Source: a virus (taxonomy: Duplodnaviria; Heunggongvirae; Uroviricota; Caudoviricetes). From it: a stretch of 17,398 bases of DNA. Each line of letters starts with the position of its first letter. Positions within the stretch are counted from its first letter, which is position 1. The stretch lies in the IMG/VR virus record IMGVR_UViG_2778261177_000007, positions 1 to 17,398 of that record; one strand, written 5' to 3'. The notes beneath the pieces are model-generated. The model saw only the letters and a list, made by a program, of their open reading frames with translations, was not told the origin of the DNA and ran no database searches. Positions 1 to 17,398 of the stretch are shown here, one piece after another. The position numbers and the translations under genes are program-made.

Positions 1-1143
1 CTATGCTGTTTTGATATCTACGATAATCCAGTCTTTACCACGATCATCATTGTATCGGTCGGTCATTTTTCTGGATTTATGACCTAACAACTTTTGCGTA
101 TCCAGACCCTGTTCCCGATATAACCGTTCTGACAGAGATCGCTGCTCATGAAATGTGGGCGCAGTTCCTTGCTCCCATTTTATGCCACATTTTTCCCTGG
201 CCTTTTTAAAAGCCGTTGTCAGAGTATTCGCAGAAACCTGGTCTCCTCTGTTTGCTTGAGAGGTTGTGTGACGGTAATGGACCAGATATTTACTAACAAC
301 AGCATCCCTGCACTGAGATATAACTTCACGAAGGGTAATATTCAGAGCATCGCATTTCAGGTTAAGCGGAATAGCAAGTTTTGAACCGGTTTTTTCCTGA
401 GTAATGTGCAACATGTCGTCCCAGATATCAGAGAATTTCAAATTGCAGATATCGCCTAAACGTTGTCCAGTGACAAGAGCAAGTAGCATCCCGCATTTTA
501 AATAGGGCTGCCGTCTGCTTACGCTGTCAAATATTGCCTGCCATTCGGGCAGTGATAATCTTTGGCGGTTTACTCGATTTCGCGGTTGTTTTGTTGCCTG
601 CGCTGGGTTAAATCCTGGCGGAACATGTCCTGCGTGTTGTGCTTCTTTGAAGACGTCGATTAACACCATTCTCACGACTTGCGCCATCCTGTTATGACCT
701 TCAGCCTTTACAGCATCAATTATTTCGGCAATATCAAGTGCGGTAATATCCTTGAGGTGTTGCATTCCACAATGCTCACGGAAAAGACGAATGGGTTTGC
801 CTTTTTGCCGATAGGAGTTGGGTCTTAGTTCATTATGTTGCAGCCTGTCCTCCTGGATAGAAATATATTTATCAAGCCATTCTGTCACCGTAATGTCTGA
901 GCGCCTGCCTTTCATTCTTTCCAGACGCTCATTGACGCTTAATATTTGTCGGGTACGTTGTTCAGCAATAATGGTATTTGCTTCAGTAGCAACTTGTTTT
1001 GCTTCATTCTCATCAGTTCCTAAGCTATGAAAACGACCGGATAGTGGATGTTTGTATTGCCAATATACCTTTCCTGTTCGCTTATCTAATTTGCAATATA
1101 AATTGGGTATAGAGATTTTGTGAGATCGGGGTCTAGCAGCCAT
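1..1143 (-). CDS. int: Lambda-family tyrosine integrase (site-specific recombinase)
   Basis: 380-aa ORF with ATG start; N-terminal arm-binding-like region, C-terminal HxxR...LLGHK...Y catalytic signature (HEQRSLSERLY, LGHKSRKMTDRY). Overlaps upstream xis by 11 nt as in lambdoid phages. Not lambda Int itself. Stop codon sits at the window edge. Confidence 0.9.
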   Translation of the reverse strand: MAARPRSHKISIPNLYCKLDKRTGKVYWQYKHPLSGRFHSLGTDENEAKQVATEANTIIAEQRTRQILSVNERLERMKGRRSDITVTEWLDKYISIQEDRLQHNELRPNSYRQKGKPIRLFREHCGMQHLKDITALDIAEIIDAVKAEGHNRMAQVVRMVLIDVFKEAQHAGHVPPGFNPAQATKQPRNRVNRQRLSLPEWQAIFDSVSRRQPYLKCGMLLALVTGQRLGDICNLKFSDIWDDMLHITQEKTGSKLAIPLNLKCDALNITLREVISQCRDAVVSKYLVHYRHTTSQANRGDQVSANTLTTAFKKAREKCGIKWEQGTAPTFHEQRSLSERLYREQGLDTQKLLGHKSRKMTDRYNDDRGKDWIIVDIKTA

Positions 1144-1369
1144 CAGCGATTATCCGTTGGAGTTTTGGGTTTGCGTTTATTGGGAGTTGCGGTTCTGCAA
1201 GCGTTCCTACAAAACGGGAATTTCGGTCAATCATCCAGTAGCGACCAACTTTTATAGCGGGTGGGGCCATCATTTTCCCTTGCGCGTATTTTTTCAGAAC
1301 TCGCTCACTTGGTGCTAAGTCCCCAAATTCTTCTTTAGCCCAGTCCTGTAAAGTGATTAGTCGAGACAT
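1133..1369 (-). CDS. xis: Excisionase (Xis-like)
   Basis: 78-aa ORF immediately upstream of and overlapping int; strong SD (GAGGAGG) 6-7 nt before ATG; size and position typical of excisionase. Confidence 0.7.
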   Translation of the reverse strand: MSRLITLQDWAKEEFGDLAPSERVLKKYAQGKMMAPPAIKVGRYWMIDRNSRFVGTLAEPQLPINANPKLQRIIADGC

Positions 1370-1508
1370 TTGTCCTCCTCTTAGCTGTTGAGGGAGTTTG
1401 TGACCGATATATCTGACATGATATTAAGCTCATGGCAGGTACATCTCTTGACTGGTCATAGAGATAAATTTAATGCTGAGAAATGCAGTATTGAATTTAT
1501 CAATTTTT

Positions 1509-1748
1509 CTATTTCCTACGTATGGCACGTAACTTCTTAATGTGTTCTGCCGTTTCGATCTCTTCTGCTATCCGATCTGCATCAGCTTTATTCACAGGTT
1601 CAAAGTCATGATTAAAGCGGAACATGCTGGCGATACATGTTCTGCCTTTTCGGATGTAGTGAACTTTGTTGTGGGTAGAACGCAGGATTTTGCAGGGAGT
1701 GCCGTGGTGGTCGACGTACCAGGTGTTAGGAAAAATGATTCTGAACAT
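1509..1748 (-). CDS. Small prophage early-left protein of unknown function (YdaC/DUF-like)
   Basis: 79-aa ORF co-oriented with the int-xis/early-left operon; resembles small conserved proteins found next to xis in enterobacterial lambdoid prophages (recall only). Confidence 0.5.
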   Translation of the reverse strand: MFRIIFPNTWYVDHHGTPCKILRSTHNKVHYIRKGRTCIASMFRFNHDFEPVNKADADRIAEEIETAEHIKKLRAIRRK

Positions 1749-1795
1749 TTTTACACCTCAGTTGGACGATGTTGAAATTTGCTGCTTTGAGGCCA

Positions 1796-2014
1796 TCACA
1801 GTCCCCATTGTTTGTTCTTAAGTTCGATCTCCTCCTGGCAACTTGCACAAGTCCGACAACCCTGAACGGCCAGGCGTCTTCGTTCATCTATCGGATCGCC
1901 ACACTCACAACAATGAGTGGCAGATATAGCCTGGTGGTTCAGGCGGCGCATTTTTATTGCTGTGTTGCGCTGTAATTCTTCAATTTCTGATGCTGAATCA
2001 ATGATGTCTGCCAT
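1796..2014 (-). CDS. TraR/DksA-family C4 zinc-finger protein
   Basis: 72-aa ORF with two CxxC pairs (CCECGD...CRTCASC) and a C-terminal layout typical of phage/plasmid TraR-like RNAP-binding zinc-finger proteins. Confidence 0.8.
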   Translation of the reverse strand: MADIIDSASEIEELQRNTAIKMRRLNHQAISATHCCECGDPIDERRRLAVQGCRTCASCQEEIELKNKQWGL

Positions 2015-2112
2015 CTTTCATTAATCCCTGAATTGTTGGTTAATACGCTTGAGGGTGAATGCGAATAATAAAAAAGGAGCCTGTAGCTCCATGATGATTT
2101 TGTTTTTCATGT

Positions 2113-2394
2113 TCACCGTTCCTTAAAGACGCCGTTTAACATGCCGATCGCCAGGCTTAAATGAGTCGGTGTGAATCCCATCAGCGTTACCGCTTCGCGG
2201 TGCTTCTTCAGTACGCTACGGCAAATGTCATCGACGTTTTTATCCGGAAACTGCTGTCTGGCTTTTTTGATTTCATAATTAGCCTGACGGGCAATACTGC
2301 GAAGGGCGTTTTCTTGCTGAGGTGTCATTGAACAAGTCCCATGTCGGCAAGCATAAGCACACAGAATATGAAGCCCGCTGCCAGAAAAATGCAT
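2113..2394 (-). CDS. Hypothetical early-left protein (true start may be the internal ATG at 2328, giving 71 aa)
   Basis: 93-aa ORF; the N-terminal 22 residues are Cys/His-rich and look non-native; the internal Met (MTPQQENALRSIARQ...) gives a more protein-like product. No strong SD at either start. Confidence 0.45.
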   Translation of the reverse strand: MHFSGSGLHILCAYACRHGTCSMTPQQENALRSIARQANYEIKKARQQFPDKNVDDICRSVLKKHREAVTLMGFTPTHLSLAIGMLNGVFKER

Positions 2395-2404
2395 TTAGTG
2401 GTTG

Positions 2405-2596
2405 TCATACCTGGTCTCTCTCATCTGCTTCTGCTTTCGCCACCATCATTTCCAGCTTTTGTGAAAGGGATGTGGCTAACGTATGAAATTCTTCGTCTGT
2501 TTCTACTGGTATTGGCACAAACCTGACTCCAATTTGAGCAAGGCTATGTGCCATCTCAATACTCGTTCTTAACTCAACAGGAGATGCTTTGTGCAT
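2405..2596 (-). CDS. Lambda orf63-like small protein
   Basis: 63-aa ORF, 192 bp, overlapping the downstream orf60a-like gene by 28 nt, which reproduces the lambda orf63/orf60a arrangement upstream of exo. Confidence 0.6.
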   Translation of the reverse strand: MHKASPVELRTSIEMAHSLAQIGVRFVPIPVETDEEFHTLATSLSQKLEMMVAKAEADERDQV

Positions 2597-2751
2597 ACCG
2601 CCTCCCGTTTATTATTTATCTTCTCAGCCAGCCGCTGTGCTTTCAGTGGATTTCTGATAACAGAAAGGCCGGGAAATACCCAGCCTCGCTTTGTAACGGA
2701 GTAGACGAAAGTGATCGCGCCTACCCGGATATTATCGTGAGGATGCGTCAT
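2569..2751 (-). CDS. Lambda orf60a-like small protein
   Basis: ORF in the position of lambda orf60a; starting at the third codon ([15 protein letters not shown]...) gives 60 aa and the 4-nt overlap with exo seen in lambda. The ORF track's longer version starts at 2757. Confidence 0.6.
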
Positions 2752-3428
2752 CGCCATTGCTCCCCAAATACAAAACCAATTTCAGCCAGTGCCTCGTCCA
2801 TTTTTTCGATGAACTCCGGCACCATCTCGTCAAAACTCGCCATGTACTTTTCATCCCGCTCAACCACGACATAATGCAGTCCTTCACGCTTCATACGCGG
2901 GTCATAGTTGGCAAAGTACCAGGCATCTTTTCGTGTCACCCACATGCTGTACTGCACCTGGGCCATGTAAGCCGACTTTATGGCCTCGAAACCACCGAGC
3001 CGGAACTTCATGAAATCCCGGGAGGTAAACGGGCATTTCAGCTCAAGGCCATTGCCGTCACTGCATAAACCATCCGGAGAGCAGGCGGTACGCATACTTT
3101 CGTCGCGATAGATGATCGGGGATTCAATAACATTCACGCCGGAAGTGAACTCAAACAGGGTTCTGGCGTCGTTCTCGTACTGTTTTCCCCAGGCCAGTGC
3201 TTTAGCGTTAACTTCCGGAGCCACACCGGTGCAAACCTCGGCAAGCAGGGTGTGGAAGTAGGACATTTTCATGTCAGGCCACTTCTTTCCGGAGCGGGGT
3301 TTTGCTATCACGTTGTGAACTTCTGAAGCGGTGATGACGCCGAGCCGTAATTTGTGCCACGCATCATCCCCCTGTTCGACAGCTCTCACATCGATCCCGG
3401 TACGCTGCAGGATAATGTCCGGTGTCAT
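2748..3428 (-). CDS. exo: Lambda exonuclease (Red-alpha)
   Basis: 226-aa product recognised by eye as near-identical to phage lambda Exo ([37 protein letters not shown]...); 4-nt overlap with bet as in lambda. Confidence 0.95.
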
Positions 3429-4210
3429 GCTGCCACCTTCTGCTCTGCGGCTTTCTGTTTCAGGAATCCAAGAGCTTTTACTGCTTCGGCCTGTGTCAGT
3501 TCTGACGATGCACGAATGTCGCGGCGAAATATCTGGGAACAGAGTGGCAATAAGTCGTCATCCCATGTTTTATCCAGGGCGATCAGCAGAGTGTTAATCT
3601 CCTGCATGGTTTCATCGTTAACCGGAGTGATGTCGCGTTCCGGCTGGCGTTCTGCAGTGTATGCAGTATTTTCGACAATGCGCTCGGCTTCATCCTTGTC
3701 ATAGATACCAGCAAATCCGAAGGCCAGACGGGAACACTGAATCATGGCTTTATGCCGTAACATTCGTTTGGGATGCGACTGCCACGGCCCCGTGATTTCT
3801 CTGCCTTCGCGAGTTTTGAATGGTTCGCGGCGGCATTCATCCATCCATTCGGTAACGCAGATCGGATGATTACGGTCCTTGCGGTAAATCCGGCATGTAC
3901 AGGATTCATTGTCCTGCTCAAAGTCCATGCCATCAAACTGCTGGTTTTCATTGATGATGCGGGACCAGCCATCAACGCCCACCACCGGAACGATGCCGTT
4001 CTGCTTATCAGGGAAGGCGTAAATTTCTTTCGTCCACGGATTAAGGCCGTACTGGTTGGCGACGATCAACAATGCGATGAACTGCGCATCGCTGGCATCA
4101 CCTTTAAATGCCGTCTGGCGAAGAGTGGTGATCAGTTCCTGTGGGTCGACAGAATCCATGCCGACACGTTCAGCCAGCTTCCCTGCCAGCGTTGCGAGTG
4201 CTGTACTCAT
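3425..4210 (-). CDS. bet: Lambda Bet (Red-beta) single-strand annealing protein
   Basis: 261-aa product recognised as near-identical to lambda Bet ([66 protein letters not shown]...). Confidence 0.95.
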
Positions 4211-4215
4211 CCGCT

Positions 4216-4512
4216 TTATACCTCTGAATCAATATCAACGTGGTGGTGAGCAATGGTTTCAACCATGTACCGGATGTGTTCTGCCATACGCTCCTGAAAC
4301 TCAACATCGTCATCAAATGCACGAGTAATGGCTTTTTTGCTGGCCCCGTGGCGTTGCAAATGATCGATGCAGAGTGATTCAAACAGGTGCTGTGGAAGAC
4401 CTTTTTCCATGTCGTCTGCCAGTTCTGCCTCTTTCTCTTCACGGGCGATCAGCTGGTAGTGACGTGCCCAGCTCTGAGCCTCAAGACGATCCTGAATGTA
4501 ATAAGCGTTCAT
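4216..4512 (-). CDS. gam: Gam, RecBCD inhibitor (short GamS form only)
   Basis: 98-aa product matching the C-terminal 98 residues of lambda Gam ([19 protein letters not shown]...VDIDSEV). The upstream long-form N-terminal coding sequence is present but out of frame and truncated. Confidence 0.9.
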
Positions 4513-4587
4513 GGCTGAACTCCTGAAAATGGCTGTGAAAATATCGCCCGCGAAATGCCAGGCTGATTAGGAAAACAGGAAAGGGGA

Positions 4588-4878
4588 TTAGTGATTCAGG
4601 CCGTTACCGCGTCCGTCGAGAAAAACTTCCACGAGCAAATCACGGGTATAAGTGCGCTCGATGCCGCGATGCAGATATAGCCGTCCGCGTAAATTAGCTG
4701 ATGCAGTCCAGGTACCATCTTTGTGTTTGACCAGCATTCCTGGCATGACCGCACCTCGATTAACGGTCTGCGTTCCGTAATGTTGATGAACCATAAAAAC
4801 TCCTGCCCGTAAGCTGGGCTGCTGAACATATAGAGACTTCTGCGCGTATTCAGGCGGTGGATGGCCGCCGGTTGTCAT
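4588..4878 (-). CDS. Hypothetical protein, first ORF downstream of the putative pL (in the N/kil/cIII position)
   Basis: 96-aa ORF with ATG start and a GAGG about 10 nt upstream. No recognisable family and no N-like arginine-rich motif. A competing 77-aa ORF (4596..4829) in another frame lacks an SD. Confidence 0.4.
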
Positions 4879-5049
4879 AACTAAGCCGCCTCGTTGAAGC
4901 GACTAAGGTATGAAATGTTGAGTTGATTTCAGCTGGTCACACCGACGTTCACGCGTCCGTTTCACCCCTCGCACTCCCCGAAGCCTGCTGAAATTCAAAC
5001 TGCGGATCTAAGCGGTCATCGCAACGGTGAATCAGGTAGTTGCCGTATC

Positions 5050-5130
5050 GTTGTGTTGTTGCGATGAACTTATTTAAAACTATAGTTGTTTTATCGTCAA
5101 CAACAAAAGTTGTTTTATTGGTTGTTTTAG
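5050..5130 (-). promoter_or_regulatory. Putative pL promoter with oL-like operator repeats
   Basis: On the minus strand: -35 TTGACG (rc of 5095..5100), 17-bp spacer, -10 TTAAAT (rc of 5072..5077). Embedded in GTTGTTTTA / CAACAAC repeats. A roughly 30-bp module (TTGTTGA..AAAACAAC.ATAGTTTTAA) is shared with the pR side. Confidence 0.45.
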
Positions 5131-5238
5131 ATATAACTGGTTGTATTTAGGATGGATTTATTTTGTGACTTGAATCGCATAGCGATAACTGAAGCGAGGT
5201 TATGGTGGTTTTTTTAACGGTGTGTGTGATGAGGGGAG

Positions 5239-5268
5239 GGCAAAAGAAAACCCGGCACGGTGACCGGG
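5239..5268 (-). terminator. Intrinsic terminator downstream of the repressor gene (tImm-like)
   Basis: Minus-strand RNA CCCGGUCACCGUGCCGGG forms a GC-rich stem and is followed by UUUUCUUUUG. Lies about 120 nt after the repressor stop, between the repressor and the pL/oL region. Confidence 0.65.
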
Positions 5269-5389
5269 ATTCTTACGCCGTTAGGTAAAGATATTATTGC
5301 GGTGGCTTAATATTACTACCTAGAGCAAAGATAGGAATTAGTTCTTTACTGAATGAGCACAATGCCCAGTTGATAATTTTTAATTGGTA

Positions 5390-6079
5390 CTACCCATGCT
5401 TCCTATATGTCTGCGGCATGCTCCCAATAACCTTACCGAAGATGAACACCCGGTTCATCTCGTCTTTCTCGATCGGGTCCCACGGTGAGTAGCTTTTGTT
5501 ATCAGAGATGACCAGCAGCTTATCCTTCATCATTTGCAGGCGCTTTACATGGGCTGTGTCGTCGTACAGAAACGCATAGATACCATCACCGTCGAAAGAT
5601 TTAACTGTGATATCAACGAACAGCAGATCACCTGGTTCGATCGTTCCTGACATGCTGTCACCACGCACGTTAATGATGCGGATATTTTCCGCCTTCCTAC
5701 CATCGAACATGTGACGAGCATCGTCAAACGAGTACTCAACCGAGCGTAGAACTTCTACAAACTCACGGTTGATGACTCCCGGCCCAGCACTGACTTCTAT
5801 ATCAAGAACGTCAATCTTGAAGTATTTGGAATGGCTGACAGTTGATTGTATTGGTTGCACTGTACTGTCTGACATATTTCCAACGCCAGAAGATAACCAT
5901 TCTGCGCGCACACCCAAAGCGTTCGCGATCTCCACGATTTTAGTTGTTTGATTAGCTTTCCCTGTTTCGATTTTCTGAATAGCAGCCTGGCTAACCCCGA
6001 CCAAATCCCCAAGCGCCTTTTGTGTAAGGCCTCGCGCTAATCTGGCTTCTTTAAGTCTTTCTGAGAGTGTTGTTTTCAT
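5390..6079 (-). CDS. cI-like phage repressor (N-terminal XRE-type HTH, C-terminal S24 LexA-like peptidase domain)
   Basis: HTH segment LTQKALGDLVGVSQAAIQKIETGK; Ala-Gly autocleavage-type site (VSAGPG); S24 motifs (VRGDSMSGTIEPGDLLFVD, ...HVKRL). Start set at the internal ATG 6079 (MKTTLSERL...); the 251-aa ORF-track version from 6145 would begin inside the operator palindrome. Confidence 0.85.
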   Translation of the reverse strand: MKTTLSERLKEARLARGLTQKALGDLVGVSQAAIQKIETGKANQTTKIVEIANALGVRAEWLSSGVGNMSDSTVQPIQSTVSHSKYFKIDVLDIEVSAGPGVINREFVEVLRSVEYSFDDARHMFDGRKAENIRIINVRGDSMSGTIEPGDLLFVDITVKSFDGDGIYAFLYDDTAHVKRLQMMKDKLLVISDNKSYSPWDPIEKDEMNRVFIFGKVIGSMPQTYRKHG

Positions 6080-6183
6080 AGTCCAAATGTACAACCAAGG
6101 TTTTATTTCATCAAACGAAAATGGTTGTTGATTAAAAACAACCATAGTTTTAATCTTGATTCAAATTAACCACGGAGGTTGTT
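6080..6183. promoter_or_regulatory. oR-like operator region with divergent pRM/pR promoters
   Basis: Perfect 8-bp-arm palindrome ATGGTTGT-N9-ACAACCAT at 6121..6145 and a second ACAACC..GGTTTT site at about 6093..6108. Putative pR: -35 TTGATT, -10 TTTAAT, then the GGAGG SD of the cro-like gene. Confidence 0.5.
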
Positions 6184-6414
6184 ATGAACCCAGCTATCAA
6201 AACAGCGATCAATATCGTTGGTTCACAAAAGAAACTGGGCGCTGCTTGCGAAGTTTCACAGCAGGCCGTCTATAAGTGGCTTCACAACAAAGCAAAGGTA
6301 TCCCCTGAACATGTCGGCAGCATTGTTACGGCTACTGGTGGAGTAGTGAAGGCATACCAGATTCGCCCGGATCTTCCGAAGTTGTTTCCACACACCGAAA
6401 AGAACGCAGCTTAA
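6184..6414 (+). CDS. Cro-like / YdaS-family HTH regulator
   Basis: 76-aa ORF divergent from the repressor, GGAGG SD 6 nt upstream of ATG, HTH-like segment (QKKLGAACEVSQQAVYKWLH); occupies the cro position. Confidence 0.8.
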   Translation: MNPAIKTAINIVGSQKKLGAACEVSQQAVYKWLHNKAKVSPEHVGSIVTATGGVVKAYQIRPDLPKLFPHTEKNAA

Positions 6415-6426
6415 ATTTCCATTTCA

Positions 6427-6439
6427 CGCTCTTTAACAA
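6427..6439 (+). promoter_or_regulatory. boxA-like antitermination element at the nutR position
   Basis: CGCTCTTTAACAA lies 13 nt after the cro-like stop; matches the rrn/lambdoid boxA consensus (TGCTCTTTAACAA) at 12 of 13 positions. No convincing boxB hairpin follows. Confidence 0.5.
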
Positions 6440-6483
6440 TAAGCAATCAACTTAACAGTCAATTCAAACTAAAGGAGTCAATT

Positions 6484-7023
6484 ATGCAACCACTTACATA
6501 CCAACAGACTAGCGGATTTAGCCCGACTGCGGTGATAAATCGTTCTCAAACAAAACAGGCGCCAGGCCACGAAAAAATCCGTGATGCCGTTCGCGCCTGG
6601 TCGGCTGCAGATAATCAGGATGTTGTTGCCGCACTCATTGTGAATGAGTATCGGGAGCAGGGCGGCGGCACCATCGATTTCCCTGATGATGTCAGCCGTG
6701 CACGCCAGAAGCTGTTCCGCTTCCTCGATAACAAATTCGATTCTGAAAAATACCGAAATAACGTGCGTGAACTGACCCCGGCAATTCTGGCGGTACTACC
6801 GCTGGAATATCGCGGCCACCTGGTTGAGCAGGATAGCTTCATGGCTCGGCTGGCTGAAATGGAAAAGGAACTCAGTGAGGCAAAACAGGCTGTCATTCTC
6901 AACGCACCACGCCACCAGAAACTGAAGGAGATGAGTGAAGGCATTGTGTCGATGTTTCGTGTGGACCCGGATCTGGCTGGTCCACTGATGGCGATGGTCA
7001 CCACCATGCTGGGGGCAATATGA
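6484..7023 (+). CDS. YdaT-family protein (cII-position regulator)
   Basis: 179-aa ORF with AAGGAG SD; motifs NEYREQGGG and LTPAILAVLPLEYRGHLV resemble Rac-prophage YdaT-family proteins (recall); sits in the cII position after cro. Confidence 0.65.
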   Translation: MQPLTYQQTSGFSPTAVINRSQTKQAPGHEKIRDAVRAWSAADNQDVVAALIVNEYREQGGGTIDFPDDVSRARQKLFRFLDNKFDSEKYRNNVRELTPAILAVLPLEYRGHLVEQDSFMARLAEMEKELSEAKQAVILNAPRHQKLKEMSEGIVSMFRVDPDLAGPLMAMVTTMLGAI

Positions 7024-7109
7024 CAGGTTCGGAAATGGCGAAAGCCGGTCTGCGCGAACAGAACCGACTTTCAGGTGCAAATCGTAACACACTCATTGCG
7101 GGAGGAATT

Positions 7110-17398: not shown

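Follow-up and report, generated by a model that had tools for sequence, protein, structure and literature searches.

A counterpart of bacteriophage lambda orf73, encoding a TraR/DksA-family zinc-finger protein, between xis and exo of a lambdoid prophage

Gene content of the xis-exo interval

The window considered here is a stretch of 17,398 nucleotides from a tailed-phage record (IMG/VR IMGVR_UViG_2778261177_000007, positions 1 to 17,398). According to the ORF listing, the interval separating xis (1133-1369) from exo (2748-3428) harbored six small ORFs, all on the minus strand (Table 1), where several had been announced by the original prediction; the one nearest to exo extended beyond position 2596, at which that prediction had ended the cluster. 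All six were intact, as were int, xis, exo, bet and gam. The block displayed the order encountered in lambda (orf60a, orf63, orf61, a 31-codon ORF and orf73), so that, apart from the zinc-finger gene treated below, the cluster is composed of the conserved lambda exo-xis block and a single DUF4222 gene.

Table 1. Features of the xis-exo interval (positions refer to the window)
Feature	Coordinates	Strand	Evidence
DUF4222 gene, 79 aa	1509-1748	-	Pfam PF13973, PHROG 285
orf73 orthologue (very probable), TraR-family C4 zinc-finger, 72 aa	1796-2014	-	Pfam, PHROG, PDB, lambda alignment
Mosaic junction, start of lambda DNA homology	1819		blastn
31-codon ORF, 31 aa, counterpart of lambda orf2313	2021-2116	-	28/31 identical to the lambda ORF there
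Terminator-like hairpin, GGAGCTACAGGCTCC then T6	2076-2090	-	terminator scan
Orf61, full-length, 93 aa, or 71 aa from internal ATG at 2328	2113-2394	-	PHROG 303
orf63 orthologue (DUF1382), 63 aa	2405-2596	-	Pfam PF07131
orf60a orthologue (DUF1317), 62 aa	2569-2757	-	Pfam PF07026

The orf60a and orf63 orthologues were readily recognized by their Pfam scores (130 and 106 bits, respectively) and by their identity to the lambda proteins (58 of 62 and 59 of 63 residues); the latter also matched a solved structure (8dsb). Orf61 matched PHROG 303 with an E-value of 3.7e-42. Public annotations start this gene at the internal ATG, thereby reducing it to 2113-2328. DNA alignment uncovered a run of six A in the window at a place where lambda displays seven: the gene is full-length here, as in Stx phages, and lambda has this same orf61 with a single A inserted. 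Stx-phage Orf61 proteins were modelled as homeodomain-like and lambda Orf61 was described as truncated by comparison (PMC8614690). The GTG start of the 31-codon ORF overlapped the orf61 stop codon; its lambda counterpart was seen by ribosome profiling (PMC8614690). Rfam was searched across the entire window with gathering thresholds and, for positions 1300-5450, with a limit of E <= 1; neither search placed an RNA family within the cluster or close to it.

Membership of the 72-aa protein in the TraR/DksA family

The product of ORF 1796-2014 matched Pfam PF01258 (zf-dskA_traR) with 35.2 bits (gathering score 24.9, E 1.2e-8) and PHROG 54, 'DksA-like zinc-finger protein', with an E-value of 1.2e-25. 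Among PDB sequences, the F-plasmid TraR chain 5w1s_M aligned end to end (residues 1-69 versus 1-71, E 2.7e-5), and the TraR chains aligned over their full length come from RNA polymerase complexes. The DxxDxA motif reads D3-I-I-D6-S-A8 and the zinc site C35-x2-C38-x17-C56-x2-C59, with two extra cysteines, C36 and C53; R46/R47 and E64 complete the set of marked residues.

These residues were highly conserved. C35, C38, C56 and C59 were kept in 96, 94, 92 and 89 of 96 close homologues and in 110, 110, 104 and 102 of 113 distant cluster representatives, respectively. D3, D6 and A8 were found in 89, 94 and 94 of the close set and in 92, 106 and 105 of the distant one. The two arginines, which align with the RR of TraR (R48/R49), were retained in 92 and 94 of 96 homologues, and E64 in 94 of 96; the alignment columns devoid of variation include D6 and the four zinc cysteines. 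With only 72 codons and a weak Shine-Dalgarno sequence, the ORF could be taken for a chance reading frame, but this is effectively refuted by the conservation pattern: 227 homologues were gathered, in which conservation is motif-specific down to ~40 % identity. Significant Pfam and PHROG profile matches, a confidently predicted fold and the translation and purification of the lambda orthologue (PMC9239242) point the same way.

The AF2 model (mean pLDDT 82.5) displayed helices at residues 3-23, 44-49 and 57-70, that is, a lone N-terminal helix followed by a zinc ribbon and a helix at the C-terminus, with no coiled coil. Its top Foldseek matches in the PDB were RNA-polymerase-bound TraR chains (6n57_M and 5w1s_M, TM 0.57-0.59, probability 1.00); YbiI and DksA came next. 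The original prediction had called a C4 zinc-finger protein of the TraR family here, and this call was confirmed by the Pfam match above its gathering score and by the PHROG match. On the points that it had singled out for checking, significant profile and PDB-sequence matches were obtained, the cysteines were conserved in both close and distant homologues, and the best PDB match of the predicted fold was TraR bound to RNA polymerase.

Similarity to F-plasmid TraR (PDB 5W1S, 6N57), the best structural match, comprises the length, the succession of N-terminal helix, C4 zinc ribbon and C-terminal helix, the DxxDxA motif, the equivalents of R48/R49 and a C-terminal acidic residue. Identity, in contrast, is only 31-33 %, TraR is encoded in a conjugative tra operon instead of a phage early operon, and the 72-aa protein carries the two extra cysteines. 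Its score with the TraR equivalog model NCBIfam NF010268 was 27.8 bits against a cut-off of 108 (F TraR itself reaches 180.5), and it is therefore not TraR itself. With DksA it shares the zinc-ribbon family PF01258, the RNA polymerase binding site and an acidic-tip logic (PMC9239242), but it is about half the size and has one N-terminal helix where DksA has a coiled coil. No DksA model was among its NCBIfam matches at E <= 0.01. By analogy with TraR and Orf73, the protein would be independent of ppGpp, unlike DksA.

NCBIfam TIGR02419 (C4_traR_proteo) scored the protein at 54.4 bits, below its cut-off of 59.7. Lambda Orf73, which is experimentally active, scored alike (54.7), so that the sub-cut-off score does not discriminate; it was considered as an argument against TraR membership and rejected on that ground. 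The cut-off is conservative for the lambda Orf73 clade.

Could a TraR-like fold serve another target? The protein might resemble YbiI in this respect, or act mainly by blocking initiation of host DNA replication (the 'bin' phenotype), with rRNA promoters no longer its chief target. YbiI was indeed the PDB sequence match of lowest E-value (2kgo, 9.7e-6), earlier work implicated orf73, ea22, ea8.5 and orf55 in blocking the initiation of host replication, and lambda Orf73, unlike TraR, showed at most weak activation of the host promoters tested (PMC9239242), a difference that its two additional cysteines may explain; both are present here as C36 and C53. However, the YbiI match was confined to the zinc ribbon (29-67) while TraR aligned over the full length, including the DxxDxA helix, and the YbiI equivalog model gave 43 against a cut-off of 96. 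In vitro, lambda Orf73 inhibited rrnB P1 with an IC50 of ~50 nM, as against 0.4-1.7 uM for the dnaA promoters (PMC9239242). A different target is thus very improbable.

Relationship to lambda orf73

Sixty-five of 71 residues (92 %) were identical between the 72-aa protein and lambda Orf73. At the DNA level, window positions 1819-4594 were 97.4 % identical to positions 2719-5494 of the lambda locus (blastn), with collinear genes. The gene is located as in lambda, between orf61 with the 31-codon ORF and the variable genes proximal to xis, and both proteins display DxxDxA, six cysteines and an ExxRL version of the ExxRK of TraR (PMC9239242, PMC8614690). Lambda orf73 (Orf2310 under its other name) hence very probably has its orthologue in ORF 1796-2014.

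Differences from lambda were few and mostly gathered in the last ~11 residues of the protein alignment, which read EEIELKNKQWGL here and EDLELISKQRGSK in lambda; in addition, residue 49 is A here and V in lambda. The divergent tail results from the position of the mosaic junction, which falls inside the 3' end of orf73. The tail is nearer to the family consensus than that of lambda except for W70, found in eight of 96 homologues at a position where arginine is the consensus. In TraR, the corresponding helix contacts betaSi1. Downstream of orf73, lambda carries ea22, which is replaced here by the DUF4222 gene.

The only non-lambda stretch of the cluster was 1370-1818, which accommodates the DUF4222 gene together with the final codons of orf73. 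The original description of the small ORFs as only partly lambda-like thus understates the resemblance, since the lambda-homologous DNA of 1819-4594 takes in the TraR-like gene too. Likewise, its suggestion of a host-transcription-modulating cargo gene was sustained as to the modulator, through the resemblance to lambda Orf73, and not as to the cargo, the gene being part of a conserved lambda block. Strain-specific cargo was also rejected on distribution: DNA of the region occurs in 3679 of the 5426 complete genomes of E. coli.

The DUF4222 neighbour

The 79-aa protein matched PF13973 with 69.8 bits (versus 27) and PHROG 285, a family of unknown function. Its gene is preceded by a GAGGTG Shine-Dalgarno sequence five nt upstream of the ATG and is alone in the cluster in not being of lambda type; lambda and Stx phages have ea22 at this place. 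The AF2 model (pLDDT 89.2) displayed a small beta-barrel and a long C-terminal helix. The matches retrieved by Foldseek from the PDB and viral models were generic barrels (SH3-like, PWWP and KOW) and phage proteins that lack characterisation, each with E >= 3e-4; among PDB sequences no match was obtained.

The closest characterised relative is RgdR (ECs1581), a DUF4222 protein that regulates EHEC type III secretion and motility (PMC3378721). Both are small, basic and prophage-borne. RgdR, however, is 99 aa long, displays an RGD tripeptide that is absent from the 79-aa protein and is encoded beside the primase gene of a P4-like element rather than in a lambdoid exo-xis region. Identity was 30 % over 47 aa, a comparison too distant for any function to be transferred. 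In Enterobacter and Citrobacter prophages, homologues of Orf73 (65-76 % identity) were followed by a NinX gene and then by a DUF4222 gene. This recurrence would speak for a second small host regulator, distantly akin to RgdR and teamed with the TraR-like protein in a two-gene host-reprogramming module, instead of shared ancestry of the gene order; such a reading is nevertheless quite improbable.

Expression and state of the prophage

By synteny, expression of orf73 would start at the leftward early promoter of the prophage. This promoter could not be placed, since a scan of 4850-5420 returned no minus-strand consensus promoter. Between the cI-like repressor gene (5390-6145) and kil, no N-like antiterminator ORF of at least 30 aa was encountered. 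A put-like antitermination RNA was sought by folding ~200 nt upstream of kil, with a z-score of only -1.4. The terminator-like hairpin lies within the 31-codon ORF, immediately ahead of orf73, and displayed an RNA fold z-score of -3.4; its 23-nt sequence was identical in lambda and phage 4A7. It may correspond to the lambda terminator tL3, which the papers found name without coordinates.

The prophage may be defective. Its homology to related, intact icd prophages ends at position 14824, beyond which non-phage DNA and an IS3-family transposase were found, and in the matching prophage of E. coli A3 the integrase gene is a pseudogene and a ydaT-like gene carries a frameshift. Orf73 could accordingly be an intact but idle remnant, in a defective prophage or one deprived of antitermination, where leftward transcripts would halt at or before the hairpin directly upstream of the gene and useful amounts of the protein would never be made in this host; the missing N-like ORF would fit such a state. 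Several observations nevertheless speak against it. The six small ORFs and int, xis, exo, bet and gam are all intact, and the protein sequence is unchanged across strains. The database phage 4A7 shares the leftward arm and likewise has no annotated N. Lambda possesses the same hairpin, and ribosome profiling found its orf73 highly expressed after induction (cited in PMC9239242). An idle remnant is for these reasons considered unlikely.

Function of lambda Orf73 and proposed mechanism

The original prediction that host transcription is modulated by way of the RNA polymerase secondary channel matches the experiments on the 92 %-identical lambda protein. Purified lambda Orf73 competes with DksA for RNA polymerase, occupying the DksA site, and inhibits rpsT P2 besides rrnB P1 (PMC9239242). 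DxxDxA (residues 3-8) is needed for activity in both TraR and lambda Orf73, and the D3N and D6N variants of the latter lost most activity (PMC9239242). After pL induction, lambda Orf73 lowered precursor rRNA synthesis to 29 %; host growth was slowed, and an intact orf73 raised phage yield 3-4 fold (PMC9239242). None of the lambda lytic promoters tested was activated (PMC9239242). The role of Orf73 is disputed: the Wegrzyn laboratory reported pro-lysogenic effects together with a reduced yield, as opposed to the increased yield of PMC9239242.

By analogy, the variant encoded in the window would behave like lambda Orf73, binding RNA polymerase and inhibiting rrnB P1 independently of ppGpp. The steps below are modelled on lambda Orf73 and F-plasmid TraR. 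Upon prophage induction or infection, the leftward early operon (kil, gam, bet, exo, orf60a, orf63, orf61, the 31-codon ORF, orf73, DUF4222, xis and int) would be transcribed and orf73 with it. The N-terminal helix bearing D3-x-x-D6-x-A8 would enter the secondary channel towards the active site, the globular zinc-ribbon domain would rest on the beta' rim helices and beta'Si3 by way of R46/R47, and the C-terminal helix would touch betaSi1. Promoters with short-lived open complexes, such as those of rRNA and ribosomal proteins, would be inhibited. The host would then grow more slowly, resources would be moved off ribosome synthesis and phage yield would rise.

Distribution and significance

Translation of the corresponding locus in E. 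coli A3, where RefSeq has WP_000763364.1, 'TraR/DksA family transcriptional regulator', gave exactly the same protein as the 72-aa ORF. The zinc-finger gene is real, but it is an ordinary counterpart of lambda orf73, already characterised and annotated, and the gene family, the orthologue group, the mechanism and the effect on phage yield are already published. Its practical value is that of an example of a correct call, for a protein that automated annotation already names rightly. Such a TraR-like modulator of RNA polymerase is found on lambdoid prophages of roughly two in three complete E. coli genomes, so that prophage induction in most strains likely brings with it a ppGpp-independent shutdown of ribosome synthesis.

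Identity of the cluster with lambda genes

The TraR-like gene is the familiar orf73 of phage lambda and resides in the conserved exo-xis block. The interval between xis and exo held six small ORFs, all on the minus strand, and ORF listing confirmed all of them, with profile matches for five (see table). The predicted extent of the cluster (1509-2596) was borne out, except that orf60a extends past its right-hand end.

Features of the window
Feature	Coordinates	Strand	Remarks
Integrase	1-1143	-	lambdoid; window start
xis	1133-1369	-	excisionase
DUF4222, 79 aa	1509-1748	-	PF13973, 69.8 bits; PHROG 285
orf73 (zf-dskA_traR), 72 aa	1796-2014	-	PF01258, 35.2 bits (gathering score 24.9); PHROG 54 ('DksA-like zinc-finger protein'), E 1.2e-25
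31-aa ORF	2021-2116	-	lambda counterpart at same place
Hairpin	2076-2090	-	terminator-like, GC-rich, T6 tail; inside 31-codon ORF, just upstream of orf73
orf61, 93 aa	2113-2394	-	PHROG 303, unknown function; public annotations start at internal ATG (2113-2328)
orf63, 63 aa	2405-2596	-	DUF1382
orf60a, 62 aa	2569-2757	-	DUF1317
exo	2748-3428		lambda-type recombination gene
bet	3425-4210		lambda-type recombination gene
gam	4216-4512		lambda-type recombination gene
kil-like gene	4588-4878		
cI-like repressor, 251 aa	5390-6145	-	HTH, peptidase S24
YdaS-like gene	6184-6414		Cro-type; immunity region
YdaT-like gene	6484-7023		immunity region
Inverse autotransporter, 1302 aa	8987-12895	+	intimin/invasin type; IAT_beta, Big_1/Invasin_D3 repeats
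Alpha/beta hydrolase (BD-FAE)	12932-13975	-	convergent to autotransporter
isrC	15890-16012	-	Hfq-binding sRNA gene; Rfam 135 bits (gathering score 39)
IS3-family transposase	16332-16631 and 16628-17398		beyond isrC

The cluster had been described as only partly lambda-like, but positions 1819-4594 aligned with lambda DNA as a single collinear block of 97.4 % identity. The TraR-like gene, the 31-codon ORF, orf61, orf63, orf60a, exo, bet and gam are thus lambda genes, and only the DUF4222 gene and the spacer to xis were foreign to lambda. In lambda, orf73 is unannotated in the RefSeq record; its ORF was found between ea22 and orf61 (2693-2914 of the lambda locus L001, minus strand; translation MADIIDSASEIEELQRNTAIKMRRLNHQAISATHCCECGDPIDERRRLVVQGCRTCASCQEDLELISKQRGSK), and 65 of the 71 aligned positions were identical in the window protein. 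Most differences fell in the C-terminal tail because lambda homology ends at 1819, within the final orf73 codons. The window-protein tail (EEIELKNKQWGL) was nearer the family consensus (EEIELxNKQRG) than that of lambda Orf73, W70 excepted.

Lambda and Stx phages share orf60a, orf63, orf61, orf73 and ea22 as a conserved block, where ribosome profiling also detected a 31-aa peptide gene, orf2313 (PMC8614690). The 31-codon ORF displayed 28/31 identities to the lambda ORF at the place of orf2313. The 93-aa ORF was full-length Orf61, as known from Stx phages: comparison of 2113-2394 (minus strand) with L001 3013-3325 uncovered a run of six A in the window and seven in lambda, the extra A shortening lambda orf61. 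What in lambda are orf61 (61 aa) and an unannotated 60-codon frame after it is a single gene in the window. Judged from this comparison, reference lambda carries a frameshifted orf61, since A7 instead of A6 splits one gene; this agrees with the description of lambda Orf61 as apparently truncated (PMC8614690). The sole PDB entry matching Orf63 (8dsb) bears the molecule name 'Xis (Excision72)' while its sequence is that of DUF1382/Orf63, which looks like a naming oddity of the deposited record.

Membership of the TraR family

The C4 zinc-finger TraR-family prediction was right in substance: Pfam, PHROG, PDB sequence and fold matches all agreed, and the checks proposed with it returned significant TraR/DksA profile matches and conserved cysteines. 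F-plasmid TraR (5w1s_M) aligned end to end (residues 1-69 versus 1-71, E 2.7e-5), as did a second TraR chain from an RNA polymerase complex (6n57_M), while YbiI aligned through the zinc ribbon. A metagenome-scale search gathered 227 homologues. Among 96 full-length homologues, including lambda Orf73 and TraR, the zinc cysteines C35, C38, C56 and C59 were kept in 96, 94, 92 and 89 sequences, respectively. The DxxDxA motif (D3 89/96, D6 94/96, A8 94/96) as well as R46 (92/96), R47 (94/96) and E64 (94/96) were similarly retained; exceptions were few and some were visibly frameshifted database entries. Scanning 1.84 billion cluster representatives exhaustively with HMMER yielded 621 clusters at E <= 0.001. 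The zinc, DxxDxA, R46/R47 and E64 residues were again conserved in the 113 representatives whose length was suitable, which mostly had ~40-50 % identity to the query.

The AlphaFold2 model (54 sequences, mean pLDDT 82.5) displayed helices 3-23, 44-49 and 57-70 around a zinc ribbon. Its top Foldseek matches in the PDB were TraR on E. coli RNA polymerase (6n57_M and 5w1s_M; TM 0.57-0.59, probability 1.00), with YbiI and DksA next.

Proposed mode of action

Purified lambda Orf73 competes with DksA for RNA polymerase; its inhibition of rrnB P1 needs no ppGpp and has, as with TraR, an IC50 near 50 nM. The promoter rpsT P2 is likewise inhibited, and most activity is lost in the D3N and D6N variants (PMC9239242). 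On minimal medium it complements the loss of dksA; when it is expressed from pL, growth slows and synthesis of precursor rRNA drops to 29 % (PMC9239242). After mitomycin C, lysogens with the intact gene yield 3-4 fold more phage than D3A/D6A or deletion mutants (PMC9239242). Cryo-EM of TraR, summarised in the same work, assigned the contacts part by part: the N-terminal helix reaches the secondary channel and the region of the active site, the globular domain touches the rim helices and beta'Si3 via R48/R49, and the C-terminal helix touches betaSi1 (PMC9239242). In contrast to TraR, Orf73 activates tested promoters weakly if at all, which its authors suggest may be due to two extra cysteines (PMC9239242).

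As every TraR/Orf73 contact element was present in the window protein, extra cysteines C36 and C53 included, it very probably acts by the same mechanism as lambda Orf73, and would inhibit RNA polymerase through TraR-type contacts. The variant C-terminus and A49 should leave this activity unchanged. By analogy with the lambda work (PMC9239242), the original reading of an RNA polymerase modulator is supported; 'cargo' is less fitting for a gene that is lambda orf73 in a conserved exo-xis block.

The DUF4222 neighbour

The DUF4222 gene displayed a strong Shine-Dalgarno sequence (GAGGTG), and 154 homologues were found in Escherichia, Salmonella, Citrobacter and Enterobacter. Its confidently predicted fold (pLDDT 89.2) was a small beta-barrel leading into a 25-residue helix; matches comprised generic barrels of the SH3-like, PWWP and KOW types along with uncharacterised phage proteins, and no structural match had E < 3e-4. 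The only characterised DUF4222 protein found in the literature was RgdR (ECs1581), a 99-aa prophage regulator of EHEC O157:H7 that represses motility and increases the expression of LEE1 and type III secretion (PMC3378721, PMC10877973). Its function is not transferable here, as identity was 30 % over 47 residues only and the RGD motif of RgdR was absent from the 79-aa protein.

Four Enterobacter and Citrobacter prophage loci (L006-L009) displayed the order Orf73 homologue (65-76 % identity), NinX-family gene, 79-aa DUF4222 gene, xis and int. The TraR-like/DUF4222 neighbourhood therefore recurs across genera, and the shared Orf73-NinX-DUF4222 order may stem either from common ancestry of the module or from a link in function.

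Expression context and remaining regions

The 72-aa gene would be expressed from the leftward early operon. No N-like ORF of at least 30 aa was found between the repressor and kil (4880-5390), and N was likewise absent from the annotation of phage 4A7, which has the same leftward arm. In the same stretch, the promoter scan detected no minus-strand consensus promoter, leaving the leftward promoter unplaced, Rfam gave no match, and RNA folding of the stretch ahead of kil showed nothing notable (z -1.4). The hairpin at 2076-2090 is read as normal design and not a lesion, because its 23-nt sequence was identical in lambda (record 30667-30689) and 4A7; it may be lambda terminator tL3.

The immunity region (5390-7023) was unlike lambda and was followed by lambda-type O and P. 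Directly after P, at the place of ren/nin in lambda, stood the autotransporter and hydrolase, which look like a surface-adhesin moron pair. The icd prophage of E. coli A3, among others, carries the same two genes. Homology to related icd prophages ended at 14824; the prophage may be incomplete and appears interrupted or rearranged within 14824-17398. The missing N, the hairpin, the unplaced promoter and this possible incompleteness lower confidence in protein production in this host and have no bearing on protein identity.

Distribution and significance

Positions 1370-2760 (1391 bp) matched 183 phage records, several of them, including Lambda_4C10, 4A7, 1W and 3W, at 98.9 % identity over the full length. 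They also matched 3679 out of 5426 complete E. coli genomes, 1530 of which carried at least 80 % of the stretch. Annotations there were 'DUF4222 domain-containing protein', 'TraR/DksA family transcriptional regulator', 'DUF1382 family protein' and 'DUF1317 domain-containing protein'. Strain A3, whose matching prophage, like related ones, adjoins icd, encodes an identical 72-aa protein at the corresponding place (RefSeq WP_000763364.1).

The gene itself is already known, characterised biochemically as lambda orf73 and correctly named by standard annotation.

Follow-up and report, generated by a model that had tools for sequence, protein, structure and literature searches.

A gam leader haplotype with only a GamS frame, at a lambdoid module junction beside a probable KilR-type gene in the place of kil

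Among the closest described counterparts of the locus analyzed here is gam of phage lambda (UniProt P03702; PDB 2UUZ, 5MBV), whose product has been described as two isoforms, GamL and GamS, both of which are active when expressed from plasmids (PMC5218532; PMC11610958). In the original lambda GenBank record, J02459.1, gam (32816..33463) is labelled 'gam (recombination;261)' and noted as submitted as bet, and cIII is labelled 'kil(host-killing;54)'; both labels are annotation slips in the deposited record. The gene next upstream in lambda is kil, and a second relevant inhibitor of cell division is KilR of the Rac prophage.

Here we describe the corresponding region in the window, by which we mean the whole stretch of 17,398 nucleotides that was analyzed (IMG/VR virus record IMGVR_UViG_2778261177_000007, Caudoviricetes). 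We propose, with high confidence, that this region combines a GamS-only leader haplotype with a lambdoid module junction at which a KilR-type gene replaces kil.

The module junction and the gene in the place of kil

2748..3428, minus strand: exo (open reading frame list)
3425..4210, minus strand: bet (open reading frame list)
4216..4512, minus strand: gam in its short form, GamS, 98 aa (open reading frame list, Pfam, PDB, BLASTP)
4588..4794, minus strand: KilR-type cell-division (FtsZ) inhibitor gene, 68 aa, likely the real product (Shine-Dalgarno AGGAG at 4804..4800, profile matches, RefSeq)
4588..4878, minus strand: the longest version of the same reading frame, 96 aa (open reading frame list)
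4591..4597, no strand: mosaic junction, inside the final two codons of the kilR-type gene (blastn, alignment, Stx-phage matches)

A blastn comparison with lambda 27000-46000 finds window positions 1819..4594 collinear with lambda 30418..33193, at 97.4% identity and with two indels in 2.8 kb (at 2267 and 4526), and finds no lambda similarity between 4594 and 7573. The homology ends 4 nt into the upstream reading frame of the window, inside TCACTAA, which holds the last His codon and stop of both that frame and lambda kil. An earlier note on this DNA had lambda-like sequence ending at about 4595, at the stop codon of the upstream reading frame, and both blastn and alignment bear this out with an end at 4594. 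The same note placed a mosaic breakpoint at the gam 5' end; the boundary at about 4594/4595 holds, with its location corrected: it falls at the stop codon of kil, and 75 nt separate it from the gamS ATG downstream.

Both an abrupt switch at a gene boundary and a recurring junction with alternative alleles are found here. Coverage of a 56-mer across the kilR-type/leader junction reaches at least 80% in 2,087 complete E. coli genomes; the counterpart with lambda kil is covered in 1,391. Over the full 4200..4900 segment, 15 deposited phage genomes match the window at 96-98% identity, and many Stx phages are alike only from 4594 rightwards (query position 307, corresponding to window 4594). This is the familiar lambdoid pattern in which modules are exchanged at gene boundaries. 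We propose that 4513..4600 comprises a non-coding gam leader and the junction of two standard lambdoid modules. The right side would be, in the order of leftward transcription, a lambda-type Red block of gam, bet and exo, 97% identical to lambda, and the gamS leader and ribosome-binding site belong to this block. The left side would be an early-left and immunity module unrelated to that of lambda, whose last gene, of predicted KilR type and 68 aa, would stand in the place of kil.

Several profile and pairwise matches bear on the identity of this last gene. The 96-aa frame matches phrog_294, 'Kil protein for bacterial septation inhibition' (E 1.2e-38), from residue 20, and the product also matches NCBIfam NF008465, 'FtsZ inhibitor protein' (E 1.8e-17), with 63.1 bits, below the curated cut-off of 92. 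The 68-aa version aligns with Rac KilR over 61 residues at 36% identity (E 9e-13), Met1 on Met1, and 67 of its 68 residues, those that align, match without exception a 68-aa protein that RefSeq names 'phage encoded cell division inhibitor protein'. Because the internal Met is where the family matches and the RefSeq coding sequence start, the first 28 codons of the 96-aa frame are probably not translated. The 96-aa frame matches no Pfam family, Lambda_Kil (PF06301) included, a model against which lambda Kil itself scores 72 bits, and BLASTP gives no alignment between the upstream frame and lambda Kil. On these sequence matches, the gene is most likely a KilR-type putative FtsZ inhibitor of 68 aa. 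The matches to KilR-type proteins, together with the lack of similarity to Kil, suggest a gene that takes the position of kil and would do the work of lambda kil without being homologous to it. The 'unrelated 96-aa ORF' of the earlier note thus gives way to a KilR-family FtsZ-inhibitor homologue, likely of 68 aa, that would be the analogue of lambda kil in both position and function.

The neighboring immunity module encodes an HTH/S24 (LexA-like) repressor, a cro-like frame and a frame with a YdaT domain (PF06254; 6484..7023). Because PF06254 is named after YdaT of Rac, a KilR-type identity for the upstream gene fits its surroundings. The interval 4879..5389, between the repressor gene (5390..6145, minus strand) and the kilR-type gene, holds no N-like antiterminator frame and no reading frame of at least 40 aa; a strong terminator-like site lies between the same two genes at 5268..5251 (minus strand). 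The region upstream of the kilR-type gene has no DNA similarity to Rac, including the KilS sRNA.

Three features elsewhere in the window are recorded here as separate observations. A full-length Rfam match to isrC, an Hfq-binding sRNA (RF01387), lies at 15890..16012 on the minus strand, with 135 bits against a gathering score of 39. Downstream of replication genes O and P, 8987..12895 (plus strand) encodes a 1302-aa inverse autotransporter, intimin/invasin-like, with an IAT_beta domain and with Big_1/Invasin_D3 repeats, and the adjoining 12932..13975 (minus strand) encodes a 347-aa alpha/beta-hydrolase (BD-FAE). These last two look like cargo (moron) genes.

GamS and its leader haplotype

4520..4524, minus strand: gamS Shine-Dalgarno AGGAG, 7 nt before the ATG at 4512 (sequence)
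4526..4531, minus strand: haplotype-defining site CATTTT (TATTT in lambda), one T longer than lambda at 4529..4526 and with C at 4531 where lambda has T
4513..4587, minus strand: kil-gam spacer, the 75-nt gamS leader, non-coding; its +1 frame holds a relic of lambda GamL codons 16-40 (three-frame translation)
4536..4563, minus strand: terminator-like hairpin (4563..4546) followed by a T-tract, inside the kil-gam spacer (consensus scan only)

The 98-aa product is identical to residues 41-138 of lambda Gam at 94 of 98 positions (96%; BLASTP), and its residues 1-98 cover positions 1-98 of the 98-position Pfam family Gam, PF06064 (E 2.6e-63; 210.8 bits against a cut-off of 25). The same residues match the RecBCD-binding GamS chains PDB 5MBV_A and 2UUZ_A, which are 98-99 aa long, with E values of about 1e-59. 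The rest of the lambda Red block, bet and exo, is 98.2-98.5% identical to lambda and free of indels (blastn). RefSeq calls a 98-aa Gam in both leader haplotypes described below, including an O157:H7 prophage with lambda kil and TTT. Five more distant Gam homologues, at 68-74% identity (two from Citrobacter and one each from Klebsiella, Raoultella and an Enterobacteriaceae genome), all start at the Met equivalent to that of GamS with a Shine-Dalgarno sequence of their own, and in divergent homologues the Met at this place follows an (A/T)AGGAG or GAGG motif. None of the five has an in-frame upstream ATG, any likeness to the GamL extension or leader similarity past the neighborhood of the Shine-Dalgarno sequence. 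Taken together, the sequence-based evidence of the 98-position Pfam model, the structures, the RefSeq calls and the homologue starts says that GamS is the conserved unit.

We propose that Gam would be made here only as the 98-residue GamS, from the AGGAG at 4524..4520 and the ATG at 4512, and that GamS would then inhibit RecBCD as in lambda. The haplotype-defining site lies directly 5' of the gamS Shine-Dalgarno sequence. Because the extra T is 5' of that sequence and the spacing from it to the ATG is the same as in lambda, the insertion should not prevent translation of GamS.

The scan of genome contigs also returned GamS matches of 91-100% identity in assemblies of unrelated taxa, among them Shewanella, Pseudomonas, Neobacillus, Kitasatospora, Enterococcus and an Oxalobacter MAG (L243-L258 and L261-L273). 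The contigs that carry these matches are either about 48.5 kb long or tiny and of low coverage, and most likely represent lambda control DNA contaminating the assemblies.

Alignment of the minus-strand leader with lambda (NC_001416) gives GCCATTTTC at 4526-4531 in the window and GCTATTTC in lambda, that is, one SNP and a 1-bp insertion; in its wider context, the window reads CACAGCCATTTTCAGGAG where lambda reads CACAGCTA-TTTCAGGAG (alignment and blastn). The 1-bp insertion that the earlier note had proposed is therefore present, as the extra T at 4529..4526, and pairwise alignment with the lambda gam 5' region upholds the difference in frame that the note had drawn from it: the lambda frame is not the same here. 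Two further SNPs fall in the spacer, at 4560 and 4587. In all, an 82-nt stretch has four differences from lambda (about 95% identity; blastn), and a chance match can be dismissed given this identity over 82 nt within a 2.8-kb homologous block. The divergence of the leader is no lower than that of gamS (13/297). In close relatives the leader carries further length changes, with a C-run of 4, 5 or 6, and changes of stop codons, several of them independent. By these comparisons the leader behaves as non-coding, with its indels and stop changes in relatives, whereas exo, bet and gamS have no indel relative to lambda.

The spacer contains a weak terminator-like hairpin, GCCTGGCATTTCGCGGGC followed by GATATTTTCA, which is the equivalent of lambda 33162..33135, probably close to where lambda has a terminator of its tL2 cluster. 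Its base pair at 4560 survives the C-to-T SNP there as G-U, and no covariation is seen among haplotypes. The minimum free energy of the leader fold is not unusual (z = -1.7), and the leader has no Rfam match at E <= 1.

The two leader types are both widespread. In a search of 5,426 complete E. coli genomes, a 42-mer of the window haplotype, carrying GCCATTTTC, has 2,900 occurrences spread over 2,590 genomes, and a 41-mer of the lambda haplotype has 960 occurrences in 889; megablast cross-hits between the two are excluded because the queries have no 28-nt word in common. By these counts the window haplotype outnumbers that of lambda about three to one and makes up about three quarters of the lambda-type leader copies in these genomes. 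Because the sample is biased, with many clinical lineages that are related to one another, the 3:1 ratio is no measure of independent events. Exact-pattern scans of IMG/VR (...GCYATTTC... and ...GCYATTTTC...) returned at least 120 loci each, placing the SNP and indel of the window in at least 120 contigs; frequencies were drawn from the complete E. coli genomes instead. Among the matches listed in these scans (242 loci), TTT occurs with T in 121 of 121 and TTTT with C in 121 of 121. This complete linkage indicates two stable haplotypes rather than homopolymer miscounts or slippage. All four combinations of kil allele and T-run are found among the IMG/VR matches listed: lambda kil with TTT (108), kilR with TTTT (69), lambda kil with TTTT (42) and kilR with TTT (9). 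We conclude that the window leader is one of two old, stable haplotypes, and the commoner one in E. coli prophages.

The GamL frame: absence here, origin and alternatives

4604..4606, minus strand: TAA stop in the frame of the GamL-like peptide (translation)

As the earlier note had claimed, a peptide resembling lambda GamL is encoded in a different frame: three-frame translation places it at +1 with respect to the MNAYY start codon (4512..4510). The in-frame stop that the note had reported upstream is also there, as the TAA at 4606..4604, after which this frame has no ATG, GTG or TTG. The gamS frame itself has two upstream stops, at 4590..4588 and 4569..4567, so an uninterrupted frame with a start some 40 codons ahead of the GamS Met is absent from the window. 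The window also has no lambda-type kil, lambda homology ending at 4594, and with it lacks the GamL ATG and codons 1-14. GamL is thus excluded three times over: by the absence of the lambda kil segment with the ATG and codons 1-14, by the stop in frame and by the frameshift.

Because the 138-aa GamL frame depends on TTT in the leader as well as on a lambda-type kil for its ATG, it is confined to a minority of gam loci. Only 719 records carry the 126-nt lambda sequence of the GamL extension at 99% identity or more, from which we estimate that between about a fifth and a quarter of E. coli gam loci have an intact GamL frame. Among the IMG/VR matches listed, the frame is intact in 99 of the 108 loci with lambda kil and TTT. 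In 92 GamL-intact loci the GamL-specific codons have few variable sites (3, 4 and 7 by codon position, the last 34 nt being fixed by the search pattern), and their variant codons comprise 5 synonymous and 10 non-synonymous ones, too few variable sites for any constraint to be detectable.

These observations lead us to consider, as a proposition with about even chances, that the 138-aa GamL of lambda is a lineage-restricted by-product without selected function, so that GamS-only loci, at least about three quarters of the gam loci in E. coli prophages, would be natural GamL-nulls and the reference annotation would overstate the gene. GamL may arise where a lambda-type kil, with its out-of-frame ATG, meets the shorter TTT leader, and the polarity could be a gain in the lambda lineage and not a loss here. 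Because GamL is active from a plasmid (PMC5218532), its lack could have a phenotypic consequence invisible to sequence analysis.

The foremost alternative is that a functional GamL is ancestral and was lost here through kil replacement and frameshift, which would make the haplotype a true loss-of-function form, either costly or altered in its inhibitor spectrum. The activity of lambda GamL when expressed (PMC5218532) and the 40-codon extension still open in 99 sampled loci, among the matches listed, are consistent with this proposal. The outgroups conflict. An E. coli/Shigella gam-like locus at 81% amino acid identity (L259), the closer outgroup, reads CTATTTCAGGA, as lambda does. The more distant outgroups read CCAAATTTCAGGAG, with C as in the window, and have no upstream in-frame start; four of the five homologues at 68-74% identity (both from Citrobacter, the one from Klebsiella and the Enterobacteriaceae genome) read (C/T)CAAATTT(C/T)AGGA. 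Against an ancestral function also stand the GamL-incompatible haplotypes, which account for about 75% of lambda-type leader copies in E. coli genomes, and the independent breaks of the extension elsewhere, for example by C-run indels in 9 loci. We therefore consider an ancestral GamL, lost here at a cost, improbable. Because the outgroups conflict, lambda could equally have acquired the long frame. The central claim of the earlier note, that the GamL start is destroyed and only GamS is left, accordingly stands in part: the 138-aa frame is impossible here and a 98-aa GamS frame with its own Shine-Dalgarno sequence remains, but a lesion is not established, the haplotype being the majority state in E. 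coli prophages.

The Gam-like frame of L259 is found, together with L260, on the chromosomes of E. coli ECMA0423 and Shigella flexneri SFBU1023. At 81% identity, it lacks a MNAYY or MAAY start and has a diverged N-terminus, and may be a decayed copy or have a different start.

It is exceedingly improbable that the extra T is a homopolymer error of sequencing or assembly and that the true genome has the lambda frame. A short T run is the type of site that some platforms miscount, but the insertion is accompanied by a substitution 2 nt away, to which it is linked at all 121 loci of its haplotype among the matches listed (as is the shorter run at all 121 of the other), and the exact 42-mer recurs throughout the complete genomes counted above (2,900 occurrences in 2,590 of them), which were sequenced by many laboratories on many platforms. 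Moreover, restoring TTT would still give no GamL, because the lambda kil with the start and first 14 codons is absent and the TAA at 4606..4604 intervenes.

Slippage or recoding at the T run, whether as phase variation or as programmed frameshifting that joins an upstream frame to gamS, merits just as little credence: the kilR-type frame and gamS do share one reading frame in the window haplotype, and one IMG/VR contig (L163) without both intervening stops has a predicted fusion frame, but 3-4 T in a row are too few for slippage to be frequent, the complete linkage of the run to the neighboring SNP points to stable inheritance, two in-frame TAA stops part the reading frames here, the +1 frame has no start codon, and neither a significant predicted RNA structure (z = -1.7) nor an Rfam match is found.

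The contig L163, whose gamS ATG lies at 7329 on its minus strand, has lost both of the in-frame TAA stops that part kilR from gamS elsewhere, one now reading TAC and the other GAA, which predicts a single KilR-spacer-GamS fusion frame, in this one contig only. Such a fusion is possible only in the TTTT haplotype, because it is there that the kilR-type frame and gamS share a frame.

Returning to the reading of a GamS-only haplotype at a module junction, we conclude that the one-base difference from lambda is a real and ordinary natural variant, which removes an optional long frame and leaves the conserved 98-residue RecBCD inhibitor intact.

Comparison with known systems

The locus is ordinary, widespread and already annotated: RefSeq lists both the 98-aa Gam and the 68-aa cell-division inhibitor. 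Its practical value is modest and twofold. For annotators, the 138-aa gam coding sequence of lambda is not the conserved gene model, and for those who work with "GamL" constructs, most natural gam loci can encode GamS only. The locus would also serve well in a textbook: a lambdoid module junction falls cleanly at a stop codon, and the kil genes that occur to one side of it are not homologous yet would be alike in function.

The window resembles lambda gam in its 98-aa product, its place upstream of bet and exo, its Shine-Dalgarno sequence and its ATG, and differs in the extra T with the linked SNP in the leader and in the upstream gene. The extra T and SNP, together with the different upstream gene, account for the absence of the 138-aa lambda reference frame. 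Lambda Kil (47 aa, PF06301) occupies the same position as the upstream gene of the window, has an annotated role in the inhibition of cell division and ends on the same final His codon and stop, without detectable sequence similarity.

Rac KilR (E. coli K-12 b1352, an FtsZ inhibitor of 73 aa) is similar in length to the product of the window gene and 36% identical to it, and likewise belongs to the early leftward operon of a prophage with a YdaT-like protein; in the window the YdaT-like frame lies beside the cro-like frame. The Rac locus has no DNA similarity to the window, and the window gene is followed by the lambda Red genes, not by recET. The 3' end of the window gene, its final two codons and stop, is common to lambda kil, which also sets it apart from KilR of Rac.

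Close relatives are lambdoid phages and prophages with the window arrangement. The Escherichia phages PhiR47_2, PhiR34_1, 4A7, Lambda_4C10, Perceval, Turner and others have the same kilR-type/gam junction and the TTTT/C leader, and the immunity region of PhiR34_1 is 99.7% identical to that of the window. Some of these relatives carry inserts, such as the GevT/GevA insert between the kil-type gene and cI in PhiR47_2. At the gam leader and the junction, there is no difference of substance between these phages and the window.

Follow-up and report, generated by a model that had tools for sequence, protein, structure and literature searches.

At low dose, KilR of the Rac prophage (E. coli K-12, b1352, 73 aa) disrupts Z rings; at high dose it causes MreB to mislocalise (PMC12482147). 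Its toxicity is relieved by overproduction of FtsZ and not by overproduction of MreBCD (PMC12482147). KilR is still toxic in ftsA* delta-zipA cells, where lambda Kil is resisted; lambda Kil needs ZipA and KilR does not (PMC12482147). In the published KilR model, a beta core is flanked by tails of 7 and 12 residues. Of these, the C-terminal tail is essential, and toxicity falls progressively when it is truncated (PMC12482147). The reported target of lambda Kil (47 aa) is FtsZ, the same as reported for KilR (PMC12482147).

The window analyzed here is the whole 17,398-nt stretch of a Caudoviricetes sequence (IMG/VR record IMGVR_UViG_2778261177_000007). An earlier reading made without database searches (the sequence-only reading) had pointed out a 96-aa ORF at 4588..4878 and named 4596..4829 as a competing frame. 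Both start with ATG and are present in the ORF listing, the longer one on the minus strand as described and the other, of 77 aa, overlapping it in a different frame. The longer one was said to belong to no recognisable family. We find instead that 4588..4794 is probably a kil gene of the KilR family, the first leftward gene in a lambda-like E. coli prophage of the Bievrevirus/DLP12-site type. The features of the window are collected in Table 1.

The ORF matched PHROG 294 (“Kil protein for bacterial septation inhibition”) with an E value of 1.2e-38 over residues 20-96. The NCBIfam model NF008465/PRK11354 (“FtsZ inhibitor protein”, the KilR model, 73 positions) was matched at E 4.4e-17 and 61.9 bits, with ORF residues 29-96 aligned on profile positions 1-70. 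The curated cut-off for the Rac KilR subfamily is 92 bits; because the score falls below it, the window Kil is placed in a sister clade of Rac KilR, that is, in another subfamily of the same family. BLASTP against Rac KilR found 36% identity over 61 residues (E 9e-13), and Met29 of the 96-aa ORF aligned with Met1 of KilR. The sequence-only reading had itself named a strong match to a known family as grounds for giving up its view, and PHROG 294, the NCBIfam KilR model and Rac KilR all provide one. Residues 29-96 are also identical to RefSeq WP_000233576.1, named “phage encoded cell division inhibitor protein”. PGAP calls a 207-nt CDS for this protein in a RefSeq E. coli chromosome with 99.9% identity to the window over 4513-5389, and the translation of that CDS is exactly that of 4588..4794.

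In a protein database search, we found 149 relatives of the 96-aa ORF, whose source names are often “cell division inhibitor protein”, “prophage Kil protein” or “phage Kil protein”. Of the 120 homologs listed, 110, including every full-length one, carry the precomputed Pfam tag PF27398; a Pfam-A copy that did not contain the PF27398 model gave no match for either frame (4588..4878 or 4596..4829). The family alignment keeps M1, HYGT, R13, PG, ASAN and LY. The phage relatives include HK225 Kil (85%), the phi80 “FtsZ inhibitor protein Kil” (41%), kilR of an Stx2a phage (36%) and HK639_41. An exhaustive profile search of 1.84 billion proteins yielded only 78 representatives at 50% identity, so the Kil family is small, mainly enterobacterial and phage-borne. 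A 5454-aa match in the deep search (P0145) was rejected as an artefact of nine identical repeats scoring 5.5 bits each. Among 5426 complete E. coli genomes, 3147 have the locus DNA. Judged by homology, the “unrecognised” ORF is thus an already named and common prophage gene, kil. The finding is ordinary, because the ORF is a well-known KilR-type kil, most likely of 68 aa. The sequence-only reading had left the function open, with host takeover among its options.

The surroundings are those of a lambdoid early region. The gene order is exo-bet-gam-kil, then pL/oL facing leftward, then cI and cro, which places kil in the early leftward operon of a lambdoid prophage. It adjoins gam on the upstream side, the slot that lambda kil occupies directly upstream of its own gam. 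The earlier placement of the ORF in the kil region is borne out by its position upstream of gam-bet-exo and by the lack of N, ral and cIII. The further suggestion that it replaces kil does not hold, since the ORF is kil itself. None of N, ral, sieB, ea10 and cIII was found within the window, and the approximately 500 nt between the kil ORF and the cI-like gene contain no credible gene.

Table 1. Features of the window discussed in the text, ordered by position.
Feature	Coordinates	Strand	Basis or remark
int	1-1143	-	ORF list
exo	2748-3428	-	ORF list; annotated in near-identical phages and the RefSeq genome
bet	3425-4210	-	ORF list; annotated in near-identical phages and the RefSeq genome
gam	4216-4512	-	Next downstream of kil; ORF list; annotated in near-identical phages and the RefSeq genome
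kil, KilR-type cell-division inhibitor, 68 aa (MVHQHYGT...GLNH)	4588..4794, stop included	-	Homology and substitutions
Upstream extension of the 96-aa ORF, in frame, 28 codons	4795..4878	-	Most likely untranslated leader
Shine-Dalgarno AGGAG	4800..4804	-	5 nt before ATG 4794-4792; read from the sequence
Leader RNA element: CAUA/UAUG basal helix, hairpin 1, invariant 28-mer	4853..4912	-	
Hairpin 2 (GGCGG/CCGCC), held in the 28-mer	4853-4869	-	
Invariant 28-mer TTATGACAACCGGCGGCCATCCACCGCC	4853-4880	-	
Hairpin 1, 9 bp	4884-4904	-	
oL operator region, GTTGTT/AACAAC half-sites	5050..5124		19-mer likeness to the cI-cro intergenic region
Putative pL, TTGACG-17-TTAAAT	5072..5100	-	Our reading of the sequence; inferred
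Terminator-like hairpin and T run, downstream of cI	5251-5268	-	Consensus scan
cI-like HTH/S24 repressor	5390-6079 or 5390-6145	-	
cro	6184-6414		
cII-like gene	6484-7023		
O	7020-8039		
P	8036-8737		
Inverse autotransporter, 1302 aa, intimin/invasin type, Big_1 repeats	8987-12895		
Alpha/beta-hydrolase esterase	12932-13975	-	
Weak NinB-like fragment	14423-14827		
IS3-family transposase pair	16332-17398		

Rac KilR is homologous to the window Kil and is of similar size with a beta core and flexible tails, and its gene likewise precedes recombination genes in the early leftward operon of a lambdoid prophage. The window Kil is 5 residues shorter and has a different C-terminal tail. The neighbours differ as well, gam-bet-exo at the window kil and ydaE-racC-recET at Rac kilR. 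No sequence similar to the Rac kilR leader or to the KilS sRNA was found upstream of the window kil. The Kil proteins of phi80 (PHI80_42), HK225 and HK639 (HK639_41, 68 aa) belong to the same family as the window Kil, and these three phages share its leader element upstream in the pL operon. The phi80 kil gene lies downstream of N, nutL and tL1, and HK639 uses a put-like RNA, whereas N and a recognisable put are both missing from the window, where kil comes first after pL. Lambda Kil gave no BLASTP alignment to the window ORF at E values up to 100. Lambda Kil and KilR-type Kil are functional analogues from separate families. Phage D2 (L111, OM475427.1; 2852-2980 and 2688-2831) shows a recombinant junction between the two arrangements. 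A window-type leader with its Shine-Dalgarno sequence and kil ATG is joined there to a C-terminal segment of lambda cIII (RKLRDGWK...), and a lambda-type kil comes next. Since D2 carries lambda cIII'-kil at this place, KilR-type and lambda-type kil are interchangeable cassettes behind one leader.

On the other side of the leftward control region, the cI-like ORF (5390-6145, minus strand) is 251 aa long from the first ATG, and RefSeq gives 229 aa (690 nt) for a near-identical gene. In its longer form the ORF would extend over the operator palindrome (6121-6145). To the right of P (8987-17398), cargo replaces or interrupts the expected nin/Q/late region. The prophage is possibly defective.

ORFs of 70 aa or more number 50 in the window, and many are shadows that overlap real genes; the length of the ORF alone is therefore not beyond chance. 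The case for a real gene rests on homology and on the pattern of substitutions, not on length. For the frame comparison we used 19 homologous loci from other genera of Enterobacteriaceae. Against these loci, the differences at codon positions 1/2/3 of the Kil frame number 176/153/721, and purifying selection thus acts in the Kil frame. The alternative that the 77-aa frame 4596..4829 is the real gene could appeal to its open ATG frame and to the GenBank record of PhiR34_1, which annotates this frame as a “hypothetical protein”. That frame has no PHROG, Pfam or NCBIfam match, the substitutions concentrate at the third positions of the other (4588) frame, and its equivalent is broken by 2 to 5 stops in all 19 other-genus loci. 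Because of these stops in every relative, 4596..4829 is not considered a gene; the alternative is extremely unlikely and can be regarded as refuted by computation. We also found 80 IMG/VR loci with the Kil protein, all 100% identical in protein, and excluded them as evidence. Because of this identity, their synonymous-only variation is a circular result. Four 95-aa database proteins (P0004, P0037, P0045 and P0050) start with MTTGG..., enter the 4596..4829 frame and, from TASAN on, are back in the Kil frame; this has the look of compensating frameshifts, due either to assembly errors or to pseudogenes.

The choice between the two frames, which the sequence-only reading had left to ribosome profiling, is settled computationally in favor of the 4588 frame, with the start at 4794 and not at 4878. 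The 96-aa ORF exists, as that reading held, and conservation is confined to its residues 29-96; the true gene, on this comparative evidence, is most likely 4588..4794, 68 aa from the ATG at 4794. For homologs of 67 to 68 aa, coverage of the 96-aa query is exactly 71%. In the alignments, the first 28 residues have either no counterpart or an unrelated one (e.g., in Enterobacter), and the shared start is MxxxHYGT. An ATG is found at the kil-start position in 21 of 22 other-genus loci, most of them with a purine-rich stretch just before it; in the remaining locus (L025) the start is a few codons earlier. The DNA upstream of kil in other genera falls into several groups, mostly unrelated to that of the window. 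In three IMG/VR contigs the same upstream ATG is present and kil begins at +82 (L159), +86 (L177) and +89 (L126), so that this ATG is out of frame. The Kil protein of L159 is identical to the window Kil, yet its upstream ATG is out of frame. In phage D2 the homology with the window leader ends exactly at the kil ATG and includes it. From the homolog starts, the frames in L159, L177 and L126 and the D2 junction, we infer that the 84-nt extension is leader and not part of Kil. Variation inside the extension amounts to 7 changes, 3 of them synonymous, too few to decide.

It is unlikely that the full 96-aa ORF is the product, an N-terminally extended Kil starting at ATG 4878. The frame from 4878 is open and its ATG is conserved throughout this E. 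coli lineage. Gene callers often output the 96-aa form (e.g., P0001 with 472 member sequences). An extended Kil could still work, because N-terminal mCherry-KilR fusions gave cell-shape defects like those of untagged KilR (PMC12482147). Against this reading, besides the missing extension in other genera and the frame shifts in the three contigs, the ORF from ATG 4878 varies among phages past “PPP” in sequence, length (16 to 200 aa) and frame, and the conserved block GCAGAAGTCTTGT falls in any of the three frames. ATG 4878 is engaged with CAUA in the basal helix of a conserved hairpin. The sole GAGG before it is 10 nt upstream and within the stem. The RefSeq gene has 68 aa.

The locus is annotated inconsistently in phage records. 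PhiR34_1, a near-identical phage with 99.4% identity to the window in this region, has the wrong frame, PhiR47_2 a “Kil” of 128 aa and Perceval a protein of 139 aa. Phages 1W, 3W and SEN34 label the locus “membrane carboxypeptidase”, and the leader ORF of D2 is annotated “prophage Kil protein” though it is without any Kil core. Lambda_4C10 and PhiR30_1 call the 68-aa form.

The ORF had been described as the first coding frame downstream of a putative pL, and among frames of appreciable size it does come first after a plausible pL/oL. An operator-like 19-mer (5074-5092) shows 95% complementarity to 6135-6153 next to cro; a second copy is found at 5102-5118. The match of the putative pL to the promoter consensus is weak, and a consensus scan found no minus-strand promoter there. 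The pL-side TTGACG...TTAAAT is homologous to the pR-side TTGATT...TAATCT at 6128-6156. The homologous promoter-like segments are TTGACGATAAAACAACTATAGTTTTAAAT on the pL side and TTGATTAAAAACAACCATAGTTTTAATCT on the pR side. GTTGTT/AACAAC operator-like repeats are common to the putative oL (5050-5124) and oR (6121-6153). The terminator-like hairpin downstream of cI (Table 1) is taken to close the cI transcript.

A search of the leader ORFs and of PHROG found no N-like gene between pL and kil. The 96-aa ORF has no arginine-rich N-type motif, as had been noted from the sequence, and its upstream extension has no PHROG match. It was rejected as an N-type antiterminator on the lack of that motif, and the leader is without likeness to phi80 N or nutL. 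A 31-aa ORF with a TTG start (MNFSRLRGVRGVKRTRERRCDQLKSTQHFIP, 4903-4998, minus strand) contains an arginine-rich RGVKRTRERR, reminiscent of the ARMs of N proteins. It lies in the frame of the 96-aa ORF, one TAG apart, and this codon is CAG in PhiR47_2. The 31-aa ORF is probably non-coding, since it has no PHROG match and no Shine-Dalgarno sequence. A put-like RNA was rejected as well; comparison of the early leader with HK639 putL scored 20, and shuffled sequences scored 16.3 +/- 2.3 with a maximum of 28. No similarity was found between the leader and HK022. On the plus strand between cro and the cII-like gene, CGCTCTTTAACAA (6427-6439) is what we take to be an almost exact match to the rrn/nut boxA consensus. 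No boxB-like hairpin was seen after it by eye, and a similar boxA was not evident in the leftward leader.

The leader contains a conserved structured element (Table 1), and the conserved block beyond it runs to approximately 4834. The first nine codons of the 96-aa ORF fall inside the element. Hairpin 1 shows compensatory changes in 7 of its 11 pairs, and 96.4% of the alignment cells are paired compared with 32 to 52% in slid controls. Frequent G-U pairs in this hairpin indicate that the kil-sense RNA is the folding strand. RNAalifold found both hairpins independently, together with a pairing of CAUA (4909-4912) to UAUG (4876-4879) that takes in the start codon of the 96-aa ORF (4876-4878). 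The segment 4853-4915 is conserved in HK225 (95%) and phi80 (84%), and also in HK639, Enterobacter phage ENT1 and Klebsiella phage KO-TP1. The leader element was found in at least 92 IMG/VR contigs, and scanning IMG/VR for its core turned up at least 120 stretches. The leader RNA is thus shared by many lambdoid phages, among them phi80, HK225, HK639 and Bievrevirus types. The order of the parts is the same in 57 distinct versions: a terminator (usually), CATACC, the 9-bp hairpin, the invariant 28-mer, a variable spacer and GCGCAGAAGTCT. An intrinsic terminator is usual before the element, and the window is without one. The element always follows the first leftward terminator (or put, or pL) and precedes the first delayed-early gene. 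In two IMG/VR contigs (L127 and L130), the sequence immediately before the element (cgggctcagggagagcggcaatgg...) is similar to a portion of the HK639 putL-like RNA, and the element can thus come straight after a put RNA instead of a terminator.

The codons for MTTGGHPPP are shared among the versions, and the few changes there are nonsynonymous (T3I, T3N, P9S, P9T and T2A). Since these changes are nonsynonymous, the ORF varies past MTTGGHPPP and the frames shift, conservation of the element is at the nucleotide level. The fold of the whole leader (4795-5045) has z = -0.18, with no global excess stability. An Rfam scan of 4300-6300 at E values up to 1 returned only a chance miRNA match, and a full-text literature search for the hairpin-2 sequence returned no paper. 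In the phi80 record M11919, a “t-L1 regulatory signal terminator” feature begins inside the element. In JX871397 (phi80), tL1A is just upstream of the element and the Rho-dependent tL1B approximately 140 nt downstream. The HK639 record labels hairpin 2 a terminator. We propose, as a tentative possibility, that the 5' end of the ORF is non-coding and forms part of an undescribed cis-acting leader RNA, which could gate kil and the recombination genes. It could do so by modulating Rho-dependent termination, a route suggested by the start of the phi80 tL1 region at the element. It could also encode a short regulatory uORF, with MTTGGHPPP as the sole conserved codons and a polyproline stall motif.

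In the AF2 model of Kil (pLDDT 84.6), six strands lie within residues 8-59, and the tails are free. Kil is thus predicted to be a small six-stranded beta barrel with short flexible tails. The size of approximately 65 to 75 aa and the beta core with short unstructured tails are those of KilR-type proteins, and the layout agrees with the published KilR model. A PDB sequence search found no match for Kil, and the best BFVD match was an uncharacterised 73-aa Pantoea phage protein. The C-terminal tail is approximately 9 residues long, compared with 12 in KilR, and its sequence differs (GRGNGLNH). Position 65, a nearly invariant Pro in the family, is Gly in the window Kil. This shorter and different tail is the main uncertainty in transferring the KilR function.

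The following course of events is proposed. Inactivation of the cI repressor would let pL fire, and the leftward transcript would run from pL/oL (approximately 5050-5124) through a leader of approximately 270 nt into kil, gam, bet and exo. Kil would be translated first and early from this transcript, most likely from ATG 4794 behind AGGAG and not from the upstream in-frame ATG 4878. By analogy with Rac KilR, Kil would block FtsZ-ring assembly, and at high dose it possibly blocks MreB-dependent elongation too. With ring assembly blocked, the host would stop dividing transiently and the cells would filament while the phage replicates during lytic growth. It is improbable that this KilR homolog has a main role other than FtsZ, be it MreB and elongation, superinfection exclusion or another host target. 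KilR does have a second activity on MreB, its C-terminal tail, which differs in the window Kil, tunes its activities, and the predicted fold, a generic SH3-like barrel, is not diagnostic of any partner. The family core (HYGT, R13, PG, ASAN and LY) is conserved, however, the operon slot is that of lambda kil, phi80 kil and Rac kilR, and nothing in the evidence points to another target.

FtsZ is accordingly kept as the presumed target of the window Kil. As a common and already known gene, the ORF itself matters little. The practical use of the analysis is that the gene limits are fixed at 68 aa and the inconsistent public annotation is exposed. Follow-up may be worthwhile only for the structured leader, which would bear on how phages without N time their toxic early genes.

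What the first reader, a model, noticed from the sequence alone, without database searches (positions are those of the whole stretch)
4879..5389. About 500 bp ORF-free leader between the repressor and the first early-left gene, with no N-like antiterminator
No ORF of 60 aa or more occupies the N position. The predicted leftward transcript carries long-range inverted repeats: TCATCGCAAC (5016..5025) pairs with GTTGCGATGA (5058..5067), and on the transcript AUUUCAGC pairs with GCUGAAAU around a G-rich 52-nt loop. This could be a structured RNA, for example a put-like cis-acting antiterminator as in HK022, a regulatory sRNA, or a deletion scar.
Basis: partly seen in the sequence, partly recalled or inferred. 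Interest (0 to 1): 0.6.

Follow-up and report, generated by a model that had tools for sequence, protein, structure and literature searches.

The report
N-less early-left leader of a lambdoid prophage
The gene-free stretch is the ordinary left-hand control region of a very common E. coli lambda-like prophage: the repressor's terminator, the operators and promoter, and a long untranslated leader before the toxic kil gene; it lacks both the N protein and the HK022-type put RNA, so how it passes later terminators is still unknown.

Summary
No ORF of 60 aa or more lies in 4879-5389, and both inverted repeats exist.

The stretch is three things rather than one leader:
- 5389-5241: the repressor's 3' tail and intrinsic terminator, an empty cargo slot like lambda's rex position.
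- About 5150-5072: four operator repeats and PL.
- From about 5065: the leftward leader. It runs about 270 nt to the real kil start at 4794, not to 4878.

The put idea failed. A covariance model built from nine put RNAs finds the HK022 and HK639 put elements but nothing in this window. There is no boxA or boxB in the left leader, no N homologue and no Rfam match.

A small arginine-rich ORF does exist (4965/4998..4903). Its stop codon is polymorphic, natural variants carry frameshifting indels, and it has no relatives outside the family.

The last third of the leader is a hairpin (4904-4884) with strong covariation across five genera, followed by an invariant 27-nt box. In phi80-like relatives this element always follows an intrinsic terminator, which is missing here.

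Best reading: an N-module-less composite 5' UTR, probably Rho-sensitive, that controls kil. A new cis-acting antiterminator RNA is not excluded (about 12%).

The parts
5269..5389 (-). 3' untranslated tail of the repressor (cI) transcript. This is an empty cargo slot, equivalent in position to lambda rexAB.
   Evidence: No ORF. In PhiR47_2 the same tail and terminator follow a GevT/GevA pair inserted after cI. 4A7 carries an ASCH-domain gene in this region.
5241..5268 (-). Intrinsic terminator of the repressor operon: CCCGGTCACCGTGCCGGG followed by TTTTCTTTTG.
   Evidence: Terminator scan. The only weak Rfam-level resemblance here is to that hairpin plus its U run. It is conserved in PhiR47_2.
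5084..5148 (.). OL: four direct repeats of the operator half-site (A/G)GTTGT(T/A)TT(A/T), at 5084, 5108, 5120 and 5139.
   Evidence: Pattern search. The same motif occurs at OR (6134-6143). This block is replaced wholesale in relatives with other immunity types.
5072..5100 (-). PL promoter: -35 TTGACG (5100-5095), 17-nt spacer, -10 TTAAAT (5077-5072). Inferred start near A5065.
   Evidence: Read from the sequence. Relatives with other immunity regions carry TTGATA-17-TATTAT or TTGACT-17-TATTGT at the same distance from the conserved TCGCAAC. The consensus scan missed it because position 2 of the -10 is T. The start site is inferred, not mapped.
5016..5067 (-). 5'-terminal stem-loop of the PL transcript: a 10-bp stem (8-9 bp if transcription starts at 5065) around a C-rich, G-poor 32-nt loop.
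   Evidence: dG = -13.1 kcal/mol, z = -2.6. In relatives A5065G and C5066U keep wobble pairs. The first 21 nt match the PL transcript start of HK639 and phi80-type phages at 17 of 21 positions.
4926..4994 (-). G-rich irregular stem-loop domain (G 45-47%, C 15%), closed by AUUUCAGC/GCUGAAAU.
   Evidence: dG = -24.7 kcal/mol, z = -1.8. Found only in this phage family. CAGCAGGCTTCGGGGAGTGCGA matches the lambda N-leader at 18 of 22 positions and at the same distance from +1; 17 of 1000 shuffles score as high.
4903..4965 (-). Small arginine-rich ORF, (V/M)KRTRERRCDQLKSTQHFIP*. The longest form starts at TTG 4998. It is in frame with the downstream kil ORF.
   Evidence: GTG 4965 is preceded by GGAG at 8 nt and is ATG in about 11% of loci. 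The stop TAG 4905-4903 is CAG in about half of the loci. There are 5-nt insertion and 1-2-nt deletion variants. No relatives outside the family.
4884..4904 (-). Conserved 9-bp hairpin, AGUCGCUUC-AAC-GAGGCGGCU.
   Evidence: dG = -11.6 kcal/mol, z = -2.95. Over 9 distinct sequences from five genera 98.8% of cells pair, 5 of 9 pairs show changes on both sides, and 0 of 500 shuffles reach the covariation score. Slid registers pair at 31-53%.
4855..4881 (-). Nearly invariant 27-nt box GTTATGACAACCGGCGGCCATCCACCG. A second conserved block, GCGCAGAAGTCT, lies at 4845-4834.
4588..4794 (-). kil (FtsZ-inhibitor family), 68 aa, with Shine-Dalgarno sequence AGGAG at 4804-4800. It is the first real gene of the early-left operon, followed by gam, bet and exo.
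   Evidence: PHROG 294 'Kil', E = 1e-38, aligned to residues 20-96 of the 96-aa ORF. The 68-aa Kil proteins of HK225 and KO-TP1 start at the equivalent Met. Frameshifting variants occur upstream of 4794.

Best explanation
The interval is the left half of the immunity and control region of a DLP12/PhiR34_1-type lambdoid prophage that has no N module.

Reading leftward it holds:
1. The end of the repressor operon: an empty cargo slot and an intrinsic terminator.
2. OL and PL.
3. A ~270-nt untranslated leader (about 5065 to 4795) in front of kil-gam-bet-exo.

The leader is a composite. It begins with a 5'-terminal stem-loop, which is expected to protect the 5' end (inferred). A family-specific G-rich stem-loop domain follows. 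A G-free linker then joins it directly to a hairpin-plus-box element. In phi80-like relatives that element sits just after the first early-left terminator.

The N-position genes and that terminator are absent here. PL transcripts can therefore reach kil and the recombination genes without any antiterminator (shown by sequence; the consequence is inferred).

The leader is long and untranslated, and it has C-rich, G-poor stretches at 5066-5027 and 4936-4897. The most likely role is a Rho/NusG-sensitive zone plus a hairpin-based control point that keeps the toxic kil gene silent unless PL fires strongly. This is how kilR of the Rac prophage is silenced (inferred by analogy).

The right operon carries a consensus boxA without a boxB. 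This suggests that the phage relies on host Nus factors rather than on an N protein (inferred).
For: Layout:
- Terminator, operator repeats, and promoter equivalence across immunity types.
- The mosaic boundary falls at about 5064, the inferred start of transcription.

No N:
- None is annotated in the complete, plaque-forming relative PhiR34_1.
- tblastn with lambda N finds nothing.
- PHROG and Pfam scans of the early ORFs give Kil, Gam/Bet/Exo-side genes, YdaS-like Cro and YdaT-like CII only.

Not put.

No boxA or boxB on the left. A boxA, GCTCTTTAACAA, lies on the right at 6428-6439.

Leader length: frameshifting variants and the 68-aa Kil homologues.

Missing terminator: every locus that holds sequence upstream of the element (19 of 20, from five genera and four phages; L138 is cut off there) has a hairpin plus T run immediately before CATACC. 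The window has GCTGAAATCAACTCAACATTT there instead.

Conserved hairpin.

No strong minus-strand terminator lies between PL and the end of exo. The first convincing ones are at 2687-2665 and 2090-2076.

Composition.

Rho/NusG silencing of kilR in Rac: PMC5793797.

Prevalence: found in 2251 of 5426 complete E. coli genomes.
Against: - The transcription start, Rho dependence and any effect on kil are all inferred; nothing was measured.
- The G-rich domain sits between the two C-rich stretches and would work against Rho loading. Only the first 78-nt window and those from 4936 downward have C/G above 1.3.
- Two intrinsic terminators lie between exo and xis/int. A phage with no antitermination device would have trouble expressing xis and int from PL, yet members of the family are inducible, plaque-forming phages.
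- The leader is 95-100% conserved across different immunity types. That fits a function beyond being a spacer, though recent spread by recombination would also explain it.
- The 27-nt box is conserved more strictly than a simple leader needs.
Confidence: 0.6

Rival explanations
1. The family-specific part of the leader (the 5' hairpin plus the G-rich domain, 5065-4926) is a new kind of cis-acting RNA. It would make RNA polymerase resistant to termination. In function it would match HK022 put, but it is unrelated to put in sequence and fold.
For: - It occupies the same place, just after a shared ~21-nt transcript start, that put occupies in HK639 and that the boxA-bearing leader occupies in phi80-type phages.
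- It stays with the early-left module across immunity types.
- Terminators at 2687-2665 and 2090-2076 lie before xis and int, and no protein antiterminator is present.
- Its local folds are more stable than shuffles.
Against: - No second copy exists in the right operon or anywhere else in PhiR34_1, unlike put and nut.
- No covariation is available, because all copies are at least 95% identical.
- The z-score of the G-rich domain is only -1.8.
- One common polymorphism (G4965A) breaks a predicted pair.
- No terminator lies between PL and exo, so nothing nearby demands it.
Confidence: 0.12
2. The interval is an evolutionary scar. An ancestral nutL-N-terminator module was deleted or swapped out, and what remains (the degenerate N-leader-like stretch and the arginine-rich ORF fragment) does nothing beyond joining PL to kil.
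For: - The junction element follows a terminator and N-position genes in every relative outside the family.
- There is an 18-of-22 match to the lambda N-leader at the same distance from +1, and a weak collinear similarity to the phi80 leader that 7 of 500 shuffles reach.
- The arginine-rich ORF has a polymorphic stop and frameshifting variants.
Against: - No relative with this immunity region or this leader still carries an N gene, so no 'before' state was found.
- The similarities to lambda and phi80 are marginal (p about 0.015 each).
- The hairpin at 4904-4884 is kept by compensatory changes, so at least that part is under selection.
Confidence: 0.19
3. The arginine-rich ORF (4965..4903) is translated into a 20-aa peptide, or into a long Kil fusion where the stop is CAG. 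It would act as a minimal N-like RNA-binding factor on a hairpin in the leader.
For: - KRTRERRCDQ resembles the lambda N motif TRRRERRAEKQ by eye.
- GGAG lies 8 nt before GTG 4965.
- The two common polymorphisms in the core are GTG to ATG and the synonymous AAA to AAG, while changes upstream are non-synonymous.
Against: - It is too short to hold the NusA- and polymerase-binding parts of N (established knowledge of lambda N).
- BLASTP against lambda N finds no alignment. tblastn against 50,697 phage records finds only the same 16 phages. There is no PHROG hit.
- The stop is lost in about half of the loci, a 5-nt insertion changes the tail, and 2-nt deletions break the read-through frame.
- There is no boxB-like hairpin and no matching site next to the right-operon boxA.
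Confidence: 0.04
4. PL transcripts end at the hairpin 4904-4884, giving a ~180-nt regulatory small RNA.
For: The hairpin is stable and conserved and is followed by UUAGUUAU. The RNA would have a protected 5' end.
Against: - The tail after the hairpin is a poor U run, and the terminator scan did not call it.
- In relatives the hairpin sits 6 nt after a real terminator, so it is not the terminator there.
- There is no Rfam match.
- kil, gam, bet and exo have no other evident promoter.
Confidence: 0.05

Closest known systems
Lambda OL/PL - nutL - N leader, with the cI-rexAB terminator region upstream
   Same: - The order on the leftward strand is the same: repressor, cargo slot, terminator, tandem operators overlapping PL, then a long structured leader.
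- There is a short stretch of similarity to the N leader (18 of 22) at the same distance from +1.
- The genes downstream, kil, gam, bet and exo, are the same.
   Different: - There is no N gene, no boxA and no boxB on the left.
- The leader runs straight into kil.
- The cro and cII equivalents are YdaS/YdaT-type.
HK022 / HK639 put antiterminator RNAs
   Same: The position is the same: immediately downstream of PL in a lambdoid phage that lacks N. The first ~21 transcribed nt resemble those of HK639.
   Different: - It fails a put covariance model that recovers all known puts tested.
- None of the invariant put blocks (CGAACGGC, GGCGGG..CAGGA.GA..GGCAAU) is present.
- There is no second, rightward copy.
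Early-left region of phi80, HK225, Klebsiella phage KO-TP1 and Enterobacter phage ENT1
   Same: They share the transcript start, the hairpin plus the 27-nt box (CATACC-hairpin-GTTATGACAACCGGCGGCCATCCACCG) and, in HK225 and KO-TP1, a 68-aa kil after it.
   Different: Those phages have a ~250-nt leader with a boxA-like TGCTTTTTAACAA, one to three small genes and an intrinsic terminator before the shared element. The window has a different 150-nt leader and no terminator.
Rho/NusG silencing of kilR in the Rac prophage
   Same: Both have a toxic Kil-family gene downstream of a repressor-controlled region in a prophage with YdaS/YdaT-type cro and cII. Read-through transcription is what makes Kil dangerous (PMC5793797).
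   Different: Rho dependence has not been tested for this leader. Rac has other genes between its repressor and kilR (from my own knowledge, not checked here).

Membership tests
put antiterminator RNA (HK022 putL/putR, HK639 putL) | A ~70-nt two-stem RNA with the conserved put sequence and structure. | tested here: not met
   Model R1 was built from 9 put RNAs. It scores 96.7, 89.9 and 58.3 bits on HK022 putL, HK639 putL and HK022 putR. No hit falls in 4795-5070 at E <= 10 with filters off.
put antiterminator RNA (HK022 putL/putR, HK639 putL) | Located just downstream of an early promoter in a phage without N. | tested here: met
   The leader starts at PL. No N is present.
put antiterminator RNA (HK022 putL/putR, HK639 putL) | A related second copy in the rightward early operon (HK022). 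| tested here: not met
   There is no similar sequence on the sense strand of the right operon or elsewhere in PhiR34_1.
put antiterminator RNA (HK022 putL/putR, HK639 putL) | Terminator read-through in cis that depends on the beta' zinc-binding domain. | not testable with these tools
   This needs reporter assays in rpoC mutants.
Lambda-type N/nut antitermination | An N protein: an arginine-rich motif plus NusA- and polymerase-binding regions, about 90-130 aa. | tested here: not met
   Only a 20-31-aa arginine-rich ORF is present. It has a polymorphic stop and frameshift variants and no similarity to lambda N or to any phage protein outside the family.
Lambda-type N/nut antitermination | boxA in the leftward leader. 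| tested here: not met
   The best 12-mer has 4 mismatches to GCTCTTTAACAA and lies inside the conserved hairpin.
Lambda-type N/nut antitermination | A boxB hairpin next to boxA, in both operons. | tested here: not met
   The right operon has an exact boxA at 6428-6439, but the cro-cII spacer is unstructured (dG = -4.1 kcal/mol, z = -0.1). No shared hairpin was found.
Lambdoid OL/PL control region | Tandem operator repeats, also present at OR, overlapping a sigma-70 promoter that points away from the repressor gene. | tested here: met
   Four repeats lie at 5084-5148 and the motif recurs at 6134-6143. The promoter hexamers sit at the same register as in relatives with other immunity types. Repressor binding itself was not tested.
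Described RNA families (Rfam 15) | A match to any curated covariance model. | tested here: not met
   Nothing better than E = 1.3 in 4400-5600. Rfam holds no put model (no hit in HK022), so the put test rests on model R1 alone.
Rho-dependent leader attenuation (as for Rac kilR) | A long untranslated leader with C-rich, G-poor, unstructured RNA before a silenced gene, and sensitivity to Rho/NusG. | tested here: inconclusive
   The leader is about 270 nt and untranslated. C/G is 1.6 in 5066-4989 and 1.6-1.7 in 4936-4846, but 0.5 in between. Rho dependence cannot be tested here.

The most novel reading that the evidence does not exclude
The family-specific 5' two-thirds of the leader (5065-4926: the terminal hairpin plus the G-rich domain, possibly together with the hairpin-and-box element at 4904-4855) is a previously undescribed cis-acting RNA. 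It would let host RNA polymerase read through the terminators at 2687-2665 and 2090-2076 to reach xis and int. That would make it a third solution, after N/nut and put, to early antitermination in lambdoid phages, present in about 40% of complete E. coli genomes.
Probability: 0.12. Interest if true: 0.75.

Novelty: new variant of a known kind. Interest (0 to 1): 0.3.

Why it matters
Lambda-type phages are the textbook case of early gene control by antitermination. Only two solutions are established, the N protein with nut sites and the put RNA.

This prophage family is in 2251 of 5426 complete E. coli genomes and includes plaque-forming phages. It has neither solution on its left arm, and only a bare boxA on its right.

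If the leader is only a leader, the family shows that removing the first terminator together with N is a workable design. It also shows that kil control falls to a long 5' UTR.

If the leader does modify RNA polymerase, it would be a new class of antiterminator RNA.

Separately, the covarying hairpin and the invariant 27-nt box that follow the first early-left terminator in Escherichia, Klebsiella, Enterobacter, Citrobacter and related genera form an unannotated conserved RNA motif. It is worth testing.

Tried and rejected
1. Rfam at a permissive threshold on 4400-5600, and at gathering score on the whole window. Nothing relevant turned up. Rfam also has no put model, so I built one. The result was negative.
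2. A second copy of the leader in the right operon or the full phage genome. None was found. A 12-of-13 match, AATCAACT(C/T)AACA, at 4928-4916 and 6445-6457 is at chance level (E = 15).
3. More distant homologues of the G-rich domain. Sensitive blastn against 50,697 phage records found only the same 16 phages. Covariation could therefore not be tested for the 5' hairpin or the G-rich domain.
4. Homology to the lambda N leader, the phi80 leader and the HK639 leader. These gave short or marginal matches only: 17 of 1000, 7 of 500 and 38 of 1000 shuffles score as high. I treat them as leads, not proof.
5. N homologues by tblastn with lambda N, the phi80 'N' and the N-position proteins of HK225. 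Nothing was found.
6. The arginine-rich ORF against lambda N (BLASTP), PHROGs and all phage records. Nothing was found outside the family.
7. A relative with the same immunity region but an N gene, as a 'before deletion' state. None exists in the phage collection.
8. King et al. 2011, the catalogue of put-like RNAs, is not held in the library. The put alignment in Hwang et al. 2022 is an image. I collected the put sequences by BLAST instead.
9. I considered promoter readings of the 27-nt box on either strand by eye and dropped them, because no acceptable -10/-35 pair exists.
Full report
**What the window is.**
- The window is a lambdoid prophage.
- On the minus strand lie int (1-1143), several lambda-like small genes, exo (3428-2748), bet (4210-3425), gam (4512-4216), a Kil-family gene and an S24/HTH repressor (6145-5390).
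- On the plus strand lie a YdaS-type cro (6184-6414), a YdaT-type cII (6484-7023), and O and P.
- The stretch 4560-5400 is 99.6% identical to the plaque-forming Escherichia phage PhiR34_1. It occurs in 2251 of 5426 complete E. coli genomes.
- PhiR34_1 is a complete DLP12-like phage with 59 annotated genes. It has a Q antiterminator but no N.

**Checking the observation.**
- No ORF of 60 aa or more lies in 4879-5389.
- Both inverted repeats are real. One is 5016-5025 / 5058-5067, a perfect 10-mer with 32 nt between the arms. The other is 4926-4936 / 4984-4994, 10 of 11 with 47 nt between.
- Folded alone, the 5' hairpin has dG = -13.1 kcal/mol (z = -2.6) and the G-rich domain -24.7 kcal/mol (z = -1.8). 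The whole leader gives only z = -1.6.

**The stretch is three different things.**
1. *5389-5241: the repressor's 3' tail.* It ends in a good intrinsic terminator on the same strand, CCCGGTCACCGTGCCGGG followed by a T run. In PhiR47_2 the same tail and terminator follow a toxin-antitoxin pair inserted after cI. This is therefore an empty cargo slot, like the rexAB position of lambda.
2. *About 5150-5072: OL and PL.* Four repeats of GGTTGTTTTA-like half-sites lie at 5084, 5108, 5120 and 5139, and the motif recurs at OR.
   - On the minus strand, TTGACG (5100-5095), 17 nt and TTAAAT (5077-5072) precede the conserved TCGCAAC by 7 nt.
   - Relatives with unrelated operators have TTGATA-17-TATTAT or TTGACT-17-TATTGT at the same distance. 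I therefore place the start near 5065. This is an inference, not a mapped 5' end.
3. *The leader.* Across 124-175 loci from viral contigs, similarity between immunity types begins at about 5064 and continues at 95-100%.

**Where the leader ends.**
- The 96-aa ORF starting at ATG 4878 is not the real kil.
- Several haplotypes carry a 2-nt deletion at 4841/4840.
- The PHROG Kil profile aligns only from residue 20.
- The Kil proteins of HK225 and KO-TP1 are 68 aa and begin at the Met that corresponds to ATG 4794, which is preceded by AGGAG.
- The untranslated leader is therefore about 270 nt, from about 5065 to 4795.

**Is it put?**
- Rfam has no put family, because HK022 itself gives no hit.
- I collected nine put RNAs: HK022 putL and putR, HK639, phiEt88, CobraSix, S9-5, UPF_BP1, PdC23 and PDP110P2.
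- I aligned them and imposed the nested pairs of the cryo-EM structure described in PMC9378689. I then built a covariance model.
- With filters off the model scores 96.7 bits on HK022 putL, 89.9 on HK639 putL and 58.3 on HK022 putR. It finds nothing in the leader at E <= 10.
- The invariant put blocks are absent.
- The leader has no second copy in the right operon or anywhere in PhiR34_1.
- Membership in the put family is rejected.

**Is it nut/N?**
- tblastn with lambda N finds nothing in the window or in PhiR34_1.
- The left leader has no boxA. The best 12-mer has four mismatches.
- The right operon has an exact GCTCTTTAACAA at 6428-6439 between cro and cII. The spacer there is unstructured, so there is no boxB.

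**The arginine-rich ORF.**
It runs from TTG 4998 or GTG 4965 to TAG 4905-4903 and reads (V)KRTRERRCDQLKSTQHFIP.
- In its favour: GGAG lies 8 nt before GTG 4965; that codon is ATG in about 11% of loci; and the other common change in the core is synonymous.
- Against it:
  - The stop is CAG in about half of the loci. This is why PhiR47_2 and others annotate a 128-aa 'Kil'.
  - A 5-nt insertion rewrites the tail, and 1-2-nt deletions occur in and after it.
  - BLASTP against lambda N gives no alignment.
  - tblastn against 50,697 phage records finds only the same 16 phages.
  - At 20 aa it cannot hold the NusA- and polymerase-binding regions of N (established knowledge of lambda N).
- I conclude that it is not an N gene. 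Whether it is translated at all is open.

**What the comparisons show.**
- It is also shared with 16 loci in Enterobacter, Citrobacter, Scandinavium and Huaxiibacter genomes.
- In all of those that extend upstream (one genome locus is cut off there), the element directly follows an intrinsic terminator (for example AGCCGCCTAACCAGCGGCTTTTTT or GACCCGCCACGGCGGGTTTTTT). In the four phages that terminator closes a set of small N-position genes. In the window family the terminator and those genes are absent.
- The element has three parts: CATACC, a 9-bp hairpin (window 4904-4884), and a nearly invariant 27-nt box, GTTATGACAACCGGCGGCCATCCACCG (4881-4855).
- The hairpin is maintained by compensatory changes. 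Over nine distinct sequences 98.8% of cells pair, and five of nine pairs change on both sides. None of 500 shuffles reaches the observed covariation, and slid registers pair at only 31-53%.
- The short ORF that begins in the box (MTTGGHPP...) differs in length and frame after codon 9 between phages. The box is therefore conserved at the nucleotide level, not as a peptide.

**The family-specific part (5065-4917).**
- It has no relatives outside 16 E. coli phages.
- Its first 21 nt match the PL transcript start of HK639 and the phi80-type phages at 17 of 21 positions.
- A 22-mer matches the lambda N leader at 18 positions and at the same distance from +1.
- These matches are marginal: 38 of 1000 and 17 of 1000 shuffles score as high.
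- All copies are at least 95% identical, so covariation cannot be assessed for the 5' hairpin or the G-rich domain.

**How it most likely works.**
- Shown:
  - PL is followed by a long untranslated RNA with a base-paired 5' end.
  - No convincing intrinsic terminator lies between PL and the end of exo. The first ones are at 2687-2665 and 2090-2076.
- Inferred:
  - kil, gam, bet and exo need no antiterminator.
  - The leader has C-rich, G-poor stretches at 5066-5027 and 4936-4897. It offers Rho a loading zone that, with the conserved hairpin and box, keeps the toxic kil silent unless PL is fully derepressed. This is what is described for kilR of Rac (PMC5793797).
  - The right operon relies on a bare boxA, and so on host Nus factors.
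- Weak points:
  - The G-rich domain between the two C-rich stretches would hinder Rho.
  - The terminators before xis and int leave open how an N-less phage expresses them from PL.
  - Those points keep alive the reading that the leader is a new cis-acting antiterminator. I give that about 12%.

**Verdict.**
- The put hypothesis is rejected, and the 'no N' statement holds.
- The 'scar' idea is partly right, in that the leader is joined to a post-terminator element.
- The thing is an ordinary control region with an unusual N-less and put-less leader.
- The most interesting concrete product is the conserved hairpin-and-box motif, which no database describes.

Noticed in passing
window 6428-6439 (+): An exact consensus boxA (GCTCTTTAACAA, preceded by C) lies between the YdaS-type cro and the YdaT-type cII. 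No boxB hairpin follows it, and the spacer is unstructured. This suggests host Nus-factor (rrn-like) anti-Rho protection of the right operon in a phage without N.
   Followed up: partly
window 4916-4834; L004 355-413; L133 2501-2600; L134, L135, L136-L151: A conserved RNA motif that is not in Rfam: CATACC, a covarying 9-bp hairpin, an invariant 27-nt box and a GCGCAGAAGTCT block. In lambdoid phages and prophages of five genera outside this window's family, wherever upstream sequence is held, it lies directly after an intrinsic terminator. Its function is unknown.
   Followed up: partly
window 4795-4878 and 4903-4905: The kil start is probably mis-set in public annotation. Records give 77 aa in a wrong frame, 96 aa or 128 aa, where 68 aa from ATG 4794 fits best. 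The 128-aa form arises where the TAG at 4905-4903 is CAG.
   Followed up: yes
window 5269-5389; L001 3715-5143: The slot between cI and its terminator is empty here. It holds GevT/GevA in PhiR47_2, and 4A7 carries an ASCH-domain gene in this region. It is a cargo insertion site like lambda rexAB.
   Followed up: partly
window 5174-5186 (+): A perfect palindrome, ATCGC-ATA-GCGAT, lies between the cI terminator and OL. It may be a protein-binding site or it may be chance.
   Followed up: no
window 8987-17398: Downstream of P the window departs from PhiR34_1. It carries a 1302-aa inverse autotransporter (intimin/invasin-like, 8987-12895), an alpha/beta-hydrolase on the minus strand (12932-13975), an isrC sRNA (15890-16012 minus, 135 bits) and an IS3-family transposase (16628 onward). 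PhiR34_1 has ren-emrE-ybcK there instead.
   Followed up: partly
L004 900-1140 (minus), L133 1240-1460, L134 3240-3020 (minus), L135 3560-3500 (minus): phi80, HK225 and KO-TP1 share a ~250-nt untranslated PL leader with a boxA-like TGCTTTTTAACAA; ENT1 shares only about the first 60 nt, with a variant box (TGCTCATTAAGAA). The gene annotated 'N' in phi80 (98 aa) has no arginine-rich N terminus. Each small gene in these regions is preceded by the repeated linker GCATTTCTCCCGCATCAGCGGGTAAC.
   Followed up: no
window 2665-2687 and 2076-2090 (minus strand): Two intrinsic-terminator candidates lie between exo and xis/int. The second is strong (GGAGCTACAGGCTCC followed by TTTTTT). It is unclear how an N-less phage reads through them.
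   Followed up: no

Follow-up and report, generated by a model that had tools for sequence, protein, structure and literature searches.

A 434-like repressor on 14-bp operators as the likely immunity switch of a very common lambdoid prophage type in E. coli

In the viral DNA analysed here (17,398 nucleotides, hereafter the window), a leftward repressor gene faces two small rightward genes across one control region, and a second control region separates it from a further leftward operon. The genes and a terminator-like element in this part of the window are as follows.

4588–4794, minus strand: kil-like cell-division inhibitor gene that heads the leftward pL operon (annotated so by RefSeq in a 99.6% identical relative)
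5251–5268, minus strand: intrinsic terminator-like hairpin and T-run downstream of the repressor gene (CCCGGTCACCGTGCCGGG then TTTTCTTTTG)
5390–6079, minus strand: cI-like repressor, 229 amino acids, with an N-terminal 434-like helix-turn-helix (HTH) and a C-terminal S24/LexA-like self-cleavage domain
6184–6414, plus strand: Cro analogue, 76 amino acids, with an HTH of YdaS/P22-Cro type
6484–7023, plus strand: CII analogue, 179 amino acids, YdaT family, phi80-CII type

The repressor combines an HTH_3 domain (Pfam, 4.9e1 bits) with a Peptidase_S24 domain (67 bits). The closest solved structure to its N-terminal domain is that of the homologous 434 repressor (1per_L, E = 4.5e-9; residues 5–68 against 2–65, 64 residues). 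In 434 repressor, the aligned glutamines are base-contacting residues; by alignment, two of the three are replaced here (Gln29 by Ala and Gln33 by Lys). The recognition region, GVSQAAIQKIETG, covers residues 28–40 (nucleotides 5960–5998). The C-terminal domain carries the Ala-Gly (in SAGPG, residues 97–101), Ser (in GDSM, 140–143) and Lys (in VKRL, 178–181) of an S24 self-cleavage domain, and cleavage is predicted from these motifs.

The first rightward protein matches Pfam YdaS_toxin (62.2 bits) and P22_Cro (22.8 bits), and its best solved match is the prophage Cro 3bd1, not 434 Cro. The second matches YdaT_toxin (103.7 bits) and is 67% identical to phi80 CII over its full length (179 amino acids), a protein that YdaT_toxin also matches; the YdaS_toxin and YdaT_toxin scores both exceed the Pfam cut-offs. 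On the left, the kil-like gene is followed by gam, bet and exo (Pfam Gam, RecT and YqaJ on the downstream ORFs), and between the repressor stop (5390) and oL there is no ORF of at least 40 amino acids. The resulting gene order, read from the ORFs, Pfam and the RefSeq context of near-identical prophages, is lambdoid: the repressor diverges from cro-cII, O/P replication genes lie downstream of these, and the leftward recombination/kil operon lies opposite. These assignments (HTH_3 plus Peptidase_S24 repressor, YdaS-family Cro-like protein, YdaT-family protein) bear out the original prediction of a prophage immunity region.

The Pfam names YdaS_toxin and YdaT_toxin, together with the RefSeq product name 'toxin YdaT domain-containing protein', could also point to a toxin–antitoxin or toxin–repressor module in the style of racR/ydaS/ydaT, with the repeats described below as its autoregulatory operator. 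We consider this very improbable: the two genes occupy the cro and cII positions between an S24 repressor and the O/P replication genes, the YdaT-family protein closely resembles phi80 CII, and isolated viable phages carry the module. In the literature, a toxin–antitoxin role has been argued against for both the Rac and the CP-933P homologues (PMC5917428, PMC8630535).

The pairing of an S24 repressor with YdaS- and YdaT-like partners had been singled out as neither the lambda nor the Rac arrangement. That much is true, but the pairing is not unusual: it is the arrangement of phi80 (S24 cI, YdaS-like Cro, YdaT-family CII) and is extremely common. Of 5426 complete E. coli genomes, 1243 contain at least 80% of the module and 2229 contain some part of it; several isolated temperate phages, with annotated cI, Cro and cII, also carry it. 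Judged by its genes, the switch is an ordinary and very common E. coli prophage type of repressor, Cro and CII, whose putative repressor-binding sites are legible from the DNA. In the literature, we found no paper defining the operators of this module and no binding, footprint or transcription work on this immunity type, and searches by phage name (PhiR34, GevT and others) yielded nothing relevant.

Three promoters could be placed in the two control regions.

5072–5100, minus strand: putative pL, −35 TTGACG (5100–5095), 17-nt spacer, −10 TTAAAT (5077–5072)
6086–6114, minus strand: putative pRM, −35 TTGATG (6114–6109), 17-nt spacer, −10 TACATT (6091–6086)
6128–6156, plus strand: putative pR, −35 TTGATT (6128–6133), 17-nt spacer, −10 TAATCT (6151–6156)

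A simple sigma-70 consensus scan called none of them, so the proposed positions rest on layout and conservation. The pL hexamer layout is kept in Providencia and Erwinia phages, that of pR in a four-genus alignment, and that of pRM in a Klebsiella phage (TTGCCG, N17, TAAATT, six nucleotides, ATG). The −10 of pR is weak, and its −35 reads TTGACT in 78 of 80 related loci. The A of the cI ATG (6079) is the seventh nucleotide after the pRM −10 and no Shine–Dalgarno sequence precedes it; the cI mRNA is therefore predicted to be leaderless, as has been described for cI and paaR2 mRNAs (PMC8630535).

Several further control elements were sought and rejected. The 270-nt pL leader (4795–5065) gave no convincing ORF for an N gene, and for a nut- or put-like RNA it gave no Rfam match and no more folding than expected (z = 0.10). 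Since the DNA between cro and cII cannot be aligned with its phi80 counterpart, pRE could not be transferred from that phage, and no pRE or CII site is proposed. For a CP-933P-type YdaT site, TTGATT-N6-AATCAA, the best match between cro and cII (6433–6450) has three mismatches, and the window's one exact match, at 14241, is an unrelated palindrome.

Around the promoters lie repeats that share the half-site ACAAC or its complement, arranged as follows.

5076–5089, no strand assigned: candidate operator OL1, AAAACTATAGTTGT, in the pL spacer and −10; exact match to A(C/A)AAC-N4-GTT(G/T)T
5100–5113, no strand assigned: candidate operator OL2, ACAACAAAAGTTGT, adjoining the pL −35 and 24 bp from OL1; exact match
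5119–5149, minus strand: two solitary ACAACC half-sites upstream of OL2, cores at 5121–5125 and 5140–5144
6091–6104, no strand assigned: candidate operator OR3, ACAACCAAGGTTTT, inside pRM between −35 and −10; exact match
6115–6128, no strand assigned: weaker candidate OR2, ACGAAAATGGTTGT, adjoining the pR −35; right arm consensus, left arm degenerate
6138–6151, no strand assigned: candidate operator OR1, ACAACCATAGTTTT, in the pR spacer and first −10 base; exact match
6169–6182, no strand assigned: possible fourth site, ACCACGGAGGTTGT (ACCAC-GGAG-GTTGT), centred on the cro Shine–Dalgarno GGAG and 31 bp from OR1

A motif search across the window showed that the repeats cluster at the control regions. 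The half-site GGTTGT occurs 16 times against 9.5 expected, a count reached in 8 of 200 shuffles, and six of these copies fall within 5040–5150 and 6080–6183, which together make up 215 bp or 1.2% of the window (binomial p = 2.6e-8). The 14-mer was more selective. Exact AMAAC-N4-GTTKT matches number four in 17.4 kb against 0.09 expected (0 of 200 shuffles reach four), and all four fall in the two control regions, at pL and at pR/pRM; with up to one mismatch there are seven, six of them in the control regions (p = 2.5e-11). Related palindromic operators thus recur at pR/pRM and at pL, overlapping the promoters. ACAAC(C)/GGTTGT had been proposed as the repeated recognition element, with matching operator–promoter modules at pL and pR, and both proposals were upheld: the full pR-side and pL-side strings quoted for them are present in the window, and positions 5074–5092 and 6135–6153 form an inverted repeat of 19 nt with 95% complementarity.

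The operator unit is probably the 14-bp site A(C/A)AAC-N4-GTT(G/T)T, with two 5-bp arms around four central base pairs. Klebsiella ST101-KPC2phi6.1, Providencia PSTCR7lys and Erwinia phiEt88 carry these sites too, in an identical order and with an N4 that does not vary; the DNA separating the sites differs. OL1 is kept in Providencia and Erwinia, as is its 24-bp spacing from OL2 (2804/2828 and 2616/2640, respectively), and its arms are invariant across 71 related loci. OR3 is kept in the four genera, with arms invariant in related loci. OR2 lies 24 bp from OR3 and 23 bp from OR1, its centre at about −42.5 from the predicted pRM start, and the block CAAACGAAnATnGTTGTTGA at this site is identical across the four genera. 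It is the weaker call because it matches the arm pattern at 8 of 10 positions, and the overlap of its conserved left part with the pRM −35 means that the promoter, and not the repressor, may account for the conservation; one of 80 loci is changed at 6115, in the weak left arm.

Two further details of the sites bear on how the motif is read. A 17-bp operator of the form AAAAC-N7-GTTTT was considered and rejected: its left arm is not matched at OR3 (TGTAC) or in other genera, and at those same positions ACAAC-N4-GTTKT is exact. The two arms are consistently unequal (ACAAC against GTTTT), so the true half-site may be longer, TA(C/A)AACCA.

An IMG/VR scan with an alignment of the repressor N-terminal domain returned 80 loci, all 99–100% identical and so informative on polymorphism, not on divergence. 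In the related loci analysed, 0 of 50 arm positions and 33 of 159 other positions are polymorphic (Fisher p = 8e-5); restricted to oR, the test is not significant (p = 0.10). The spacer between OR2 and OR1 contains 1-bp indels in related loci.

This variable spacer bears on the operator originally proposed at oR, a long palindrome ATGGTTGT-N9-ACAACCAT that holds an ATG on both strands. The sequence is indeed present, as an exact 8-N9-8 palindrome that extends from within OR2, across the pR −35, into OR1:

6121–6145, no strand assigned: palindrome ATGGTTGTTGATTAAAAACAACCAT

No other match occurs in the window even when three mismatches are allowed (0.12 expected). If it were the operator (with GTTGT-N10-ACAAC as its counterpart at pL), one repressor dimer or tetramer would straddle the −35 hexamer, and at pL as well as pR an inverted GTTGT...ACAAC pair does flank the −35, in this locus and in all relatives examined. 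As an operator unit, we nevertheless find the palindrome improbable. Its spacer is 9 bp at pR and 10 bp at pL, 9 or 10 bp between genera and 8–10 bp within the E. coli population, in contrast to the N4 inside the 14-bp sites, which never varies in relatives. Its outer ATG/CAT bases are not conserved (Klebsiella has ACAACTAA). Its half-site centres are 14–15 bp apart, a misfit to a 434-like HTH dimer, for which the 5-mer centres are 9 bp apart (PMC1636474), and relatives with other HTH sequences have 5-N4-5 palindromes. Nor does it account for OR3, for the conserved GTTTT arms and the left arm of OL2, or for the regular spacing of 23–24 bp. The palindrome is best understood as a composite, to which OR2 contributes its right half and OR1 its left half, with the pR −35 between them.

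Both of its ATGs are apparently by-products. That on the plus strand opens a four-codon ORF. That on the minus strand, at 6145, is in frame with the repressor (ORF 5390–6145, 251 amino acids), and RefSeq lists the repressor as either 229 or 251 amino acids, with the 229-residue start in the 99.6% identical relative. The 22-codon extension from 6145 crosses the operators, is broken by 1-bp indels in two of 80 related loci, and is absent from the annotated MKTTL start of other genera.

Alternatively, the recognised element could be the direct repeat TAAAACAACC, bound head-to-tail by the repressor, or by Cro or YdaT alone, or by a host factor. Four ACAAC copies do share one orientation at oL (5085, 5109, 5121 and 5140), the GTTTT arm is less well conserved than the extended half-site (A/T)AACAACC(A/T), and CP-933P has been reported with mixed direct and inverted repeats (PMC8630535). 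The copy at 5121 is freely polymorphic in related loci, however, with that at 5140 nearly invariant; every well-conserved copy has an inverted partner at exactly N4, and the copies alternate in orientation at oR. The motif also changes with the repressor HTH in natural domain swaps (below). Together, these points make a direct-repeat element quite unlikely. Lone half-sites similar to the 5119–5149 pair also occur in Providencia and Erwinia, and the pair may be a degenerate OL3.

The domain swaps link the 14-bp motif to the N-terminal domain of the repressor. In the operator-sharing Klebsiella, Providencia and Erwinia phages, the repressors share the recognition region VGVSQA(A/N)IQK(I/L)E(T/N)G. 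Salmonella SPLA1b and Klebsiella ST11-VIM1phi8.2 have closely similar repressor C-terminal domains (near-identical in SPLA1b) and a different HTH (VAQPTIWRL), and their operators, at the same position, are ATACG-N4-CGTAT. In PA28, of a related Stx-phage type (helix SQPAIQKM), there are three ATAAC-N4-GTTAT sites, 24 and 25 bp apart, which begin 11 nt from the cI start exactly as in this locus; 933W operators, tried as a match for these sites, are 15 bp and of a different type. Two kinds of swap are seen, one with the same C-terminal domain and different HTH and operators, the other with a different C-terminal domain and the same HTH and operators. Cro is 63–80% identical in the three operator-sharing phages and 46% in the phage with different operators, and as the Cro protein changes alongside the repressor HTH, Cro may be a co-reader of the motif.

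The possible fourth site has one mismatch to the operator pattern and is tentative because it overlaps with the constraints of a ribosome-binding site. At the same place, Providencia has an exact ACAAC-GGAG-GTTTT and Klebsiella ACTAC-GGAG-GTTGT; the left arm is lost in the Erwinia phage, and SPLA1b has a cognate half-site at the analogous place. It is conceivable, although we think it doubtful, that the layout departs from those of lambda, 434 and phi80, with a fourth operator on the cro Shine–Dalgarno sequence, an oL of two full sites plus conserved half-sites, repressor or Cro acting downstream of the pR start, and an OL–OR interplay that differs from the lambda 3+3 octamer.

Among characterized systems, the 434 operators are the nearest in form. 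They are 14 bp, with 5+5 contacted and four central base pairs, and begin ACAA (reference site ACAATNNNNATTGT; PMC1636474); the 5-N4-5 geometry is found at all sites here. As in 434, there appear to be three OR sites and an S24-type inducible repressor. The outer ACAA...TTGT of the 434 type is exact only at OL2, the other sites having AAAA or TTTT in one arm, and as the outer bases of OL2 match the 434 consensus, the two repressors might partly cross-recognise operators. In contrast to 434, position 5 is C and not T, G or A, position 2 tolerates A, only two full OL sites are evident, Cro is of YdaS/P22-Cro type instead of a paralogue of the repressor N-terminal domain, and CII is YdaT-type.

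In phi80, the same types of protein are encoded in the same order: genes for a YdaS-like Cro, a YdaT-family CII and then O- and P-like replication proteins diverge from an S24 repressor gene, and relative to three operators its pRM and pR are placed as here. However, the repressor, Cro and operators specific to phi80 were not found: the repressors are 24% identical, the Cro proteins are barely alignable (26 residues only), the phi80 operators are annotated as 19 bp with spacings of 24 and 33 bp, against 14 bp here, and the cro-cII intergenic DNA is not conserved.

CP-933P of E. coli O157:H7 is a lambdoid bistable switch with YdaS as Cro, YdaT as CII, a leaderless repressor mRNA and, as here, matching operator sets at pR/pRM and a distal pL (PMC8630535). 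There, the repressor is PaaR2, described only as a CI-like octamerising regulator (PMC8630535) and followed by the paaA2-parE2 toxin–antitoxin pair, whereas here it is an S24 repressor with an empty downstream slot; its operator motif is based on GTTTAGTAA and 18 bp long, and the YdaT proteins are only distantly related (E = 2.4e-4). In Rac, racR-ydaS-ydaT likewise has a divergent repressor facing YdaS- and YdaT-family genes in a lambdoid prophage (PMC5917428); compared with that description, the present repressor differs by its S24 self-cleavage domain and its 434-like operators. The Stx phage 933W has five natural sites, three in OR and two in OL, and an S24-type repressor modelled on 434, but its sites differ in sequence and, at 15 bp, include a central base pair, and non-cooperative binding was reported (PMC3317979).

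On this evidence, we consider it likely that region 5040–6183 is the lysis/lysogeny immunity switch of a lambdoid prophage, in which a 434-like repressor dimer occupies 14-bp operators at pR/pRM and pL. We infer that the sites are read by the 229-residue repressor, whose 434-like HTH and LexA-like C-terminal domain would place it on A(C/A)AAC-N4-GTT(G/T)T as a dimer, and that binding is cooperative. At OR3, OR2 and OR1, repressor on OR1 and OR2 would shut off cro-cII-O-P transcription; by analogy with lambda and 434, occupation of OR2 by repressor would activate synthesis of its own leaderless transcript, which occupation of OR3 would restrict. OL1 and OL2 would cover pL in the same geometry and shut off kil-gam-bet-exo. 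The YdaS-type protein would act as Cro on the repressor's sites and the YdaT-type protein as CII, and SOS-activated RecA would trigger repressor self-cleavage, predicted at Ala98-Gly99, leading to induction.

The importance of this switch is modest, and it leaves the understanding of lambdoid switches unchanged. A confident operator map would help in predicting superinfection immunity groups across prophages of E. coli, Klebsiella, Providencia and Erwinia, would decide between the two repressor start codons given in RefSeq (229 or 251 amino acids), and could serve the design of inducible-promoter parts. The domain swaps offer a natural experiment on the modular specificity of 434-like repressors.

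The window comes from a lambdoid E. coli prophage and spans its early region; near-identical prophages of other strains are integrated at the argU/intD site or adjoin icd. Sites of 14 bp, predicted as operators, flank the repressor gene (the cI analogue).

Genes, predicted operators and putative promoters of the early region
Leftward: integrase and excisionase genes
2748-3428, leftward: exo
3425-4210, leftward: bet
4216-4512, leftward: gam
4588-4794, leftward: kil
5100-5095 and 5077-5072, minus strand: putative pL, -35 TTGACG, 17-nt spacer, -10 TTAAAT
5076-5089: OL1, exact AMAAC-N4-GTTKT
5100-5113: OL2, exact AMAAC-N4-GTTKT
5103-5116: one-mismatch match, an offset reading that overlaps OL2
5268-5251: terminator-like hairpin 3' of cI
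Between the leftward and rightward sets, leftward: HTH_3 + Peptidase_S24 repressor gene
6114-6109 and 6091-6086, minus strand: putative pRM, -35 TTGATG, 17-nt spacer, -10 TACATT
6091-6104: OR3, exact AMAAC-N4-GTTKT
6115-6128: OR2, between OR3 and OR1, ACGAA-AATG-GTTGT (right arm consensus, left arm degenerate)
6128-6133 and 6151-6156, plus strand: putative pR, -35 TTGATT, 17-nt spacer, -10 TAATCT
6138-6151: OR1, exact AMAAC-N4-GTTKT
6169-6182: one-mismatch match over the cro ribosome-binding site
From 6184, rightward: YdaS-family Cro-like gene
6484-7023, rightward: YdaT-family gene
7020-8039, rightward: O
8036-8737, rightward: P
At 9863: one-mismatch match, intragenic, chance

The original prediction took an 8-N9-8 palindrome as the oR operator of an immunity region with matching pL and pR modules. 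Indeed, ATGGTTGTTGATTAAAAACAACCAT occurs exactly at 6121-6145, its sole copy within the window, and the modules match as a 19-nt inverted repeat (5074-5092 versus 6135-6153, 95%). Across the window, the half-site GGTTGT occurs 16 times (9.5 expected), with six of these copies falling in control DNA that totals 215 bp (P = 2.6e-8). The kind of region, an immunity switch, was thus correctly recognized, but the operator unit probably was not: the GTTGT-to-ACAAC gap between the palindrome's arms is 9 or 10 bp in Klebsiella, Providencia and Erwinia phages and ranges from 8 to 10 bp in a set of 80 near-identical IMG/VR loci, whereas the internal N4 is constant. When all ACAAC cores were listed, every well-conserved one had an inverted partner at exactly four bases. 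AMAAC-N4-GTTKT has four exact matches in 17.4 kb against 0.09 expected, a count reached by 0 of 200 shuffles; tolerating one mismatch added three. Centre-to-centre spacing of the predicted sites is 24 and 23 bp at oR and 24 bp at oL. From these positions, the palindrome comprises the OR2 right arm, the pR -35 hexamer and the OR1 left arm.

Among the related loci analysed, none of 50 operator-arm positions was polymorphic, compared with 33 of 159 elsewhere (combined Fisher P = 8e-5); the counts were 0/30 versus 8/74 for oR and 0/20 versus 25/85 for oL. In a fuller listing, 1 of 80 loci differed at 6115, which lies in the weak OR2 arm. Solitary half-sites differed, with free variation at 5121-5125 and nearly none at 5140-5144.

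Relatives from other genera were found by tblastn with the repressor N-domain. The recognition region VGVSQAAIQKIETG is kept in Klebsiella ST101-KPC2phi6.1 and Providencia PSTCR7lys; Erwinia phiEt88 has VGVSQANIQKLENG. In three genera, the cI-cro intergenic blocks that align to the window are OR3, OR2 plus the -35, and OR1, while the DNA between them diverges (for example, TTTCAT versus TAGCGG). Downstream of cI, Providencia and Erwinia carry two exact sites 24 bp apart before a TTGACA-type -35, which by sequence represent the same oL module. The Erwinia phage has the same operators even though its repressor, 33% identical overall, carries another C-terminal domain. Conversely, the C-terminal domain of Salmonella SPLA1b is near-identical, and that of Klebsiella ST11-VIM1phi8.2 closely similar, to the window's, but their HTH is unlike it (VAQPTIWRL) and their OR3 position reads ATACG-CTTG-CGTAT, also 5-N4-5. 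In the Stx-type phage PA28 (helix SQPAIQKM), ATAAC-N4-GTTAT occurs three times at spacings of 24 and 25 bp, the first of these sites beginning, like the window's, 11 nt from the start codon of cI. Across these domain swaps, operator sequence thus tracks the N-terminal HTH, and 5-N4-5 is the geometry of the family. In SPLA1b, a cognate ATACG half-site lies just 5' of the cro start, adjoining the Shine-Dalgarno, in parallel with the possible fourth site at 6169-6182.

Among solved structures, 434 repressor matches the repressor N-domain best (E = 4.5e-9), with 434 Cro second. In 434 co-crystal structures, Gln28, Gln29 and Gln33 read the outer operator bases. In the structure-match alignment, Gln28 is retained as Q31, Gln29 is replaced by Ala and Gln33 by Lys; tolerance of A or C at position 2 would fit the lost Gln29. 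The 434 operators are likewise 14 bp, with 5 + 5 contacted and four central base pairs (reference site ACAATNNNNATTGT; PMC1636474), and the predicted sites differ from that reference mainly at position 5. The C-domain carries LexA-type Ala-Gly, GDSM and VKRL motifs, and SOS induction through self-cleavage is therefore expected. The Cro protein, of the YdaS/P22-Cro type, shows an identity that follows operator type (63-80% in same-operator phages versus 46% in SPLA1b).

As a simple promoter scan left pR, pL and pRM all uncalled, we treat them as inferred. In this geometry, O1 would lie in the spacer of both pR and pL, with O2 adjoining the -35; OR2 would lie at about -42.5 relative to pRM, and OR3 within it. 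Of 80 related loci, 78 carry TTGACT as the pR -35, a closer fit to consensus, and the window's TTGATT may be a promoter-down variant of this copy. The A of the cI ATG (6079) is the seventh nucleotide past the pRM -10 and there is no Shine-Dalgarno, so the cI transcript is predicted to be leaderless, as shown for lambda cI and paaR2 of the O157:H7 prophage CP-933P (PMC8630535); this layout recurs in the Klebsiella phage. No N-like antiterminator ORF was found between pL and kil (4795-5070), and the ~270-nt leader neither matched Rfam nor showed more predicted structure than expected.

The palindrome does hold an ATG on both strands, as predicted. That on the plus strand starts an ORF of only four codons; that on the minus strand, at 6145, lengthens the repressor ORF to 251 aa, with its start inside the palindrome. 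RefSeq has 229 aa in some genomes ('S24 family peptidase', WP_000858975.1) and 251 aa in others ('XRE family transcriptional regulator', WP_061336284.1). The extension runs through the predicted operators; 1-bp indels disrupt it in 2 of 80 loci, and it is missing in other genera, whose genes begin MKTTL. The start giving 229 aa is the credible candidate.

Pairing an S24 repressor with YdaS/YdaT-like partners had been set apart from the lambda and Rac arrangements, but phi80 has the same types: an S24 cI, a YdaS-like Cro (29.8 bits, just below cut-off) and a YdaT-family CII, the last 67% identical to the window's protein. Its record annotates operators along with pR, pRM and pL, arranged relative to one another as in the window; its repressor and Cro are distant relatives, so specificities differ. 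In CP-933P, YdaS was shown to act as Cro and YdaT as CII, and not as a toxin-antitoxin pair (PMC8630535, PMC9986795, PMC5917428). In the Klebsiella phage, repressor and Cro are the same as here but stand beside short lambda-type 'CII family' proteins, which is ordinary lambdoid mosaicism. A perfect 18-bp palindrome at 14241-14258, TTGATTATGAATAATCAA, is an exact match to the CP-933P YdaT operator consensus TTGATT-N6-AATCAA; this may be coincidence, since the two YdaT proteins are only distantly related. Past it lies a hairpin with an 8-bp stem, CACCGGAG-N9-CTCCGGTG (~14275-14299).

The slot from repressor stop to oL (5150-5390) is empty in the window (~280 bp), spans ~280 to 1910 bp across the 80 near-identical loci and in relatives holds GevT/GevA, RexA/RexB or a ParA-like gene; it may be a hotspot for cargo or defence genes, the counterpart of lambda rexAB. 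Between P and the nin region, 8987-13975 holds two convergent genes, for a 1302-aa intimin/invasin-like inverse autotransporter (IAT_beta and Big_1 repeats) and a BD-FAE alpha/beta hydrolase; a related prophage carries a SIR2-family gene there instead, so this position is variable. Further right are an isrC Hfq-binding sRNA match (15890-16012, minus strand, 135 bits) and an IS3-type transposase ORF with HTH_Tnp_1 (16332-16631). Similarity to the best related prophages stops at 14824, which suggests that the window's right part has undergone an insertion or a rearrangement.

In the literature, we found no operator map of this immunity type; binding and regulation are inferred here from sequence, conservation and analogy. 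On that footing, this is a typical lambdoid switch whose predicted 14-bp operators are 434-like and whose CII is of the phi80 type. Of 5426 complete E. coli genomes, 2229 match some part of the 2.2-kb module and 1243 contain 80% or more of it. It also occurs in the isolated phages PhiR34_1 (99.0%), PhiR47_2, IdasGreatGrand and Turner, where the annotation names its genes cI, Cro and cII. The switch is thus widespread rather than rare, and present in viable phages.

Follow-up and report, generated by a model that had tools for sequence, protein, structure and literature searches.

A near-consensus boxA directly after the cro-like gene of a lambdoid prophage with no recognizable N gene raises the question of whether this phage antiterminates its early transcripts using boxA alone. 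The original prediction, made from the letters of the window (the whole stretch of 17,398 nucleotides that was analysed), was that boxA without a boxB hairpin, together with the missing N gene, suggested either rrn-like antitermination from boxA only or some otherwise non-canonical mechanism. The window covers the early part of a lambdoid prophage and is organized as follows.

Up to ~2757, minus strand: int, xis and small early-left genes
2748-4512, minus strand: exo, bet and gam
4588..4794, minus strand: kil, the first gene of the pL operon
4795..5064, minus strand: untranslated pL leader of ~270 nt, without nutL or an N gene
5048..5164, minus strand: pL promoter/operator block, with an inferred -35 TTGACG at 5100-5095
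5390..6079, minus strand: cI-type repressor (HTH and S24 peptidase), likely start ATG 6079
6080-6183: pR/pRM operators, including the palindrome ATGGTTGTT-N7-AACAACCAT at 6121-6145
6184..6414, plus strand: cro analogue (YdaS family), which defines the boxA-carrying module
6484..7023, plus strand: cII analogue (YdaT family), at the ATG of which homology with sister phages of other immunity starts
From 7020/7110 to 8737, plus strand: O and P, the O gene probably starting at ATG 7110 rather than 7020
8987 onward: cargo and insertion sequences

The AACAAC operator half-sites of the pL block match those of pR, and this block differs in the sisters of other immunity. The boxA is located between cro and ydaT, in a spacer with the following features.

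6415..6483, plus strand: cro-ydaT intercistronic spacer of 69 nt, a degenerate nutR-like element that travels with the cro module
6427..6439, plus strand: boxA, CGCTCTTTAACAA
6457..6466, plus strand: AGTCAATTCA, by alignment the decayed 5' arm and loop of the hairpin of relatives (GGCTGAATTA...)
6472..6477, plus strand: AAGGAG, the Shine-Dalgarno sequence of the ydaT-type gene, 32 nt after boxA and weakly complementary to GCUCUUU

The boxA of the E. coli rrn operons is TGCTCTTTAACAA. CGCTCTTTAACAA differs from this sequence at 1 of 13 positions (12/13 identical), and its internal segment GCTCTTTAACA (6428-6438) is an exact match to the consensus GYTCTTTAANA. As predicted, it can be classified as a near-consensus rrn-type boxA, and it is the only boxA-like sequence on either strand of the window when up to 2 mismatches are allowed. 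The accompanying claim that a chance 12/13 match in 17 kb is unlikely also holds: in dinucleotide-preserving shuffles (n = 200), matches with at most 1 mismatch to the rrn boxA averaged 0.04 per shuffled window, with any match at all in 8/200. With up to 2 mismatches the mean is 0.55 and 86/200 shuffles (~43%) contain a match. Because a match at this lower level is not unusual, the weight of the comparison rests on the near-exact match only. The position is likewise that expected of nutR. The site is on the sense strand of the pR operon just 3' of cro, 13 nt from the cro stop (6414) and 45 nt from the next ATG (6484), so that the early transcript carries the boxA (CGCTCTT(T)A) of lambda-type nut sites.

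The N gene is missing from the window, as had been noted. No ORF of the pL operon matches the N-like PHROG phrog_271, the model of which does detect N in relatives, and the left-operon ORFs of near relatives were likewise checked for N-likeness with no match. PhiR34_1, a complete and viable phage, is 99% identical over the early region of the window. Its nin/Q/lysis genes are DLP12-like, its virion genes are lambda-like, and the annotation of its genome includes no N. The gene following the ~270-nt leader of pL is kil, not the N gene that is immediately downstream of pL in lambda-type systems. A search of both strands of the window, pL leader included, revealed no nutL and no second boxA-like element, and no combination of boxB hairpin and N gene was found elsewhere in the window.

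The statement that nothing resembling boxB follows the site is correct as well. No local stem-loop was found 3' of boxA, and the minimum free energy of the 69-nt spacer is -3.6 kcal/mol (z = -0.76 against shuffles). The spacer has the composition A27 C15 G6 T21 (C/G 2.5-2.8), and because it is both G-poor and unstructured it can be considered rut-like. Neither an rrn-type upstream boxB nor a GU-rich downstream boxC is present in 6380-6483 (only 6 G in 69 nt). The site is not placed ahead of long untranslated RNA, as an rrn boxA would be; a translated ORF begins 45 nt 3' of it. Rfam scans of the window and five relatives gave no match in the boxA spacer, in the pL leaders or between ydaT and O. 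The boxA segment GCUCUUU (6428-6434) is complementary to the ydaT Shine-Dalgarno region AAGGAGU (6472-6478), and the same pairing is predicted in one relative, L139. As a signal this pairing was rejected: it is weak (-3.6 kcal/mol) and no better than in shuffled sequences.

Related prophages show what the spacer once contained. The 80 IMG/VR loci with an identical Cro are too alike to be informative. The closest diverged homologues (Cro 80-86% identical, loci L133-L141) and another 27 viral contigs have a 6-bp hairpin ~22 nt 3' of boxA, GGCTGA-loop-TCAGCC, with a loop that is mostly GNAA. Some of these hairpin-bearing loci precede a ydaT-type gene, as in the window, and L134-L137 precede a lambda-type cII. 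When the window is aligned with L133, the flanks are homologous, a 21-nt deletion removes the 3' arm together with the next ~15 nt of the relatives' sequence, and the 5' arm is substituted (GGCTGAATTA to AGTCAATTCA). As judged from these alignments, the window spacer is a decayed boxA-hairpin element in which boxA alone is intact. The window boxA is 13/13 identical to the L142/L134 type, whereas identity over the other aligned parts of the spacer is only ~55% (an estimate from the alignment). The positions at which boxA varies between relatives are mostly the degenerate ones of the consensus (C or T at Y, C or A at N). Together, these two patterns hint at constraint on boxA. The boxA itself is kept in homologous phages, as the original prediction had required of a meaningful site, but the boxA-only arrangement is not ancestral, the hairpin having been lost.

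A more distant comparison covered 45 Cro homologue loci from other genera. In 16 of these, a boxA (up to 2 mismatches) is found 7-24 nt 3' of the cro stop codon. For several, the left operon has a counterpart that includes the same hairpin and precedes an N-like protein of phrog_271; those loci are canonical nutL/nutR/N systems. Among the nearer relatives, the boxA-22 nt-GGCTGA/TCAGCC element after cro (right operons of L133-L141 and L142-L168) is found with three left-leader types, including putL, and searches revealed no left-operon twin of the GGCTGA hairpin. Because of the three leader types and the lack of a left twin, this element may not be an N-specific nutR even in the relatives. Copies of the left-leader motifs were also searched for in the right operons, and none were found.

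The explanation that fits these observations best, and that is given a somewhat better than even chance of being correct, is that this boxA is a genuine NusB/S10 (NusE) site inherited with the YdaS-type cro module, now an orphan, and that it would have a local effect rather than cause processive antitermination. It is considered an orphan because the hairpin was destroyed in the E. coli lineage and both N and nutL are absent. Most likely, it is a dispensable local modulator and not a new antitermination system.

The proposed model for the orphan boxA is as follows. In the ancestor, boxA was the 5' half of a two-part element (boxA, ~22 nt, short hairpin), which in the more distant relatives is a canonical nutR served by an N protein. 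When pR fires in the window phage, NusB/S10 would bind the boxA RNA as it emerges just past the cro stop, an expectation that comes from sequence identity alone, and with NusA, NusG and SuhB would tether this RNA to RNA polymerase. The 69-nt unstructured, G-poor gap could be a natural Rho entry point, the counterpart of lambda tR1/rut; it appears to be the only unstructured, G-poor untranslated stretch of the early right operon and is directly upstream of the lysogeny regulator. Because the site is in this gap before ydaT, boxA would be expected to act locally, on the access of Rho, on the translation of ydaT or on both. It would thereby set the amount of transcription and translation that continues from cro into the cII-like ydaT (that is, the cro:ydaT ratio), and it could do so in either of two ways: boxA may shield the RNA from Rho, as in rrn operons and CRISPR arrays, or it may damp ydaT translation and so favour Rho, as at suhB.

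On its sequence features, the site appears best filed among the orphan BoxA (NusB/S10) sites upstream of ORFs. The BoxA regulatory elements described by Baniulyte et al. 2017 (PMC5725501) are defined there by the sequence GYTCTTTAANA within 50 nt of a start codon; that account describes BoxA as active when moved up to 100 nt from the Shine-Dalgarno sequence and as opposing or promoting Rho depending on context. The window site has the same consensus, with 45 nt between it and the ydaT start codon. It also resembles the suhB and C. koseri CKO_00699 elements of that report in having pyrimidine-rich, G-poor RNA that could double as rut, and differs from them in being located between two ORFs of a phage operon rather than in a primary 5' UTR. 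The genome-wide boxA screen of the same study lists GCTCTTTAACA 3 bp upstream of the cII-annotated ECS88_2541 of E. coli S88 and 31 bp upstream of hypothetical genes of UMN026 and E. fergusonii (PMC5725501 supplementary file 3). Judging from that file, these entries may belong to the same family of prophage boxA sites as that of the window.

Three other systems invite comparison. The window site resembles the nutR of lambda and P22 in its position (just after cro, ~270 nt into the pR transcript) and in having the same boxA, and is homologous by descent to the nutR of the distant relatives that have matching nutL and N-like proteins. It differs in that the window has no boxB hairpin, nutL or N gene; because all three are absent, it cannot work as an N-utilisation site. 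The rrn leader/spacer antiterminator (boxB-boxA-boxC) and the CRISPR-array boxA act without any phage protein, and the window boxA matches at 12/13 positions, including the AACAA tail. Those sites precede long untranslated RNAs, whereas that of the window precedes a translated gene by 45 nt and has no boxC. The window phage is N-less like HK022 and HK639, which use put, and its close relatives L133, L151, L165 and L168 carry an HK639-type putL in the position occupied in the window by a private 134-nt leader segment (discussed below); the boxA spacer itself lacks by far the length and the structure of a put site.

The case for dispensability comes from sister phages of other immunity (4A7, 4C10, Perceval and others). 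These share the pL leader and the ydaT-O-P-...-Q backbone with the window (92% identity over 4200-5348 and 99.8% over 6483-7100) and carry another cro module. Since homology with the window stops at precisely the ATG of ydaT, boxA is part of the cro module. The cro-ydaT spacer of the sisters is 30 nt long and contains no boxA. Because the sisters lack it, the backbone does not need boxA and any effect of the site is dispensable, which argues against a processive rrn-like role.

The same evidence could be taken to mean that boxA is an inert relic, left over from a lost nutR and no longer of any effect on the phage. This is a possible explanation, though a clearly less probable one than an active orphan site. 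It is consistent with the decay of the partner hairpin, with the sisters that do without the site and with the population data. The cro-boxA-ydaT module is present in 1507 of 5426 complete E. coli genomes (~28%) and is nearly clonal over these 1507; it is young, and its spacer is invariant in the samples examined. Within the lineage, where the module is nearly invariant, variable sites number 1/13 in boxA, 2/56 in the rest of the spacer and 11/77 at cro third-codon positions. This polymorphism, which has too little power to assess constraint on boxA, gives no sign of special constraint, and the retention of boxA within the lineage could reflect recency alone. Two points count against a relic. 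Between lineages, retention of 13/13 positions against ~55% in the rest of the spacer has a probability of ~0.0004 to 0.05 (the value varies with the choice of background identity). In addition, NusB/S10 binding is determined by sequence, and a perfect site on an abundant early transcript would be unlikely to go unbound. If the orphan boxA does have an effect, this effect would operate in a large share of natural strains, given the frequency of the module. The locus is a natural case of a nut site cut down to its host-factor half, and hence a convenient substrate for examining NusB/S10 loading on a translated phage operon, and Rho protection or translational damping of a lysogeny regulator.

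Processive antitermination from boxA alone, in which Nus factors at boxA would make RNA polymerase termination-resistant across the pR operon and so replace N, is doubtful. Its attraction is that N, nutL and boxB are all absent and the boxA is of consensus grade, and there is precedent in that BoxA with Nus factors stops Rho termination in reporter constructs as described in PMC5725501 and in CRISPR arrays as described in PMC7665894. Furthermore, the boxA-hairpin element of the relatives occurs with three unrelated left-operon devices (including the HK639-type putL) and no recognizable N, and for this reason is not obviously N-specific. Several findings oppose this reading. Sisters with an identical ydaT-to-Q backbone have no boxA, and none follows cro in HK639 or HK225, two other phages with no annotated N. 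A consensus scan of the sense strand of PhiR34_1 revealed no strong intrinsic terminator-like site between cro and Q. The site is between translated ORFs, where ribosomes already keep Rho out, and it is accompanied by neither a GU-rich boxC-like tract nor an upstream boxB. Given these points and the hairpin remnant in the spacer, the rrn-like, boxA-only part of the original prediction is not supported.

Still less probable is that the boxA sequence is conserved at the DNA level, as part of a YdaT operator or PRE-like promoter region, and is not an RNA signal. The YdaT protein of CP-933P protects ~95 bp between ydaS and ydaT and recognizes TTGATT-N6-AATCAA (PMC9986795). The window spacer has AATCAA/TCAATT repeats and a 3-mismatch operator match at 6433-6450 that overlaps boxA. 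However, 3-mismatch matches are no more than chance would give (22 found, 12.9 expected), the same boxA is found ahead of the lambda-type cII of L134-L137 as well as ahead of ydaT, and boxA variation tracks the RNA consensus. Finally, a chance match in AT-rich intergenic DNA, for which the frequency of 2-mismatch matches in shuffles might be cited, is in effect refuted by comparison with relatives. The sequence is exact or one position off and occupies the place of nutR, and alignment shows it to be homologous to the boxA of dozens of diverged relatives.

The broader suggestion of otherwise non-canonical antitermination in this phage family is a reasonable idea, but the elements behind it are the pL leader and the ydaT-O hairpin rather than boxA. 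Two further features are relevant to it.

4840-4916, minus strand: shared stable 3' hairpin module of the pL leader (-25.4 kcal/mol, z = -3.15)
7024..7109, plus strand: ydaT-O intergenic region with a conserved hairpin, core ~7040-7075

Between the shared pL/5' leader and the shared 3' hairpin is a slot that contains four unrelated inserts across the relatives. The first is the putL of the HK639/HK022 type (L133, L151, L165, L168). The second consists of a boxA followed by a ~165-nt conserved RNA containing UUAGACCCC; it is present in HK225 (L169 2300-2490, minus strand), shows compensatory changes in 17/30 predicted pairs from Escherichia to Gilliamella, has no Rfam match and is not followed by a recognizable N gene. 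Leaders that begin with the boxA TGCTTTTTAACAAC or GCTCTTTAACAA and continue into this RNA were observed in L166, L142, L087, L085, L102, L117, L134-136 and others. Some copies of the RNA end in a 22-codon ORF, MRGAKRKQIYSSPFEAEWAGLN, the end of which resembles the arginine-rich motif of lambda N (..AEKQAQWKAAN). The third insert is a boxA with a GCGAA-GAGA-TTCGC hairpin. No N-like ORF was found after any of these three.

The fourth insert, found in the window and its sisters, is a private 134-nt segment (4914-5048, minus strand) that is present only in this E. coli phage group and at least 95% identical within it. Its position makes this segment a candidate for an antiterminator that acts in cis. 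According to a put covariance model (R1, built from HK022 putL/putR, HK639 and three contigs), it is not a put site. This model recovers the putL of L133 at 103.6 bits and has no match in the leaders of the window, where the best match overall (10.2 bits, E = 2.3) is inside bet. The segment folds no better than shuffled sequences (z = -1.05 and -0.12), and no compensatory pairs were found in the pL leader among 35 variants, all at least 95% identical. The window's pL operon contains two terminator-like hairpins on the minus strand, one at 2076-2090 and one at 2665-2687.

The ydaT-O hairpin shows compensatory changes in 5/7 predicted pairs across 13 loci and is a homologue of an HK639 feature annotated as 'M3-like RNA'. 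Because it is present with or without a boxA after cro, it is more plausible than boxA as a general signal of the right operon. Together, the private pL segment and the ydaT-O hairpin are better candidates than boxA for non-canonical antitermination. A fuller version of this idea is that the prophage family runs both early operons without N by means of cis RNA elements: the private pL segment, the ydaT-O hairpin and boxA as an N-independent Nus loading site. This version is judged unlikely; were it true, boxA would be a working part of a protein-independent, Nus-dependent antitermination system, a hybrid of rrn and put. More generally, many lambdoid prophages around this cro family have no recognizable N and carry diverse conserved leader RNAs instead, namely put, two boxA-containing types and the window's own type.

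Downstream of the early genes, the window departs from PhiR34_1. A 1302-aa inverse autotransporter (8987-12895, plus strand; intimin/invasin-like, with IAT_beta and Big_1 repeats) and an alpha/beta hydrolase (12932-13975, minus strand) take the place of the PhiR34_1 ren-ybcK segment. The same cargo is found in E. coli BCE049, where the prophage adjoins icd. The isrC Hfq-binding sRNA (15890-16012, minus strand), a partial IS009-like match (16018-16161, plus strand) and an IS3-family transposase (orfA/orfB; 16332-17398, plus strand) are located further downstream, and the prophage is interrupted before Q at this isrC/IS009/IS3 region. isrC (135 bits) is the sole confident Rfam match in the window, IS009 being under the gathering threshold.

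Between the cargo and this region, upstream of a ninB/ybcN-like ORF (14423-14827), is a 9-bp hairpin, TCACCGGAG...CTCCGGTGA (14277-14302). It is 3' of a perfect palindrome, TTGATTATGAATAATCAA (14241-14258, plus strand), which agrees at every position with the YdaT operator described in the literature, TTGATT-N6-AATCAA. By analogy with lambda paQ, this palindrome could be a YdaT-controlled site in the nin region.
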